This document shows positions 1 through 64,000 of a DNA stretch of 64,000 bases, piece after piece (position 1 is the stretch's first letter; every line of letters starts with the position of its first letter). Under the pieces are notes generated by a model. The model searched no databases. It worked only from the letters and a program-made list of their open reading frames with translations, and had not been told where the DNA came from. The stretch lies in NCBI GenBank assembly GCA_002437105.1, contig DJOB01000006.1, positions 299,273-363,272 of the forward strand, in the 5' to 3' direction. Origin of the DNA: Bacillales bacterium UBA6449 (GTDB taxonomy: Bacteria; Bacillota_I; Bacilli_A; RFN20; CAG-288). The position numbers and the translations under genes are program-made.

Positions 1-1341
1 GCCTCCGATGCGACGCGCGGTTTCTTCACCGCGGTGCTGTCTCTTTTCACCCTCGTCGTTCTTCTCGGCATCGTCGTCTACATCTTCCAGACCGGCGGTT
101 CGACGCTCAGCTGGAATTTCATCACGGGTAAGAATGCCTCGGAGAAGGTCTCTATCTACATGGATGAGAGCGATGGTGTGCAGCCGGGTAAAGAGTTCCA
201 GTACAACGCTAAGGAGAATGAGTTCTTCTCTCCGAACTGGGGTGTCGCGCTGACCGATTCGACCGACTCCGAGGGCAAGTATGTCCTCAAGATCGCCTAC
301 ATCGATAAGGATTCTCCGTTTCTGCGGCTCAAGGAGCACAACAGCGACGCGGATCTCGATGGCAGCTATGTCAATGTCGGAGCGGGCTGGTACCTGTCTT
401 CGGCTATCCGCGGTAAGGATGCGGATGGTAAAGCCGTAGTTCTCTATCCCAACAAGGATAAGGCGGAGAAGACGATCGCCAAGCTCGATACCATGTCCTA
501 CATCACTTCGGGTACGATCACCTATGGCGGTGGCGGTATCGTCGGCCCCCTGATCACCACTCTGTGGATGATCCTCTTCTCGCTGGTCATCGCCCTGCCG
601 CTGGGAATCGGCGGCGCCGTCTATCTCTCCATCTATGCTAAGAAGAACATCCTCACCAAGATCATCCGGTCGCTCGTCGATATGATATCTGGTATACCTT
701 CCATCATCTTCGGCTTGGCGGGCGCCATCATATTCATTCCCATCTTCTCCAACGGTGGTTCGATTGGAAATATCCTTTCCGGATCGGCCACCCTCGCTTG
801 CGTGGTTCTCCCGACGATCATAAAGGCGATGGAGGAGGCGATAAATGTCATTCCTCCCTCGATCAGCCGCGCTTCGCTGGCGCTGGGGGCCAGCCGGACT
901 CAGACGGTGTTCAAGGTCATCATCCCCAATGCGGTCCCCGGTATCCTGACCGGCTCGCTCCTGGCGACCGGAAGGATCATCGGCGAGTCGGCGGCGCTGG
1001 TGTTCGCGACGGGAACCATCATCTCCGATACCATCTCACCCGTCTCGCAGGCGCCCGCTTCGCTAGCGGTCTACATCTGGAAGGTCATGTCGGGTGAGGC
1101 ACCCAACTACCGTGCGGCTTCCGCGGCGGCGATCCTGATCCTGATTGTCGTCCTGATCCTCAACCTGCTCGTCAAGCTGATCGCTTCGAAGTTCGATAAG
1201 TTCACGCCGCGCGGTCCTAAGAGCTGGGCGAGAAGGCTCTGGGACAAGATGATCGCCAAGATCAAGACCCGTCAGGAGATAAGGAATAATATAAGAGGTG
1301 GCTCTAAGCCGCTGAAGGAAGGAGCTTCAAATGAAGACTGA
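1..1341 (+). CDS. pstA: phosphate ABC transporter permease PstA; the 5' end probably lies upstream of the window
   Basis: Frame 1 is open from base 1, so the track ORF 34..1341 is a minimum. It has multiple TM segments. The EAA-type permease loop reads [42 protein letters not shown]. It sits directly upstream of, and overlaps, pstB. A roughly 140-aa hydrophilic loop follows TM1. Confidence 0.85.
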
Positions 1342-2236
1342 AGAGCAGATTGAACAGAAGCGTCAGAAGCTTCTCGAAGTCATGCACGAAGCCGATAATC
1401 GCACCGATCTGGAGGAGGGTCGGGTCTCGCTCGTCGGAGCGCCAGCTCAGGCGATGAGCGACCTCGAATACGAGAAGAACCCCGGTGACACCATCTTTGA
1501 GGCCAAGCATCTGAACCTCTGGTACGATGACGACCATCAGGCTCTTCACGACATCAACATCAAGATCTTCAAGAATAAAGTTACAGCTTTTATCGGACCG
1601 TCCGGCTGTGGAAAGTCCACTTTCCTGCGCTGCTTCGACCGGATGAACGATCTGATCGAGGGATGCAAGATTAAGGGTGAGCTGCTCTTCAACGGGGTCG
1701 ATATCAAGACGATCAATCCCATCCTTCTCCGCTCCCGCGTCGGCATGGTCTTTCAGCAGCCTAATCCCTTCCCGATGTCGATCGCTAAGAACATCACCTA
1801 CGGACCGCGGTGCCAGGGAATCAAGGATAGGAAGTACCTGCGTCAGCTGGTCAACGACTCTTTGGAGGAGGCGGCTCTGTACAACGAGGTCAAGGACCGT
1901 CTGAACTCTTCAGGCATGGCGCTCTCGGGAGGACAGCAGCAGCGACTCTGCATCGCCAGGACCGTAGCTATGCATCCCGATGTCATCCTGATGGACGAGC
2001 CCACTTCCGCGCTCGATCCTATCGCGACTAAGAAGATCGAGGATCTGATACAGAAGCTCAAAAAGAAGTACACTATCATCATAGTCACCCACAATATGCA
2101 GCAGGCGACCAGGGTGGCGGACTATACCGCGTTCTTCGTGCTCGGCAAACTCATCGAGTTTGCTCCTACCGCTCAGTTCTTCTCGCATCCTAAGGAGAAG
2201 GAGAGTGAGGATTACATCACCGGTCGGTTCAGTTAG
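1331..2236 (+). CDS. pstB: phosphate import ATP-binding protein PstB, with an N-terminal extension of about 45 aa
   Basis: Walker A is GPSGCGKST, the signature is [13 protein letters not shown] and Walker B is [11 protein letters not shown]. The C-terminal [18 protein letters not shown] is typical of PstB. It overlaps the pstA stop by 11 nt. Confidence 0.95.
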
Positions 2237-2301
2237 AGCTTTCGATGCGGCAGGCCGGTGGATTCGGAACGACGGGTATTAAAGTTAAAAGGAGAATTGG
2301 T

Positions 2302-2952
2302 ATGAATCTCGATCAGGAAGTAAATCTAATAAATGAGGAGCTGGAGAAGATGTTCTCCCTCACTAGAGAATTCCTTCGTCGTTCTCTGGTCTACTATCTC
2401 TCGGGCGAGGATTCTAAGTTCATTCCTACCATCGATGATAACCAGGTCAACGCCTCGGAGCGGAATGTCGAGTCCTGGTGCCTCTCCATCCTGCTCAAGG
2501 AGCGGGTCTATGCGAAGGATCTGAGGAGAGTGACCGGCTGCCTCAAGCTGGTGACCGATATCGAGAGGATCGGTGATCACGCTCGCGACATCAAGGAGGC
2601 AGCTGATAAGATCGGTAGCCTGAAGGAACAGGGAATCGACATGAATGTCATCCAGCCTCTCGTCGACTACGTCCTCAAGATGTACGATGATTCGGTCTGC
2701 GCTTTCGTTACGTACGATGTGCCCCTGGCGGAGGAGATCTGCTCGCACGACAACGAGGTCGACGATCGCTATTCCAAGGTTCTGGCGGAAGTTATCAACG
2801 AGGCTAAGGGAAATCGTATCTCAGCTGAGTATGCTATCTATACCAACCTTGTTTTAAAATATCTCGAGAGGGTGGCGGATCACGCGGTGAATATCGCTGA
2901 GTGGACAGTCTTTATCAAGAATGGTTTCCATAAGGACTCTGTCATCATCTAG
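2302..2952 (+). CDS. phoU: phosphate signalling regulator PhoU
   Basis: It has two PhoU repeats, IERIGDHARDI and LERVADHAVNIAEW. I placed the start at ATG 2302 because AAAGGAG lies 7 nt upstream. The track ORF starts earlier at 2245 with no RBS. Confidence 0.9.
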   Translation: MNLDQEVNLINEELEKMFSLTREFLRRSLVYYLSGEDSKFIPTIDDNQVNASERNVESWCLSILLKERVYAKDLRRVTGCLKLVTDIERIGDHARDIKEAADKIGSLKEQGIDMNVIQPLVDYVLKMYDDSVCAFVTYDVPLAEEICSHDNEVDDRYSKVLAEVINEAKGNRISAEYAIYTNLVLKYLERVADHAVNIAEWTVFIKNGFHKDSVII

Positions 2953-2966
2953 ATAGGAGGAGGCAG

Positions 2967-3662
2967 ATGTCCGCTGATGCATCGGGTGTTCTAATATACA
3001 TCGTCGAAGATGATCCTGCGATTCAGGAGTTGGAGTTCACAGCTCTCTCTCGACAGGGTTATGAAGTTAAGGCTTTCTCTACAGGTGCTGACTTCTTTAA
3101 GGCTCTCGAGAAGGAGAGACCGAATCTGTGTGTTTTGGATCTGATGTTGCCCGATACCACGGGTGAGAATATTTTGCGTGCTATCCGGGTGAATGGTGAT
3201 TACGACGGAATTCAGGTGGTTATCGTCTCGGCGAAGAATCTGCTCTCCGATCGCGTCGATAATCTCGAGATGGGAGCGGATGACTATATAGAGAAGCCGT
3301 TCGATATCATCGAGTTCATCGCGCGGATCAACGCGAGACTCCGCCGCTCATCCGCGAGGACGCGAGTCAGTTCCGATGGCATATGCGTGGATGAGAAGAC
3401 TAGGTCCGTGCGCTTCAAGGGCGAGAATCTGAAGCTGACCAATGCGGAGTTTGTCCTTCTGGCCATGCTGGTCAAAGGTCAGGGTGCAATCGTATCCCGC
3501 AAGGATATGGTCGAGAAGCTCTGGGGTAGCAATGGCGATGTCACCACGCGGACGATCGATACTCACATCAACTCCATCAGAAAGAAGCTGGGCGATGTGG
3601 ATGGCAATCTGATACAGACCGTCTACGGGGTTGGTTACAAGCTCCCTGGGGAGAATAGCTGA
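2967..3662 (+). CDS. OmpR/PhoB-family response regulator (PhoP-like by context)
   Basis: The receiver domain reads IYIVEDDP...VLDLMLPD. The winged-helix output reads TRTIDTHINSIRKKL and VYGVGYKL. An RBS AGGAGG lies upstream. Confidence 0.9.
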   Translation: MSADASGVLIYIVEDDPAIQELEFTALSRQGYEVKAFSTGADFFKALEKERPNLCVLDLMLPDTTGENILRAIRVNGDYDGIQVVIVSAKNLLSDRVDNLEMGADDYIEKPFDIIEFIARINARLRRSSARTRVSSDGICVDEKTRSVRFKGENLKLTNAEFVLLAMLVKGQGAIVSRKDMVEKLWGSNGDVTTRTIDTHINSIRKKLGDVDGNLIQTVYGVGYKLPGENS

Positions 3663-5284
3663 TGAACCTCAAGCGGAGATGGGCCCTGCTGCTGGTCCTT
3701 CTAGCTACGGCTAGCCCCACCATTTCAGGACTGGTGGGGTCCGGTATCGCCTTCGGTCTATCCAAGGCTGATATCGAGGATGAAGTCACGGTTCTCTCCG
3801 AGCATCTATATAGTGCTTATAGCTCATATAATAGTGGCGATAAAACTCTTTTTGAAGATCTAAAATCTCTGTCTAATGATAGAGGTTGGTATATTGATTA
3901 CCTCTCGGTAACTGAATTTGAGTCGCAGTTAGGATTCCCCCTTGAAAGTCATACCTCCAAGATTATGTATGTCAGTGGTAAACCTCTCGGTAAGGCGATC
4001 TATCGGGTGAGCAAGGTCAGGGATCAGGTCTATTCAGTGGTGGCTGCTCCCGTCCCCAGCTATATAGCTGCCGAGTTCTGGCTGGTGTCGACTGTCTTTC
4101 CGCTCGTGACTGTTCTCGTCACCGCTATGGATGCACTGGTATTTATCTGGAACCGGAAGAAGAATGCCAGGCTCGCGGGGAGCGCCGCTCGTTTGGCTAG
4201 AGCGAGCGGTAGCAATACGAAGGGATTCGACCTCTCAGATGAGGAGGGCCTACTGGCTGCCTGCATCGATGATGGGACGGATAGGATTACCGATCTCAAG
4301 CGCGAGATCACCTTGGCTAATAATCGGGGAAACGCCATCCTAAATTCCATGCCTGATAGCCTTGTGCTGCTGGATGGAAGAGGGAAGATCCTTCTATCCA
4401 ATAAGTCTTTCAATAAGTATTTCTCTGCCGCAGTCCTCTCCGATTCCTCTATTGTGGACGCCTTTCAGAGCTGCTTGAGGGATCAGCGAAAGATCAGATT
4501 CGATTACGAGAGGATGGGAAGAACCTACCTTGTTTCCGTGATTCCCTGCCATCTGCCTCCTGATGATGGGGCGTCCATCTGCTTCTCCGATATGACCGAG
4601 CAGCGGAGGCTCGAAGCGGCGAAGAGCGACTTCTTCGCCTTTGCTTCTCACGAGCTGAAATCGCCTCTCACTTCCATCATCGGATATCAGCAGCTGATCA
4701 GATCTGGCATCTTGAATGATAAAGCCTCCATCGATAATGCTCTCGATATCTCTCTAAAGCAGGCACAGGAGATGAAGGAGATGATCCGCGATATGCTGGA
4801 TATTTCATCCTTGGAGTCGCGTAAGCAGCGTACGCAGTCGCTCATGGATATGGCTGAGGTCTGTCGTCAGTGCATCGATCAGATCAGGCCTGAAGCGGAG
4901 AAGAAACACCTGAAGATCCTGACGGATCTGGAGAAATACCGGATACTGATCAATCCTCAAGACGCGGAGAGGATGGTTAGAAATATACTGAGCAATGCGG
5001 TCAAATATAACAAGGTGAATGGAACTATCCTCGTCGTCCTCAAGGCCGCTGATAATACGCTCGAGATATCTGATACGGGCATAGGGATACCTAAGGAAGA
5101 TCAAATAAAGGTCTTTGATCGTTTCTATCGGGTTCAAGGAAATACGATCGAAGGTACTGGTTTGGGGCTTTCGATCGTTAAGCACGTATGTGTCTATTAT
5201 GGATTTAAGTTGTCTTTGACCTCCGATCTCGGGAAGGGAACTACCATCAAGATAAAGATGAATCGCGATAAGGATAGGAATTGA
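3662..5284 (+). CDS. sensor histidine kinase (PhoR-like by context)
   Basis: Its start overlaps the regulator's stop (ATGA). It has two TM segments flanking an extracytoplasmic loop of about 100 aa. The H-box is FASHELKSPLTSI, the N-box is NAVKYN, and the G-boxes are DTGIGIP and GTGLGLSIVK. Confidence 0.9.
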   Translation: MNLKRRWALLLVLLATASPTISGLVGSGIAFGLSKADIEDEVTVLSEHLYSAYSSYNSGDKTLFEDLKSLSNDRGWYIDYLSVTEFESQLGFPLESHTSKIMYVSGKPLGKAIYRVSKVRDQVYSVVAAPVPSYIAAEFWLVSTVFPLVTVLVTAMDALVFIWNRKKNARLAGSAARLARASGSNTKGFDLSDEEGLLAACIDDGTDRITDLKREITLANNRGNAILNSMPDSLVLLDGRGKILLSNKSFNKYFSAAVLSDSSIVDAFQSCLRDQRKIRFDYERMGRTYLVSVIPCHLPPDDGASICFSDMTEQRRLEAAKSDFFAFASHELKSPLTSIIGYQQLIRSGILNDKASIDNALDISLKQAQEMKEMIRDMLDISSLESRKQRTQSLMDMAEVCRQCIDQIRPEAEKKHLKILTDLEKYRILINPQDAERMVRNILSNAVKYNKVNGTILVVLKAADNTLEISDTGIGIPKEDQIKVFDRFYRVQGNTIEGTGLGLSIVKHVCVYYGFKLSLTSDLGKGTTIKIKMNRDKDRN

Positions 5285-5486
5285 TCACTGATTCTTATTT
5301 TGACTAGCGATGAAACTATTTTGGATCCTGATCTCGAGCTGAGACGAGTTTTTATATTTGTTTTTAGTGTAGTGAATAATGGCTGAATGAGGTGTTGAGG
5401 GTTATCGATAGAATCAAGTTCCTAAAGAAAGAGATAAACGATATGCCTATATTTTCCGAATCTATTGTCCCTGCATTTTAGTGTAT

Positions 5487-5509
5487 GAAAAAAGCCCGTT
5501 TAGGGGCTT
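5487..5509 (-). terminator. intrinsic terminator downstream of tRNA-Ser(CGA)
   Basis: The stem AAGCCC/GGGCTT (5492-5497 / 5504-5509) has a 6-nt loop. The plus-strand A-run 5487-5493 gives a U-run on the minus strand. Confidence 0.6.
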
Positions 5510-5585
5510 CTTTATCACTTATCTTTTGGGGATAAGTATCTAGTGGAACTCACATCTATCGATTAGGGTTCGCATAGAAATCTGA

Positions 5586-5676
5586 TGGCGGAGAAGAAGG
5601 GATTTGAACCCTTGCTAGGCTTGCGCCTACTGCTGGTTTTCGAAACCAGTCCCTTCAACCACTTGGGTACTTCTCC
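5586..5676 (-). tRNA. tRNA-Ser (anticodon CGA), class II long variable arm, CCA encoded
   Basis: The reverse complement folds as GGAGAAG-TA-D arm-CTGGT TTCGAAA ACCAG-long variable arm-AAGGG TTCAAAT CCCTT-CTTCTCC-G-CCA. Confidence 0.9.
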
Positions 5677-6043
5677 AACAAGCGAATATTATACACTTAC
5701 AGAGAGCTTATTTAATTTAATATTGAGCATTAACAAAGTGGTGAAAACGGTGCAGGCGCGAGATTTAAAGATTACTCAGGTTATATGATGTCAAAGAAAA
5801 GACTTGTGTATTTATAAGAAAATAGGCAAGGTGTTGATTAGATGAGACTATCGGATTAGGCTAAAAACGAAGATTTTCTATTATTTACCATGAAAAAGTT
5901 AAATATAGGTAGTAAATAAAGGTATAATTTAAAGGCTGTGCGGATGTGATTTGCGACTTATGTTGCAGACCGCTGCGGATGGCAAGAGGGGTGTGCGGAC
6001 GTCACCTGAGGCGAAAGCTTCGAAGAATCCGATAGATGACGAT

Positions 6044-6128
6044 GTCCTGGTGGCGAAACTGGTACACGCGATAGACTTAGGATCTATTGGAGGAATCCAT
6101 GCAGGTTCAAGTCCTGTCCAGGACACCA
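6044..6128 (+). tRNA. tRNA-Leu (anticodon TAG), class II, CCA encoded
   Basis: It folds as GTCCTGG-TG-D arm-ATAGA CTTAGGA TCTAT-variable arm-GCAGG TTCAAGT CCTGT-CCAGGAC-A-CCA. Confidence 0.9.
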
Positions 6129-6140
6129 TGATTGAACAGA

Positions 6141-6176
6141 CCTCTGATTCCTATGAGTGGTTTCGGAGGTTTTTTG
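6141..6176 (+). terminator. probable intrinsic terminator after tRNA-Leu(TAG)
   Basis: The stem CCTCTG/CGGAGG includes one G-U pair and has a large loop. It is followed by TTTTTTGTTT. Confidence 0.5.
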
Positions 6177-6373
6177 TTTCTGAATCAGTGAGGTGCGGCT
6201 TTGAATTTCAAGTCTTTTAGATAGGTTGATGATACTGGGCGGAATATTTAGAAAGGATTTAATATAAAAACCATGATCGTAGGACATTTAGTTTTTAGGC
6301 GACCTGTTTAAGACTTGAGAAGATTATCAATAAATTCTTGGGTCACTCGAATTTTTGGCTGAAAATTTGGACT

Positions 6374-6395
6374 AAAAAAGCGGCCATCAGCCGCT
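6374..6395 (-). terminator. intrinsic terminator after the small membrane protein gene
   Basis: The stem GCGGC/GCCGC (6380-6384 / 6390-6394) starts at the stop codon. The plus-strand A-run 6374-6379 gives a U-run on the minus strand. Confidence 0.65.
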
Positions 6396-6670
6396 TATTT
6401 AGATGAACCATCAGCTTCTTTCTCATGAATCTCTCTAGAGAAATTGGATGAGATCGAAGTGAGGATCGTCATGATGCAGGTCGGAATCCAGATGGTGATT
6501 CCAGGATAGAACAACTCTGGGACGACCCATTGTTCCGGCGTGGCTCTCAGTACTACGCCGAGGATGACCAAGGTCATTCCTATCAGGTAGAAGAGGACCA
6601 GAACGAGTATATAAAGGGCAGCATGTTTTCTATTTAGGTCGGCTATTTTGCCTAAGAACCTAGCTAGCAT
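6395..6670 (-). CDS. small hypothetical membrane protein (91 aa, 2-3 TM)
   Basis: A strong RBS (GAAGGAGAG) lies 6 nt before the ATG. Hydrophobic segments include LYILVLVLFYLIGMTLVILGVVL and ITIWIPTCIMTILTSI. The gene begins 17 nt downstream of tRNA-Arg(CCG). Confidence 0.6.
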   Translation of the reverse strand: MLARFLGKIADLNRKHAALYILVLVLFYLIGMTLVILGVVLRATPEQWVVPELFYPGITIWIPTCIMTILTSISSNFSREIHEKEADGSSK

Positions 6671-6686
6671 GTGCCCTCTCCTTCGA

Positions 6687-6763
6687 TGGTGCGCCCGAGG
6701 GGACTTAAACCCCTGGCCTTGAGATTCGGAGTCTCACGCTCTATTCAGCTGAGCTACGGGCGC
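6687..6763 (-). tRNA. tRNA-Arg (anticodon CCG)
   Basis: The reverse complement folds as GCGCCCG-TA-GCTC AGCTGAATA GAGC-G-TGAGA CTCCGAA TCTCA-AGGCC-AGGGG TTTAAGT CCCCT-CGGGCGC-A-CCA. Confidence 0.9.
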
Positions 6764-6775
6764 AAAGTGAAAAAG

Positions 6776-6853
6776 TGGCGCTCCCGGCAAGATTCGAACT
6801 TGTGGCCTGCCGCTTAGGAGGCGGCCGCTCTAATCCAACTGAGCTACGGGAGC
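6776..6853 (-). tRNA. tRNA-Arg (anticodon CCT)
   Basis: The reverse complement folds as GCTCCCG-TA-GCTC AGTTGGATTA GAGC-G-GCCGC CTCCTAA GCGGC-AGGCC-ACAAG TTCGAAT CTTGC-CGGGAGC-G-CCA. Confidence 0.9.
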
Positions 6854-6962
6854 GTCGCACCGGAGATTATACACATAGGAGAGTCAAAATTCATTGTTTT
6901 CCTCTTCAATTTATCGATGTTTGTCCATATCAGGGATATCTAGTATGTAAGGAGGTGCTTAA

Positions 6963-8714
6963 ATGCGCATCGCAAAGAAGCTGTTAGCTCTACTTCCGCT
7001 CCTATCTATCTCTACTTCGCCCCCTAGCGCGAATGATCCGTTCGCCCTTTTGTCTGATAAGCCAGTTAATAGGGCTGTGGATGATTCTTCGATTTTTAGT
7101 TTCCATCAGGCATCTCCCTATACCAATATTCTCAGCAATACTGATCTGAAGCAGAATGGATCCAGCATTAGAGCGAGATTCGATCACCTCAAATATGGAA
7201 TGATGTACAACATCGTCTTCAGGTTTGGTGCTAAGCCATATTCTGAACATCTAGGTTTCTCTTTAAAGGCAGACTTTGATGACTATCGTGGTAATCGTGA
7301 TAGTTCACAGCTTACTTTAAGTTCATATCCCAATGCTAAGGTGACGGAGGATAAGGGTTATCTATCTTGTGTGTATATCAATGGGGATTGGTGTTTCTCT
7401 TATACTCCGCCCTATTCGTATGGTGGCTCGGTTAGTATTGAGGCATATGTCAGTAATACTCAGTCTGTTCTCTCCCGTTTCTCTGCCTATCAAGGGGATG
7501 AGGCACGAGGGATAATCCCTTATAAAGGTACGGTAAATCCTAATAGAGTCACATTTAAGGTTCAGGCTAATAATCGGGTTAATATCCAGGCTTCACCGCT
7601 TGTCCCAGTTCAGCCGGGTGAGCTCTTGGATGGCCTAATCGCTTATGATGACTATGATCAGGAGTGGATTAGACCCGAGCCGGATGGCGATTCCTTGGAT
7701 AGGTATGCTGAGCTTCTAGGACGGGGATTCGAGGTGGGTGATGCGCCTGTTATCCGGTTTATTGCGACTGATAAATCTAACAATTCCTCGAAGATTTCAG
7801 TGGTCATCAACTACATGGATCTACAAGCTCCTAAGATATCCTTCCCTGATGTCGATGGAGATGTGATCTCCATCTCCTATACTCAAGCGGAAAATAGCGA
7901 GAAGGCGCATGCAGCCGTTCTAGCCAAGGCATCAGTCGAGGATGATCTTAGAGAGGACATTACGCCGACCGTCGAGATAATGGACTTTAAGCCTCTTACC
8001 TTGGGTACCTATCCATTTAAGGTGGTCGCTACCGATGGATACAACAGTACCATAAGCAATGGATATCTAGAGATCTTCGACGATGTGGCACCTCGGGTCG
8101 ATGGTCCTTCTGTCATTACTACCTCTGTCTCTTCACCGCTAACTCCTCAGGGCATAATCGATATGTTCGACATCGAGGATGCAATAGATGGGGACAATCT
8201 GACCGTCAGTCTGGAGAATAACACCTATCACAAGGGTAGCAACTGCGTGAAAGTGGGATATTACAGTTTTGACCTGGTAGTTGTAGACAAGTCAGGAAAC
8301 AGAACCACTGAATCTGTATCGGTAGAGGTCAAGGATATCGATGGCCCTGTCTGGTATCTATACGGGTCTAACCTAGTCGTTCAGAAGGGAACCAAGGTTA
8401 CGCCGATGCAGATGGTTCAGCAGCTGGTACAGGAGGGGGTGATCGATGACCTGGATTATGTGCGAGCTTCTATCGATCAGGGTCAGGAGGTCGACGGCAC
8501 TCACGATGTAGGAACCCACAAGCTAATAGTTAAGGCTGAGACGATGGATGGAACGGCTAGGTATGCGGGAATAACGCTGACTGTCCTTTCCCCCGAGAGC
8601 TTGGGAGTCGACGATAATCCGCCAGTCAGAAGAAACGGATTTGTCCAATTCTTTGTCGATATTTGGGAGTCGATCGTCAACTTCTTTAAGAAGTTATTCG
8701 AGAAGCAGGTCTAA
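6963..8714 (+). CDS. secreted or surface hypothetical protein with repeated Ig-like modules (583 aa)
   Basis: An RBS AAGGAGG lies 7 nt upstream. The N-terminal signal peptide is MRIAKKLLALLPLLSISTSPPSA. Module boundaries recur as D-x-x-A/G-P (DLQAPKISF, DDVAPRVDG, DIDGPVWYL), as in DUF5011/HYR-like bacterial Ig folds. The C-terminal tail FVQFFVDIWESIVNFFKKLF is amphipathic and hydrophobic. Confidence 0.6.
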   Translation: MRIAKKLLALLPLLSISTSPPSANDPFALLSDKPVNRAVDDSSIFSFHQASPYTNILSNTDLKQNGSSIRARFDHLKYGMMYNIVFRFGAKPYSEHLGFSLKADFDDYRGNRDSSQLTLSSYPNAKVTEDKGYLSCVYINGDWCFSYTPPYSYGGSVSIEAYVSNTQSVLSRFSAYQGDEARGIIPYKGTVNPNRVTFKVQANNRVNIQASPLVPVQPGELLDGLIAYDDYDQEWIRPEPDGDSLDRYAELLGRGFEVGDAPVIRFIATDKSNNSSKISVVINYMDLQAPKISFPDVDGDVISISYTQAENSEKAHAAVLAKASVEDDLREDITPTVEIMDFKPLTLGTYPFKVVATDGYNSTISNGYLEIFDDVAPRVDGPSVITTSVSSPLTPQGIIDMFDIEDAIDGDNLTVSLENNTYHKGSNCVKVGYYSFDLVVVDKSGNRTTESVSVEVKDIDGPVWYLYGSNLVVQKGTKVTPMQMVQQLVQEGVIDDLDYVRASIDQGQEVDGTHDVGTHKLIVKAETMDGTARYAGITLTVLSPESLGVDDNPPVRRNGFVQFFVDIWESIVNFFKKLFEKQV

Positions 8715-8728
8715 AATTAAATAATAGG

Positions 8729-8757
8729 TTGAAAAAGCGCGGGGATGGTTGTATTAT
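8729..8757 (+). promoter_or_regulatory. sigma-70-type promoter for tRNA-Leu(CAG)
   Basis: TTGAAA (8729-8734), a 17-nt spacer, then TATTAT (8752-8757). The tRNA starts 18 nt downstream. Confidence 0.6.
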
Positions 8758-8774
8758 CTACTGCGCTTTGAATT

Positions 8775-8861
8775 GGGCTCGTGGTGAAATTGGTATACAC
8801 GTTAGATTCAGGGTCTAATGGGGTCAAACCCGTGAGAGTTCAAGTCTCTCCGAGCCCACCA
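8775..8861 (+). tRNA. tRNA-Leu (anticodon CAG), class II, CCA encoded
   Basis: It folds as GGGCTCG-TG-D arm-TTAGA TTCAGGG TCTAA-variable arm-GAGAG TTCAAGT CTCTC-CGAGCCC-A-CCA. Confidence 0.9.
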
Positions 8862-8872
8862 CTCGAATGAAT

Positions 8873-8897
8873 CACCTGGGTTTCCAGGTGTTTTTTA
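8873..8897 (+). terminator. intrinsic terminator after tRNA-Leu(CAG)
   Basis: A perfect 7-bp stem CACCTGG/CCAGGTG with loop GTTT, followed by TTTTTT. Confidence 0.8.
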
Positions 8898-8906
8898 TTG
8901 TCTAAA

Positions 8907-8935
8907 TTGCGTCCTCGTATATATCAACATATTAT
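8907..8935 (+). promoter_or_regulatory. candidate sigma-70 promoter of the suf operon
   Basis: TTGCGT (8907-8912), a 17-nt spacer, then TATTAT (8930-8935). It lies 30 nt upstream of the sufC ATG. Confidence 0.5.
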
Positions 8936-8964
8936 TATTACTTTTGATTTGAGGAGGTTAGGGC

Positions 8965-9780
8965 ATGTCTTTCATCAGTATCAGAAATCTTCATGCTTCC
9001 GCTGATGGTATGGAGATACTCAAGGGTGTCGATCTAGATATCGAGAAGGGGGAAGTGTTCGGTCTTCTGGGCCCCAATGGACATGGTAAGTCTACTTTGC
9101 TGTCCTGTATCATGGGAAATCCTCGTTACAAGATAACTGAGGGATCGATCAAGATCGATGGTACGGAGATAGTAGGTATGTCTCCGGATGAGATATCTAA
9201 GCTGGGTGTTTTCTACTGCTTCCAGAATCCCCCTGAAGTTCAGGGTGTGGTCTCGATGGATTTCTATAAGGCTGCGCTGAACGCTCATCGCGAGAAGAGG
9301 ATCTCTATCCCGGAGTTCTATTCGGTTCTCAATGCTGCCTACAAGGATTCTGGGCTTCCGGCTGAGATGATGGAGAGACATCTCAATGAGGGATTCTCCG
9401 GCGGTGAGAAGAAGCGCAACGAGATCCTTCAGATGCTCCTTTTGCAGCCGCGTATCTGCATGCTGGATGAGATCGATTCCGGACTGGATGTCGATGCTAT
9501 CAGGAACGTGGGCGAGAATATCAACAAGCTAGAGAAGAAGCACACCACCTTCATCATCGTGTCTCACTATGCTCGCCTCTTCGAGGAGATCCATCCGACC
9601 CGCTCCGCGGTGATAATTCAGGGAAAGGTGGCGATGGTGGGTGGCCCGGAACTCATCAGTCGCGTCGACAATGAGGGCTATGGATTCCTGCGTGACGAGT
9701 ACGGTATCGATATATCGAAGGGTGAGGTGAAAGAGAGCATCGAAGATCCCTTTGCTCAAGCTGTCAGGGGTAATAAGTGA
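8965..9780 (+). CDS. sufC: Fe-S cluster assembly ATPase SufC
   Basis: Walker A is GPNGHGKSTL, the signature is FSGGEKKRNEILQ and Walker B is LDEIDSGLD. It is the first gene of a sufCDSUB arrangement. Confidence 0.95.
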   Translation: MSFISIRNLHASADGMEILKGVDLDIEKGEVFGLLGPNGHGKSTLLSCIMGNPRYKITEGSIKIDGTEIVGMSPDEISKLGVFYCFQNPPEVQGVVSMDFYKAALNAHREKRISIPEFYSVLNAAYKDSGLPAEMMERHLNEGFSGGEKKRNEILQMLLLQPRICMLDEIDSGLDVDAIRNVGENINKLEKKHTTFIIVSHYARLFEEIHPTRSAVIIQGKVAMVGGPELISRVDNEGYGFLRDEYGIDISKGEVKESIEDPFAQAVRGNK

Positions 9781-10472
9781 TGGCTGATTCTCTCGTTTAT
9801 GATGAGAGTCAGGTCGAGGTTCTCGACCTGACCCGAACTCTTAAGGAGAATGAGAAGCTCAAGCTTCAGATTATCGATAATCAGAGAGTTGCTCCTCTAA
9901 AGATCGTGGGAAAGATCGTCCTTTCGCGCGGTGCTACTCTCGATATGCTTCAGGTCGATCTGGGAAGGCTTGATGTGGATTGCCGCCTGCAGGTCGAGGT
10001 CTTGGACGATGCTGAGTTCAATTCGACCGTCTGTGCTATGTGCCAAGGAAATGAGCACAAGAGATATGCCATAGATGTGGTGCATATCGGTCACCGCTCT
10101 AAGTCCTTGACTAGCATGCGCGGGGTCTGCTCTGATACCTCGAAGATGGAATTCCTCGGCTCTTCCGATATAAAGAGGGGTGCTTATAAGACGCATACGA
10201 GGCAGGAGGGAAAGATCATCAATCTATCGGGGCGGGCTAAGTGCACAGTCTCTCCCGCGCTTCTCATCGCGGAGGAGGATGTCTACGCCTCGCATGGCGC
10301 TACCATGGGCAGCGTCCCGACTGCAGACATGTTCTACATCATGTCTAGGGGACTCTCCAAGAAGACGGCGGAGAGGCTGATTACGGTGGGCTATCTCAAG
10401 CCGGGATGTCAGATGATTGCGGATGAGAAAGCTAGAGATCTAGCTATCTCCATGCTGGAGAATGAGATATGA
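9777..10472 (+). CDS. sufD: Fe-S cluster assembly protein SufD (short form, 231 aa)
   Basis: The SufB/SufD-family C-terminal core is present: THTRQEGKIINLS...ASHGATMG...FYIMSRGL. The start overlaps the sufC stop. Confidence 0.8.
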   Translation: MMADSLVYDESQVEVLDLTRTLKENEKLKLQIIDNQRVAPLKIVGKIVLSRGATLDMLQVDLGRLDVDCRLQVEVLDDAEFNSTVCAMCQGNEHKRYAIDVVHIGHRSKSLTSMRGVCSDTSKMEFLGSSDIKRGAYKTHTRQEGKIINLSGRAKCTVSPALLIAEEDVYASHGATMGSVPTADMFYIMSRGLSKKTAERLITVGYLKPGCQMIADEKARDLAISMLENEI

Positions 10473-11707
10473 AACTTCTCGATAGCAATGATATAAAGGC
10501 GATAAGAGCTCAGTTCCCCATGCTGAGGAACACTTTGACCATGCAGGGGAAAAGGTTCTGCTACCTCGATACTTCCGCTACATCGCTGAAGCCCGATAGG
10601 GTGATTGAAGCTTCCGACTCATTTTATCGATTCTGGAATGCTAATACTCATCGTGGCGATTACGATATAGCTCATAAGGCTGATGTAAACTTTAGTAAGG
10701 CGCGCGCTGAAGTCGCGAATTTCATCGGCGCTAAACCTGAGGAGGTCGTCTTTACCTCCGGGTGCACCGATTCTTTGAATAAGGTCGCACTCGGTCTAGC
10801 CGACTATTTTCAGCCGGGTGATGAGATCGTCATCGATCGGGCCGAGCACGCTTCCAATGTCCTCCCCTGGTTTAAGCTCGCACGGGATCGGGGAGTCAAG
10901 ATCGTTTTTGCTCCGCTCAACGAGAGGGGAGAGGTGACGCCGGCAGCTCTGAAGGGAGTTTTGACCGCACATACTAAGCTGGTGTCGATCGCGCGTGTCA
11001 CCAATGTCTTCGGCTCTTTCAACGATGTGGAATCGATCTGCCGCCTCTGCCGCGCTGAGGGTATTTTCACCTCTGTCGATGCTGCTCAGTCCATCGCCTG
11101 TGAGAGCACGGATGTGAAGAGGATCGGATGCGATTTTCTCTCTTTCTCCGGCCATAAGATGTATGGCCCTACCGGGATTGGGGCGCTTTATGTCAGGAGC
11201 GGTATCAAAGGGTTTGAACCCGGTCTGCTCGGCGGCGGGATGAATGCTAGGTTCTACACTGACGGGACCTGGACTCTCGAGGATGCCCCCTATCGGTTCG
11301 AGCCTGGCACGCAGAATATCGCTGGCGCAGCTGGTCTGGCGGAAGCTTGCCGCTTCATCCTTGAGATAGGGGTGGATAGGATAGGTGAATACGAGAATAG
11401 GATGAGGAACCTGATCCGCGACTCCGTCAAGGATGTTCCGGGAATCACCATATACAACCCCGATTCTCACTCAGGAATATTCACTTTTTCCCTCGAGGGA
11501 GTTCCGGCTCAGGATGAGGGGACGCTGCTCAATTCGCGGGGAATCTGCGTTCGCAGTGGACTTCACTGTGCCAAGATCCTTCCCGGTATACCCGCTGATG
11601 GAACGATTCGCGCTTCCCTGGGTGTCTATACTGACGAGGAGGATTGCCAGCAGCTCATCGAGGCGCTGAGGAAGGGAGGGAGTGTTCTAGATGCCTATTT
11701 CGCTTGA
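10469..11707 (+). CDS. sufS: cysteine desulfurase SufS (class II aminotransferase V)
   Basis: The PLP-lysine motif is SFSGHKMYGPTGIG and the catalytic Cys loop is VRSGLHCA. The gene lies between sufD and sufU. Confidence 0.95.
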   Translation: MKLLDSNDIKAIRAQFPMLRNTLTMQGKRFCYLDTSATSLKPDRVIEASDSFYRFWNANTHRGDYDIAHKADVNFSKARAEVANFIGAKPEEVVFTSGCTDSLNKVALGLADYFQPGDEIVIDRAEHASNVLPWFKLARDRGVKIVFAPLNERGEVTPAALKGVLTAHTKLVSIARVTNVFGSFNDVESICRLCRAEGIFTSVDAAQSIACESTDVKRIGCDFLSFSGHKMYGPTGIGALYVRSGIKGFEPGLLGGGMNARFYTDGTWTLEDAPYRFEPGTQNIAGAAGLAEACRFILEIGVDRIGEYENRMRNLIRDSVKDVPGITIYNPDSHSGIFTFSLEGVPAQDEGTLLNSRGICVRSGLHCAKILPGIPADGTIRASLGVYTDEEDCQQLIEALRKGGSVLDAYFA

Positions 11708-12140
11708 TCCGACCATGATGCGTGAGATCATCATGGATCACTATGAGGCTCCGAGAAATAAGAGCGACAGAAAACCTGAAGGTTACCTCTCGGCTCATAT
11801 GGATTCCGCTTCCTGCATCGACGATATCACGATGAATCTGAAGCTCGATGCGGAAGGAAGGATTCAGGATATCTGTTGGAATGGAGTCTCATGCGTGATC
11901 TCTACGGCTGCCACTTCGGTGGCGACTGAGATGGTTAAAGGGATGAATCTGAAGCAGGTGCAGGATCTGTATAAAAACTTCTTCGATATGCTGGAGGGGC
12001 GGCCCTATGATGCTACGGATCTAGGCGAGGCGCTGGCTTTTGCTAACACTGGACGCCAACCTTCGAGGATCGGATGTGCCACCATCGGCTTCAGAGGAAT
12101 TCTGACCTGTTTAGAGAAGGAGGAAAATAAGGATGCCTGA
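11691..12140 (+). CDS. sufU: SufU-type sulfur acceptor / Fe-S scaffold-like protein
   Basis: The Zn and sulfur-acceptor ligand pattern is SASCIDD, GVSCVISTA and RIGCATIG. An RBS GGGAGGGA lies upstream. It overlaps the sufS end by 17 nt. Confidence 0.9.
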   Translation: MPISLDPTMMREIIMDHYEAPRNKSDRKPEGYLSAHMDSASCIDDITMNLKLDAEGRIQDICWNGVSCVISTAATSVATEMVKGMNLKQVQDLYKNFFDMLEGRPYDATDLGEALAFANTGRQPSRIGCATIGFRGILTCLEKEENKDA

Positions 12141-13566
12141 TAAGAATAGCCATGCTCTTTACGATCCTACTGCGGGTGCTGAGGAGAGGAGAGCAGAATA
12201 CGAGTTTAGGGATAATATCAAACCTATTCTCGCTACTGAACCTGGATTGACGGAGAAGGTTGTACGGGAGATTTCGCGATATAAGGGTGAGCCGGCGTGG
12301 ATGCTCGACCTGCGACTCAAAGGACTGAAGAATTTCCTCGAGCGTCCTCAACCTCATTTCGGACCTAATCTCGATTTTATAAAGTTTGACCAGTATACCT
12401 ATTTCAATAGGTATGCCAACAAGGTCTCCAACACTTGGGACGATGTGCCCGAGACTATCAGGAACACTTTTGAAAAGCTGAAGATACCTGAACAGGAGCG
12501 AGCTTTTCTAGCTGGCGTCAATACTCAGTATGAGTCGGAATCTGTCTATTCATCGATGCTGGACGAGGTGGAGAAGAAGGGAGTGATCTTCCTCGATACG
12601 GATACCGCACTGAAGAGGTATCCCGAGCTGGTCAAGAAGTATTTCGGCACGGTTATTCCTTTCAATGACAACAAATATGCGGCCCTGAATACCGCGGTCT
12701 GGTCCGGTGGAATATTCATCTACGTTCCTAAGGGAGTTAAGGTGGAGAAGCCGCTTCAGTCCTACTTCAGAATCAACAATGCACTGACTGGTCAGTTCGA
12801 GCGGTCGCTCATCATCGTCGATGATGATGCCTCTCTGCATTTTGTCGAGGGGTGTACTGCTCCAGTCTATTCGAAGGATTCGCTTCATGCAGCCGTGGTT
12901 GAGATCGTCGTAGGCAAGAGGGCCAAGTGCCGCTATACCACCATTCAGAACTGGTCTACCAATATCGTCAATCTCGTTACTCAGCGTGCGACCGTCGATG
13001 ATGATGGCCTGATGGAGTGGGTCGATGGAAATATTGGATCGGGGACCAATATGAAGTATCCCTGCTGTGTTCTCAAGGGTGATCGCGCTAAGGGCTCCTG
13101 TATCTCAATCGCGGTAGCTGGAAAGAATCAATACCAGGATAATGGTGCGAAGATGATACACATTGGTCGCGATACATCCTCCACTACAATTTCTAAATCG
13201 GTTGTAAAGCAGGGCGGTCGGGCCAACTTTAGAGGTTTGATATCCATCTCGCCTAAGGCGGTTGGTTCGCGGTCGCATGAGGAGTGCGATACGCTGATTC
13301 TCGACGACACCTCGGCCTCCGATACTATTCCTGACAACATCTGTCTCAACAATGAATCCTACATCGAACACGAGGCAACCGTGTCAAAGCTGAATGAGGA
13401 GGACCTCTTTTATCTCATGTCGCGCGGTCTCACTCAGGCACAAGCGACTAAGACAATCGTCATGGGATTCATTGAGCCCTTTGCGAAGGAGCTGCCGATG
13501 GAGTATTCGGTGGAGCTCAGTCACCTTCTGGATCTCGATATGGCTAAGGTGGGCAGCGTCGGCTGA
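12133..13566 (+). CDS. sufB: Fe-S cluster assembly scaffold SufB
   Basis: It is 477 aa with a SufB-type C terminus: EDLFYLMSRGLTQAQATKTIVMGFIEPFAKELPMEYSVEL. Confidence 0.95.
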   Translation: MPDKNSHALYDPTAGAEERRAEYEFRDNIKPILATEPGLTEKVVREISRYKGEPAWMLDLRLKGLKNFLERPQPHFGPNLDFIKFDQYTYFNRYANKVSNTWDDVPETIRNTFEKLKIPEQERAFLAGVNTQYESESVYSSMLDEVEKKGVIFLDTDTALKRYPELVKKYFGTVIPFNDNKYAALNTAVWSGGIFIYVPKGVKVEKPLQSYFRINNALTGQFERSLIIVDDDASLHFVEGCTAPVYSKDSLHAAVVEIVVGKRAKCRYTTIQNWSTNIVNLVTQRATVDDDGLMEWVDGNIGSGTNMKYPCCVLKGDRAKGSCISIAVAGKNQYQDNGAKMIHIGRDTSSTTISKSVVKQGGRANFRGLISISPKAVGSRSHEECDTLILDDTSASDTIPDNICLNNESYIEHEATVSKLNEEDLFYLMSRGLTQAQATKTIVMGFIEPFAKELPMEYSVELSHLLDLDMAKVGSVG

Positions 13567-13625
13567 TTCTAGTGCGCTGCGGCTTTCTAAGCTGCTATAT
13601 AGTTATTCGATTCTTATGGGGGCAG

Positions 13626-15512
13626 ATGATGGAAGATCGAGATTTTGATGCGATCATCGTCGGCGGTGGGCATGCGGGAACGGAAGCTGCCTCGGCTTTG
13701 GCGAGGATGGGCTTTAAGACTTTGATGCTATGCTTGAATCTGGACAAGATAGCTAATCTGCCGTGCAATCCTTCCATCGGTGGTTCGGCCAAGGGTATCG
13801 TGGTTCGCGAGATCGATGCTCTGGGCGGTATCGAGGGAAAGCTAGCTGATCGCTGCTGCCTTCAGATGAAGGTTCTCAATCTTTCGCGTGGTCCCGGCGT
13901 CTGGTCGATGCGCGCTCAGGTCGATAAGCTCGATTATCCGAAGGCGGTCAAGGAAGAGATACTGTCGACTCCCGGTCTTCAAGTCCGCGTGGCTCAGGCC
14001 ACCGATCTCTTCAGGCGAGAGGATGGCTCGATCGGGGGAGTGATCCTGGAGGATGGCACGCGGATATCTTCTCGCACTGTCATCCTCTGTACGGGGACTC
14101 ATATGGAAGCGACCAATCTCCGGGGACATACGAGCGTTTCAGCCGGCCCGGATGGCGAGCCTCCTTCCCATGGTATTTCGGCTGCGTTGGAAAGGATGGG
14201 AATCAAGCTTTTTCGGTTGAAGACTGGGACGCCTCCTAGAATCAAAAGGAGCAGCATCGATTTTTCTAAGCTCGCAGTTCAGAAGGGAACACCCGGTTTT
14301 TGGGCTTTCTCTTCCGACACTAAGCAGATGATTCCTTACGAGGATCAGATCGACTGCTATCTTACCTATACGACGCCCGTGACTCATCAGATCATCCGTG
14401 ATCACCTGAAGGATTCCGCTATGTATGGCGGTCTAGTAAAGGGAGTCGGTCCCCGATATTGCCCTTCGATCGAGGATAAGGTGGTGAGGTTCGCCTCTCA
14501 TCCTCGCCACATGCTCTTTGTGGAACCTGAGTCCCGGCATACCGATTCTATGTATCTGCAGGGCTTTTCCACTTCGATGCCGGAAGATATTCAGGTTCAG
14601 ATGGTTCATTCTCTACCTGGCTTTGAACAGGCTGAATTCTTGAAGTATGCGTATGCGATCGAATACGATGCTATCGCCCCTCTCCAGATGGAGAAGTCGA
14701 TGATGATCCGCATGGTTCCCGGACTCTTTTGCGCTGGTCAGATCGTCGGGACTTCGGGCTATGAGGAAGCGGCGGCGTTGGGTTTGATCGCCGCTATCAA
14801 TGCGGCTAGATATATGCGGCATGAGAATCCTTTTATCCTTCGTCGCGACCAGGCGTATATCGGGGTCATGATCGATGATCTGATGACCAAAGGGAGCAAT
14901 GAGCCTTATAGGCTTCTCTCCTCTCGGTCGGAATATCGTCTCTTGACCAGATCCGATAATGCGGAGGACAGGCTGCTCGAGATCGGTTATAGATTGGGCT
15001 TGAATAGCCAGTCCCGATATGAAGCTTTCTTAGAGAGAAAGAATGAGTACCATGCGGCGGAAGAGACGCTGAAGTCAACGCGTTTGAGTAATAACTCTGA
15101 TGTCGCTAAGTACATAGAGGGTTTGGGATATCCCACTCCGGTGGCTGGCACCACGCTGTATGACCTGTTGAAGCGGAAGGATGTTACCTATGAAGGCCTT
15201 AAAGAGGTCTGTTCCTCTCTTCCTTCTGTTCCACATAGTGTGGGTCAGAGGATCGAGATCGACTGTAAGTATGAGGGGTATATCGCTCTAGAGAGCGAGG
15301 AGATCGAGCGCACCAAAGCCTATGAGAATCTTGAGCTGCCCCGCGATATCGATTATTCCCAGGTGGATGGACTGTCTTTGGAGTGCCGGGAAAAGCTGAA
15401 TAAGTTTCATCCGGCTACGGTGGGAGAGGCCTCGAGAATAGTCAACGTGCATCCTGCTGATATCGATCTACTCGTTTATTATGTGCGGAAAGTCTGGAAT
15501 AAAAACGATTAG
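13626..15512 (+). CDS. mnmG: tRNA uridine 5-carboxymethylaminomethyl modification enzyme MnmG (GidA)
   Basis: The FAD fold reads FDAIIVGGGHAGTEAA. The length and C-terminal domain are typical. I placed the start at ATG 13626, with GGGGG 4 nt upstream. The track ORF uses GTG 13572, which would add a non-homologous hydrophobic leader. Confidence 0.92.
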   Translation: MMEDRDFDAIIVGGGHAGTEAASALARMGFKTLMLCLNLDKIANLPCNPSIGGSAKGIVVREIDALGGIEGKLADRCCLQMKVLNLSRGPGVWSMRAQVDKLDYPKAVKEEILSTPGLQVRVAQATDLFRREDGSIGGVILEDGTRISSRTVILCTGTHMEATNLRGHTSVSAGPDGEPPSHGISAALERMGIKLFRLKTGTPPRIKRSSIDFSKLAVQKGTPGFWAFSSDTKQMIPYEDQIDCYLTYTTPVTHQIIRDHLKDSAMYGGLVKGVGPRYCPSIEDKVVRFASHPRHMLFVEPESRHTDSMYLQGFSTSMPEDIQVQMVHSLPGFEQAEFLKYAYAIEYDAIAPLQMEKSMMIRMVPGLFCAGQIVGTSGYEEAAALGLIAAINAARYMRHENPFILRRDQAYIGVMIDDLMTKGSNEPYRLLSSRSEYRLLTRSDNAEDRLLEIGYRLGLNSQSRYEAFLERKNEYHAAEETLKSTRLSNNSDVAKYIEGLGYPTPVAGTTLYDLLKRKDVTYEGLKEVCSSLPSVPHSVGQRIEIDCKYEGYIALESEEIERTKAYENLELPRDIDYSQVDGLSLECREKLNKFHPATVGEASRIVNVHPADIDLLVYYVRKVWNKND

Positions 15513-15822
15513 ATAATTTAATATGTGATATAAGCAATAATGCTTATTAGATGACATATATTTGTCACTTCCAATTTTGTTTGTTATTGATGTGTATCTG
15601 TGCATGCACTCTAGTTTTCTCTATCTTCGACACTTTGAGATTCGTGTCTCTTGAGGCTTGTCTGTCGCTATTTTGATCTGCCTTAATAATTACTTTTACA
15701 TAGATAGAAACAGAAACTTTAATTTACCCTAGGGTTGGCTCTGTGTTGTAAGCGCATTATTCGTCCCGCTGTATATGTTGTTTCTATAATTCTTTCGATA
15801 AATAATTGAGGAGCAGGGCATT

Positions 15823-18264
15823 ATGAGGAAAAAGGGATTTGTTTTAGCGCTGTGTAGTCTTTGTGGTTTGCTTCTTCCTTTGGCCAGCTGTGGTGAATCA
15901 ACCTCGGTCGATTCTTCGACGGTCAGCACCGGGATCTCATCTTCGGAGTCTAGTTCTTCTGTGAGCCAGGATTCCGAGTCGGATCTCGGTACCGTGACGG
16001 TTGAATATCGGGATGATGCCGGAAATGTCCTTGAGACTTTCGCTTGGCATCAGGCTTCGGAAGAGCAGCCTACATACGATCTCACCCAGCCTACTAAGGC
16101 GGCTGATGAGAATTATTACTATGTCTTTAAAGGATGGAAGAGGGATTTCAGCATCACCGATAGGATCGTCTATGTGGCTGAATTCGAGGCTATAGATTAC
16201 AAGTCCGAGGACAATTGGTCCTGGGGTTTCGTCTATTCTTCCAGCAATAGTTCCAAGATTGTAGGCTTACAACTCTATGGTTTCTACGATAGCACCAAGA
16301 GCATCACGGAGCTGACTATACCCAGCGAGATATATTACAAAGGCGTGAAGTATCCCGTCCTTGTTCTGGGGAGCGGCTGCATTCAGTCTCAGACTCTGAA
16401 GGTGATCAATATCCCTGCCAGCGTCAACAAGATCGATCCTAACTTCATCATGAATTACTATTCGCAGGAGGTTAGTGAGATCAACGTCGACAGCGACAAT
16501 CAGACCTATAAGTCTGTGGATGGAGTCGTCTATTCCAAGGATGGCAAGACCTTGGTCAAGGTGCCTTTCTGCTGGCACAATGAGGACTACATTCTTCCTT
16601 CCGAGGTCGAGAAGATCGGTGACTCCGCTCTAGCTAGCACGGTCGCGTTTAGGAACTTTGCGACTGCGACCGATTCGCATCTCACGGTGATCGGTGAGCA
16701 GGCGTTTGCTGGTTCGTTGGTAAGGACCCTCTATCTGCCGGAAGGATTGACCACGATCAAGAATCGCGCTTTTTGGCTCTGTGATTCTCTGCAGGTGGTC
16801 GAGATACCTTCAACCTTTGTGGATGATGGTTCATTCCTGCAGTTTGCATCCTGTGAAAATATCAATACTGTAACTTTCAGGGAGGGGACGGGTAATTCTG
16901 GTGTTACCACTATCTCCGATAGTATGTTCCAAGGATGTGATCTCTTGGCTTCGGTCGTTTTCCCTAAGACTCTGAAAGAGATTAAGGCGGGAGCTTTTAG
17001 CGGTTGCAGCAGGATCAAAGGAATCTATCTGCCGGAGGGGTTTGAGAAGATCGATGAGAGAGCCTTCTATGAGACCAGTGCTTTCTGTGTCGATATCCTG
17101 GGCGATAATCTTTCGGACAATGCCTTCGATAACCCCACTAGTAAATTCAATCTGCCCAGCACGGTAACGACTATCGGTAGCTATGCTTTTGGGTCTACGA
17201 GTATAGTTGGAACTGTCAACATCCCCGCCAAACTTACCAGCCTCGATCCGCAAGCTTTTGTTGGCGATGCCTCGATAGATGGGTATTCTGTGGCTGAGGG
17301 GAACAAAGTTTATGCGAGCAAGGACGGAGCGCTGTATTCTGCTGATCTCACTTCGCTGTTAGCTTATCCCACGGGGCGGAGCGGTGTCGTCACCATCCCG
17401 GATGGAGTCAAAACTATCGGTACCTATGCATTGGCTTCCAACAGCAATCTGAGGGAAGTAAAGTTCTCCTCCAGCGTTCAGACGGTAGCCTCCTATGCTT
17501 TCTTTGGAAACTCTAATCTAGTCAGCGTCACCTTCAATGAGGGATTGAAGGAGATCGGTGTTTCGGCGTTTAGCTCCTTAACCAGTCTCGAGAATATATC
17601 CTTCCCGTCAACTCTGACCGATATCGGCAATAATGCTTTCGCTGATGATACATCCCTAAAGACTATTTCCTGGGGTGGAGTCACGACGATCGGCAGCTCG
17701 GCTTTCACCAATTGTTCGGCTCTGACCAGTCTGGATTTCTCGAAGTCCAAGGTTATCGACATCGCTGGATTTGCCTTCTATGGCTCTAACAATACTTATA
17801 CGAGCATCGATTTTGGTGATCGGACCTATCACAGTATCGGCAACTATGCTTTTAGCTCTGCTTATGTGAAGGATGTCGTGGCCCCGGTGATCTCGGGGTC
17901 CTCGCAGGATCCTGCGATGTTTGGTGGATTATCCAATCTAGTCTCGCTCGATCTAGGAAATATGGTCTTGAAGAGTCTGCCCTACGGCTTTGATGGTAAT
18001 TCTAAGGAACTCACTAAGTTGGTGATCCCCAGCAGCGTTACCTCGATTCCTGAGTATCTTTCTCTCGGTAGCCATCCTAAATTGACTCAGGTCGATTTCC
18101 GCGGGACGAAGGCCCAGTGGAATGAATTGATCAGCGGCATGTTAGAGAAGAATAAGGCTGCGAACTTCTTCGGTAGCAACACTCAGATCACTAAGGTCGT
18201 TTGCGCGGATGGTGAGGTGGCGGTTACTCATTCTTCGACTGGTGATTCATCTAAGGTGCAGTAG
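15823..18264 (+). CDS. surface lipoprotein with BspA-type leucine-rich repeats (813 aa)
   Basis: The signal peptide carries the lipobox LPLASC. A Ser-rich linker follows. After that come many repeats of about 23 aa of the form I-x-IP-x-V-x-x-IG-x-x-AF-x-x-C-x-x-L, the LRR_5/BspA type. Confidence 0.8.
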   Translation: MRKKGFVLALCSLCGLLLPLASCGESTSVDSSTVSTGISSSESSSSVSQDSESDLGTVTVEYRDDAGNVLETFAWHQASEEQPTYDLTQPTKAADENYYYVFKGWKRDFSITDRIVYVAEFEAIDYKSEDNWSWGFVYSSSNSSKIVGLQLYGFYDSTKSITELTIPSEIYYKGVKYPVLVLGSGCIQSQTLKVINIPASVNKIDPNFIMNYYSQEVSEINVDSDNQTYKSVDGVVYSKDGKTLVKVPFCWHNEDYILPSEVEKIGDSALASTVAFRNFATATDSHLTVIGEQAFAGSLVRTLYLPEGLTTIKNRAFWLCDSLQVVEIPSTFVDDGSFLQFASCENINTVTFREGTGNSGVTTISDSMFQGCDLLASVVFPKTLKEIKAGAFSGCSRIKGIYLPEGFEKIDERAFYETSAFCVDILGDNLSDNAFDNPTSKFNLPSTVTTIGSYAFGSTSIVGTVNIPAKLTSLDPQAFVGDASIDGYSVAEGNKVYASKDGALYSADLTSLLAYPTGRSGVVTIPDGVKTIGTYALASNSNLREVKFSSSVQTVASYAFFGNSNLVSVTFNEGLKEIGVSAFSSLTSLENISFPSTLTDIGNNAFADDTSLKTISWGGVTTIGSSAFTNCSALTSLDFSKSKVIDIAGFAFYGSNNTYTSIDFGDRTYHSIGNYAFSSAYVKDVVAPVISGSSQDPAMFGGLSNLVSLDLGNMVLKSLPYGFDGNSKELTKLVIPSSVTSIPEYLSLGSHPKLTQVDFRGTKAQWNELISGMLEKNKAANFFGSNTQITKVVCADGEVAVTHSSTGDSSKVQ

Positions 18265-18290
18265 ATAGGTAGACCTACATCTAAGATAAA

Positions 18291-18316
18291 GGCCTAGAGG
18301 ATTGAACCTCTAGGCC
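18291..18316. terminator. strong hairpin between convergent genes (possible bidirectional terminator)
   Basis: A perfect 10-bp stem GGCCTAGAGG/CCTCTAGGCC with a 6-nt loop. It is flanked by ATAAA upstream and TTTAC downstream, so both U-tracts are short. Confidence 0.55.
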
Positions 18317-18349
18317 TTTACTTCTAATGGAGTTTATATCGCCTTTTAA

Positions 18350-18379
18350 TCAGTCTTGAAGCGAGACTGAATTTTGTTT
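18350..18379 (+). terminator. second hairpin with T-rich tail
   Basis: The stem TCAGTCT/AGACTGA has a 7-nt loop and is followed by ATTTTGTTT. Confidence 0.5.
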
Positions 18380-18397
18380 AGTCCGATCGATGGAAGA

Positions 18398-19327
18398 TCA
18401 GTTATTCACCTTCTTCTTATTGAGATTTAAGCTGAAATTGCGATACTTCAAGACAGCACAGCCGATGTATATCGCTAGGAAAAGAAGGATACCTAACAGC
18501 ATGGTAAGATACATAGCCCAGACGGGTACATCGTGGGAGAAGAATTTGAGGCTGAAATCCATACTCTCTTTGAACATATCGAGCGATTCACCCGATATAC
18601 CCTTTTCTTGTAGAGCTCTTACAACGCCGGACAGCGCATGTCTTCTCAGCAGACATGTTCCGTAGGTTCCAGGCAGGAACATGAAGAAATTTCTCAGTCC
18701 CGAAGAGAAGGTGTTTAGCGGCATATAGGCTCCGCAGACAAAGCCGTATCCCGCTGAGACGATCGTTCCGACGCAGGATATCTGCCCTTCGGTTCTCAGG
18801 AAGAAATTGATGGCGGAAGACATGGCACTTCCGAAGGCGGATAGCAGGAAGATGTCGGAGATAAGGAGGAAGACATCTCCGGCTGTCAGGAGCCAACCGG
18901 TGATCACTACATATATTAAGCCAGCCGCTAGTGCGATGAGGTTGACTATGAGGGTCGAGATCCAGGTGGCGAAGAAGTAAGACAGCTGCAGAGTCGATCT
19001 CTTTACGGGGGACACCATAAAATCGTTCACGACTTTCTTCACCTTATCCTCGGACATCAATACGTTAGAGCAGAAGGCTACAGTGATGCAGCAGACGGCC
19101 AATATGGATGAGACGATCTGTCCCGAGACAGCCGGTTTGATTATGTCATCCCCGAGATTGACACCCGCGGGGATGTAACTAGTAAATGTTCTTTCGTAGA
19201 TACCTGCCAAAAAGGTGCCGTATAGGACCAGGAGGATGATGGGTGTGATCATCGAAGCGAAAAACATACCTTTGTCGGTGAAGAAGACTTTGATGTTTCT
19301 CTTAGTGAGGTAAAGGAAAGTTTTCAT
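18398..19327 (-). CDS. ABC-2 type transporter permease
   Basis: It is 309 aa with about 6 TM segments. It sits immediately downstream of, and 2 nt from, the cognate ATPase gene. Confidence 0.8.
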   Translation of the reverse strand: MKTFLYLTKRNIKVFFTDKGMFFASMITPIILLVLYGTFLAGIYERTFTSYIPAGVNLGDDIIKPAVSGQIVSSILAVCCITVAFCSNVLMSEDKVKKVVNDFMVSPVKRSTLQLSYFFATWISTLIVNLIALAAGLIYVVITGWLLTAGDVFLLISDIFLLSAFGSAMSSAINFFLRTEGQISCVGTIVSAGYGFVCGAYMPLNTFSSGLRNFFMFLPGTYGTCLLRRHALSGVVRALQEKGISGESLDMFKESMDFSLKFFSHDVPVWAMYLTMLLGILLFLAIYIGCAVLKYRNFSLNLNKKKVNN

Positions 19328-19329
19328 AG

Positions 19330-20241
19330 TTAGAATCCTCCTTCCAGATTCTTGCCGGTCGCGGCTAGGAATACATCGTCCATCTTGCCTTTGGTTATCT
19401 CGAAGTCCGTAAAGATATCCGGGTGCTCGACGATGAGGCGCTTAGCTTCATCCGTATTCTTTACCTCTATCCGTATCGTATCTTTAGTTTTCGTGTAGGG
19501 CAGATCCAGTTTTTTGATCTCTTCTTCGTCAAACTTATATAGGACGATGAAATCACCCGTATATTCATTCTTGAGATCGAGAGGGGTTCCTTCCGCTACT
19601 ATCTTTCCCTTATCTAGAATTACAACATAGTCTGCGTCGCTGACCTCTTCCATGTAGTGCGTGGTCAGGAATATGGTTACGCCTTTCTCCTTGCGATACC
19701 AATCGATGACTTCCCAGAGGTGCTTTCGAGTCTGAGGATCCAATCCAGTCGTAGGTTCATCCAGGATCAGAATCTTAGGATCTTGGATCAGGGCGCGGGC
19801 GACATCTATTCTTCTCCGCTGTCCACCGGATAATTTCCCGACTGGACGCTTTAGCAGATCTTCAAAGTGGAGGATGGTCGATAGCTCTTTGAGTCTCTTT
19901 TTGAATTCTTCTCCATAGATCTTGTACAAGGCGGCGCGTGATTCCAGATTATCTTTCACCTTTAGACTGTAGTCTAATACGGAGTCCTGAAAGACAACGC
20001 CGATCTCTCTGCTGATCGGAAGGAAGCCGTGATCGATATTTTTCCCGTCGATGATCACCGTTCCAGAATCCTTCCTGTTGATGCCAGTCATGATGGAGAT
20101 CGTTGTGCTCTTGCCTGCGCCGTTGATTCCTAAGAAGGCGAAGAACTCACCTTTTTTCACGTGGAAAGTCAGGTCATCTACGGCATGAACATCCTTATAG
20201 TATTTTTTTAGATTTTTTATTTCGATTATATTGTCACCCAT
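19330..20241 (-). CDS. ABC transporter ATP-binding protein (DrrA/CcmA-like exporter type)
   Basis: Walker A is GINGAGKSTT, the signature is LSGGQRRRIDVARAL and Walker B is ILDEPTTGLD. Confidence 0.92.
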   Translation of the reverse strand: MGDNIIEIKNLKKYYKDVHAVDDLTFHVKKGEFFAFLGINGAGKSTTISIMTGINRKDSGTVIIDGKNIDHGFLPISREIGVVFQDSVLDYSLKVKDNLESRAALYKIYGEEFKKRLKELSTILHFEDLLKRPVGKLSGGQRRRIDVARALIQDPKILILDEPTTGLDPQTRKHLWEVIDWYRKEKGVTIFLTTHYMEEVSDADYVVILDKGKIVAEGTPLDLKNEYTGDFIVLYKFDEEEIKKLDLPYTKTKDTIRIEVKNTDEAKRLIVEHPDIFTDFEITKGKMDDVFLAATGKNLEGGF

Positions 20242-20549
20242 CTAACTGGTTCCTTTCATAATCTTTTGCTCTTTTGTGTTTTTATTTATACACGAAAAGG
20301 ATTTTACCATAGGGTAAATGCATATTTGGTATTTAGAAGGGCAAAGCAGCAATAATTTACATGTCCTTAACAATTGGCATAAAGAAATATCTGATCTCTT
20401 TATTTTCGATATTTTTATTAAAAAAAGATTTCATCAGTCTTGCAATCGTAAGATAAAATTGTGGTTTGCTGATAGATTTTCGATGACGATTTTAGATATT
20501 TTGAAGTTTGCTGATTTTATTTGTCATCGATATTCATCTCTATTTTTAT

Positions 20550-21839
20550 CTAAATATATAGAGCTAGAATTGATATTAAAAATGTCGGAATAGAAATTAT
20601 CGACCCATAAAGACAGAATTTTGCGTAGGAGAAGTTTATCTGGTGCTCCTTTAAAATGCTCATCCACATCATGCCGGCTAGAGCGCCGATAGGGGTCAGT
20701 ATCGCTCCCAAGTTGCTGGAGATTATCACGGCATAGAGGGCTTGATTGCTGGCCTGACCCAAGGTGAGCAGATCGCCGAATAGGACAGACATGGGAAGAT
20801 TGTTCATGATGTTCGAAAAGAGGAATGAAGATAGGCCGTAGCTCCAAACCTGATCGAATCGATTCAGAAAGTCCACAAGTTTTTCACTGGCTCCTGAGAT
20901 GGAGAGGCTCATCACGATTCCGAACATCGACAGAAGGAAAGGAGCAAGGGTAAAAGGGAGTCCTTTGAGTGCGGACAGCAACAGTGTTGGCTTCTCTTTC
21001 TTTGCCAGCGATGAGATGAGGATGATTAGAATCAGGATGATCGCTCCGGCTCCGGCGAAGATCCACATCGGTAGATCTATGTATGAACTGATGGCCATCA
21101 GGATTGTGACGGCGATCAGGATGGTTAAGGAGACGAAAAAGATCGGTCTATCTTTTATTTTCTCGATGCTTACTTCTACATCTAGTTTATCTTTGAGCAT
21201 TCTGCGAAAGAGAAGGTACATGATGATTAAAGATACTAGTGCAGAGAACAGGGTGGGTAGAGCCATGTGGAGAAAATAGCCGCCGAAATCGATATTGAAT
21301 TCGGAGGCGAGATAGACGTTGGTAGGATTTCCGAAGATGAAGAGCATGGACCAGGTATTGGCTGCGACGAATTCACAGATTAGATAGGGGATGGGATTTA
21401 TCTTCGCATCCTTCGCGAAGAAGAGGATGAACGGGGTGAAGGTGATCACTACGATGTCGTTGGAAGTGAACATGGTTAGAAATCCGCATAGACCATATAG
21501 GAAGAAAAATAGAATCTGCTGTGAATCCTTGGCCTTCATGACCATTCGGCTGGCTAGATAGGAAAAGAAATTCAACCTATCCAAAACGGTTGAGATGAAA
21601 GTCATCGAAAAGAAGAGGACGAGTATCTCCAGAGGGTTCATCTTGCTGTCTTTTGCCAGCCCGGAGAAATACTTGTCAAAGGGAAGCGCTCCGCTTATCA
21701 ATAGGATTAGAAGACCTAGAAGAGGGGCGAGATAAAAGGTCGAGAAGGAATGACCGTGAATAGTTATCTTGGGAAAGAACAGAAGGAGGACGAGCATTCC
21801 TAAAATCGCTAGGATCGCAGTTACAACCGGTAGTACCAT
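20550..21839 (-). CDS. ArsB/NhaD-superfamily ion or anion permease
   Basis: It is 429 aa and a polytopic membrane protein of 10 or more TM segments. The composition and length are typical of the ArsB/NhaD (CitMHS-like) family. The substrate is unknown. Confidence 0.55.
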   Translation of the reverse strand: MVLPVVTAILAILGMLVLLLFFPKITIHGHSFSTFYLAPLLGLLILLISGALPFDKYFSGLAKDSKMNPLEILVLFFSMTFISTVLDRLNFFSYLASRMVMKAKDSQQILFFFLYGLCGFLTMFTSNDIVVITFTPFILFFAKDAKINPIPYLICEFVAANTWSMLFIFGNPTNVYLASEFNIDFGGYFLHMALPTLFSALVSLIIMYLLFRRMLKDKLDVEVSIEKIKDRPIFFVSLTILIAVTILMAISSYIDLPMWIFAGAGAIILILIILISSLAKKEKPTLLLSALKGLPFTLAPFLLSMFGIVMSLSISGASEKLVDFLNRFDQVWSYGLSSFLFSNIMNNLPMSVLFGDLLTLGQASNQALYAVIISSNLGAILTPIGALAGMMWMSILKEHQINFSYAKFCLYGSIISIPTFLISILALYI

Positions 21840-21908
21840 ATGTGGTGAAACTCTTTTTAGAGCGAAAAATCGAATCTATTCGGACGATCTCGATCTGATC
21901 TGTCCGAG

Positions 21909-22451
21909 TTAGTTCTTTATCAGTCCGTTTGCCTCCATCCAGGTCTCGATATAGACGGTCTTTCCATCCTTGATGGTTCCATCCTTTACCATCTTTTTAA
22001 ATTCTGCGAGAGTCACTTCGAATGTCTCGATAAATTCATCTTTGTCTTCATGGATTCTTCCTTTTATCAGGTCCGTGGCGATAAAGAGGCCGATCACTTC
22101 GGTTGAATAGGCGGGAGCGGGATAGTACTCACCGATCTTTTGAAGCTTTTGCGCTCTATAACCCGTTTCTTCCTCCAGCTCTCTATACGCGGTCTGTTCG
22201 AGCGTTTCGCCCTTGTCGCTCTTTCCTGCGGGAGCGGCGATCAAGACGGAGTTGAACGGATGGCGATACTCTCGCTCGAGGAGGACTTTTCCATCCGGCA
22301 TGATGGGGAGAACTGAGATGCCGGGGACGCGCTCGACTACCTCTTTTACGGTTTCGACATCGTGAGGGCAAATTACGGTGTCGACTCTCAGATTGAGTTT
22401 GTAACCATCGTAGATTCTTTTGCTGCTTTTAACTTTTTCCATTAGATCCAT
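21909..22451 (-). CDS. NUDIX hydrolase (ADP-ribose pyrophosphatase-like)
   Basis: The Nudix box is GKSDKGETLEQTAYRELEEETGY. Confidence 0.85.
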   Translation of the reverse strand: MDLMEKVKSSKRIYDGYKLNLRVDTVICPHDVETVKEVVERVPGISVLPIMPDGKVLLEREYRHPFNSVLIAAPAGKSDKGETLEQTAYRELEEETGYRAQKLQKIGEYYPAPAYSTEVIGLFIATDLIKGRIHEDKDEFIETFEVTLAEFKKMVKDGTIKDGKTVYIETWMEANGLIKN

Positions 22452-22546
22452 ATATAGTTCCTTCTATTTCATTTCATCCTTTCGTAGATGATCGGCTTTC
22501 CTGCCGTGGTAACAGAGAGATATCTGCTCGGATCAACTGCGATTGC

Positions 22547-23383
22547 CTATTGCATATCCAAGGCAACTTTATGGTTGGGAGAAGGGAATACTTTATTAAG
22601 CATAGCCTTTTCTTGAGGCGTCAGAGATATATTGAGAGTTTCGATGTTTTCTTTCATATGTATAGGATTAGAAGCCTTGGGGATGGAGATCACATCATCC
22701 TGGCTCAAGGTGAAGGCCAAAAGCACCTGCATGGGAGTGATACCGTGATTCTCGGCGATGGATAGTACAGATCTATTCTCCAGCATCGATGCTCTCAATC
22801 TCCCGCCCATAGCTAGCGGGCAATAAGCCATAAAGCCGATGCCCCTATCCTTCAAGAACGGAAGAAGGTCGTATTCAACCCCTCTAGATCCTAGATGGTA
22901 GAGGCACTGATCGACGAGGCATCTGTCGCCTCCTTTTATGGATAGGAGCTCTCTCATGTCATCTGTATCAAAGTTTGAGACTCCCCAATTCCTGATCAGG
23001 CCTTCTCTCTGAGCCTCCTCGAATAGCTGAATAGTTTCTTCTAGGGGAATCTCGCCGCGCCAATGGAGAAGATAGAGATCGATATAGTCGGTCTTAAGGC
23101 GGCTCAGTGAGCCCTTTAGACTGTCCATAAAGGAGTCTTGACCAGCATTCCAAGGAAGGACCTTATCTACTATGTAAAGCTTGGAGCGATCGTAACCTTG
23201 AATCGCTTCAGATATCAGGGATTCTGATTTTCCTTCGCCGTACATTTCGGCTGTATCTATCAGGGTCATTCCATGATCGAGACCATAGCGGAGAGAAGAT
23301 AGTTCCTGCTCGTGTTTGCTCCGATTCTCTCCCATCTTCCAAGTTCCCATTCCTAGCACGGGAATTCCATTTACTTCTTTCAT
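22547..23383 (-). CDS. aldo/keto reductase
   Basis: AKR motifs present are LGMGTWKMG, IDTAEMYG and DLYLLHW. Confidence 0.9.
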   Translation of the reverse strand: MKEVNGIPVLGMGTWKMGENRSKHEQELSSLRYGLDHGMTLIDTAEMYGEGKSESLISEAIQGYDRSKLYIVDKVLPWNAGQDSFMDSLKGSLSRLKTDYIDLYLLHWRGEIPLEETIQLFEEAQREGLIRNWGVSNFDTDDMRELLSIKGGDRCLVDQCLYHLGSRGVEYDLLPFLKDRGIGFMAYCPLAMGGRLRASMLENRSVLSIAENHGITPMQVLLAFTLSQDDVISIPKASNPIHMKENIETLNISLTPQEKAMLNKVFPSPNHKVALDMQ

Positions 23384-23509
23384 GCTTTTTCCTCGCCTGG
23401 CTAATAGCCTAGCACGCCTGAGATGGTAAGAATTAAAAGCATTTTTAATATTTGCTGGATGTCATATCGCTAGGTATTTTTGTCTATATAGGGTCATTTC
23501 AGCATAAGA

Positions 23510-23540
23510 GAAAATAAAAGGACCTACTTTCGTAGGTCCC
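23510..23540 (-). terminator. intrinsic terminator, minus strand
   Basis: A perfect 9-bp stem GGGACCTAC/GTAGGTCCC (23519-23527 / 23532-23540) with loop TTTC. On the minus strand it is followed by TTTTATTTT. Confidence 0.8.
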
Positions 23541-23983
23541 CCTATTACTATCATCGGGATTATATTTTCGATGCGATAGCCTGACTAGCTGGGAGAAGTT
23601 TAAGTGGCTAGTACATCTGAGAAGGTGCAAGAGATATACCGACGAGATCCCCATCGCAAATGTAGAAGCAAAAAATAGAGAGCTTTCAGTCATGCTAGGC
23701 TAATTCTTTTTCCCCTTCCCAGAGGCTTTTGCCGTCCCATATCTTGGCTTTAAGAATTCTTTCCTGAGTGCGTCCCCATTAGGATCTTCCATTTCAATTT
23801 GATCGAAATCGATCTTCTATCTTAAAGCCCTAAAGGCTATATTCCTCTTTCTTTCTTATATACCTAAGCAGTTCCATCATTTGACTAAGAATCATTTCTT
23901 TCGATTACGCTAAGCAGCCGATATTTTGGCTATAAGGTGACATAGGAAGATAAAAAAGTCGGATATTTAGCACAGTGTGAATG
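23541..23983 (-). ncRNA. candidate ncRNA or unexplained ORF-free transcription unit; class unknown and boundaries approximate
   Basis: About 440 nt lie between two minus-strand intrinsic terminators. No credible ORF is present. The promoter is not confidently located, though an AT-rich TATATA lies near 23855. Confidence 0.25.
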
Positions 23984-24009
23984 AAAAAAGACCCGCATCT
24001 CTGCAGGTC
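23984..24009 (-). terminator. intrinsic terminator downstream of tRNA-Ser(GCT)
   Basis: The stem GACCCGCA/TGCAGGTC pairs at 7 of 8 positions, with loop TCTC. The plus-strand A-run 23984-23989 gives a U-run on the minus strand. Confidence 0.7.
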
Positions 24010-24101
24010 TCATGTATCAGCTATTCTTCCTTCTGTCAGGAAGTTTTGCTGTGAATGTGAATTCTCACCTTAATGCGGTGAGTGTTCGCATAGGAATCCG
24101 A

Positions 24102-24192
24102 TGGCGGAGCAATAGAGATTTGAACTCTAGCAGGGGTTGCCCCCTCTACGTCCTTAGCAGGGACGCCTCTTGAACCACTTGAGTATTGCTCC
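24102..24192 (-). tRNA. tRNA-Ser (anticodon GCT), class II, CCA encoded
   Basis: The reverse complement folds as GGAGCAA-TA-D arm-CGTCC CTGCTAA GGACG-long variable arm-TAGAG TTCAAAT CTCTA-TTGCTCC-G-CCA. Confidence 0.9.
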
Positions 24193-24264
24193 ATCCCTTG
24201 CCAAAACGGCTTTACAATTATCGTCTTTCTTCCTTTGAAAGTCAAAAGAAAAATAGGGATCTAA

Positions 24265-24702
24265 TTACTGTTTCTCCTGTTTTTCCTTAGCGAGGCAATC
24301 GGGGCAGATGCAGTAGAGTATGGTCTTGCCATAGTCTAGTCGGCAACCATGCTCTTTCTGAACATGCTCATAGAAGGTCTCGAGAAGGGTGCACTCCAAG
24401 GGGAGCAGTTTTCCGCATCGGAGGCAGACCATCCTTCCGTGCGAGAAATCTTTAGCGTCCAGGCCCGAATATCTATATAGACCTCTTTTTCCATCGTTCG
24501 ACGTTACTCTAATTACGGTTCCGTCCTCCTGGAGCTTCTCGAGGAAGCGGTATATGGTCACTAGGGATACCGCTACCCCTCGATCGGCCAACCCCTGTTT
24601 GATCGTGTCGGGGCTTACTAGTTCCTCTCGGTGTGTTTTGAGAAATTCGAGCATAGCGGTCTTCTGCTGAGTCTTATAGACTATTTTCTTTGTGGAATTC
24701 AT
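24265..24702 (-). CDS. Fur-family metalloregulator (Fur/Zur/PerR type not resolved)
   Basis: The N-terminal winged helix reads VSLVTIYRFLEKLQEDG. The two structural-Zn CxxC pairs are CLRCG and CPDC. Confidence 0.85.
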   Translation of the reverse strand: MNSTKKIVYKTQQKTAMLEFLKTHREELVSPDTIKQGLADRGVAVSLVTIYRFLEKLQEDGTVIRVTSNDGKRGLYRYSGLDAKDFSHGRMVCLRCGKLLPLECTLLETFYEHVQKEHGCRLDYGKTILYCICPDCLAKEKQEKQ

Positions 24703-24872
24703 CGTGCACCTCCTGATTCATCTAGATTCTATCAGTGCTGTTATTCGATGCTTCAAAAGTCTTACATCTTCTATTCCAATAGCTCTTTCAAGTTCAAAAG
24801 GTATTAAAAAAGTGGCTTAAACACTTGATTATTTCTCATTTTGATAAATAATCATAACGGAGGAAAACACAG

Positions 24873-25154
24873 ATGGTCATTAAAGATCTGATCGATGATG
24901 TCGCCGCTAGGGCCCGACTCACCAAGAAGGACGCGGAGGCTGCAATCAACTCCGTATTTGCCGGAATCACCGAGGGACTCACCACTGATGGCAAGGTCTT
25001 AATCTCAGGATTTGGAATTTTCGAGGTTAAGGAAACTAAGGCGCGCAGAGGTGTTAATCCCTCCAACGGAGATAAGATCAACATCCCTGCTTCCAAGCGT
25101 GTGACTTTCAGGGTCTCTTCTACTCTGAAGGATGCTATCAAGGGCGAGAAGTAG
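24873..25154 (+). CDS. hup: nucleoid protein HU
   Basis: It is 93 aa with the HU signature GFGIFEVKETKARRGVNPSNGDKINIPASKRVTF. An RBS GGAGG lies upstream. Confidence 0.95.
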   Translation: MVIKDLIDDVAARARLTKKDAEAAINSVFAGITEGLTTDGKVLISGFGIFEVKETKARRGVNPSNGDKINIPASKRVTFRVSSTLKDAIKGEK

Positions 25155-25186
25155 CTTTCGGTCGTCGCTCACAGATGATCCCATCG

Positions 25187-25213
25187 CCGGATGATGTATC
25201 ATCCGGTTTTTTT
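25187..25213 (+). terminator. intrinsic terminator after hup
   Basis: A perfect 9-bp stem CCGGATGAT/ATCATCCGG with a 2-nt loop, followed by TTTTTTT. Confidence 0.85.
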
Positions 25214-25261
25214 ATGCCTGCGACCCGGGGTATAGTCTTACTCAGAAGAAAGGTCATTCAG

Positions 25262-28081
25262 ATGGTAATAGTCCTAAAAGATGTCGAGAAGACCTATCGA
25301 GCTAAGGGGAGTGAATATACTGCTCTCAAAGGTATTTCCTTTACCTTTCCCTCCACGGGATTGGTCTGTATCCTCGGTCCTTCCGGCTGTGGTAAGACTA
25401 CCCTCTTGAATCTTATGGGTGCTCTCGATCAGCCTACTAAAGGCGAGATACTTGTCGATGGTAAGAACCTAGCTTCATTTACGAGCAAGGAATGCGATGC
25501 CTACCGCAATCAGCGGGTGGGGTTTATCTTTCAGGACTATAACCTGATCTCTGGAATGTCCTGTGCGGATAACATCCGCACGGCTCTCGAGATCTCTAAT
25601 ACGCCCCGGAGCGAGAGGGAGCACACCATCGAAGAGGTGATGGATGCGGTGGGAGTAAGGAATCTTTGTGATCGTCTTCCTAATCAGATATCCGGTGGAC
25701 AGAGGCAGAGAGTCTCGATCGCCCGCGCTATCGCTACGAATCCGGATCTGCTCCTGGCTGATGAACCTACTGGAGCTCTGGATTTAAAGCGGGGCAAAGA
25801 GATACTTCAGATATTGAAGCGCGAGAGCCAGAAGCGGTTGGTCGTCATTGTCACCCACAACGAATCGTTGGCGAATGAGTATGCCGACTCGATAATAAAT
25901 ATCGAAGATGGACGCATTAAATCCATTTCAGAGAAAGCTGAGTTAAATCATACTGCTAAGGGCGATTCTAAGCCCGTTAATGCCAAGCAAAAGATCGGCT
26001 TGGGGCTCTTTAGATCCTTCAGGATGGGCATTCAGCGCATCAGGGAAGGCATCGGTCGATTCCTCGCCCTCTCCCTGTCGATATCGTTTGGCATATTCTT
26101 CCTGATGTTTACCCTGAGCCTCTCCAATGGATTCAATCGCTATGTGGAGCGAGTCTCGAGACAGACTGGCTCGATGATGTCCTATTCGGTTCCTTCTTAT
26201 ATAGCTCACTCTAAGAGCGACGAGTGGCAAGAGTACAATCAGAGCGAGGACTATCCTAGCGGTGATCTGATATATCCCTATTACCAGGCTGATAATCTAG
26301 TCAGCTATCAATACAATCATTTCGATCCTCACTACATATCTTTTCTGGAGCAATTGAAGAAAGACGAGGTTCTCTCTGACTATGTGATTAATTATGCCGG
26401 AAATGCTTCCATGATAATGCTGACTAGTCAGCCGGGAAAGATCTCTGATAACACTGGAGCTGGTACTGTTGAGGTGGATACGACCAGGACTGCTTCGATG
26501 GCACCGGGTACTGGTGGAATGAACTTTGCTCCCACTTCTATCGTTCACACTCTCTTCGGAAACTATGAGCAGGATTACGATGTCCTTTCTGGAAGATTAC
26601 CTAAGGATGATTCTGAGGGGGTTCTGATTGTTGATAAGCGTAATTCGATCTCCTTCGATACTCTTAAATCTTTAGGCTTTTACAACAATCAAGATACTAA
26701 GCAGGACATCTTGGATGCGAGCGGGAAGGTTCAAGGGTTCGATTTCGAGGTGGCACTAGGTAAGGAATATCGTATCTATTCGCTGGATGATTACTATCAG
26801 CTAGTCAATACGGTAGCGGTGACTGATGGGTTAGGTGAAAGTCACTCGCTAGACTTGTTCTCCTCGGCGTATCTATCTAGTGAAGGCCAAGATACTCAGG
26901 AGAAATTAGATAACTATTATGCGGACCATACTCCTTTCAAATCCTTGAAGATCGTCGGGATCATTCGTCCGAATAAATCTATAGCTAATCCATCCATGCG
27001 TACTGGTTTAGCCTATCTGCCATCTCTCATGGAAGATATCGTGGAGGTGAATAGATCATCGAAGGTTTCTACCTCATTTGAGAAGTCGTTGATAGTAAGG
27101 GAAAACAGCTCGTTAGGAGATATGGTTTCTGATCTCGAAAAAGCTATATCCGAAGCTGAGCAGGGAGATGATGACTCCATATCCCTGACTCCGATAAAGG
27201 ATGTTTTGGATAAGTATCTCTACGGAGCGGTTACAGTAGCGGATTCCTACTATCAAAATAAGGACGTCTTATATGCATATACCACGCTGGCGGGATTCTA
27301 TAGGGCGGCATCTATATATGGAGCCCAGATGATATCTGACGATATGAGTTTTACCTCGCTCTCCTCTGTTGATGATCTGAAACCTTATATTCAGAAGCTG
27401 ACAGCTCTCTATACCGAGGGAAAAGTTGAACAAGCCTATTCGCTTCTCACATCTCTATGCGGGATACTGAATGCGTATTCGACTATTTCCAGTATCACCT
27501 TGCTTCCGTCTTCTATGGAGAACTCCACTAAGCTAGCGGAGATTCTTGAAGACTATAACAATATCGAAGTGGGATCGGTCTACCACGCTCAGAGTGAAGA
27601 GGGAAAGATCTATACCATAGATTATGTCTCCTGGGCTATTTCGGATGTGGGTACGGCTATCGATCTCGGCTCGACTCTTCTGATTGTTCTCTCGGTCATT
27701 TCGCTGTTGGCAGCGGTAGTAATCGGTGCTGCGGTGACGAATATGTCGGTGATGGAAAGAACGCGCGAGATAGGAATCCTGCGAGCTATCGGGGCAAAGA
27801 AGAGCGATGTGTGCGTGATATTTGAATCTGAATCGATGTTAGCTGGTATATGTGGAGCAGTAATGGGCAGCCTCTTGGCATATGTAACAACCTTCCCGGT
27901 CAATGCGATAATCAATTACTATTATTCCGTGTATAGCATGGATAGTATCGCTAGTATGGCTTGGTGGGCTCCGCTTATCGCCCTTCCGATAGCGGTTCTC
28001 ATCTCCTGTGTTTCAGCTCTGATCCCTTCGCTTAAAGCTGCTAATAAGGATCCTGTGATCTGCTTGAAGAGCAATGAGTAG
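25262..28081 (+). CDS. fused ABC ATPase / FtsX-type permease (MacB-like) with a very large extracytoplasmic domain
   Basis: The N-terminal ATPase has [26 protein letters not shown] and [13 protein letters not shown]1 follows, then a hydrophilic region of about 500 aa. The C-terminal FtsX module reads [14 protein letters not shown] and has 3 TM segments. I placed the start at ATG 25262 because the track ORF start (25175) lies inside the hup terminator. Confidence 0.85.
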
Positions 28082-28211
28082 AGAGTAGAAGCGAAAATAG
28101 GTTGAATATTGATTCTTCCCCTATTTTGTTTCTTCATTCCTAGATAGTTGTCTTGGGTATAAATTACATTTGTATGCCTATGGTTACTCTTGCATATTTT
28201 TAGCACTGCAC

Positions 28212-28239
28212 ATAAAAACCACCCCATACATCGGGGTGG
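28212..28239 (-). terminator. intrinsic terminator ending the large ORF-free unit
   Basis: The stem CCACCCC/GGGGTGG (28219-28225 / 28233-28239) has a 7-nt loop. The plus-strand A-run 28214-28218 gives a U-run on the minus strand. Confidence 0.8.
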
Positions 28240-28835
28240 CTGCTCAATCGAATCGGATATCTGCGAACTTGCGGTTTTCCTTAAACGTCTCAACAGTTCT
28301 GATGCGCTTATCTCTCAATCTTCCCTTCCAAATAATTGAGTCGCTGCTTTTGGAACTAATCTTGAATTAACCTATCAAGATAGTTCCATCAATTCTGAGG
28401 ATTAACCTACCTCAGTGGTCTCAGCTTGATCCGTTACTCTCTTATGCTAAGGTGAATGGATCTTCAACAGTCAGATCAGCGCTTTCGTCAACCTATCGGT
28501 TAGATTCATAATCGTACGCCTTATATCTAACGGATAGACAACTACTTTTGACTGATAGTCATCGCCTAGCACTAGAAGAAGTTTCTAAGCTTTTCTAGTT
28601 CGCCTTGCAAACATATCGGATGACTTATTTTGTGATTTTGTAGAAGGTACAGTCAATTCTTCCCAGGAGACTTCAGCGTAGTGCCGATGCCTTAAACCCT
28701 GTACTCGACTCTCCGGTCCCGAGGTTACAATCCTGATACCGCTTGTAGTCAGAAGCGGACCAGACCCCTTCGCCTCAACTGAGCTTATCTTCCCATCAAG
28801 GAGGGTTCGTCGCCTTGTCGTCCCCCCTCCTTCGT
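28212..28835 (-). ncRNA. candidate large structured ncRNA (about 620 nt), class unknown
   Basis: It has its own promoter (28841-28869) and terminator (28212-28239). Stops occur in all frames. Many perfect local helices are present. Two adjacent hairpins carry an identical 9-nt loop on different stems. It sits next to a tRNA cluster. Confidence 0.45.
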
Positions 28836-28840
28836 CTATG

Positions 28841-28869
28841 AATATACAGGATTCGTGTAGGCTTGTAAA
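28841..28869 (-). promoter_or_regulatory. sigma-70-type promoter of the candidate large ncRNA
   Basis: On the minus strand: TTTACA (28869-28864), a 17-nt spacer, then TATATT (28846-28841). Confidence 0.55.
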
Positions 28870-29272
28870 GTATCCGCTTTCACATTTTTTGATAATTGTT
28901 AAAAAGTTGGCTATTTATCGGCATTTTTTGACCATAAAATATTTATAAAGCAGGTGCTTTCGATGGGGCAAATGTAAGCGGTTATATAGATTTGTACCCG
29001 ATATATCAGGATGGAATTTAGCGCAGCTAAATGAGGAGAAGGTATCTTAGATTTCTGTCTTTTATTGCTCGATATAAGGAAGATGTCTTCTTTTATAGTC
29101 CTCTGTATTTTATTTTTTGGGTCGAGAATTCAGGCGATTTTTAACATTGGATGAAGCAGGTCTTTCTTAAAGTTCTGAGTATGACGATCGTTGTGCTTCA
29201 GCCTTATTGAGTCTCCCCGTAATTTTTGATTGCACACCCAGGGTATGGACAGGGAAATATATTTTTATGAAC

Positions 29273-29299
29273 AAAAAAGAAGTGATCTTTCATCACTTC
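29273..29299 (-). terminator. intrinsic terminator (second of a tandem pair) after the tRNA-Ala/tRNA-Met unit
   Basis: A perfect 8-bp stem GAAGTGAT/ATCACTTC with a 5-nt loop. The plus-strand A-run 29273-29278 gives a U-run on the minus strand. Confidence 0.75.
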
Positions 29300-29321
29300 A
29301 CTAAGCCACTTTTAGTGGAAT

Positions 29322-29355
29322 AAAAAAGAAGCGACATCGTGTCACTTCTGTTTTT
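29322..29355. terminator. bidirectional-looking terminator just downstream of tRNA-Met
   Basis: The stem AGAAGCGAC/GTCACTTCT pairs at 8 of 9 positions. It is flanked by an A-run (29322-29327) and a T-run (29351-29355). Confidence 0.7.
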
Positions 29356-29360
29356 CAATA

Positions 29361-29436
29361 TGGTGGCGGGGGTGGGAGTCGAACCCACGACGTAGCGGGT
29401 ATGAGCCGCCTGCTCTGCCAACTGAGCTACTCCGCC
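29361..29436 (-). tRNA. tRNA with CAT anticodon (elongator Met most likely; Ile2-lysidine not excluded)
   Basis: The reverse complement folds as GGCGGAG-TA-GCTC AGTTGGCA GAGC-A-GGCGG CTCATAC CCGCT-ACGTC-GTGGG TTCGACT CCCAC-CCCCGCC-A-CCA. The 1-72 pair is G-C, so it is not an initiator. There is an A6/C67 mismatch. Confidence 0.85.
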
Positions 29437-29445
29437 TAAAAAAAA

Positions 29446-29521
29446 TGGTGGAGCTGACGGGGATCGGACCCGCGACCTCCTCCATGCCATGGAGGCGCTC
29501 TCCCAGCTGAGCTACAGCCCC
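29446..29521 (-). tRNA. tRNA-Ala (anticodon GGC)
   Basis: The reverse complement folds as GGGGCTG-TA-GCTC AGCTGGGA GAGC-G-CCTCC ATGGCAT GGAGG-AGGTC-GCGGG TCCGATC CCCGT-CAGCTCC-A-CCA. The G3:U70 Ala identity pair is present. Confidence 0.88.
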
Positions 29522-29554
29522 ATTCTTTACCGCCCTTTTGCGGACAGCTCGATA

Positions 29555-29583
29555 ATACTAATCCTTGTTTATTGTTTCGTCAA
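29555..29583 (-). promoter_or_regulatory. sigma-70-type promoter of the tRNA-Ala/tRNA-Met unit
   Basis: On the minus strand: TTGACG (29583-29578), a 17-nt spacer, then TAGTAT (29560-29555). It lies about 33 nt upstream of the tRNA-Ala 5' end. Confidence 0.6.
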
Positions 29584-29732
29584 TAGTCAATTTAGAAATA
29601 ACCCATAGTTAGGGATGGTCTTACACCGAGTCTACTTCTGAGAATCAGTTTAGATCTTTTTTCTGTCTTTCACTTTTAGGGCTCAGCTCTACAGTGTGTT
29701 AGCATTGATGGGGTGGTGGCTTTTTTGGTAAC

Positions 29733-29756
29733 AAAAAACCTGATCATCAGATCAGG
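29733..29756 (-). terminator. intrinsic terminator after the upstream CAT tRNA
   Basis: A perfect 7-bp stem CCTGATC/GATCAGG with loop ATCA. The plus-strand A-run 29733-29738 gives a U-run on the minus strand. Confidence 0.8.
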
Positions 29757-29769
29757 CTTCTCATATTCA

Positions 29770-29845
29770 TGGTGGACCGAGCCGGACTTGAACCAGCAAC
29801 AACCCGGTTATGGGCCGGGGACTCTAACCATTGAGCTATCGGTCC
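29770..29845 (-). tRNA. tRNA with CAT anticodon (Ile2-lysidine type suspected; Met not excluded)
   Basis: The reverse complement folds as GGACCGA-TA-GCTC AATGGTTA GAGT-C-CCCGG CCCATAA CCGGG-TTGTT-GCTGG TTCAAGT CCGGC-TCGGTCC-A-CCA. The GGACC acceptor and GCTGGTTCAAGTCC T-arm resemble tRNA-Ile2 sequences I recall. The 1-72 pair is formed, so it is not an initiator. Confidence 0.8.
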
Positions 29846-29913
29846 AAGATAGCGAGGGATATTTTAAAACAAACAACTGCTTTTTAGAATAAATAATGTT
29901 GGCTTCCAGGCGC

Positions 29914-30579
29914 CTATACGTGGCTGCTATCGCGCTTTTTTTCCTCGGCTGAGATGATGGTGCCGTTGGTGAGAAAGTCCTTCAGCACAGCGGTGAGAAC
30001 CTCGATAGCGAGGTTTGAGATCTCATCGTCGTTATTTATGATCAGGTCAGCATATATCGAAGAGGGGGCGATGATCTCCTCGTACATCGGCTGGACGGTG
30101 TAGAAATACTGGTTGACGATGGACTCGAAAGACCTTCCTCTCTCCTTCTCATCCCGCTCGATTCTCCTGAGGAGCCTACGTTCGCGCGAGCAGTTGACGA
30201 ATACCTTCAGATCTCCCAGCTTTCGGATTCTCGCATTGACTAGGGCCATAATCCCCTCGACCACGATCAGCTTGGCCGGCTTGATCAGCTCGGTCTTATC
30301 GGATCTGTTGTGTACCTTGAAATCGTAGACGGGCTTCTCGATCGCTTTCCCGTTCTTGAGATCGGTCAACTGCTGCTCCATCAGCTTCCAGTCGAATGCT
30401 TTAGGATGATCGTAGTTTATCTTGCATCTCTCTTCGAAGGTGAGACCGTCATTCCGCTTGTAGTAATCGTCGAGTGTCAGGCGAGTGACATTCGCTCCTC
30501 CGAGGCGCTTGAAGACCTGCTCTGTCACATAGCTTTTACCAGAGGCGGATCCTCCACCCATAAGGATTAGAAACGGCAT
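29914..30579 (-). CDS. udk: uridine kinase
   Basis: The P-loop is GGGSASGKS. Other motifs are DDYY, NYDHPKAFD, YDFKVHNRS and RDEKERGRS. Confidence 0.9.
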   Translation of the reverse strand: MPFLILMGGGSASGKSYVTEQVFKRLGGANVTRLTLDDYYKRNDGLTFEERCKINYDHPKAFDWKLMEQQLTDLKNGKAIEKPVYDFKVHNRSDKTELIKPAKLIVVEGIMALVNARIRKLGDLKVFVNCSRERRLLRRIERDEKERGRSFESIVNQYFYTVQPMYEEIIAPSSIYADLIINNDDEISNLAIEVLTAVLKDFLTNGTIISAEEKKRDSSHV

Positions 30580-30678
30580 ATAAAAAAAGCCCCTTTCGGG
30601 GTCTTTATCATACCAAAAATATAGAGGATTGCTGTATTCAAAACAAAAAAAGTATACTTTTTAGAGCGGAGGTTGGAT

Positions 30679-31569
30679 ATGAGAAAGATAATCGAAGGCG
30701 ATATACCATTTTTGGGGCTGAAGACCCACTATAGGATGGTGGTAGGGACCGATTCCAGCAAGCGTCCTCTGATTCTTCTGCACGGTGGTCCGGGATCGAG
30801 CCACAATTCTCTCGAGGTCCTCGATCCTATCGCCGATCAGGGAAGGACGCTGGTATATTACGATCAGATCGGCTGCGGGCTATCGCCTGCTCCAGATGAT
30901 AGGACGGACCTATTCAATAAGGAAACATGGTGTAAAGAACTAGACAACCTTAGGGAATATTTAAAGTTGGATAAGGTTCACCTGCTCGGACACTCCTGGG
31001 GTGGCATGCTGCTTATAACCTACCTCTCGGATTGCCGTCCGCAGGGTGTCCTCTCGGCTGTCCTCTCCTCGACGTTGGCTTCGACCAGCCTCTGGGCTCA
31101 GGAGACGCACCGTCTAGTCAAGCTGCTTCCTGCGAGGTATCAGGAGGCTATCGCCAAGGCGGAGCAGAGTGGGAATTGGACTGATCCTGAATATCTCGAA
31201 GCGAATACCGCCTTCATGCATGCGCATGTGGGTGGTCCGTGGGGACCGAAGGCGCCTGAGTGTTTAAAAAGACCGCGGATCGGTGGCAAGGTGGCCTATG
31301 AGACGGCCTGGGGACCCAACGAATATACGCCTCTGGGAAATCTTAAGGATTGGGAGTATCTAGATAAGGTCAAGAGTTGGACTACGCCCACGCTAATCAC
31401 CGATGGAGCCGAGGATGAGTCGACACCGTATATGAATATGGTGCTTCACCGGTCTATCCCCCACTCTGAGTGGCAGATCTTCCAGTTCTCTCGGCATATG
31501 TCCTACTACGAGGAGAATGCTAAATACATCGAACTGGTCGAGAATTTCTTGGAGAGGAACGACCGGTAG
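30679..31569 (+). CDS. proline iminopeptidase-family alpha/beta hydrolase
   Basis: Motifs are LHGGPGSS and the nucleophile elbow GHSWGG. I prefer ATG 30679, which is 6 nt after GGAGG. The track start 30673 is a TTG abutting the RBS. Confidence 0.85.
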   Translation: MRKIIEGDIPFLGLKTHYRMVVGTDSSKRPLILLHGGPGSSHNSLEVLDPIADQGRTLVYYDQIGCGLSPAPDDRTDLFNKETWCKELDNLREYLKLDKVHLLGHSWGGMLLITYLSDCRPQGVLSAVLSSTLASTSLWAQETHRLVKLLPARYQEAIAKAEQSGNWTDPEYLEANTAFMHAHVGGPWGPKAPECLKRPRIGGKVAYETAWGPNEYTPLGNLKDWEYLDKVKSWTTPTLITDGAEDESTPYMNMVLHRSIPHSEWQIFQFSRHMSYYEENAKYIELVENFLERNDR

Positions 31570-31581
31570 GTCGATCAGGGT

Positions 31582-32853
31582 TCAGCGGGGCAGAATGTAG
31601 TTCTTCATCTGCTCGGCGGAGAGGGAGGCATCCCTCTTTTTTAGCATACTGTTGATGATCTCGTGGCAGATGAGCATCAGGAGTCCGGATATAAGCGTCA
31701 GGTATGGAAGGACGAAATAGGCGTTGCCGAGGGATTCCACGACGCGACCGAAGACAGAAGGAATAGTCATCTGCGCTATGTAGGCGAATCCTAATTCGAA
31801 TCCCATGAGGCGGGGGGCAGCGACGATGGAGAGACGGTATGATGTCGAGCGGATGATGGCCGGATAGATCGGTGCACAGCCGAGACCGACGATGGTGAAT
31901 CCGATGATCGAGAGGATCCAGCGCGATTTGAACACTTGGCTAGGGATGAGAATCGAGATGCAGGCGATCACTGCACCGGTGAGAAGGACGCCCTCTCCTA
32001 ACCTGATCATCGTCTTCTCTTTCAGCTTTAAGGAGAGAGGACCGGAGATGAAGCGGCCCACGGTTATGCCGATATAGAAGATCGATCCCAGGGTTGCACA
32101 GAGGGAATCGTCTAGCTGTGAGGAGTACTTGAAGAACGAGGAGAGCCAGAGCCCAGTTCCGCCCTCGAGTGCTGAGTAGAAGAAGAAGCCTAGGCAGGCG
32201 AGGTAGAGAATGGGATTTTTGAGTCCAGATTTTAGGTTGTAGTTGTTTTTGGCAGCATCCAGATCCTTCTCCGCTTCCGTCTCCTTCCTGGCGACTCTAT
32301 TCCATAGGGGAAGAGTGAGCAGGGTGATGAGCAGGATTGCCCCTTGGATGCAGGCGATGGTGATCACCCCTAGATTCCAACCGGAGGAGTGGTGGCTGGG
32401 GTCGATGAAGGAACCGATGATCAACGGGCTGGTCGAGGCGCCGATACCCCAGGTGCAGTGGAGCCAATTCATGTGGATGGCCTGATAGTGGATCGAAACA
32501 TAGGAATTCAGTACTGAATCGATGGCTCCTGCCCCTAATCCGAGAGGTATACAGGCTAGATAGAACAGCCAGACATAGTTCGACCTGACGAAGGAGAACA
32601 TGACGAGACCGCAGATGGTCAACATGATGGAGAAGGCGACGATATACTGAGATTTGAATCTCTTCAGCATGAAGGACGAAGCGAAGGAGGAGATGATGGT
32701 TCCTATGCTGACGATTATGCTCAGCACTCCGTTCATCGAGGTGTCGACACCCAGGTTGGTGGCGATGGCGGGCCAGGAGCTGCCCAGGATCGAGTCGGGG
32801 AGTCCGAGGGAGATGAAGACGAAGTAGATGACGATGAGAAGCACAGTGGCCAT
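31582..32853 (-). CDS. MFS transporter
   Basis: It is 423 aa with about 12 TM segments in the 6+6 architecture, separated by a central hydrophilic loop. Confidence 0.8.
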   Translation of the reverse strand: MATVLLIVIYFVFISLGLPDSILGSSWPAIATNLGVDTSMNGVLSIIVSIGTIISSFASSFMLKRFKSQYIVAFSIMLTICGLVMFSFVRSNYVWLFYLACIPLGLGAGAIDSVLNSYVSIHYQAIHMNWLHCTWGIGASTSPLIIGSFIDPSHHSSGWNLGVITIACIQGAILLITLLTLPLWNRVARKETEAEKDLDAAKNNYNLKSGLKNPILYLACLGFFFYSALEGGTGLWLSSFFKYSSQLDDSLCATLGSIFYIGITVGRFISGPLSLKLKEKTMIRLGEGVLLTGAVIACISILIPSQVFKSRWILSIIGFTIVGLGCAPIYPAIIRSTSYRLSIVAAPRLMGFELGFAYIAQMTIPSVFGRVVESLGNAYFVLPYLTLISGLLMLICHEIINSMLKKRDASLSAEQMKNYILPR

Positions 32854-32931
32854 AGATATCTCCTTAACTTTTTTAAGCTTTCGATCTATATCATAATAGA
32901 AATCTATTTTTGGAGATTAGCGAAATTGATT

Positions 32932-33867
32932 CTAAAGGTATGACTTTACAACATCTCTAATATCTTTATCAAAGTTGTACTGCGGCTTAAAACCTAATTT
33001 TTCAATTTTATCGGTATCGATCAGGTATCGTGTATCGTGGCCTTTTCTATCCTGGACGAAATCTAGGAGAGGAGGTCTTCCCATCACTCTTCCGATCGTC
33101 TGAACGACTTCTAGAGCCGTTTTTTCACAGTGGGCTGAGATATTGTAGATTCCACCTTTTTCTCCCTTCTCGGCTACGAGGAGGATGCCGGTGCAGTCAT
33201 CCTCTACATGGAGCCAGTCGCGGAGGTTCTTTCCGGTTCCATAGATGGGGACTGGGAGGCCTTGAAGTATTTTTTTAATCGTCAGGGGAATTAGTTTTTC
33301 GGGGTATTGATGCGGACCAAAACAATTGGAGGAACGGGTTATCCTCACATCTAGACCGTAGGTCTTGAAGTAGGACAGAGCCAGGAGGTCGCCACCGGCT
33401 TTGCTGGCGGCATAGGGGGATGTGGGATTGAGGGGGTCCCCTTCTCTGGCTGGCTTACCACCATTTAGGTCTCTAGGCCCATAGACCTCATCGGTGGATA
33501 TCTGGACAAAGGTATTTACGCCGTATTTTCGACTCAGCGATAGCAGGTTATTCAGTCCGTCAAGATTCGTATGGATGAAGGGATAGGGGTCGGCGATGGA
33601 GCGATCAACGTGGGTTTCAGCTGCGAAATTTAAGATTCGATCTATGTGTTCGCTCTCGAGTATTCTCGATAGTCCATCGCGGTCGGCGATGTCGATGATC
33701 TCGAGCGAGAGGCGCCTGTCGGAGAGACACTCCTGGATGTTTTCAATCTTTCCAGCATAGGTTCTCTTATCGACCAGGATGATCTTTTCCTGTCGGGGGT
33801 CAGACAGCAGCCTTCTCACCATGGCGCTGCCGATAAATCCTAGACCACCGGTAATGAGAGTTTTCAT
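32932..33867 (-). CDS. rfbB: dTDP-glucose 4,6-dehydratase (extended SDR)
   Basis: The Rossmann motif is GGLGFIGS. The catalytic motif is YAASKAGGD (YxxxK). The length and the DRILNFAAETHVDRS motif are typical of RmlB. Confidence 0.85.
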   Translation of the reverse strand: MKTLITGGLGFIGSAMVRRLLSDPRQEKIILVDKRTYAGKIENIQECLSDRRLSLEIIDIADRDGLSRILESEHIDRILNFAAETHVDRSIADPYPFIHTNLDGLNNLLSLSRKYGVNTFVQISTDEVYGPRDLNGGKPAREGDPLNPTSPYAASKAGGDLLALSYFKTYGLDVRITRSSNCFGPHQYPEKLIPLTIKKILQGLPVPIYGTGKNLRDWLHVEDDCTGILLVAEKGEKGGIYNISAHCEKTALEVVQTIGRVMGRPPLLDFVQDRKGHDTRYLIDTDKIEKLGFKPQYNFDKDIRDVVKSYL

Positions 33868-33959
33868 CTGCCTTCCTCCTCGGGTGGGATTTTAAAGCAA
33901 AGTGTGGGTGTGTTAAATCTAAATAGCGGTAATAGAATATTCGAAGGGAGAGGGAATGT

Positions 33960-34457
33960 ATGGAATTCAAGGATGTAATCGCTGCTCGCCGCTCTAGAAG
34001 AGAGTATCTAGATAGAGCTGTGGAAGTCGAGAAGGTCAAGGAGATCATGAAGGCTGGAACCTTAGCTCCTACTGGGATGGATAAGCAGAACCTCAGATTT
34101 GTAGCGGTCATGAATAAGGAGGCTCTTTCCGAGATCAGGAAGAATACTTTCGGTGGAGATGATCTGTTCTACTCTGCGCCAGCTGTCGTCTTCTGCATCG
34201 AGACTGAGGAGACCTCGACCACGGAATTGAATGTGGGTGCTGCGATGGAGAATATGGCTCTCGCTGCGACCGATCTCGGCCTAGGCTGCTGTTGGATCCA
34301 CTGCGCCAGGGAGCGACTCAATGCTGATGCAGCGCGCCTCAGTGATATTCTTCATCTGTCTGCCGGTGAGAAGTTCCTCGAGTGTTTGACTCTAGGTTAC
34401 TCTGCGCAAAAGAGGGAGCCTAAAGAAGTTAGAGAGACTATTACCGTTATTAAATAG
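33960..34457 (+). CDS. nitroreductase-family protein
   Basis: It is 165 aa. The N terminus AARRSRREY and the central AMENMALAATDLGLG are typical of the nitroreductase fold. Confidence 0.8.
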   Translation: MEFKDVIAARRSRREYLDRAVEVEKVKEIMKAGTLAPTGMDKQNLRFVAVMNKEALSEIRKNTFGGDDLFYSAPAVVFCIETEETSTTELNVGAAMENMALAATDLGLGCCWIHCARERLNADAARLSDILHLSAGEKFLECLTLGYSAQKREPKEVRETITVIK

Positions 34458-34499
34458 TTTGAAATAGTAGTAATAAAAAGGGCAGCTTAGCTGCCTTTT

Positions 34500-35477
34500 T
34501 TATCTATTGTTTTTATCGTTGTTGTTGCGTGTTGTATAGACCAGGATCGCGCCGCCGACCAGCGCTAGTAGGATGGCTACGGCGATAACCACATAGAATC
34601 CCCATCGGTCGTGGGCGAGCGGGATATTATCGAAGTTCATACCGTAGAATGAAGCGATGCCGGTAGGGATCGAGATGGCGATAGTGATCACGGCCAGAGT
34701 CTTCATGACGATATTTAGATTATTGGAGATGATGGAGGAGAAGGCGGTCATCATGCCCTCGATAATCTTTCGGTAGATGGTGCACATCTCGATAGCCTGA
34801 TCGAGTTCTACCTTCGTATCCTCCATCAGGTCTAGATCGGTCTCATACTTCTTATAGGAAGGCGATTTGAGAAGCTTGGATAGAACAGCCTTGTTCGCGG
34901 ATAGCGCAGTGGAGAAGTAGACGAGTGATTTGTTGATCGCCATCAGCTCGAATAGTTCCTTGTTCTTCATCGAGGAATGGAGGCTGTGTTCAATCTTCTT
35001 GGTCTGCTCATCGATCTGTTTCAGATAGTAGATGAATTCCTTGGACATCTGGTAGATCAGGTTCAAGGTAGTGCGGACATGCTTCTGAGGCTGGATGTTC
35101 TTGATCTTAGCCATCATGTCCGGAATCAGGAACTCGTTGTACTGGTTGATCGTGATGAAGCTGTTGTCGTTGTAGGTGATGATGAAAGGCTTAGTTATGT
35201 AGATGCTCTTGTCATCATCGCTCTCGACAGGAGCGTCGAGAACAACGAGCACGGAGCCGTCTTCGGTATCTAGACGCGCTGTTTCTTCTTCATCCAGCGC
35301 GGCCATGAGGAAATGAAGAGGTATGTTCGTATCCCTGGAGATGATCTCTAGGATACGAGAATCCGCCTGTGATATGGCAATCCAGTTATTGGTGCCGATA
35401 TCAGTGCTCTCATCGATGGACTCGAGACTTTTCTCGTCCACCTTTCCTTCTTTATTTTCACCGTAGATTTTTATCAT
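34500..35477 (-). CDS. corA: CorA-family magnesium/cobalt transporter
   Basis: The YGMNF signature (SFYGMNFDNIP) lies between the two C-terminal TM helices. Confidence 0.9.
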   Translation of the reverse strand: MIKIYGENKEGKVDEKSLESIDESTDIGTNNWIAISQADSRILEIISRDTNIPLHFLMAALDEEETARLDTEDGSVLVVLDAPVESDDDKSIYITKPFIITYNDNSFITINQYNEFLIPDMMAKIKNIQPQKHVRTTLNLIYQMSKEFIYYLKQIDEQTKKIEHSLHSSMKNKELFELMAINKSLVYFSTALSANKAVLSKLLKSPSYKKYETDLDLMEDTKVELDQAIEMCTIYRKIIEGMMTAFSSIISNNLNIVMKTLAVITIAISIPTGIASFYGMNFDNIPLAHDRWGFYVVIAVAILLALVGGAILVYTTRNNNDKNNR

Positions 35478-35660
35478 AACGGAATTATTCTACTCTCTGC
35501 TGGCCTCAATTGCGTTGATTATGCAAGCGAGTTTATCTCTGGATAGCTGGATGGCTGAAACTTCTGACTTTGGATCGGCTAAATTTTGTCTTATTGCTTC
35601 TGAATATATAGGAGAAATAACCATCGGTAAGTTAATATAAAAATGAGGAGGAATACAGCA

Positions 35661-36557
35661 GTGAATCTAATCCAAAAGACAGAGCAGTCATTCAGCGGGG
35701 TAACTGTTCTAAAGGTGGTTGCGGAAGGTGTTAAACCCTTTGCGGCAATGCAGATCATCCACGGCTCTTTGGAGTACAAGGAACGCTACATGCCCTTCAT
35801 CAAATTCCTAGCGGAGCGGGGATATGTCGTCTACATCTCGGATCTAAGGGGACACGGTGCCAATGTCTCAGCTGAATATCCCCGCGGACATATGAAGGAT
35901 GTGTGGGAGATAATCGATGATCAGAAGGATGTGAACAACCTGATCAGAGCGGAATATCCGTCGATTCCCCATATTCTTTTTGGCCACTCGCTCGGATCGA
36001 TATTCGCTAGGCTCTACACGGCTAAATACGACGATTCTATCGATTGCCTGATTCTCTCCGGTACCGCTAATCGGCGGCCGTTTGCTTCGTTGGGACCTAT
36101 CGTGGTCGATATAGTATCGATATTTACTGGCGGAATGAAAGGACACGCGAGGATCCTGAATAGGATGTCGGGACTGGATGCGCCGACCGACGAGTGGCTA
36201 TCCTACTCCAAGAGAAATCTCGAGAATCACAGAAACGATCCTAATATGATTCCGATGTTTACTAATGGTGGTTTCAAAATCCTATTTAAAGCAGACTCGC
36301 TACTCAATAAGAAGAAGCTCTATAGATTTAAGAATCCTAAGCTTCCAATTCTATCGGTGACTGGAGAAGATGATCCAGTTACTGGATTTAAGAAGGGATT
36401 GACGGCCTCCATGAGATTTCTCGGCAAGGTCGGATATCACAATCTGGAGAGCATCGTCTATCCGCACATGATGCACGAGGTGCTGAACGAGGACGAGGGT
36501 GAGAAAGTTATGAAGGATATCGATTCCTTCATCAGGAAGAGCCTTAAGCTCTTCTGA
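35661..36557 (+). CDS. alpha/beta hydrolase (lysophospholipase / monoacylglycerol lipase-like)
   Basis: The nucleophile elbow is GHSLGS. The HGSLEY and RGHG motifs are of the Hydrolase_4 type. I prefer GTG 35661, which is 9 nt after GAGGAGG. The alternative ATG 35643 lacks an RBS. Confidence 0.8.
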   Translation: MNLIQKTEQSFSGVTVLKVVAEGVKPFAAMQIIHGSLEYKERYMPFIKFLAERGYVVYISDLRGHGANVSAEYPRGHMKDVWEIIDDQKDVNNLIRAEYPSIPHILFGHSLGSIFARLYTAKYDDSIDCLILSGTANRRPFASLGPIVVDIVSIFTGGMKGHARILNRMSGLDAPTDEWLSYSKRNLENHRNDPNMIPMFTNGGFKILFKADSLLNKKKLYRFKNPKLPILSVTGEDDPVTGFKKGLTASMRFLGKVGYHNLESIVYPHMMHEVLNEDEGEKVMKDIDSFIRKSLKLF

Positions 36558-37854
36558 CGCGGTGCTTGATCGGACGGGGGGCACGTATTCTGTTGGTGAT
36601 CTTCTGCGCTCTCTGATAGATATCCTCCGGGTCGAAATCAGTTTTGAACTCTCCATCCATATAGAGGATACGACCGTTGATCATGGTCATCTTCACGCAG
36701 TCTTTCTCGCCGGAATAGACGATGTTGCGGGCGATATCGTTGAAGGGCTGCATGCTGGGACGATGCAGATCGATCATGATGATGTCTGCTTTCTTTCCTA
36801 CTTTGAGGTCGTCGCAATCGAATAGTCGCATGATCCTGGCGGAGTTTACGGTGGCCATCTGCAGAACGGTTAGAACATCGAGAGCGGTGGGATCACTGTT
36901 CTGCAGCTTCTGAAGGATGGTCGATAGATACATCTCCCTGAACATATCCAGGGCATTATTCGAGCCCGGCCCATCTGTACCTAGACCGATATTGATGCCC
37001 TTTTCCATGCAGTAGAGAATGTGCATTATTCCTGAAGCCAGTTTGGCATTGCTGCCGGGGTTAGTCACTATTCCTACTCCTCTGTCTCTCAGGATATACT
37101 GCTCATTTTCCGACAGGTGAACGCCGTGGAAGATGCCTCCCCCGCAGTTGAAGATTCCGAGGGAATCGAGATACTCGATAGGACGCATCGATCGGTTTCT
37201 ATCTATGCAGGAATCGACATCTCTGAGCGTTTCGTTCGAGTGGGTATAGACGGGGAGATGGTATTTTTTTGCGAGGGCTGCTGTCTTGACCAGATCGTCG
37301 TGGACGACTGTGTACTCGGCGTGAAATCCCAGCTGATAGGTGACTAGCCCGTCCTCCATATGGCCGTTGAGGTATTCGGATTCGTATCGGCTATATCTCT
37401 CGGGATAACCGGCAGGCTGAAGGAGGACTACGGAGCGCATTCCCATATCCTTGGCGGCTTGGGCTTGCTCTTCGGGGTTTAGATACATATCGAAGACGGA
37501 GGTTATTCCGCTGGTTAGATACTCGAGGAAGGAGACCTTCGATAGTTCCCGGATGTCGCCCGGCTGCAGTCTGGACTCCATGGGGAAGATCACCCGGTTC
37601 AGCCAGTCCCACAGTTTGTAGCCGTCGGAGGCGGAGCGCGCAAAGCACATCGCGGAGTGGGCGTGCCCATTTTTGAAACCGGGCATCAGCACATTCCCGT
37701 CGCAGTCGATGATAGTGGTGTTGGATCTATCTTTGATTTCGATGTGTTTTGCGATCTGGGCGATGCGATCTTTGCATACTAGAAGATCACCTTCCTTTAT
37801 CTTGACTTTCGGAGTTACAGTGAGAATCCTTGCGTTCTTGAAAAGCGTATCCAT
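36544..37854 (-). CDS. amidohydrolase (MTA/SAH- or guanine/cytosine-deaminase-like)
   Basis: The metal-binding HxH is in PGFKNGHAHSAM. It has the TIM-barrel amidohydrolase length of 436 aa. Its 3' end overlaps the convergent hydrolase gene by 14 nt. Confidence 0.8.
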   Translation of the reverse strand: MDTLFKNARILTVTPKVKIKEGDLLVCKDRIAQIAKHIEIKDRSNTTIIDCDGNVLMPGFKNGHAHSAMCFARSASDGYKLWDWLNRVIFPMESRLQPGDIRELSKVSFLEYLTSGITSVFDMYLNPEEQAQAAKDMGMRSVVLLQPAGYPERYSRYESEYLNGHMEDGLVTYQLGFHAEYTVVHDDLVKTAALAKKYHLPVYTHSNETLRDVDSCIDRNRSMRPIEYLDSLGIFNCGGGIFHGVHLSENEQYILRDRGVGIVTNPGSNAKLASGIMHILYCMEKGINIGLGTDGPGSNNALDMFREMYLSTILQKLQNSDPTALDVLTVLQMATVNSARIMRLFDCDDLKVGKKADIIMIDLHRPSMQPFNDIARNIVYSGEKDCVKMTMINGRILYMDGEFKTDFDPEDIYQRAQKITNRIRAPRPIKHRVRRA

Positions 37855-37967
37855 ATTTTGTCCTCTTTTTTAATGTAGGATTCTATACGAAATGAATATT
37901 TTTTAACTATTCAAATAACATGGTGGCGATGATAAATTACAATCTATCAGAGTGACGGAGGAATCTA

Positions 37968-38900
37968 GTGTACATGTTTGTCACGCGGTCGCAAAGGGAG
38001 CGGGTTATTGCTGATTGGAAGAGCGAAAGGGAGAAGAGAGCTGGTATCTCCATTGCTCACAAGCTGGATGTGAAGACGGAAAATAAGACCTATAACTGGG
38101 GCGGAAAAGATTATGCATTAAATCTAATACACCCCTTGGGAAAGGCAAATCACCTGCCTACCATCTTTGATATTCACAGTGGAGGTTTCGCAAGGGGAAC
38201 CCATGTTACCGATATTCCGATGGATGAGTACCTCGCTAGGCAGGGACTGACAGTCGTGAATATTGAATATCCTCAGCCGGAAGTCGCCTCGTACAGGGAT
38301 ACCCTCTTGGCTATCGTCGCCGCGATGAGGGAAGCGATGAAGAGTGAGTGGGTCGATCGGAATTACCTGTTCGACATGGGTCTCTCGGCCGGAGCTAGCT
38401 ATGCACTGGTGATCGCGTGCCTATCTTCCGATGCCCAGCAGGCTGAGGAGTTCCTCGGCCAAGCGCTCTCCGATCTGCACTTCCAGGGAATCATCCTCAA
38501 TCATCCCGTCGTTTATCTGACGCAGTTCTATAAGGGACTCAAGCCCGCTGAGCGATCTGTCTTAAAGAAGTTTATGTTCCCGCGAAAGGATTCGCTCTAT
38601 CGTCTGGTTAAGGATCCTTCAGGCCTCCTTCATTCAGTGCAGGATAAGCTGCCGCCTATCAGGATTATTGCTTCCCAGGGGGATATCAAGTACTTCTATC
38701 AGAGTCAGCAGCTGATCGCCTATCTGACCAACCAGGATTTTAAGATCGCCTCCCAGGTCCTCTCTGATGAGAATCTTGATCATCTGTTCAATGTTAAGGA
38801 TTATGAGAATCTCAATTCGTTCATCGTGAATAATACGACGGCTAATTTTGTCCTCACCAATTCGCGACTGAGGAGGGTTGAAGATGTCTCTAATAGCTAG
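37968..38900 (+). CDS. alpha/beta hydrolase fold-3 esterase/lipase paralogue 1
   Basis: The oxyanion region is IHSGGF and the nucleophile region is GLSAGA. GTG 37968 lies 6 nt after GGAGG. Confidence 0.7.
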   Translation: MYMFVTRSQRERVIADWKSEREKRAGISIAHKLDVKTENKTYNWGGKDYALNLIHPLGKANHLPTIFDIHSGGFARGTHVTDIPMDEYLARQGLTVVNIEYPQPEVASYRDTLLAIVAAMREAMKSEWVDRNYLFDMGLSAGASYALVIACLSSDAQQAEEFLGQALSDLHFQGIILNHPVVYLTQFYKGLKPAERSVLKKFMFPRKDSLYRLVKDPSGLLHSVQDKLPPIRIIASQGDIKYFYQSQQLIAYLTNQDFKIASQVLSDENLDHLFNVKDYENLNSFIVNNTTANFVLTNSRLRRVEDVSNS

Positions 38901-39813
38901 GAGGCGTATGGAGAAGACCTGGAAGAGGGTAGCGGAATCGGACAAGGAGCGACTGAGCAAACTGGTTATCCCTCGAGGCGTGAGCTTTAGGACCTTCAGG
39001 TATGTTGAGGACGATAATCCGCTTCATACTCTCTCTATCTACTGGCCGAGCAATCGTACTTCCGATTCTCCGGTGGTGATAGATATCCATGGCGGTGGTT
39101 GGATGTATGGTTCCAAGGAGGTGAATCGGCCTTTCGATATTTCACTCGCCTCGCTGGGGGTGGCAGTGGTCGGTATCTCCTTTCGGCTCCTGCCGCAGAC
39201 CGACCTCTCTGGCATGCTTCAAGACATCTTTAAAGCGGTAGAGTTTGCCTATTCCAAGAGGATTGCGCTTCGTCTCGATTTCACTAAGACCTTTATCACG
39301 GGCGATAGCGCTGGAGGACAGTTAGCTGGTCTGATCACGGGGATGCAGGAGCTTCCCTTTCTTTTGGATAAGGTCGGTGTAAAACCTTTTCCATTCAAGA
39401 TAAGAGCGGTAAATTTCAATCATCCCGTTCCTTATATTAAGGATTCGGTAATAGTATCGGCCGGCAGATTAGCGAGCCGTCTGGGAGTGGATGAGATGAT
39501 GCGCATGATGTTTGGTCCTCGACTCTTCCGAGATAAGAAGTATGCGAAGCTCTGCTCGGATTTTGATGCACTCATCGCCGATGTGAAGTCTTTCCCTCCC
39601 AGCCTGATAACCACTTCTACTGGCGATAGGTCATTCAATGCGCAAGCGCATCACCTCTATGAGACGCTGAAGAATAGAGGGGTCGAGGTGGAGCTGTTTG
39701 AAGTGCCTGATGAGAAACACGTATACAACGTGATACACATGGATACTCCAATAGGTATAAAAGCCAATAAGAGAATTGTAAATTTCTTTATGATGCATCA
39801 AGGGAGAGACTGA
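38884..39813 (+). CDS. alpha/beta hydrolase fold-3 esterase/lipase paralogue 2
   Basis: Motifs are HGGGW and GDSAGG. ATG 38884 lies 6 nt after GAGGAGGG. The track start 38878 is a TTG. Confidence 0.8.
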   Translation: MSLIARRRMEKTWKRVAESDKERLSKLVIPRGVSFRTFRYVEDDNPLHTLSIYWPSNRTSDSPVVIDIHGGGWMYGSKEVNRPFDISLASLGVAVVGISFRLLPQTDLSGMLQDIFKAVEFAYSKRIALRLDFTKTFITGDSAGGQLAGLITGMQELPFLLDKVGVKPFPFKIRAVNFNHPVPYIKDSVIVSAGRLASRLGVDEMMRMMFGPRLFRDKKYAKLCSDFDALIADVKSFPPSLITTSTGDRSFNAQAHHLYETLKNRGVEVELFEVPDEKHVYNVIHMDTPIGIKANKRIVNFFMMHQGRD

Positions 39814-39882
39814 TATTAGTTTTATTTAGAAATATTTTCCTTAGATAACAATCTATAGATAAAAGTAAATGGACCATATCGG

Positions 39883-40434
39883 ATGCAAGAGATAGATTTT
39901 AGAGATATCGAGCTCAATGCGGATAGGATTTTCGCTGAGAATTGGGGCTTGCTCGCTGCTGGAGATAAGAGCGATTGGAACTGTATGACCATCAGTTGGG
40001 GGATGCTGGGATCCATCTGGGGGCAGGGCTGGGGTGAACCCAGCTGCATTGTCTTTGTTCGCCCTCAGCGCTATACCAAGATATTCATGGATAGATCCGT
40101 TAGATTCTCGATCTCCTTTTTCCCAAGGTCCAATCAAGAGGACTTGAGGTACCTCGGCTCTCATTCCCGGTGGCAGGTGCCAGACAAGGTTGAACATACC
40201 TGCTTGACTCCCGATATTTTGAACGGTGAAGTTGTATTTAAGGAAGCGGTCCTCACACTCGTCTGTCGGAAGCTCTATCAGCAGACGATGAAAGAGGAAT
40301 GCTTCATCGATCAGGATACGATTAAGAAGTGGTATCCCTTGAAGGATTTTCACGACCTCTATATCGCGAGAATCGAAAAGACACTGATTCCCGACGGTAG
40401 TTCAGTGTCTGATCTCAAGAGACTTCTCAGCTAG
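39883..40434 (+). CDS. flavin reductase-like (FMN-binding split barrel) protein
   Basis: The N-terminal pattern NCMTISWGMLGSIWG...VFVRPQRYT resembles flavin-reductase-domain proteins. The opposite-strand ORF 39853..40353 looks like noise. Confidence 0.6.
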   Translation: MQEIDFRDIELNADRIFAENWGLLAAGDKSDWNCMTISWGMLGSIWGQGWGEPSCIVFVRPQRYTKIFMDRSVRFSISFFPRSNQEDLRYLGSHSRWQVPDKVEHTCLTPDILNGEVVFKEAVLTLVCRKLYQQTMKEECFIDQDTIKKWYPLKDFHDLYIARIEKTLIPDGSSVSDLKRLLS

Positions 40435-41075
40435 ATATCTCTCTTCTTTAAAATATTTACCGATAGTAAGTATGAAGGGTAGAGGATCGCTGGGGCGATC
40501 GCTATCCCTATCAGAAGGTATATCCAAGAGTATTGGAACGAATCTATCGCCTTCTCTAGAGTTGGAATCAGTGCAGGGACGATTCCGAATATGCCGACGC
40601 CACCGATCAGACCAGTGGCTAGGGCGATGATGAAGGCGAGTGACCACTTTGGCGCATTTCTGAAATATATCGGTAGCAGGGTCGCATCGAAGAGGGTGAA
40701 GCAGATAACGCCGATACCGGTGAGAGAGACGATATTTGTTATCGTATCGGTATTGTTTGATTCTGGGTATATCACTAGGTTAGATATGAGACCGAAAGGA
40801 ATGCAGAGGAGTAGAAAGGCTACTTCAATAATTATCAGTACCAGGAATTTTGAAGCGATGTACTGCTTCTTGCTGATAGGGAGCAGCGAGGAGAACATGA
40901 AGTCGTTTCCTTCAGCCATGGTCGTGAGGATGGCGTTCAGGAAAGTCATGGGGTAGAAGTATATGAAGGCGTAGGGAAAATTAGGGGGAACGAAGAAGAT
41001 CAGGACGAACAGGAAGAGCGTGTAGCAGATAGGTTTGACAACTAGTTTAAAATCTTTATAGATTAAAGTCTTCAT
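40431..41075 (-). CDS. ABC-2 family transporter permease
   Basis: It is 214 aa with 6 TM segments. It overlaps the upstream ATPase gene by 20 nt. Confidence 0.7.
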   Translation of the reverse strand: MKTLIYKDFKLVVKPICYTLFLFVLIFFVPPNFPYAFIYFYPMTFLNAILTTMAEGNDFMFSSLLPISKKQYIASKFLVLIIIEVAFLLLCIPFGLISNLVIYPESNNTDTITNIVSLTGIGVICFTLFDATLLPIYFRNAPKWSLAFIIALATGLIGGVGIFGIVPALIPTLEKAIDSFQYSWIYLLIGIAIAPAILYPSYLLSVNILKKRDI

Positions 41076-41928
41076 AGTTATCTCCTCTCTCGGTCAATAC
41101 CATGATCTCCTCGATGGAGGGTATCGTGGTCTTCAGGTCGGGTAGATCGCTCGGAACATCCTTAGCGTTCACTAGAGCTGAGAAGTGGTCCTGTTCGGTT
41201 TTTAAGCCGATTATTGGAAGACTTTTAATCTCTTCTAATCTATTATCGGGTCCTTGGATCAAGCGGTAGGACGATTTGAAACTGACTAGACTTCCTGAAT
41301 TGATCAGTCTTCCTCCCTTGATATAGATGATGTGATCGGCTACCTGTTCTAGATCCGATACTATCTGAGTCGAGAAGAGAATCGCACGTTCTCTGTCCTT
41401 GACGAAGTCTTTGAAGATCGAGAGGATCTCGTCTCTCGAGAAGGGGTCGAGTCCCGAGGTGGGTTCATCGAGGATCAACAGCTTTGCGTGGTGTGAAAGG
41501 GCGAGCGTCAGGAGGTATTTAGTCTTCATGCCGTTCGAGAGCTCTTTGAATCTCTTACCATCCTCGAGTTTGAATCTAGACATCAGCCGCGTATAGATGT
41601 CGTAGTCGAATCGCTTGTAGAATGGGGCGATGGCCGAGGTTATCGTCTTCAGCCTATCTTGGGGAAATATATTCAGACCACCCAACAGTAGCGATACGTC
41701 CTGCTTGAGCTGGATGTCCGCGATCTCATCCGTGTTCTGTCCGAAGAGGGAGACTGTTCCCGATGTTTTTTCAATCAGGTTGTAGATGGCTTTGATTATG
41801 GTGGTCTTACCAGCGCCGTTCATTCCGATCATCCCGACGATACTGCCCGGTTCGATCGCGAAGGATATGTCCTTTAGTTTGAAGGTCTTGTAATCCTTGC
41901 TGAGGTTTTCTACTCTGAGTATTTCCAT
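41056..41928 (-). CDS. ABC transporter ATP-binding protein
   Basis: Motifs are GMNGAGKTT, LSNGMKTKYLL and ILDEPTSGLD. I prefer ATG 41928, which is 8 nt after GGAG and gives MEILRVENL. The track start 41955 would overlap the NUDIX gene by 22 nt. Confidence 0.9.
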   Translation of the reverse strand: MEILRVENLSKDYKTFKLKDISFAIEPGSIVGMIGMNGAGKTTIIKAIYNLIEKTSGTVSLFGQNTDEIADIQLKQDVSLLLGGLNIFPQDRLKTITSAIAPFYKRFDYDIYTRLMSRFKLEDGKRFKELSNGMKTKYLLTLALSHHAKLLILDEPTSGLDPFSRDEILSIFKDFVKDRERAILFSTQIVSDLEQVADHIIYIKGGRLINSGSLVSFKSSYRLIQGPDNRLEEIKSLPIIGLKTEQDHFSALVNAKDVPSDLPDLKTTIPSIEEIMVLTERGDNYEDFNL

Positions 41929-41933
41929 AGGTG

Positions 41934-42395
41934 TTACTCCAGCGTTCTCTTCCAACTGTTATCAGGTTGTTTTCTAAAAACGATGTCGGTTATCTCGGGA
42001 TTAGAACACACTTCGAGTATCGCATCCATGTCAGCGGCCCAATCGTCTTTGGCGATATCTTCTAACTTCGCGAATCTGAGCTTGCCCTCGACGGAATCGT
42101 GTAGCTGACCGGTAAACTTATTCGCTGAGTAGATGAAGACCAGATAGGCATCCTGTCCCTCGGTGGTCTTGAATTCCATGATCCCCTCGAGCTTAGGATT
42201 CAGGATTGTAAGACCCGTCTCTTCTTTTATCTCTCGCTTGATGCTATCGACGATCGTCTCGCCTCTTTCGACATGTCCGCCGGGGAGAGTCCATCCTGGC
42301 CAATCCTTTTTTAGTCTCTTCTGGATGAGAAAACGTCCTTGATCATCTCTGATCAAGCACATATTAGTCATTTCCACTCTGAGTGTTCTATCCAT
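41934..42395 (-). CDS. NUDIX hydrolase (MutT-like)
   Basis: The Nudix box is GGHVERGETIVDSIKREIKEETGL. Confidence 0.85.
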   Translation of the reverse strand: MDRTLRVEMTNMCLIRDDQGRFLIQKRLKKDWPGWTLPGGHVERGETIVDSIKREIKEETGLTILNPKLEGIMEFKTTEGQDAYLVFIYSANKFTGQLHDSVEGKLRFAKLEDIAKDDWAADMDAILEVCSNPEITDIVFRKQPDNSWKRTLE

Positions 42396-42528
42396 ATGAA
42401 CTCCTTAGCCGAGGTTGATTCTATCAAAAAGTAACTTTGGTAAAAAAGCGACATGCCACTCTGAAAGGGAAGATAAAAGGCTAGAAATCTCTTCTAGCCT
42501 CAGCGTATTTAAGTCCGTTTCTATGTTA

Positions 42529-44166
42529 TTAAACGGCCGCCAGATAGAACAGGCTGGACGCGGCGGCATAGATGCAGACATCGACATTCAAGGCTGAAAT
42601 CAGATGGTTGGTGGGATTATCCTTCTGAAGGCTGTAGGCGTCGTTGAAGCGGGTCGCCAGCATCGCGAATCCGAGGAGGATGGGGACGATGTAGCGGAAG
42701 TCCATAGTGCAGCCGTAGGGCATCTTGATGTTGAAGTAGAACATCATCAAGACCTCGGAGAGGATGAGAGCCACCGCAAAACCATAGTCTTTTCTTACGA
42801 TGCCCTTCTTCTGAACTAGATACGCGATACCTATAGTGACGAACAGGAAGAATTGCACATAGGCAGCGACGAAAGCGACGAAGGCGAAGGCTTCTCCCTG
42901 CCAATATGAGAATTCACCGAAGATGGAGGTTTTCACGAGGTAGGTGGGGAGGTTATAGTCCTCGAAGGGTGAGGCGAAGAAAACATTGGTGGTCAGGTCG
43001 TGGATGGACAGAGGAGTCAGGAAGCGACTGAAGAAGTTGACATCAGCCACCGATAGAGCTGAATTGAGGTTGGAGAACACCCAACCGAAGGGGAAGCCCA
43101 TCACGAAGTGGGAATAGAAGACGAACCAGAGACCTAGGGGAGCTGCAATGCCGAGGAATATTAGATACTGTCCTATCAGGGATCCGACCCTGTCCTTGGC
43201 GCGTATCCTTTCGATGAGGACGACGAGGAAGCAGAAGGCCATCGGCAGGGCGATGATCGCTCCGTTGAGTTTGGTCATCATGGCCAGGCCGATAGAAGCA
43301 GCCGCTAGGAGCAGGGGGATGATTCCTCTTTTATTCTTATAGAATCTCAGGGTGAAATAGAGGCTTAGGCTCGATAGCATCACGCATAGAGTATCGTTGT
43401 TCAGCTGCCCTCCCAGCTGAACCAGACGGGGGAAGAAGAAGCAGAAAATCGCACCGATCAGGAGTCCCTTCTCAGTTTTGGCGAAGAGGCTGACCGATCT
43501 GAAGAAGAAGAAAGAGGCGATCAGGGAGTAGAAGCAGGAGAGGATCTGGTTGGCGCCGTAGAGGTTGTAGAGATCGAGGGCAGAATCTTGGGTGTATCCC
43601 ATAGCGATCCAAGGCTTGAGGTAATCGATGTTGATATCTTTCATGCGACAGAGGGAGAGGAAGGGTTGAAAGAGTCGCATGAACATGCCTTGGATGAAGG
43701 CGTTCAGCGGTGGGTGATAGAACTGATAGGCAGTCTCTGGCGTGTTGTACTGGGTCGGCAGTTTTCCAGTGAGGTAGAAGCTGACGGCGTAGGGGAAGTG
43801 ACCATCCTGCCTAGTTCCGGTGGAGAAGGTGTCGTACTGCCTCAGCGTCATCGGGGTTACCAGCATGTAGCAGAGGTGCACGAATACGGAAGCGAGAAAC
43901 AGGATCAGCAGCAATCTTCGGGTGGTGAGCTTTCCCGTCAGTTTCAGGTAGATTCCCACGCAAGCGATGATCATGATCATGGAGACGGAGAAGATCTGGG
44001 CGATCATGCCGTTTCGCACGACTCCGTATAGCGGTTTGAAGATCAGGTAGGAAGCGAAGATCAGGATGAAGATGAGAGCGAAGAGGAGCGTCTCCCACCA
44101 CGCCCGGTTTTTAAAGTCCAACAGGTCTTTAGGTTTTCGACTATCGCTTGGAGCTGTTTCCATCAT
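42529..44166 (-). CDS. GT-C fold membrane glycosyltransferase (GT39/GT83, PMT/ArnT-like)
   Basis: It has about 12 TM segments. The YHPPL motif (FYHPPLNAF) follows the first TM helices. I prefer ATG 44166, where GGAGAAGG lies upstream. The track start is 44217. Confidence 0.7.
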
Positions 44167-45712
44167 TTTCCTTCTCCTCGTGATAGCTCTGCTCCGTATT
44201 GACATTCCAGAGTTCATCCTTGCTGGTATCGCCTTTGATGATGTGTCTAGCGGCGAGGATGGCCGTCATCATCGAATGGTCCATATTGTTGTAGCGGTGT
44301 TGTCCATTCCTTCCGACGCAGAAGAGATTGTCAATAGTATTAAGATAATCTTTAACCTTATCAAATTGTGAATAGGTTCCAAAGTAGGCGGGATAGGCTT
44401 TCCGGATTTTGACCTGGGTTGAATCGAGGATGTCATCAGCTGAGGCGATCACACCTATCTCCACGAGTTCGCCGATAGCTTTGGCGATGAACTTCTCTTT
44501 CTCCATCGTCCACATCGCATCGCCCTCGTTGCAGAAGTACTCGAGTCCGATCCAGACTTTCGTATTGTCCTTCACCATGTAGGGAGACCAGTTGTTGAAT
44601 ATCTGGATCCGTCCCAGTCTCACCTCGCGGTCCTGAACATAGATCCAGGTGTCGGGGACACGATCGTACAGGGTCTTTAGCTTGGTCTCATTGTGGATCT
44701 TCAGCTTATCCACTAGCAGACCTACGGTGATGAAGTCGCGATAGGGAAGCTCGGTGGCGATGCGGTAGACTTCCTCGCCGGTCTTCTGTTGACCGATGGA
44801 TTCGATGAGATCCTTGATGGGCATGGAAGATACATAGTAATCTCCCTGGTATTCTTTACCGCCTGCCCGCAGGGAAGCGATATTTCCTCTGTCGTCTAGA
44901 GATATGCCGTCCACCTGGGCGTTGAAGATGATCTCACCACCCATTTCGATGATCTTCTTCGCCATCTCCTCGTACAGCTGTCCCGGTCCCTTCTTGGGGT
45001 ACATGAATTCCTCGATCAGCGAGGTTTCCTTCTTCTTGCTATTCTTGACGAAGGGTTTCTGAAGGATATTTAAAATGGCTTTACTCAGGGATAGACCTTT
45101 GACGCGCTGGCGTCCCCAATCAGCGGAGATGTCCTTAGGATCGCGGCCCCAGACCTTAGCCGTGTAATCCTCGAAGAACATCTGATAGAGCGGTTTGCCG
45201 AAGCGGTTGATGTAGAAATCCGCGAGATTGTTTTCCTTTCTCTTGTGTATAGCGCTGCCGAGGTAGCCGAATCCCGCCTGCATCGTCTTTTTGAAACCCA
45301 TATTGTGGAAGGTCTGCCACTTGAGAGATATGGGGTAGTCGAAGAAGCGCCGGTTGAAATAGATACGGCTCACTCTTCTTCGCCTGAGCATGATCTCGTC
45401 GGTCTTCTCCGGATCGGGTCCCCCGGGAGCTAACTGTACCTTTCGATCGATGGCGCGGTCGTCGCTCGCGGGTGCTCCCTGCAGGGGCATCACTTCCAGC
45501 CATATCCTGTTCACCTCATCGAGTTTGGTGAAGAAGCGGTGTCCACCGATATCCATGCGGTTCCCGTGGTAAGAGACGGTCTGAGAGATGCCACCGATAA
45601 CGTGATCGGAGGCTTCAAGGATGATCGGATGAAGATCTTTTCCCTCTTTGAGAAGGGTGTAAGCGGCAGTTAGACCAGCGGGACCGGCTCCGATGATTAT
45701 TATATTTTTCAT
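44141..45712 (-). CDS. FAD/NAD(P)-dependent oxidoreductase (amine-oxidase / UDP-galactopyranose-mutase superfamily)
   Basis: The N-terminal dinucleotide fold is [13 protein letters not shown]. Other motifs are GGHRFF and the C-terminal [14 protein letters not shown]. Confidence 0.75.
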
Positions 45713-45759
45713 AGTATGTTCCTTTCTCTCTGCAGAAAATTATAAGCGCTAGGGAGCTG

Positions 45760-46734
45760 CTATCTATTTTTATCTTCAGGCGATCTGATGCTGTCGATAA
45801 AGAAGCTGGGGCGCCCGCGGGTATTGATTAGGATATTGTGGAGATAGACGCCTAAGAATCCCACGAAGAAGATGATGAGGAACACACCGAAGAGTATGAA
45901 GAGGATGATGGTAAGAATCATCATCGAGGTCACAGCGGAGAAGCTGATGACTCCCGTATCGGAGAGGAAGAAGAGAATCAGAAATATCAGGGCGAGAGGG
46001 AGCGAGACAGCTGCACCGATCGCCCCTATTTTAATCGGTAGGTAGAGGGGTTTAGCCGTCGCGGCCGAGATGATGTCGAAGGCGTAGTTGACCATTTTGT
46101 CGAGGTTGTACTTGCTCTGGCCCGCCACTCTCTTCTTCCGCACGAAATCGATCTGGCAGGATCTATATCCGATCAGAGGTATCTCGGCGACGAGGAGCCG
46201 GTCCTTCTCGGGAAGGACTAGGATCGTATCCAGTGCCTTTCGGGAGAGACCGCGAAAACAGTTGACATTCTCTGGAATCACATTCTTCTTTTCGAGTTTG
46301 TTCGTCAGTTTATAGAAGAATCCAGCCGACTCTCTCTTGAAGGCGGAATCGGTCTGGCGCGAGACTCGGTGAGGTGAAACGACCTCGTATCCTTCGCGGA
46401 ATTTTTCGCATATATCCTTGATCAGGCAGACTGGATCCTGCAGGTCGATATCCATCATGATGACATAGTCGCCCTTCGCGACTGAGAGGCCGGCGGTGAG
46501 GGCGGGATTCTGTCCGGAATTTCGCGACAGATCGACGATCGTGAAATCGTTTCTCCGTTCATAGATGCTGTTCATGACCTCGAGGGTCTTATCTGTGGAG
46601 CCATCGTTGATGAGGATGAAGCGGAAAGTAAAATCGGGAATATCCTTGGTGATCTGGTCGACAGCCGCGAAGAATAGCGGTATGGTCTGCTCCTCGTTGT
46701 AGCAGGGCGAAACGATATCTACTACTTTATTCAT
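45760..46734 (-). CDS. GT2 polyprenyl-phosphate sugar synthase (GtrB/ArnC-like)
   Basis: The GT-A domain has SPCYNEE, DGSTDKT and the DxD region MMDIDLQD. Two C-terminal TM helices are typical of GtrB-type enzymes. Confidence 0.8.
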   Translation of the reverse strand: MNKVVDIVSPCYNEEQTIPLFFAAVDQITKDIPDFTFRFILINDGSTDKTLEVMNSIYERRNDFTIVDLSRNSGQNPALTAGLSVAKGDYVIMMDIDLQDPVCLIKDICEKFREGYEVVSPHRVSRQTDSAFKRESAGFFYKLTNKLEKKNVIPENVNCFRGLSRKALDTILVLPEKDRLLVAEIPLIGYRSCQIDFVRKKRVAGQSKYNLDKMVNYAFDIISAATAKPLYLPIKIGAIGAAVSLPLALIFLILFFLSDTGVISFSAVTSMMILTIILFILFGVFLIIFFVGFLGVYLHNILINTRGRPSFFIDSIRSPEDKNR

Positions 46735-46927
46735 GCAGTTCCTCCTCTCCTTTAATGATTTATTTTATACGGAGGAGCTTTTATACGATAAAAGTATTTA
46801 TGCCAAGACCTCAGTCAAGGTAAAAGTTGGAAATTATTTTAGTTTTTCTCTTTGGATATTGAACGTTTTTATGACAATCGTTCAAAAATAGGAAGGACTG
46901 GGTAGATTCTATTGCTGGTGACGAGTC

Positions 46928-48175
46928 CTATATCAGGACCTGTGAATTATCGCTCTCCTTCTTCTTCCGAGCATACGAGATGAGATAGCAGGGAATCGAG
47001 AGCGCCTGGGCGGCGATAGAGACGACGATGAGGGCGATGATGGAGGTGTCGTAGAGAGCACCCATGAGCCAGCTCCCGAGGAATCCGAAGAGGCCGAAGG
47101 AACATTCGAATATGCCATAGCCGGTGGCGCGGCTATCCTTGGGTACCATGGTGGTCACGACAGCTTTCATGATAGATTCTTGGGCTCCCATGCCGATGCC
47201 CCAGAGGGCGACGCCTATCAGTAGCATCGGTACTGAAGCGAAGTTGAAGATGAATAGCGAGAAGATGCTCGAAAGCGCGGTGGCGATGATGAGCGAAAGA
47301 ACGCCGAATCTATCGTAGAGTCGACCGAAGATCAGAGCGGATATAGCGTCGATGATCATCGCTCCGGAGTAGATGAGCGGGAGGGTCTGTGGAGTGATTA
47401 TCTTGCTGCCAGCATCGACGAATACTTTAGTGATGTGCATTCCTATGAGAGAGTAGTCGAGGAATCCGAGGGCGAAGAGACTGATGCCGGCGATGTATAG
47501 AACGAAGCTCGCTCTCATCTTGAATTTCTCTCTCTTCTTAGGCTGAGGCTCGAAGTTCTCTGGATTGGGGAATTTGTGCTTGGTGAAGAGGAGCATGAAA
47601 ATGGTCGCTAGAGCGGGTATCAGCAGGAGCAGGAAGCAGAAGGCGTAGGTGCGATAGGTATCGCTGTCCACTTTGAAAAGCATGATCACATATAGGAACA
47701 GCGGGCCCAAGAAGGCTCCGATCTGATCGAGCATCTCTTGGATGCCAAAGCTTTTACCAACTTTTTCCTGAGTAGCGGCAAACGATAAAATTGTATCTTT
47801 AGAAGGCTTTTTTATAGCTTTTCCAACTCTTTGAATACTAAGTAGAACGCAAGCCCAGATCCAGCCGTGCGGGCCCACGAATGCCATCAGGGGTACAACC
47901 AGGGTATCGATCAGGTAACCGGCGATGGTGAGCGCCCAATACTTTTTGGTTCGGTCGGCAATCTTTCCAAAGACATAGCGGAGCGAATAGCCGAGGAGTT
48001 CACCTAATCCCGAGATGAAACCGATGGTGGTCGCGGAGGCCCCGATCAGCGAGAGATACGATCCTTGAATGCTGGCCGCTCCTTCGTGTGTCATATCTGA
48101 AAGCAGACTCACGACGCCGAATAGGAGGATGAATACCATCGCGGGTGAGATGCGTCTATTTTCCTTATTTTTCAT
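46928..48175 (-). CDS. MFS transporter
   Basis: It is 415 aa with about 12 TM segments. It overlaps the upstream marR-family gene by 11 nt. Confidence 0.8.
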   Translation of the reverse strand: MKNKENRRISPAMVFILLFGVVSLLSDMTHEGAASIQGSYLSLIGASATTIGFISGLGELLGYSLRYVFGKIADRTKKYWALTIAGYLIDTLVVPLMAFVGPHGWIWACVLLSIQRVGKAIKKPSKDTILSFAATQEKVGKSFGIQEMLDQIGAFLGPLFLYVIMLFKVDSDTYRTYAFCFLLLLIPALATIFMLLFTKHKFPNPENFEPQPKKREKFKMRASFVLYIAGISLFALGFLDYSLIGMHITKVFVDAGSKIITPQTLPLIYSGAMIIDAISALIFGRLYDRFGVLSLIIATALSSIFSLFIFNFASVPMLLIGVALWGIGMGAQESIMKAVVTTMVPKDSRATGYGIFECSFGLFGFLGSWLMGALYDTSIIALIVVSIAAQALSIPCYLISYARKKKESDNSQVLI

Positions 48176-48638
48176 AGTTTTGTTCCTCTATGATTTTTCT
48201 GATATTTGGAAAGCCTGCCTTACTTTCGGCTTTAGAGCGCAGATAGATCTTTTCGAGCAGATGGGCGAAGGTGCCCCTTTCCTGCTCGGTCAAACCCTCC
48301 AGGAGATATTCGTAATAGGCCGTTTCGACATGGCGCTTCGATACTTTCAGTTCCTCAGCTTTTTCAGTCGGGTAGATCAGGGATGATCTGTTATCGTCTG
48401 GATCCTTCTTTTTGATCAGGTACCCTTTCTTTACCAGACTGGCTACTTCTCGGGCGACTGCTGCCTTATCTGTGCCCAATATCTGGCATATGTTGGATTG
48501 GCTGATGCCATCGTGTTTTCTCACGACATGGATCAGATCGAATTCAGAAGTGCCGATGCCATCGCGCTTCAATGTTCGCACGGCTAGTTTATTCACTTCG
48601 CGGGCAATCTTGGTTATTTCCGCCTTTGTTATATCCAT
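48165..48638 (-). CDS. MarR-family transcriptional regulator
   Basis: It is 157 aa. The winged HTH reads ISQSNICQILGTDKAAVAREVASLVKKGYL. Confidence 0.85.
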   Translation of the reverse strand: MDITKAEITKIAREVNKLAVRTLKRDGIGTSEFDLIHVVRKHDGISQSNICQILGTDKAAVAREVASLVKKGYLIKKKDPDDNRSSLIYPTEKAEELKVSKRHVETAYYEYLLEGLTEQERGTFAHLLEKIYLRSKAESKAGFPNIRKIIEEQNYEK

Positions 48639-48667
48639 ATCTCGCCTCGTCTATAGGTCATATATTT

Positions 48668-48681
48668 GTTGATATATCAAC
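48668..48681. promoter_or_regulatory. perfect 14-bp palindrome, candidate MarR operator
   Basis: GTTGATATATCAAC lies 30 nt upstream of the marR-family ATG. Confidence 0.4.
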
Positions 48682-48945
48682 TAACCTGAACATGCTACTA
48701 CAAAATTTAAAGTCTGGAGAGCGGTTTCGATGGATTGTTAGAATCCAGTTGATTCGGAATTTTAAAGAGCGGACGAATGATAGATCGGTAAGATATGTTC
48801 TTTAAAGGTGTGGCTCTGCTATCTTAAATAGAGCAGCAATGCCGATATTGGTAAAATATCCCCGGAGATGATGCGGGTTACATCAAGGCAGATCTATATC
48901 ACCTCTCGGAAGAGAATATAGCTATAACAACTTTGGAGGAGAGCG

Positions 48946-49680
48946 ATGAAGCTTCTAGAGCAAGCGATAGGTCCAGTCCGCGAACTGGTCTTTCTAGATT
49001 TAGAGGGAACTCAGACATCCCACGAAACTATCGCTATTGGTGCCTGTTCTTATATCTGCGATGAACATCTGCTGCCGGTGAAGGGCAAGCCTATCAAGAT
49101 ATTTAAAAGATTTATTCGTGCGTCCTCTAAGGTGGGCAAGGTGGTGTCGGATCTCACCGGCATCACTGAGGACACGCTCGTGTCGCAGGGAATCGATTTC
49201 AATCGGGCGATCTCGGAGCTTATCGAGTCTACTAAGATCCCTGGCGGAAAGAGAAAATATATAACTTTTGGGAATCAGGACATCGTGATGTTGAAAGCTT
49301 CGACCCTCAAGGATACTTCGGGCAAAGCTATGGCCTATTACAATCACATCAGGAGGAATTGGTTCGACTTTCAGGATTTCGTATCTCGCTATGTTTTCGA
49401 TGGGAGACATGTTACTTATTCTCAGCCGAAGCTGCTCCAGATCTTTGAAGCCGAGGATCTCAAACATGCTCACGATCCGCTGTACGATGCGGAGAATCTG
49501 AAGAACCTCTTTATCGCTGTCTCTACTAAGCCGGAAATATTGATCGAATGGTTTCTCAAGAATGTGGAGAATTCACGTCATTCGGGCAAGATCCTGAAGC
49601 CCATCGTCGATCGGCTGCTCAGCGGCGAGACGATATCCCCGGAGAAATTCAGCGCCTTCCTCAAGGAGTACTTCGGATGA
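48946..49680 (+). CDS. DEDDh 3'-5' exonuclease domain protein (DnaQ/KapD-like)
   Basis: The Exo I motif is FLDLEGT and the Exo III motif is HAHDPLYDAENL. An RBS GGAGGAG lies upstream. Confidence 0.75.
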   Translation: MKLLEQAIGPVRELVFLDLEGTQTSHETIAIGACSYICDEHLLPVKGKPIKIFKRFIRASSKVGKVVSDLTGITEDTLVSQGIDFNRAISELIESTKIPGGKRKYITFGNQDIVMLKASTLKDTSGKAMAYYNHIRRNWFDFQDFVSRYVFDGRHVTYSQPKLLQIFEAEDLKHAHDPLYDAENLKNLFIAVSTKPEILIEWFLKNVENSRHSGKILKPIVDRLLSGETISPEKFSAFLKEYFG

Positions 49681-50318
49681 GCGATATCAGATATCCTGGC
49701 GGTCACACTTTCAAGGAGAAGGTCGCCAGCATCAAGGTGGATACTGGCGTCAAGCGCGTGTCTAAGAGCATGGCCGGACGGGCTAATATGGGCATGCAGC
49801 TGGAAGGCGATGTGATCAAGAGCTGCGATATCTTTCGGGAGCGCGGTTGGGCCAATATCTATAAAAGACCAACTCCTATTAGGATAGTTAAAGTTGATCC
49901 TAAGAATCCCTCTCATTTGACTTCGGCTTTCTTCGCCGAAAAATCCACGACCGATTTTGTCGGCGTCTATCGATCGAAGTATATAGATTTCGAGTGCAAG
50001 GAGGAGAAGACGGATACTCTCCCCCTCGCTAACATCCGTCCCCAGCAGCTTACTCATCTGGATCAGGTGCTGAAGATGGGGGGAATCGGTTTCTTCATGG
50101 TCTGTTTTACCTCGAGGCAGGAGGTGTACATCCTCGATGCGAAGTACATACTCAAGAGTGCACTCGAGGATAGATCTAGGTCAGGATTCAAGAGGGATCT
50201 ATTCATTGAGAAGGGAGCTCTAGTTCAGCAGGGCTACTCCCCTAGGCTGGAGATCCTCAAAGCTATCGATTCGCTGTACTTTGATAAGCCTTTCGACCCT
50301 AATAATCCTAAGAGTTAA
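49677..50318 (+). CDS. recU: Holliday junction resolvase RecU
   Basis: The core DFVGVYRSKYIDFECKE is RecU-like. ATG 49677 overlaps the upstream stop (ATGA) and AAGGAG lies 8 nt upstream. The track extension to 49548 overlaps the exonuclease gene. Confidence 0.85.
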   Translation: MSDIRYPGGHTFKEKVASIKVDTGVKRVSKSMAGRANMGMQLEGDVIKSCDIFRERGWANIYKRPTPIRIVKVDPKNPSHLTSAFFAEKSTTDFVGVYRSKYIDFECKEEKTDTLPLANIRPQQLTHLDQVLKMGGIGFFMVCFTSRQEVYILDAKYILKSALEDRSRSGFKRDLFIEKGALVQQGYSPRLEILKAIDSLYFDKPFDPNNPKS

Positions 50319-50958
50319 CTTTATTTTCACTGAGTTTGGCCCGTATATAGTCCCACGCCTGTTGACCGGTGATGTTTGGTCGGCAGTAGGTTCGACCGAA
50401 GAGGATCAGCTGCCGGTGGATATTTATCGGCTCCCCCAATCCTTTAAACGATCTCTCGAGACTCGCTTCGATCTGCACTCGATCCAGGTTCCGGCGTACG
50501 AGTTCCAGCGTTCTAGATACGCGCTCGACATGGGTGTCGACAGGTATATAGGGGAAGTCGTAGATCTCTCCGAGGAAGACCCCAGCCGTTTTGTATCCCA
50601 CACCTGGAAGTTCGGTCAGCTTCTTTCTATCCAGCGGTATATCTCCGTGTAGAGGACCAGTGATGGATCGGGCTGCCGCCACGATATTCTTCGATTTGGT
50701 CGGAGCTAGACCGACGGGTCTAACTATCGCTTCGATTTCTCTTGGATCTGCTTCAGCTAGGCTCTGGATCGTGGGAAATCTGGCGAAGAGCGTCGGTGTA
50801 ACCCTATTGACGGATCTATCGGTAGCTTGGGCGGATAGCATCACACAGAAGAGGAATTGCCACGGTTTCTCGCGGTCGAAAGAGAGAAAGGTGGCGACCT
50901 GTCCAAACTCCTTCTGCAGGAAGGCGGCGACTAACTCCGCTTTTTCGCGGTTCGTCAC
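50308..50958 (-). CDS. nth: endonuclease III-family HhH-GPD glycosylase, lacking the usual 4-Cys Fe-S loop
   Basis: The HhH motif with catalytic Lys is LPGVGYKTAGVF and the catalytic Asp lies in VDTHVERV. The C terminus has only one Cys (GRTYCRPNITGQQAWDY). Confidence 0.85.
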   Translation of the reverse strand: MTNREKAELVAAFLQKEFGQVATFLSFDREKPWQFLFCVMLSAQATDRSVNRVTPTLFARFPTIQSLAEADPREIEAIVRPVGLAPTKSKNIVAAARSITGPLHGDIPLDRKKLTELPGVGYKTAGVFLGEIYDFPYIPVDTHVERVSRTLELVRRNLDRVQIEASLERSFKGLGEPINIHRQLILFGRTYCRPNITGQQAWDYIRAKLSENKVNS

Positions 50959-51608
50959 TTCTTCTTGTCTCCATCTTCGAGCCAGGAGCCCATGAGCGTC
51001 TCTCGCAGTTTGCTATCGTCTCGTGACTCCTCGTTCCTGGCGGTATAACCCTCCTTGGAGAAGTCATCCTCCTTCTCGAGGCGCAACACCTCGCTAGCGA
51101 TCCTGTTGATGGTTGGATTCTGACCCTTGTTGCGGATATTCTCGATGGCGACCTTCATCATCTTGACCGTGGCTCCCTCTCTCAGCATCGCGGAAACCTT
51201 ATCCATCTCCACAGGTGAGAGGGAGGAGCGCTTCAGTTCGGATAGCAGCATCTCATGTATTTCTGACATGACTTTGCCGGAGTCGTCCTTCTTCAGGAGG
51301 ATGTCCTTCTGCAGATCGGAGAACAGCTTGTCGAACAGTCCTTTCAGGGAGAGTTTCGGAACCAGGTCAACCACTTCGTAGGTGATCAGTTTCTTGTCGA
51401 GGAGCCTAGACAGCGACGCGTCGATCTGGTCGGCGGGTACGGTCATGTAGGTGGTGAGAGTGGAAGAGAGAATGGGGGTCTGGGGATCGATCTTCTCCAG
51501 CTGGTCGATCAATAGCAGAGTGACCACATCTATCTCTTTCAGGTTATAGAGTTTGTATTTTTTCACCAGCAGTGCGCGCCAGTCGATATCGGTATAACTG
51601 AAATCCAT
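50955..51608 (-). CDS. dnaD: DnaD-domain replication initiation / primosome protein
   Basis: It has an N-terminal winged-helix-like region and a C-terminal DnaD-like helical domain. The dnaD-nth adjacency matches that in Bacillus. Confidence 0.6.
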   Translation of the reverse strand: MDFSYTDIDWRALLVKKYKLYNLKEIDVVTLLLIDQLEKIDPQTPILSSTLTTYMTVPADQIDASLSRLLDKKLITYEVVDLVPKLSLKGLFDKLFSDLQKDILLKKDDSGKVMSEIHEMLLSELKRSSLSPVEMDKVSAMLREGATVKMMKVAIENIRNKGQNPTINRIASEVLRLEKEDDFSKEGYTARNEESRDDSKLRETLMGSWLEDGDKKK

Positions 51609-51705
51609 GTTGTTAACCTCCGTGTGAATGATACATAAAACAAGTATATTATCTCGTGGGTGTATGTAATTATCTTCCCTTGATCATAGTAAGGAGGAAA
51701 AGTGA

Positions 51706-52956
51706 ATGAGTGGAAAGAAAGTCTCCAGCGCCTCTGAATCTGCTCTCAGAGCGCTGAAGGAAGCTAGGACGAGAAGAAGTATGAATTCTCTTTTCTCCGC
51801 CTCCTACGAAGCTCAGATCAGGACTCACCTCAAAGAGGTGAAGAGAGAGTTTGGCTCACAGGTAGAACCCGATATGGTGCCTGCCGACCAGATTGAAAAT
51901 CGTTCGAACGCTACCTCTCACCCTGAAACAGCAGGTGAAGGTGGTATCTCCGGCGAGCAGAAGAGCGACAAGGATCGCCTAGATAAAGGCATCAGCCTGG
52001 AGAAGCACTCGGTTAAAAGCTGGTTTAAATCGGCGATCAGCGGAATGTTCATAGGGTTGGCGGTCGTGGTTCCTGGCATATCGGGAGCGACTATCTCTAT
52101 AATTTTTAAATTATATGAAAAGATAATATTTGCGATATCTTCGCTGTTGAAGCAATTTAAGAGATCTGTTATTTGGTTGCTTCCTTTGATCGTCGGTATG
52201 GCCGTAGGAGTGATCGGTGGATTCTTCGGGGTTAAGGAGGCGCTCAACTATATTCCCTTCGCCACTGTGTGTCTATTCGCAGGATTGATGATAGGAGCCT
52301 TCCCTACTGTCTACTGTGAGGTCGCTAGAGCTAAGAAGAGTCCGCTGCGGATCATCATGCTGATACTGGGGGTGGTAGTTCCCGTGGGACTCAGCGTTCT
52401 CACGACCAATGTGATTCATGCCGACGCGGCTGGCGATCCTCTCGCGGTCATATCGTGGTGGGAGTACTTGTACATGATCCTAGCGGGAGCGGTTGTCGCT
52501 CTGACGCAGATAGTCCCTGGACTCTCCGCTTCCTCCTTCATGATGATGATCGGTTATTTCACGCCTATAGTGAACAGTATCAGCCTCACCTATTGGAAGT
52601 CTAATCCCCTGGTCTTCGCGGTCTATGGATGCTTGGTCCTAGGGTTCCTTGTGGGACTTATCGCCTTCTCCAAACTTATCAACGTCCTGCTGGAGAAGAA
52701 GAGAGAGACCACCTTTTTCCCGATCGTCGGCCTATCGATCGGCTCCATCATCTGCATGTTCTATAACCCGGAGATCTACAAGATCTACCAGGGATGGATC
52801 AAGGGTGGAAATTCTTCCGCTACCGTATCTATGTGGACCGATATCGATATTGCCGTAGCTCTATTGCTAGTCGGGTTCGCTATCTCGATCTCCTTCGTTA
52901 TCTATGAGAGAAATAGAGCTAAAAGATCTCTAGCGATGAAGGGAAAGAACAGATGA
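51706..52956 (+). CDS. DUF368-family membrane protein (polyprenyl-phosphate transporter family) with an N-terminal cytoplasmic extension of about 110 aa
   Basis: A strong RBS AAGGAGG is present. The DUF368 signature is VVPGISGATISIIFKLYEKI. About 8 TM segments follow. Confidence 0.75.
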   Translation: MSGKKVSSASESALRALKEARTRRSMNSLFSASYEAQIRTHLKEVKREFGSQVEPDMVPADQIENRSNATSHPETAGEGGISGEQKSDKDRLDKGISLEKHSVKSWFKSAISGMFIGLAVVVPGISGATISIIFKLYEKIIFAISSLLKQFKRSVIWLLPLIVGMAVGVIGGFFGVKEALNYIPFATVCLFAGLMIGAFPTVYCEVARAKKSPLRIIMLILGVVVPVGLSVLTTNVIHADAAGDPLAVISWWEYLYMILAGAVVALTQIVPGLSASSFMMMIGYFTPIVNSISLTYWKSNPLVFAVYGCLVLGFLVGLIAFSKLINVLLEKKRETTFFPIVGLSIGSIICMFYNPEIYKIYQGWIKGGNSSATVSMWTDIDIAVALLLVGFAISISFVIYERNRAKRSLAMKGKNR

Positions 52957-53579
52957 GATTCAACTTTGAAAAGAAGGAGCGCACCTCTTCAAAGGAGAGG
53001 AGACTCGAGTATATAAGGGAGCTCTCCGACTCCTTTGATATCGATGAGGATAAGCACGAGATGCTTATTGAATTCAGATACGATAGATTCTCCGATATAT
53101 TCAATACGAGTTTAGGTAGAAAAGGTGGTATTCCGCTGATTAGAAACGAGATGATGGAGACGCTCGAGAGGTGCTTTCGCTTCCGCCCGATCGGTTATTC
53201 TGTGCGGTTCGATTTTGTGGTATCCGATCTGGAAGGACATACGGTGGAGGAGGCGGAGAAGTGCTTTGTCCACAGCATCTCTCTAGGCGGCTATGTCTCT
53301 TCCAAGGAAGGAAAGGGCAAAACGATGACCGCCCTCGTTCTCACTATCGTCGGTATTTTGATCTTGGTCTTTACTAGCCTCTGTACTGGATTGGGTTGGG
53401 TCGATGTGGAAGGGGCGACATGGAAGATCATGAGCGAGGTTCTAGATATCGCTGCTTGGGTATTCATCTGGGAGGCGGTGACCATCTACTTCATCGATAG
53501 ACCGGAACGGAAACTATTTATCCGCAATTTTAAGAAGAGCCTAACGGAAGTGACCTTCAGGGAGGACAGGAGTGACTGA
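52953..53579 (+). CDS. hypothetical protein, cytoplasmic N-domain plus two C-terminal TM helices
   Basis: Its ATG overlaps the DUF368 stop (ATGA). TM segments are ALVLTIVGILILVFTSLCTGLGW and IAAWVFIWEAVTIYFI. I recognise no motif. Confidence 0.55.
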   Translation: MRFNFEKKERTSSKERRLEYIRELSDSFDIDEDKHEMLIEFRYDRFSDIFNTSLGRKGGIPLIRNEMMETLERCFRFRPIGYSVRFDFVVSDLEGHTVEEAEKCFVHSISLGGYVSSKEGKGKTMTALVLTIVGILILVFTSLCTGLGWVDVEGATWKIMSEVLDIAAWVFIWEAVTIYFIDRPERKLFIRNFKKSLTEVTFREDRSD

Positions 53580-54816
53580 TAACAGGGTTTCACTATTACC
53601 GGGAATACTGGTGTCTCCGGATCGGGCTGAACACGATACCTGGGTCGCTTTCGATTGCATCTTTCCTGATGGTATGAAACTATCCGATGCCGATCTTGCT
53701 AGGTATCGCCAAATGGTTGGTAAGCCGCTATCCAACGGTGGGGTGAAGAGCCTCTCCAACATACTCAGGCGACTCGGCTTCGTGTGCATCGCGAGAGGAA
53801 CGTATGCGAGTCCGCTCAAACGGGTGAAGATCCCTGAAGAGATCCTGTCTGCGATCGACTCTTTCATCTCCAAAAAAGGCGGCTGCTCCTACGAGGAGAT
53901 CCAGGTTGAATTCCATAAGTCCCTGATCGCGATTGGGATAGATAATCGGTACATGCTCAAGTCCGCTCTCGATCCTGATCTACCTGAAAGCTTCAGGCCG
54001 GGTAGGGATGAGATATCCGTGGGATCAGAGGATTCCTCGCTAGAATCCTATTTTTCACAGGAGAGGGTCGATCTAGGGGCGATCTCTAAAAAGTATCCCG
54101 GTATCAAGCGATCCTTCCTTCTCAATAGGCTCTATTCACAGGCGGGAATGGTCCGGATCACTGCGGATGTCTTTGAAAAGTACTCGGCCCTCGGGGTCTC
54201 TAAGGAGGATGAGAACTCCTTGCGCGCCTTTGTCAGCGAGTGCATCAACCGAGATGGCTACGCTCAGATCTCGCTAGTCGAGAAAAAGATGTCCTCTCTC
54301 CAATCGAAATGCTTTAGAGATCTTGATCATCGCTATATCGATTCTGTCATTTCCGAGATATTGGGTGAAGGGTTCACCGTCGGTAATACCTTGATCATCC
54401 GCGGAAGAAAGGGAGCGAAGATCAGTGCGACCCAGGTGGTACTTGCGAGCTCTAGAGGGATCGGGACGATCGAGCAGTTGCGGAAGAAGGTGGCGGAACT
54501 CACGGGAAAAAGACCGGGTCTGGTCGACACCCTCATCGCGATGGGTACGCGAGCTATGCTCGTAGATTCGACTGCCGGTCGGATACTCGAAGTAGATCGA
54601 GAAGGATTGAAGTCCGCCTATAGAGTTCTGGTGATGAGACTTGATAGAGGCGTCTTTAATTCGGACGAAAACCTGGTGCTCCCTTCCGTTTCCGGTATCG
54701 TGTGGGATAGGTATTCGATCTTCTCTCTGGCTGTATACATGGGAAAGAACGATATAAAGAGGATGATTATCGATAGATCCGATAGAGGTTTCTCATACAC
54801 CTTGAGGAGTGCCTAG
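53572..54816 (+). CDS. hypothetical soluble protein (414 aa)
   Basis: It overlaps the upstream gene by 8 nt. No TM segment, signal peptide or recognisable catalytic motif is present. Confidence 0.55.
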   Translation: MTDNRVSLLPGILVSPDRAEHDTWVAFDCIFPDGMKLSDADLARYRQMVGKPLSNGGVKSLSNILRRLGFVCIARGTYASPLKRVKIPEEILSAIDSFISKKGGCSYEEIQVEFHKSLIAIGIDNRYMLKSALDPDLPESFRPGRDEISVGSEDSSLESYFSQERVDLGAISKKYPGIKRSFLLNRLYSQAGMVRITADVFEKYSALGVSKEDENSLRAFVSECINRDGYAQISLVEKKMSSLQSKCFRDLDHRYIDSVISEILGEGFTVGNTLIIRGRKGAKISATQVVLASSRGIGTIEQLRKKVAELTGKRPGLVDTLIAMGTRAMLVDSTAGRILEVDREGLKSAYRVLVMRLDRGVFNSDENLVLPSVSGIVWDRYSIFSLAVYMGKNDIKRMIIDRSDRGFSYTLRSA

Positions 54817-54820
54817 ATTT

Positions 54821-55723
54821 CTAGATGACATTCATGTCATCAGCGAGCATGCTGTCGATGATTCCATCGCCTAAACCGGTCATCGGCACGACGATGAAAT
54901 CGGCGTCGGTGAGGTTCGCTACGGTTAAGAACAGTTTTCCAGCTGGGATGATGACATCGGCGCGATCGGGTTTGAGACGGTATTTGAGCATCCTTTCGGG
55001 GACGGAGAGCTCATCGAGTCTCTTATAGAGATCCTTGAGCTCCGAGGAGGCGAGGATGTGATTTCCCTTCTTGTCCTTCTGGCTGGATAGTTTCCAGTAT
55101 CGGTTGATATTGCCCCCGGTTCCTACCAGGTTGATCTTGCCAAACTCCTTGCGGTACCCCGCGACCGTCTTCTTCAGCTTTGTCCATTCATCGGGGGAAT
55201 CAGCGTGGGCGAGGATCCTCAAAGTTCCTAGGGGATAGCTGTGGCTATCGATGATCTTCCCGTCGGAATACATGGTCACTTCGGTGGATCCGCCTCCGAC
55301 ATCCATGAAGATCCAGTTGCCGGAGTTGAATTTCAGATCGCGCGCGATCTTGACGATGGTCTTAGCCTCGGTTTCACCGGAGATGATCCTCACATCGACT
55401 CCGGTCTCCTTTCTTATGCGCCAGATGATGTCTTCACCGTTCTTCGCTTCGCGCATCGCGGAGGTGGCGAGAGCCTGGTACTGCACCACGCCGTAGATCT
55501 CCATCAGGGCCTTGAAGCAGGATATGGTGCGGATCAGCTGATCCTCCTTCTTCAGTCCGATAGATCCTGTGCGAAAGACATCCACACCTAATCTCAGGGG
55601 GACGCGGAGCTCCTGAACCGGATAGCTTCCTAACTGTCCTCTCTCGTTGAGGTAGACGTTCTTGATGACGAAACGAGCGGCATTGGTACCGATATCGATG
55701 CCAGCGTAGAATCCCTGTTTCAA
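54821..55723 (-). CDS. ppx: Ppx/GppA-family exopolyphosphatase (actin-like N-terminal domains only)
   Basis: Motifs are GIDIGTNAARFVI and DVGGGSTE. It lies downstream of ppk1. Confidence 0.85.
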   Translation of the reverse strand: MKQGFYAGIDIGTNAARFVIKNVYLNERGQLGSYPVQELRVPLRLGVDVFRTGSIGLKKEDQLIRTISCFKALMEIYGVVQYQALATSAMREAKNGEDIIWRIRKETGVDVRIISGETEAKTIVKIARDLKFNSGNWIFMDVGGGSTEVTMYSDGKIIDSHSYPLGTLRILAHADSPDEWTKLKKTVAGYRKEFGKINLVGTGGNINRYWKLSSQKDKKGNHILASSELKDLYKRLDELSVPERMLKYRLKPDRADVIIPAGKLFLTVANLTDADFIVVPMTGLGDGIIDSMLADDMNVI

Positions 55724-55765
55724 ATCGATGTCCTCCTACATGTGTGATTCTGATATCTGACGAGC

Positions 55766-57850
55766 TCAGTTGGATCTGGTCTTATCTGCGAGAGCCAGCT
55801 GGGTCAACACCTCTTGGCTGCGGATGATCTTCTCCTTCGGCTTCCGGGGAACGGGCAGGTAATCAGGTCCGCCGTTCACGATGCTGGCCTGGCAGTTGTC
55901 GGCGAGTCCAGCATCCACGATGGCTTCCAGTTTCTTCTGGCAGTCAGGGTCGAATACGGGGGTGACAACCTCTATTCTGTTATATAGATTTCTCGGCATC
56001 CAGTCAGCCGATCCCATGAAGTATAGAGGGTGTCCGCCATTCTGGAAGATGAATATTCTCGAGTGCTCCAGATAGCGGTCGATGATCGCTTTTATCCGGA
56101 TGTTCCCCTTCAGTTTAGGCAGGGTAGTCACTAGCGAGTTGTTGCCTCTTATCAGCAGATCGATAGGCACGTTGTTCGCGGCCGCTTCATAGAGGAGCGC
56201 GACCATCGGTTTATCCGTTATATGGTTGATCTTGATCTTGATGCCTGCTGGCTTTCCGGCTAGAGCGTTCTTCTCCTCGTTCCGTATCAGGCGCTGGAAG
56301 ACCGATTGCATGTGGTTCGGTGAGACCAGGAGGTAGTGGAATGTCTGCTTGCGGTAGGGCTCGGCGATAAAGTTGAATATCTGACCGACCTCCTTGACGA
56401 TCTTGCGGTTGGCGGTGAAGAGGAGACAGTCGGTATAGGTCTTAGCGTTGCCCTCGTGGAAGTTTCCGGTGGATACTACGGCGATATTCTTTCCGCCTTT
56501 GATATTGACCCAGACCACCTTGCCGTGGACCTTGAATCCCTCGGTGGAGGGAAGGACTTCGACCCCCGCCTCTCTCAGCGTCTGGGAGATGAGGATGTTC
56601 GAGGACTCGTCGAAGCGGGCCATGAGCTCGACCATCGCAGTGACCTTCTTGCCATTTTTGGCGGCTGCCGCGAGCGCCTTTACGACCTGGGATTCGTTGG
56701 CGGCACGGTAGATGGTGGCTTTGATCTCCTTGACTTGGGGAGAGATAGCGCACTCCTGCAGGAATTTGACGAAGGTATCGAAAGACTCGTAGGGCACATG
56801 GATGAGAAGATCCTTCTTCCGGATTCTCTCGATCAGCGAGGTGCCGGAGTCGACCTCCGAGATCTCGACGGTGGGCCAGGGTTTGCTGCGCAGGGGAGCC
56901 CCGGGCTTATCGATATAGGGGAATTTCGAGAGGTCGCGGTGGTTGTGGTAGCGTCCGCCGACGGATACTAGATCCAGCTTATCGACGTGGAGGCGACGGT
57001 TGAGGATGGATTTGAGATCGGAGGGTATACCTTCGCCGAAGATGACTCGGACGGGCATGCCCTTTCTCCTGTCCTTGACGGCCTGGGTGATGGAGCGCAG
57101 TATTCCCTCTTCGGGATCGCTTTCGACCTCCATCTCGGCATCCTTGGAGAATTTCAGTGCATAAGCGGAGAAGCGCGTGTAGCCAGAGCCGATGAATATG
57201 TGGGGGAGATGCATTCTGACGATGTCGTCCAGATACATCACACAGGAGGTCTTATCGTCGCGGTCAGGGATCTTGATAAACCTGCCGCAGAGGGCTACGG
57301 GAAGGGCGAGAATCGCGTAGGCCGGCTTCTTGTCATCAGCTTCCATCTTTACTGCTAGATAGATGTGAGCATCGTTGACCGACGATAGGTCCGCCCGGTC
57401 GGTGATGATGGTGGGGTTGATGTAGTCCGAGACGTGGCGCATGAAGTAGTCGTGCACATAATCCCGCTGCTTCGGGGTGAGTTCTGACTCGTTCACCAGC
57501 GCGATTCCCCGTTTCAGCAGGCTGGCGAATACCTCCTTCTCCACTTCGACATATTCGTTGTTGTACTCTTCGGTCAGATCCTTGATGATGCTGATCTGGC
57601 GCTTAGCATCCTTGCGCTCATCCTTGATCCCACCGGCTTTGGATTCGGCGATCCTCTGGAGGGAGGCGACACGAACCTTGTAGAACTCATCCAGGTTGGA
57701 GGAGTAGATACCGAGGAACATCAGCCTGTCATAGAGGGGGAGTTTGACTTTGCTAGCTTCTTTGAGGATACGATGGTTAAAATACATCCAGGATATGTCG
57801 CGGTCGACGTACTCGTTGCTCTTCAGGTCGAGTTTTCTCTTGCTGCCCAT
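55766..57850 (-). CDS. ppk: polyphosphate kinase 1
   Basis: It is 694 aa. The N terminus is DISWMYFNHRILKEA and two PLD-like C-terminal domains are present. Confidence 0.92.
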   Translation of the reverse strand: MGSKRKLDLKSNEYVDRDISWMYFNHRILKEASKVKLPLYDRLMFLGIYSSNLDEFYKVRVASLQRIAESKAGGIKDERKDAKRQISIIKDLTEEYNNEYVEVEKEVFASLLKRGIALVNESELTPKQRDYVHDYFMRHVSDYINPTIITDRADLSSVNDAHIYLAVKMEADDKKPAYAILALPVALCGRFIKIPDRDDKTSCVMYLDDIVRMHLPHIFIGSGYTRFSAYALKFSKDAEMEVESDPEEGILRSITQAVKDRRKGMPVRVIFGEGIPSDLKSILNRRLHVDKLDLVSVGGRYHNHRDLSKFPYIDKPGAPLRSKPWPTVEISEVDSGTSLIERIRKKDLLIHVPYESFDTFVKFLQECAISPQVKEIKATIYRAANESQVVKALAAAAKNGKKVTAMVELMARFDESSNILISQTLREAGVEVLPSTEGFKVHGKVVWVNIKGGKNIAVVSTGNFHEGNAKTYTDCLLFTANRKIVKEVGQIFNFIAEPYRKQTFHYLLVSPNHMQSVFQRLIRNEEKNALAGKPAGIKIKINHITDKPMVALLYEAAANNVPIDLLIRGNNSLVTTLPKLKGNIRIKAIIDRYLEHSRIFIFQNGGHPLYFMGSADWMPRNLYNRIEVVTPVFDPDCQKKLEAIVDAGLADNCQASIVNGGPDYLPVPRKPKEKIIRSQEVLTQLALADKTRSN

Positions 57851-57979
57851 TTTCCTTACCTCAAACTGTATTTATTTTACCTTAATAGCGCGTTTCGATT
57901 TTCACCAGATATGCTTTGCATATCGGTGGCTCGCTTAGTTCACTCGTTTATAATCTTGTCTGTTCAGGAGGGTTGGCGA

Positions 57980-58186
57980 ATGAAGGTAGTGAAAGTTGAT
58001 CCGACGATGTGCATCGGCTGCGGCACCTGCGCCGCGATCGCGGAGAACATGTTCGAGATAAATCCTGAGGACGGACTCGCGGTGGTGAAGAATCCTGACG
58101 CTGCGCTGACTGGCGATGATCTGGATCTGGCGGAACAGGCGGTGACCTGCTGCCCCAGCGGTGCAATCTCGATTCAGGACAAGTAG
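57980..58186 (+). CDS. small ferredoxin (single-cluster type)
   Basis: ATG 57980 lies 8 nt after AGGAGG. Cluster ligands are CIGCGTC...CCPSGAI. The track ORF start 57773 lies inside the ppk1 coding region. Confidence 0.85.
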   Translation: MKVVKVDPTMCIGCGTCAAIAENMFEINPEDGLAVVKNPDAALTGDDLDLAEQAVTCCPSGAISIQDK

Positions 58187-58216
58187 AAAAAGGCCGGGTC
58201 TCTGCCCGGTCTTTTT
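58187..58216. terminator. bidirectional intrinsic terminator between the ferredoxin gene and rluB
   Basis: An 8-bp stem (58191-58198 / 58205-58212) with core CCGGG/CCCGG, flanked by an A-run and a T-run. Confidence 0.75.
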
Positions 58217-58225
58217 GTATTCGAC

Positions 58226-59122
58226 CTACTCTCCGTACTTCCTGGGTGCCTTGTAGTTATTGTGGGCCTTTCTCATGAGGCAGTCTCTTCTCATCCTCTC
58301 GACGATATCGGGGGGCAGGACTACGTATGAACCCTTTCTCATCTTGCCCAGCTTGACGATGCCGATCTGAGTCCGCTTGAGGTGTACTACGTTGAAGCCG
58401 AAGTACTGCATCATCCTTCTGACCTCGCGGTTCTTACCTTCCTGCAGAGTGATCTTGTATAGTCCGTAGACCTTTCCGGAGAAATCGGGGGCCTGGCTGC
58501 AGCCGATCTCGATCGCATCGCAGGGAGCGGTCAGCCCGTCCTCGAGGACGATCCCGTTCCGAAGCTGTTCCAGCTGAGCTGGGGTGAGCCGACCATCGAT
58601 CTGAACCTCGTAGACCTTAGCCGGAGCCGAGGATGGGTGCATCATGAGGTTGTCGAACTCGCCGTCGTTGGTGAGGAAGACCAAGCCCTCAGAGTTGATA
58701 TCCAGTCGACCGATGGGGTAGACGCGACCATACTGAGGGGGGACCAGCTCGGTGACCAGTCGGCGATTCTGCGGATCGGAAGCCGAGCAGATGAAACCCA
58801 GGGGTTTATTGACCGCGATATAGTACTTGCGCGAATCGATCTCGGCTTTGGAGGGGAGCTTCTTGCCGTCGACCACCACCTCGCAATCCACGGGGAATGA
58901 GGCACCCAGCTCGGTCACGAGCTTGCCGTCGACCTCGACCTTGCCAGCTTGGATGAGCTCTTCCGCCTTTCTTCTGGAGCAGAAGCCGCGCTCGGAGATG
59001 ATCTTCTGAATCCTCGCTATCTCTGGGCTGGTCGGTTGGGTCGTGGGTTTATCCTGTTCCTCGCCTGCGCCGTCGACCTTCTTCTCCTCGGTCTGCTCTT
59101 CCTTGTTCACGATATCAGCCAT
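58226..59122 (-). CDS. rluB: RsuA/RluB-family rRNA pseudouridine synthase
   Basis: The S4 domain reads RIQKIISERGFCSRRKAEELIQAGKVEVDG. The catalytic Asp lies in GRLDINSEGL. An acidic low-complexity N-terminal extension is present. Confidence 0.88.
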   Translation of the reverse strand: MADIVNKEEQTEEKKVDGAGEEQDKPTTQPTSPEIARIQKIISERGFCSRRKAEELIQAGKVEVDGKLVTELGASFPVDCEVVVDGKKLPSKAEIDSRKYYIAVNKPLGFICSASDPQNRRLVTELVPPQYGRVYPIGRLDINSEGLVFLTNDGEFDNLMMHPSSAPAKVYEVQIDGRLTPAQLEQLRNGIVLEDGLTAPCDAIEIGCSQAPDFSGKVYGLYKITLQEGKNREVRRMMQYFGFNVVHLKRTQIGIVKLGKMRKGSYVVLPPDIVERMRRDCLMRKAHNNYKAPRKYGE

Positions 59123-59942
59123 GCTTGACCTCCTGATGATTTTCTATCTTCTTCAGCTTCAACCTATCGATCACCTGCAGCCCCAGCTCCCTCGCGAATC
59201 TTACCGCCTCGGCGTTGGCCAGGGGATCCGAGAGCTGTTTGGGTGCATGCGCATCGATGCCGATTATGCATTCGGCGCCCATGCGGCTCGCCATCTGAAA
59301 GAACGAATAAGTAGGATAGCACCAGCGATAATTATCGCCAATCCTCTTTTTTCCTGAACGTATGCCACCGCAGTTTATCTCGAGAGGAATCTGGCACTCC
59401 ATAGCGGTTCTGATCAGCTCTCGCGAGACGCGGCGGCAGTCCAGATCGAAGTAGGGTACTTCCGCCAGGAAGAGATCGGGGTGGACGAAGCACGAGTAGA
59501 GTCCAGTCCTCATGGCCTGGCAGGCCGTCTCGCAGTACAGGTAGATGTTATTGGCGGTGGGAGAGCGGCCATAGCGGGCGTAGACCTGATGCCTCTCGTT
59601 CATGGAGGAGTGATTGCCTAGGAGCAGGTAGTCTATTCCACCTGTCATCAGCAGCTCTTTAAGATAGGGGATATAGGGTTGAAAGTACTCTGCCTCGTAT
59701 CCCAGGAGAACCTTGATCCGATCCTTGTACTTCTGCTGGAGAGCGCGGACGCTCCTGAAGTATTCGGCGTTGAGACTGAAGCTTCCCCGCAGTCCCGGTT
59801 CGTCGTAGTCGGGATACATCGCGTGATCGGAGATGCCGATCTCCGCCAGCCCCATACTGAGGGCTTCCAGGATGTACTCCTCTTCCTTGCCTACCGCATG
59901 GCCGCAGCGATAGGTGTGGGTGTGATAGTTGGCATTGAGCAT
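59115..59942 (-). CDS. PHP-domain phosphoesterase (HisJ-family histidinol-phosphatase-like)
   Basis: Motifs are the N-terminal HTHTYRCGHA and GISDHA. Confidence 0.8.
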   Translation of the reverse strand: MLNANYHTHTYRCGHAVGKEEEYILEALSMGLAEIGISDHAMYPDYDEPGLRGSFSLNAEYFRSVRALQQKYKDRIKVLLGYEAEYFQPYIPYLKELLMTGGIDYLLLGNHSSMNERHQVYARYGRSPTANNIYLYCETACQAMRTGLYSCFVHPDLFLAEVPYFDLDCRRVSRELIRTAMECQIPLEINCGGIRSGKKRIGDNYRWCYPTYSFFQMASRMGAECIIGIDAHAPKQLSDPLANAEAVRFARELGLQVIDRLKLKKIENHQEVKHG

Positions 59943-60703
59943 TATCGTCCCCTCCTATACGTGGTCCGTATCAAGCATAGACCTTCTGCGGGGGCCTTGT
60001 ACTTGCGAGCGTCGATATTCGGGTTAACCAGCCGGCTTTCAACCTCGTCGAGCTTCTCCCGGCCTGAAGCGACGCCGATGGCGGCTCCGATCATCATCCG
60101 CACCTGGTAGCGGTGAAAGGCGCGTCCGATTATCCGGGTCTCGATGATCTTCCCTCCTCTTCGAGCGGTGATGTGTATCCGGTCGATGATGCTTATGAAA
60201 TTCTGTTCCCGATCCCCTTTGGAGTCCAGGCTGGCGAAGCTCTTGAAGTCGTGTTGACCGATGAAGATATTCATCGTGCGCACGAATAGATCCAAGTCTA
60301 ATCGATGGTTTACCACTCCGCAGTGGGAATCGAGAACCGGGTCGAATATTCCGCAGTCGATCGTGTAGAGGTAGGTCTTTCGGTGAGGGGTGGCGCGAGC
60401 ATCGAAGTCATCTCCAACCTTTTCAATCGAGTTGACTCTGATGGACTTGCCTATTTGGGAGTTGAGATAGTAGAGGATTCGGTCGGGAGTTATTCGGCTG
60501 TCCACCCGGAATGAGAAGCAGAAGTCTCGAGCCGAGACCCCTCTATCTAGCCGGGAGGAGCAGCGGATCTTTATCTCGGTAGCGAACAGCTTCGAGAGCA
60601 GGTGCTGAAAGACGCCCTGGATCGTCTGGCGATCATCGGGCTGGATCTGGGTCCCTTGGAAGCAGAGCCCATCGAACGAGATGCGAAGCAGGTAATTAGC
60701 CAT
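59942..60703 (-). CDS. truA: tRNA pseudouridine(38-40) synthase TruA
   Basis: It has the FDGLCFQGTQIQ N terminus. The catalytic Asp lies in SRLDRGVSA. Its position after ecfT matches Firmicutes. Confidence 0.88.
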   Translation of the reverse strand: MANYLLRISFDGLCFQGTQIQPDDRQTIQGVFQHLLSKLFATEIKIRCSSRLDRGVSARDFCFSFRVDSRITPDRILYYLNSQIGKSIRVNSIEKVGDDFDARATPHRKTYLYTIDCGIFDPVLDSHCGVVNHRLDLDLFVRTMNIFIGQHDFKSFASLDSKGDREQNFISIIDRIHITARRGGKIIETRIIGRAFHRYQVRMMIGAAIGVASGREKLDEVESRLVNPNIDARKYKAPAEGLCLIRTTYRRGR

Positions 60704-60715
60704 ATGCCTATGCTC

Positions 60716-61603
60716 CTAGATGATCTCGATCCTCAGGCCGTCGCGGCGGTAGAGGGATAGGAAGAGCATACCCGCAAGGACTAAGAGGATTGCGCCTATC
60801 CAGATGCCGTCGGTCGCGCGGAATCGGTTCTGAGTGTATCTGGTCCGCTCCGCCCGCGGGTCGTAGCCGCGCGCTTCCATGGCCTCCGCTGAGTTGATCG
60901 CGTCGGTCATGGAGATCACGATCAGGGGGATGGTCAGGCTGAAGAGGGATTTGAACTTCTCCCTTAAGGTGCCATTCTGCACATCGAGTCCCCGTGATGC
61001 TTGGGCGCGCTGGATCCTTTTGGCTTCGGAGGCGAACAGGGGGATGAAGCGGAGAGCGAGAGACATCATCATGGAGAAGGAGGTCACTGGTACCTTGATC
61101 AGCTTTAGAGGGTAGAGCAGCAGCTCGAACGAGCGCGATAGTTCCATGGGTGAAGTTACGGAGGTTATCACCATGGTCGACATGACGGTGAGGATTATTC
61201 GCTCGATGACGTACCCTGCGAACCACAGGCCGGTCTCGTATACGGGGTAATCGCCGATGGTGAAGAGAACATCCTTGTCCATGAATGAAGATCCTGGGCG
61301 ATAGAAGAACAGGTTGAGGAGGATGAGAAAGGCGATCAGAAACCACATCTTCAGTATAGCTTTGAAAATGTTTATTACCGATATCTTACTTAATATAATT
61401 AGAATATTTATTAAGATAAGGATTGCACCACCGATGATCATATCGGTGGCGTAAGGGTAGTTGCTAACCTCTGGATTGCCGTAGGGAAGGAAGATGATCA
61501 CCATCAGAGCGATGAGGAGAAGGAGCTTAACCATTCCGTTGAGGCGGTGAAGAGGAGTATTTAAAGGACGGTATGAACCTAGGAGAGAAGCTGAATCAGA
61601 CAT
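60716..61603 (-). CDS. ecfT: ECF transporter transmembrane (T) component
   Basis: It is 295 aa and polytopic. The EcfT coupling-helix motifs are ALRFIP and AMEARG. Confidence 0.9.
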   Translation of the reverse strand: MSDSASLLGSYRPLNTPLHRLNGMVKLLLLIALMVIIFLPYGNPEVSNYPYATDMIIGGAILILINILIILSKISVINIFKAILKMWFLIAFLILLNLFFYRPGSSFMDKDVLFTIGDYPVYETGLWFAGYVIERIILTVMSTMVITSVTSPMELSRSFELLLYPLKLIKVPVTSFSMMMSLALRFIPLFASEAKRIQRAQASRGLDVQNGTLREKFKSLFSLTIPLIVISMTDAINSAEAMEARGYDPRAERTRYTQNRFRATDGIWIGAILLVLAGMLFLSLYRRDGLRIEII

Positions 61604-62510
61604 GGCTCACGCTCCTTTCGATCTCGCGGGCGAGGGAGTCGGGATCCCGAGCTAGATGGGGATCGATATCCAAACCCTGCGATATCAGGTACCTAGTATA
61701 GACGAAGGCTCGGGGAGGAAGCAGCCCAGCCTGGTGGATGAGGTCTCCGCTGTCGAACGCTGAAACGATATCGCTGTCGAGAACGATCTTACCCTCCTGC
61801 AGGATCACCATCCTCTCAGCCACGGCATACGCTAGATCCATGTCGTGGGTGATGAGGATGATGGTGGTTCCATCCTTTCTGTTTCTATTTCGAATCAGAT
61901 CGAGAAGCAATCTCGCGCCACCTCGATCGAGACCCACGGTAGGTTCATCCAGAATCAGCACCTTCGGGTTGAAGGCGAGAACTCCAGCGATAGCTATCTT
62001 CCTCTTTTCTCCTCCGGAGAGGGTAAAGGGCGAACGATCGAAGAAGCTTTTATCGATTCCGATATCGGCTAGGGCTTCAACCGCCATCTTTCTCGCTAGC
62101 GATTCATCTTTAAAGAAGTTGAGAGGACCGACCATCACATCGTCGATCACTCGCCTCTTGAATAGCTGATCCTCAGGGAACTGGAATACTACTCCTATAT
62201 CCTTTCTGATGGATTTCCAGTCTTTGATCCTCGGTTTCTTCCTGGGCTTGATCGTTCGGTTGCGTTTTATCTTCGGTGTCATATCCAGAACGTAGCCGCC
62301 GGGGAATTGAATCTTTCCGAAGGTGGGAGTGAGAAGCAGGTCGAGCTGTTGGATCAGGGTGGATTTACCTGATCCGGCGCGACCGCACAGGGCGATGATT
62401 TGACCCTGGGGAATGTCTAAGTTTATCTTATCGAGCGCGAGCTTCTCCAGGGGTGTGTGGTAGTCGTAGTAGAAGCTCAGATCTTCAGCTCTTATCAGTG
62501 TTTCAGACAT
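61596..62510 (-). CDS. ecfA2: ECF transporter ATPase EcfA2
   Basis: Motifs are GRAGSGKSTL, LSGGEKRKIAIAGVL and ILDEPTVGLD. A basic insertion (KIKRNRTIKPRKKPRIK) follows the Q-loop region. Confidence 0.9.
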   Translation of the reverse strand: MSETLIRAEDLSFYYDYHTPLEKLALDKINLDIPQGQIIALCGRAGSGKSTLIQQLDLLLTPTFGKIQFPGGYVLDMTPKIKRNRTIKPRKKPRIKDWKSIRKDIGVVFQFPEDQLFKRRVIDDVMVGPLNFFKDESLARKMAVEALADIGIDKSFFDRSPFTLSGGEKRKIAIAGVLAFNPKVLILDEPTVGLDRGGARLLLDLIRNRNRKDGTTIILITHDMDLAYAVAERMVILQEGKIVLDSDIVSAFDSGDLIHQAGLLPPRAFVYTRYLISQGLDIDPHLARDPDSLAREIERSVSHV

Positions 62511-63319
62511 CGCATCAGCTCCTCTGGAGTCCGGAAGGATTTCATATTTCCCAGACTCTTCTCTAGGTCGCTCTTGAGTTCAGCTTCGAAGCTCGGATTG
62601 ACGCCGAGCTCCTCGGCTCTCTCCACATCGTCGATAATCGCTGCTGGATCGCCCTGATAGGCGACACGGCCACCTTTGAGTGCGACTAGATGATCGGCTT
62701 TCGCCGCTTCCTTCCAGTCGTGGGTCACCTCGATGATGGTGAGGTCGGGATCATCTTTCTTGATTTTAGATAGGAGTTCGAAGATAACCCTTCTAGATAG
62801 GGGGTCCAGCATCGAGGTGGCTTCGTCCAAAAGCAGGATCTTCGGATGCAGCGCTAGGATGCTAGCGATGGCGCAACGCTGTTTCTGACCGCCCGAGAGG
62901 GTGTTGGGTTCGCGCGATAAAAGATCTGTGATACCTGTTTTTTTAGCTACCTTGTCGATGATTGAATCCATATCGGCCGGCTTGATCCGGCGATTCTCGA
63001 GACCGAAGGCGATGTCCTCCCTTATCGTCGAGGCGACGAATTGCGCCTCGGGATTTTGGAAGACGATGCCGATATCGCGAAGCAGCTTATCCACATTGTC
63101 ATCATCGACTCTAGTGCCCTCGATGTCGAGATCGCCATCTTGGGGGATGAGGAGTCCTGCGATGATTCTCAAGAGGGTGGACTTACCTGAGCCGTTAGCG
63201 CCGATGACTGCGGTCGTCTCTCCGGAAGGAAAAGAGGCAGAAACCTCATCTAGAGCTTTCTTCTCGCTCTTAGGGTAGGAGAATGATATGTTTTTAAATT
63301 CTATCGCTGCTCTATTCAT
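62495..63319 (-). CDS. ecfA1: ECF transporter ATPase EcfA1
   Basis: Motifs are GANGSGKSTL, LSGGQKQRCAIAS and LLDEATSMLD. I prefer ATG 63319, preceded by GGAGG. The track start is 63346. Confidence 0.9.
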   Translation of the reverse strand: MNRAAIEFKNISFSYPKSEKKALDEVSASFPSGETTAVIGANGSGKSTLLRIIAGLLIPQDGDLDIEGTRVDDDNVDKLLRDIGIVFQNPEAQFVASTIREDIAFGLENRRIKPADMDSIIDKVAKKTGITDLLSREPNTLSGGQKQRCAIASILALHPKILLLDEATSMLDPLSRRVIFELLSKIKKDDPDLTIIEVTHDWKEAAKADHLVALKGGRVAYQGDPAAIIDDVERAEELGVNPSFEAELKSDLEKSLGNMKSFRTPEELMRCLKH

Positions 63320-63710
63320 GCATCCTCCTAGGGAAGGCTTTCTCATCGTAGATACCAGATTCGATGTCTCTCCTTTCCTGTCTGGTGAGCTTTCTTCCTT
63401 CCTCGTGGCAGATTATTCTGGCCTGCTTCAGGATGAGCCTACGGCTCAGCTTCGTCTTTCTGGCAGTTATCTTCTCTACATCTATGGAGCGGGTTTTGTA
63501 TTCGTAGATCGCGTGTATCAAATATCCTAGGTAGGAGATAGAAGCTAGTGAACCCCAGACGATCAGAGTTATGTATCTAGCCTTATCAGAGGCGTTCTTC
63601 GCTATGGGATAGGCGATGCCTAGCAGGACTGCGAGGATCATCGTGATGGCGAGGAAGGCGACGGCGTTTCTCCGCACGCGCCGGGAGAATCTAATCCTCC
63701 CTCTGGACAT
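63312..63710 (-). CDS. hypothetical small membrane protein (2 TM)
   Basis: TM segments are AVAFLAITMILAVLLGIAYPI and YITLIVWGSLASISYLGYLIHAI. ATG 63710 lies 8 nt after GGAGA, with an alternative TTG at 63725. Confidence 0.55.
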   Translation of the reverse strand: MSRGRIRFSRRVRRNAVAFLAITMILAVLLGIAYPIAKNASDKARYITLIVWGSLASISYLGYLIHAIYEYKTRSIDVEKITARKTKLSRRLILKQARIICHEEGRKLTRQERRDIESGIYDEKAFPRRMHE

Positions 63711-64000
63711 ATTTGATATCTCCAAAATCGATCTGTGGAATCCTGCCCGTATATCTGACCATGTCTACACCAGCCATGGAAAACAGTTTCCTAGCTGCGA
63801 TGGAAATGGTCGAGTCGTGGTATTTGTCATCGAGGAATATGACTCTTTTGATGCCGACCTGGATCAGGGCTTTGGCGCACTCGTTACACGGGAAGAGGGT
63901 GACATAGACCGTATCGCCCTCTAAATCCCTAGTGGTGGCGTTGAGTACCGCGTTGAGCTCGGCATGACAGACGTAGGGGTATTTGGTATCTAGTTCATCT
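63691..64000 (-). CDS. comEB: dCMP deaminase (ComEB-type cytidine/deoxycytidylate deaminase); the 5' end is beyond the window
   Basis: This is my own minus-strand translation. It is absent from the ORF track because no start lies in the window. It reads ...KYPYVCHAELNAVLNA...VYVTLFPCNECAKALIQVGIKRVIFLDDKY..., with a TAG stop at 63693-63691. Confidence 0.85.
   Translation of the reverse strand, partial: DELDTKYPYVCHAELNAVLNATTRDLEGDTVYVTLFPCNECAKALIQVGIKRVIFLDDKYHDSTISIAARKLFSMAGVDMVRYTGRIPQIDFGDIKYVQRED

What the first reader, a model, noticed from the sequence alone, without database searches (positions are those of the whole stretch)
28212..28869. Self-contained ~620-nt ORF-free transcription unit beside a tRNA cluster: candidate large structured ncRNA of unknown class
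There are 1.28 kb between the MacB-like gene stop (28081) and tRNA-Met (29361) with no credible ORF. The rest of the window is about 90% coding. Inside this gap, on the minus strand, sits a near-consensus promoter: TTTACA, a 17-nt spacer, then TATATT, at 28869-28841. About 620 nt later comes a clean intrinsic terminator, the CCACCCC/GGGGTGG stem at 28219-28239 followed by a U-run. The interval has stops in all frames and many perfect local helices. Examples are AAGGAGGG/CCCTCCTT (28798-28805 with 28825-28832) and ACTAGAA/TTCTAGT (28571-28577 with 28593-28599). Its size, independent expression signals and tRNA adjacency recall the genomic context reported for very large ornate bacterial RNAs such as ROOL and GOLLD. 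I cannot verify from memory that it matches any known consensus. I looked for RNase P (GAGGAAAGUCC), tmRNA (tRNA-like 3' end with CCA) and SRP domain IV signatures and found none.
Basis: partly seen in the sequence, partly recalled or inferred. Interest (0 to 1): 0.8.

Follow-up and report, generated by a model that had tools for sequence, protein, structure and literature searches.

The report
New large structured bacterial RNA gene
A stretch of about 620 bases between a transporter gene and a tRNA cluster in an uncultured Bacillota genome looks like a separately transcribed, intricately folded RNA gene; it is conserved in at least five related species and matches no described RNA family, so it is a credible candidate for a new class of large bacterial RNA.

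Summary
The region 28082-29360 has no credible ORF. On the minus strand a sigma-70-type promoter (28869-28841) and an intrinsic terminator (28241-28214) bracket about 620 nt.

I recovered the same element from four other species-level lineages in full (L092, L093, L101, L094) and from two more in part (L091, L102). All are uncultured Bacillota. Their neighbouring ABC protein is only 44-52% identical to the window's. The element is 43-64% identical at the nucleotide level, and conservation starts at the promoter and ends at the terminator.

On a structure-blind MAFFT alignment, a 104-pair model is 82.5% paired, against 34-49% when the partners are slid. Of the 104 pairs, 53 change on both sides, against 13-23 slid and 24.8±3.3 shuffled. 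No reading frame is conserved and Pfam finds nothing.

Rfam 15 (4227 families, including OLE, ROOL, GOLLD, raiA, RNase P, tmRNA, SRP and 6S) gives no hit for any of the five full-length sequences, even at lax E-value limits (10 or 1).

The tRNA adjacency is not conserved. Adjacency to the HU-ABC gene pair is.

Verdict: a real, vertically inherited, multi-domain noncoding RNA of an undescribed family. Its function is unknown; it most likely acts through its fold. Limits: seven sequences, no expression data.

The parts
28869..28882 (-). Conserved box TGAAAGCGGATACT abutting the -35 hexamer; it fits the degenerate CcpA cre consensus TGNAANCGNWNNCW (consensus recalled from memory)
   Evidence: Present at the same position in all five promoters (alignment). 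The pattern alone is not rare: 2 found against 1.8 expected in the window. The cre reading is therefore a lead, not a finding.
28841..28869 (-). Sigma-70-type promoter: -35 TTTACA (28864-28869), 17-nt spacer, -10 TATATT (28841-28846); predicted start near 28834
   Evidence: 10 of 12 matches. Both hexamers are conserved in L092, L093 and L101; L094 has TTGACA.
28214..28834 (-). Predicted RNA of about 620 nt (RNA position n = window 28839 - n)
   Evidence: Full-length nhmmer matches in L092, L093, L101 and L094. 197 positions are invariant among four lineages. Conservation stops at the promoter and the terminator.
28798..28832 (-). P1: 8-bp 5'-terminal hairpin with a conserved 19-nt loop (GGGGACGACAAGGCGACGAAC)
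   Evidence: 97.5% of cells paired; 3 pairs change on both sides (GGAGG/CCTCC, GGGAG/CTCCC, GGAAG/CTTCC).
28778..28784 (-). P2, 5' strand of the long-range closing helix (GCUCAGU)
   Evidence: Pairs with 28242-28248; 94% of cells paired. L094 can form GCCU/AGGC instead (read from the sequence).
28242..28248 (-). P2, 3' strand (AUUGAGC), just upstream of the terminator
28720..28777 (-). P3: three-tier hairpin (P3o 5 bp, P3m 5 bp, P3i 6 bp) with a conserved 8-nt loop (CNRACWAY)
   Evidence: Predicted independently by RNAalifold on the 5' domain. P3o is 95.7% paired and P3m+P3i 87.3% paired, with 8 pairs changed on both sides.
28673..28687 (-). P5 hairpin UCGGC/GCUGA
   Evidence: 95.8% paired; only G-U to G-C changes.
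28650..28656 (-). P6, 5' strand (UUGACUG), followed by the invariant single-stranded ACCUUC (28643-28648)
   Evidence: Pairs with 28548-28554; 94.3% paired; 5 of 7 pairs change on both sides. L094 has UUGGUUG/CAACCAA.
28548..28554 (-). P6, 3' strand (CAGUCAA)
28572..28598 (-).
   Evidence: The loop and the inner 3 bp are conserved (AAG/CUU, UAG/CUA). The outer stem varies and is poorly aligned: 59-76% paired.
28487..28542 (-). Variable extended hairpin (tentative)
   Evidence: This segment folds as a single extended hairpin in the window, L101 and L093; the fold is weaker in L092 (centroid keeps only the outer stem) and branched in L094; stem sequences are unrelated. Individual z-scores are weak, -0.3 to -1.9.
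28474..28482 (-). P8, 5' strand of the helix that closes the 3' domain (GCGC..AUC)
   Evidence: Pairs with 28304-28312. Only 60% paired on MAFFT columns, but each of the window, L101, L092 and L093 forms the helix with a different sequence: GCGC/GCGC, GCCGA/UCGGU, GCCGA/UCGGC, CCAGUCGGG/CCCGGCGGG.
28304..28312 (-). P8, 3' strand
28428..28462 (-). P9 hairpin (GAUCC/GGAUC); the loop holds the conserved GAGAGUAAC
   Evidence: 92% paired; 4 of 5 pairs change on both sides (GGCUC/GAGCC, GACUC/GAGUC; L094 GCCAG/CUGGC).
28422..28425 (-). P10, 5' strand (GCUG)
   Evidence: Pairs with 28343-28346; 100% paired; L093 has GUUG/CAAC.
28343..28346 (-). P10, 3' strand (CAGC), inside the conserved AAGCAGCGAC
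28395..28415 (-). Ha: 6-bp hairpin with the 9-nt loop UAGGUUAAU
   Evidence: 96% paired; L101 has CUAGGG/CCCUAG. The loop is at 28401-28409.
28352..28387 (-). Hb: 13-bp hairpin with the same 9-nt loop UAGGUUAAU
   Evidence: All 13 pairs change on both sides in some sequence (UUGA/UCAA, CGAG/CUCG, GUGG/CCAC, CAGG/CCUG, CGGG/CCCG), although only 72.2% of cells pair on the MAFFT columns. The loop is nearly invariant in 6 sequences. The loop is at 28366-28374.
28314..28340 (-). P13 hairpin (CUCAAU/AUUGAG) with the inner hairpin YYY-GGRA-GGG
   Evidence: CCGAU/AUCGG in the relatives and CUUUGA/UCAAAG in L094. MAFFT misaligns it by one column, giving 52.8% paired.
28214..28240 (-). Intrinsic terminator: GC-rich hairpin plus U-run
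   Evidence: Every homologue has a hairpin plus U-run at the same place, with a different stem sequence.

Best explanation
Window 28834-28214 (minus strand) is a stand-alone gene for a noncoding RNA of about 620 nt. It belongs to a family not described so far. The family is inherited vertically in a small clade of uncultured Bacilli-like Bacillota. The RNA is made from its own sigma-70-type promoter and ended by its own intrinsic terminator. It folds into a compact multi-domain structure. A 5' hairpin (P1) sits outside a long-range helix (P2) that closes the rest. Inside are a three-tier hairpin domain (P3), a P6-closed domain carrying a CUNAGAAA loop, a variable extension hairpin, and a P8-closed 3' domain with twin hairpins that display the same UAGGNNAAU loop. 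About 115 positions outside the modelled helices are invariant among four lineages. I therefore infer that it acts through its three-dimensional fold. The most likely role is the RNA core or scaffold of a ribonucleoprotein, with the repeated loops as protein or tertiary docking sites. It probably does not act by encoding a peptide or by antisense pairing with a neighbouring gene. A conserved cre-like box at the -35 hexamer suggests that expression follows carbon status. Shown: the gene anatomy, conservation, covariation, the absence of a conserved reading frame, and the absence of any Rfam match. Inferred: transcription, the scaffold role, and cre/CcpA control.
For: The promoter and terminator are found by scan and conserved in position in the homologues. 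Full-length homologues occur in L092, L093, L101 and L094, with 3' parts in L091 and L102. The adjacent ABC protein is 44-52% identical, while the RNA is 43.5-64.4% identical at the nucleotide level. On the structure-blind MAFFT alignment, 82.5% of 538 cells pair, against 33.8-49.1% with slid partners; 53 of 104 pairs change on both sides, against 13-23 slid and 24.8±3.3 shuffled (0 of 500 shuffles reach the observed value). RNAalifold finds P1, P3, P5, Ha, Hb, P13 and the terminator on its own. In the refitting test the homologues are 92.1% paired, against 77.9±1.5 for decoys. G-U cells outnumber A-C cells 43 to 22, which favours the minus strand. Translated similarity is patchy in all six frames and no ORF is shared. 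Pfam finds nothing above its cut-off. Among six same-species contigs there are 6 variable sites in the 478-nt spacer upstream, one at RNA position 4 (near the predicted start) and none at positions 5-625. There are no Rfam 15 hits. The element is single-copy in the window and absent from 1.2 Mb of other loci.
Against: There are no expression data, so the transcript and its ends are predicted only. There are only five full and two partial sequences, all from metagenome assemblies. That is too few for an R-scape-type significance test. The model was drawn partly from the window sequence, which inflates the paired percentage relative to the slid controls. P7-outer, P8, P13 and the extension hairpin are poorly supported on MAFFT columns (53-76% paired), and the stretches at RNA 120-150, 190-240 and 536-590 are unmodelled. 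Folding z-scores are equal on both strands. Nothing identifies a protein partner or a substrate. The cre-like pattern is no rarer than chance in the window.
Confidence: 0.78

Rival explanations
1. It is a very divergent member of a described large RNA family (OLE, ROOL, GOLLD, raiA, RNase P, tmRNA, SRP or 6S) that the covariance models cannot recognise.
For: The size (about 620 nt) and the host phylum resemble OLE. The window copy lies next to tRNAs, as ROOL and GOLLD often do. Covariance models lose sensitivity for remote, lineage-specific variants.
Against: There are no hits to any of 4227 Rfam 15 families for five divergent representatives, even at lax E-value limits (10 for the window and L093, 1 for L101, L092 and L094) with permissive filters. 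ARAGORN finds no tmRNA. None of the ten invariant blocks of 5 nt or more is an RNase P, tmRNA or SRP signature known to me (own knowledge). The unit is monocistronic and not in an operon with a small membrane-protein gene as OLE is. It is not in a phage context. tRNA adjacency is not conserved.
Confidence: 0.06
2. It is a protein-coding or formerly coding region: a small-protein gene or a decayed pseudogene.
For: There is an SD-like AAGGAGG at the 5' end and an 83-codon stop-free frame in the window. Stop-free frames reach 139 codons in the GC-richer L092.
Against: No start codon follows the SD-like sequence, which is the 5' strand of the covarying helix P1 and reads AAGGGAG or AAGGAAG in relatives. 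The long frames lie in different frames in different lineages, and translated similarity is spread over all six frames. The longest start-to-stop ORF on the sense strand is 33 aa. There is no Pfam hit above cut-off. Compensatory base-pair changes are not expected from coding constraint.
Confidence: 0.03
3. It is a regulatory appendage of a neighbouring gene rather than an independent gene: an antisense or 3'-end regulator of the HU-ABC transporter operon, or a processed tail of the tRNA operon.
For: It lies next to the same ABC gene in all six other lineages, convergent with it and beginning 100-200 nt past its stop (window, L092, L093, L101, L091, L102). In L094 it lies within 1.2 kb. In the window and L092 it is downstream of, and co-oriented with, the tRNA Met-Ala-Met cluster.
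Against: It has its own conserved promoter and terminator, and the terminator stops transcription about 130 nt before the ABC stop codon. Two terminators separate it from tRNA-Met. In L094 a 380-aa gene separates it from the ABC gene, and it lies on the same strand as that gene rather than the opposite one as in the other lineages. L093 and L094 have no tRNAs nearby. Size and structural complexity far exceed what antisense control needs. The synteny can be explained by common descent.
Confidence: 0.08
4. It is a protein-titrating (sponge) RNA, with the repeated hairpin loops as decoy binding sites for a global RNA-binding regulator. The elaborate fold would be secondary.
For: Two hairpins carry the identical 9-nt loop UAGGUUAAU. 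A third conserved loop type, CUNAGAAA, occupies the Ha position in L094. The promoter is strong and possibly nutrient-regulated.
Against: There are only two or three repeated sites, whereas known sponges such as CsrB/RsmZ have many (own knowledge). The loop motifs are not enriched elsewhere in the window, so there is no sign of mRNA targets. Long-range helices and 115 invariant unpaired positions point to a defined tertiary structure.
Confidence: 0.15

Closest known systems
OLE RNA (Rfam RF01071)
   Same: About 600 nt; found in Bacillota; multi-domain fold with many conserved unpaired nucleotides; biochemical function unresolved; acts in a ribonucleoprotein (PMC9723947, PMC12054373).
   Different: No covariance-model similarity. 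It is a monocistronic unit with its own promoter and terminator, next to an ABC transporter and tRNAs, rather than inside an operon beside oapA (operon context from own knowledge). It is known only from a handful of uncultured lineages.
ROOL (RF03087) and GOLLD (RF01998)
   Same: Large, ornate, stand-alone RNAs of unknown function. The window copy lies beside tRNA genes, a context reported for both families (PMC5737381; otherwise own knowledge).
   Different: No model similarity. No phage or prophage context: viral contigs, phage records and plasmids give no match. tRNA adjacency holds in only 2 of 5 full-length lineages. It appears vertically inherited and single-copy.
raiA motif RNA
   Same: A stand-alone, probably abundant structured RNA of Bacillota with unknown function (PMC10861870, PMC12968392).
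   Different: raiA is about 200 nt and occurs in thousands of species. There is no model similarity here, and this RNA is three times larger and rare.
Universal structured RNAs (RNase P RNA, tmRNA, SRP RNA, 6S RNA)
   Same: Independently transcribed, structured, and closed by long-range helices.
   Different: No Rfam hit. ARAGORN finds no tmRNA. No signature sequences, and the size does not fit.

Membership tests
Structured noncoding RNA gene (generic) | Secondary structure conserved through compensatory base changes | tested here: met
   82.5% of cells paired against 34-49% slid; 53 of 104 pairs change on both sides against 13-23 slid and 24.8±3.3 shuffled. RNAalifold agrees. One search gives 92.1% against 77.9±1.5 for decoys.
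Structured noncoding RNA gene (generic) | No conserved reading frame | tested here: met
Structured noncoding RNA gene (generic) | Own promoter and terminator, conserved in homologues | tested here: met
Structured noncoding RNA gene (generic) | A discrete transcript exists | not testable with these tools
   No RNA-seq or metatranscriptome mapping is available.
OLE RNA | Match to the Rfam covariance model RF01071 | tested here: not met
   Not listed at gathering score, at E<=10 for the window and L093, or at E<=1 for L101, L092 and L094.
OLE RNA | Located in an operon next to the oapA membrane-protein gene (from own knowledge) | tested here: not met
   The neighbours are HU-ABC/FtsX on one side. 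On the other side they are tRNAs and Udk, a Zn-ribbon gene, or hypothetical genes. The unit has its own promoter and terminator. I did not search specifically for oapA elsewhere in the genome.
ROOL | Match to the Rfam covariance model RF03087 | tested here: not met
GOLLD | Match to the Rfam covariance model RF01998 | tested here: not met
ROOL / GOLLD | Frequent phage or prophage location and tRNA neighbourhood | tested here: not met
   No match in viral contigs, phage records or plasmids. tRNAs are adjacent in the window and L092 only. L108 has the tRNA cluster without the RNA.
RNase P RNA / tmRNA / SRP RNA / 6S RNA / raiA | Match to the family's Rfam model; for tmRNA, a tRNA-like domain and a tag ORF | tested here: not met
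   ARAGORN finds none. The only tmRNA line is the tRNA-Met T-arm at 29361-29400.
CcpA-controlled (cre) promoter | cre operator matching TGNAANCGNWNNCW at the promoter (consensus from own knowledge) | tested here: inconclusive
   All five promoters carry a match abutting the -35 hexamer. However, the degenerate pattern is as common as chance in the window, and the stricter palindromic consensus is missed at two positions. Presence of CcpA in the organism was not tested.

The most novel reading that the evidence does not exclude
The RNA is a new RNA-only machine. It could be a ribozyme, or a self-assembling homo-oligomer of the kind recently shown for ROOL, GOLLD and OLE. The twin UAGGNNAAU loops and the CUNAGAAA loop would then serve as inter- or intramolecular docking modules. 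The L094 copy carries the CUNAGAAA loop at the Ha position, which could fit such modular use.
Probability: 0.2. Interest if true: 0.9.

Novelty: categorically new. Interest (0 to 1): 0.66.

Why it matters
Only about a dozen classes of bacterial noncoding RNA larger than about 400 nt are known (my own estimate). Each has turned out to be a ribozyme, the core of a ribonucleoprotein machine, or, recently, an RNA-only assembly. A further class of about 620 nt with at least 16 helices, long-range closing helices and more than 100 conserved unpaired nucleotides would be a new object for RNA structural biology. It would also mark an unknown cellular function in a clade of Bacillota that has no cultured member. 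The family is small and rare, which limits its biological reach for now. It does show that scanning sequence for ORF-free gaps bracketed by promoter and terminator signals can recover such genes from metagenome-assembled genomes that comparative pipelines built on cultured genomes have not reported, as far as I could find.

Tried and rejected
1. The genome-contig scan with the ABC protein returned only 29-48% ABC relatives from other Firmicutes. None carries the RNA, and the organism's own genome was not among the 80 loci kept.

2. The metagenome-contig scan with AAGGN{3,4}GGGGACGACAN{6,8}CGAACC gave four chance hits. L101, recovered later, showed that the P1 loop is not invariant, so the pattern was too strict.

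3. Two viral contigs patterns and distant blastn against phages and plasmids found nothing.

4. Contigs of the more distant ABC homologues P0008 and P0011 (37-38% identity) have a different, gene-dense context and no RNA.

5. Udk-based retrieval did not add sequences. L105/L106 have a mobile island after tRNA-Met, L107 ends too early, and L108 has the tRNAs but no RNA.

6. mafft-qinsi and mafft-xinsi are not usable in the sandbox. RNAalifold on MAFFT alignments of the middle and distal segments (RNA 190-356 and 536-590) predicts nothing.

7. I looked by eye for a pseudoknot between the P3 loop (CUGACUAC) and the stretch after P6, and for pairing of ACCUUC with GAAGG. Neither is conserved across the lineages.

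8. A kissing interaction of the twin loops through UUAA is contradicted by L092 (UCAA in both loops) and by L093 and L094.

9. I read the cre-like box as CcpA control. It is kept only as a lead because the pattern is not rarer than chance.

10. The second long ORF-free gap, at 23384-24100, is not conserved in relatives apart from tRNA-Ser.

11. Literature searches on large bacterial RNAs and on the conserved sequence strings found no description of this element.
Full report
**Observation.** The MacB-like ABC/FtsX ORF ends at 28081. tRNA-Met(cat) lies at 29361-29436 on the minus strand, followed upstream by tRNA-Ala and a second tRNA-Met. Between 28082 and 29360 the longest start-to-stop ORFs are 66, 49, 38 and 37 aa; a 123-aa minus-strand ORF at 27922-28293 lies mostly antisense inside the ABC gene. 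With the tRNAs included, 28082-29913 is the longest stretch of the window not covered by an ORF of 80 aa or more. A greedy ORF cover gives 86.8% coverage overall. The promoter scan reports TTTACA-17-TATATT at 28869-28841 on the minus strand, with 10 of 12 matches. The terminator scan reports a 10-pair hairpin at 28241-28217 followed by a U-run. Two further terminators (29349-29327 and 29299-29279) close the tRNA operon upstream, so the unit is separated from it.

**Is it conserved?** The organism is an uncultured "Firmicutes/Bacillota bacterium" MAG (protein names). Its uridine kinase is 61-64% identical to proteins named Bacilli or Erysipelotrichaceae bacterium. Six contigs of the same species carry the region at 99.6-100% identity. 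The adjacent ABC protein has only six clusters of relatives above 40% identity, at 44-52%. I fetched their contigs.
- nhmmer with the window sequence finds a full-length match beside the ABC gene in L092 and L093.
- A profile then finds full-length copies in L101 and L094, and the 3' ends in L091 and L102, whose contigs stop there.
- RNA nucleotide identity to the window is 61% (L101), 54.5% (L092), 52% (L093) and 43.5% (L094). This order does not conflict with the ABC identities (49, 49, 47 and 44%), as expected for vertical descent.
- In the alignment with flanks, similarity begins at a box just upstream of the -35 hexamer and ends at the terminator U-run.
- 197 of about 625 positions are invariant among four lineages.
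- Within the species, six of the seven variable sites in the gap fall in the 478-nt spacer upstream of the promoter. One is at RNA position 4 (near the predicted start) and none at positions 5-625.

**Is it an RNA structure?** RNAalifold on MAFFT alignments recovers the 5' hairpin P1, a three-tier hairpin P3, P5, two hairpins Ha and Hb, P13, the terminator and long-range helices. I combined these with inspection of the sequences and wrote a 104-pair model in window coordinates. I then counted it on the structure-blind 7-sequence MAFFT alignment A2.
- 82.5% of 538 cells form standard pairs, against 33.8-49.1% when the 3' partners are slid by 1-3 columns.
- 53 pairs change on both sides, against 13-23 slid and 24.8±3.3 in shuffles. 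No shuffle out of 500 reaches the observed value on any of the five measures.
- The best-supported helices are P1 (97.5% paired), P3, P6 (5 of 7 pairs changed on both sides), P9 (4 of 5), Ha, and, by covariation though only 72% paired, Hb (13 of 13).
- P7-outer, P8 and P13 look weak on MAFFT columns. When read in each sequence, they form with different sequences. P8 is GCGC/GCGC in the window, GCCGA/UCGGU in L101, GCCGA/UCGGC in L092 and CCAGUCGGG/CCCGGCGGG in L093. P13 is CUCAAU/AUUGAG, CCGAU/AUCGG or CUUUGA/UCAAAG.
- In a refitting test that leaves out the window row, the homologues are 92.1% paired, against 77.9±1.5 (maximum 82.7) for displaced decoy helices. In that test the count of double changes does not discriminate, and I do not use it.
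- G-U cells outnumber A-C cells 43 to 22. Together with the promoter and terminator, this places the RNA on the minus strand. Single-sequence folding z-scores are -3.6 on both strands and do not decide it.
- Caveats: only seven sequences; the model was drawn partly from the window sequence; about a third of the RNA (RNA 120-150, 190-240 and 536-590) is unmodelled; and the extension hairpin at RNA 297-352 is tentative.

**Is it coding or a dead gene?** The longest sense-strand ORF with a start codon is 33 aa. Stop-free segments reach 83 codons in the window and 139 in L092, but they lie in different frames in different lineages. Translated similarity is scattered over all six frames in short patches that mirror the nucleotide blocks. 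The eight longest segments have no Pfam match above cut-off. The SD-like AAGGAGG at the 5' end is the 5' strand of P1, reads AAGGGAG or AAGGAAG in relatives, and is followed by no start codon.

**Is it a known RNA?** Rfam 15 (4227 families) reports only tRNAs in the window at gathering score. With permissive filters it reports nothing on the element at E<=10 in the window or in L093, and nothing at E<=1 in L101, L092 and L094. That excludes detectable membership of OLE, ROOL, GOLLD, raiA, RNase P, tmRNA, SRP, 6S, HEARO and the rest. ARAGORN finds no tmRNA. The element is absent from viral contigs (two patterns), phage records and plasmids. Full-text searches for large bacterial RNAs and for the conserved strings found no description of it. 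These searches cannot exclude an unpublished candidate or one not in Rfam.

**Context.** In the window, L092, L093, L101, L091 and L102 the RNA converges on the 3' end of the ABC gene, which follows an HU gene and a divergent Fur gene. In L094 a 380-aa gene separates it from the ABC gene, and it lies on the same strand as that gene, not the opposite one as in the other lineages. The other flank differs: tRNA Met-Ala-Met and Udk in the window and L092, a Zn-ribbon gene and a 1936-aa helicase in L093, and a 216-aa hypothetical gene in L094. A relative with 74% Udk identity has the tRNA cluster but no RNA there (L108). So tRNA adjacency is incidental. The ABC adjacency is conserved, but shared ancestry can explain it. 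A covariance model of the 3' domain finds no further copy in the window or in 1.2 Mb of other loci.

**How it probably works.** Shown: a monocistronic unit with conserved expression signals, and a multi-domain fold closed by long-range helices (P2, P6, P8, P10). Ten invariant blocks of 5 nt or more were found; those outside or partly outside the modelled helices include CGACGAA in the P1 loop, ACCUUC after P6, AGAAACU in the P7 loop and GGUAGGU/AAUCC in the twin loops. The conserved stretches GAGAGUAAC and AAGCAGCGAC were read from the alignments. Inferred: such architecture is typical of RNAs that act through tertiary structure, so I take it to be the RNA core of a ribonucleoprotein or an RNA-only device. 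The twin UAGGNNAAU loops would be docking sites for a protein or a tertiary receptor. A sponge role is possible, but only two or three repeated sites support it, and the motifs are not enriched elsewhere in the window. All five promoters carry TGWAAGCGNNNNCT abutting the -35 hexamer, which fits the degenerate cre consensus (recalled from memory). This suggests catabolite control, but the pattern is as frequent as chance in the window, so it is only a lead.

**Verdict.** It is a previously undescribed family of large structured RNA, so far restricted to a few uncultured Bacillota. Its function is unknown. Confidence that it is a genuine structured ncRNA gene is about 0.9. Confidence that it belongs to no described family is about 0.8. 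Confidence in the scaffold mechanism is low.

Noticed in passing
window 28883-29360: A roughly 480-nt AT-rich spacer lies between the tRNA-Met gene and the RNA promoter. It begins with two tandem intrinsic terminators (29349-29327 and 29299-29279). L092 has only about 120 nt at this place. The spacer holds six of the seven sites that vary among same-species contigs. It contains only short ORFs of 29-38 aa.
   Followed up: partly
L105:6738-12666 and L106 (closest relative by Udk, 82% identity): Directly after tRNA-Met(cat) there is an island encoding DUF2326, MC6, DUF4417 and DDE transposase proteins, where the window has the remaining tRNAs and the RNA. It looks like a mobile or defence island integrated at the tRNA. 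The RNA is not within the 6 kb fetched.
   Followed up: partly
L093:7405-13733 and L093:402-2053: In L093 the RNA is flanked by a Zn-ribbon protein and a 1936-aa DUF4011/AAA_11/AAA_12/MTES_1575 helicase. A DUF4417 + Peptidase_M78 + HTH_3 trio sits beyond Fur. These may be defence or mobile genes inserted around the conserved Fur-HU-ABC-RNA block.
   Followed up: no
L094:9124-9143 (RNA positions 442-461): In the most distant homologue, the hairpin at the Ha position carries the loop CUAAGAAA. The other lineages display this loop type on P7. L094 has UAGGNNAAU only on Hb. This looks like a swap of loop modules between hairpins.
   Followed up: partly
window 25175-25264: The start of the ABC gene is ambiguous. 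Gene callers gave 939, 955 or 968 aa for the same species. The 968-aa ORF begins 29 codons upstream of the conserved [10 protein letters not shown] start of the ATPase domain.
   Followed up: no
window 23384-24100: This is the next-longest genuine ORF-free stretch of the window (the larger 44218-45155 gap looks like an overlapping-ORF artefact), about 700 nt beside tRNA-Ser(gct). Only the tRNA and its immediate surroundings are conserved in L091, L093 and L101. The rest is not, and it has no Rfam hit.
   Followed up: yes
L092:4050-4123 (+): A sub-threshold Rfam hit to Plastid-ycf2 (36.6 bits, E=2.5e-4) lies exactly antisense to tRNA-Met. It is an artefact of tRNA-like sequence, not a feature.
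   Followed up: yes
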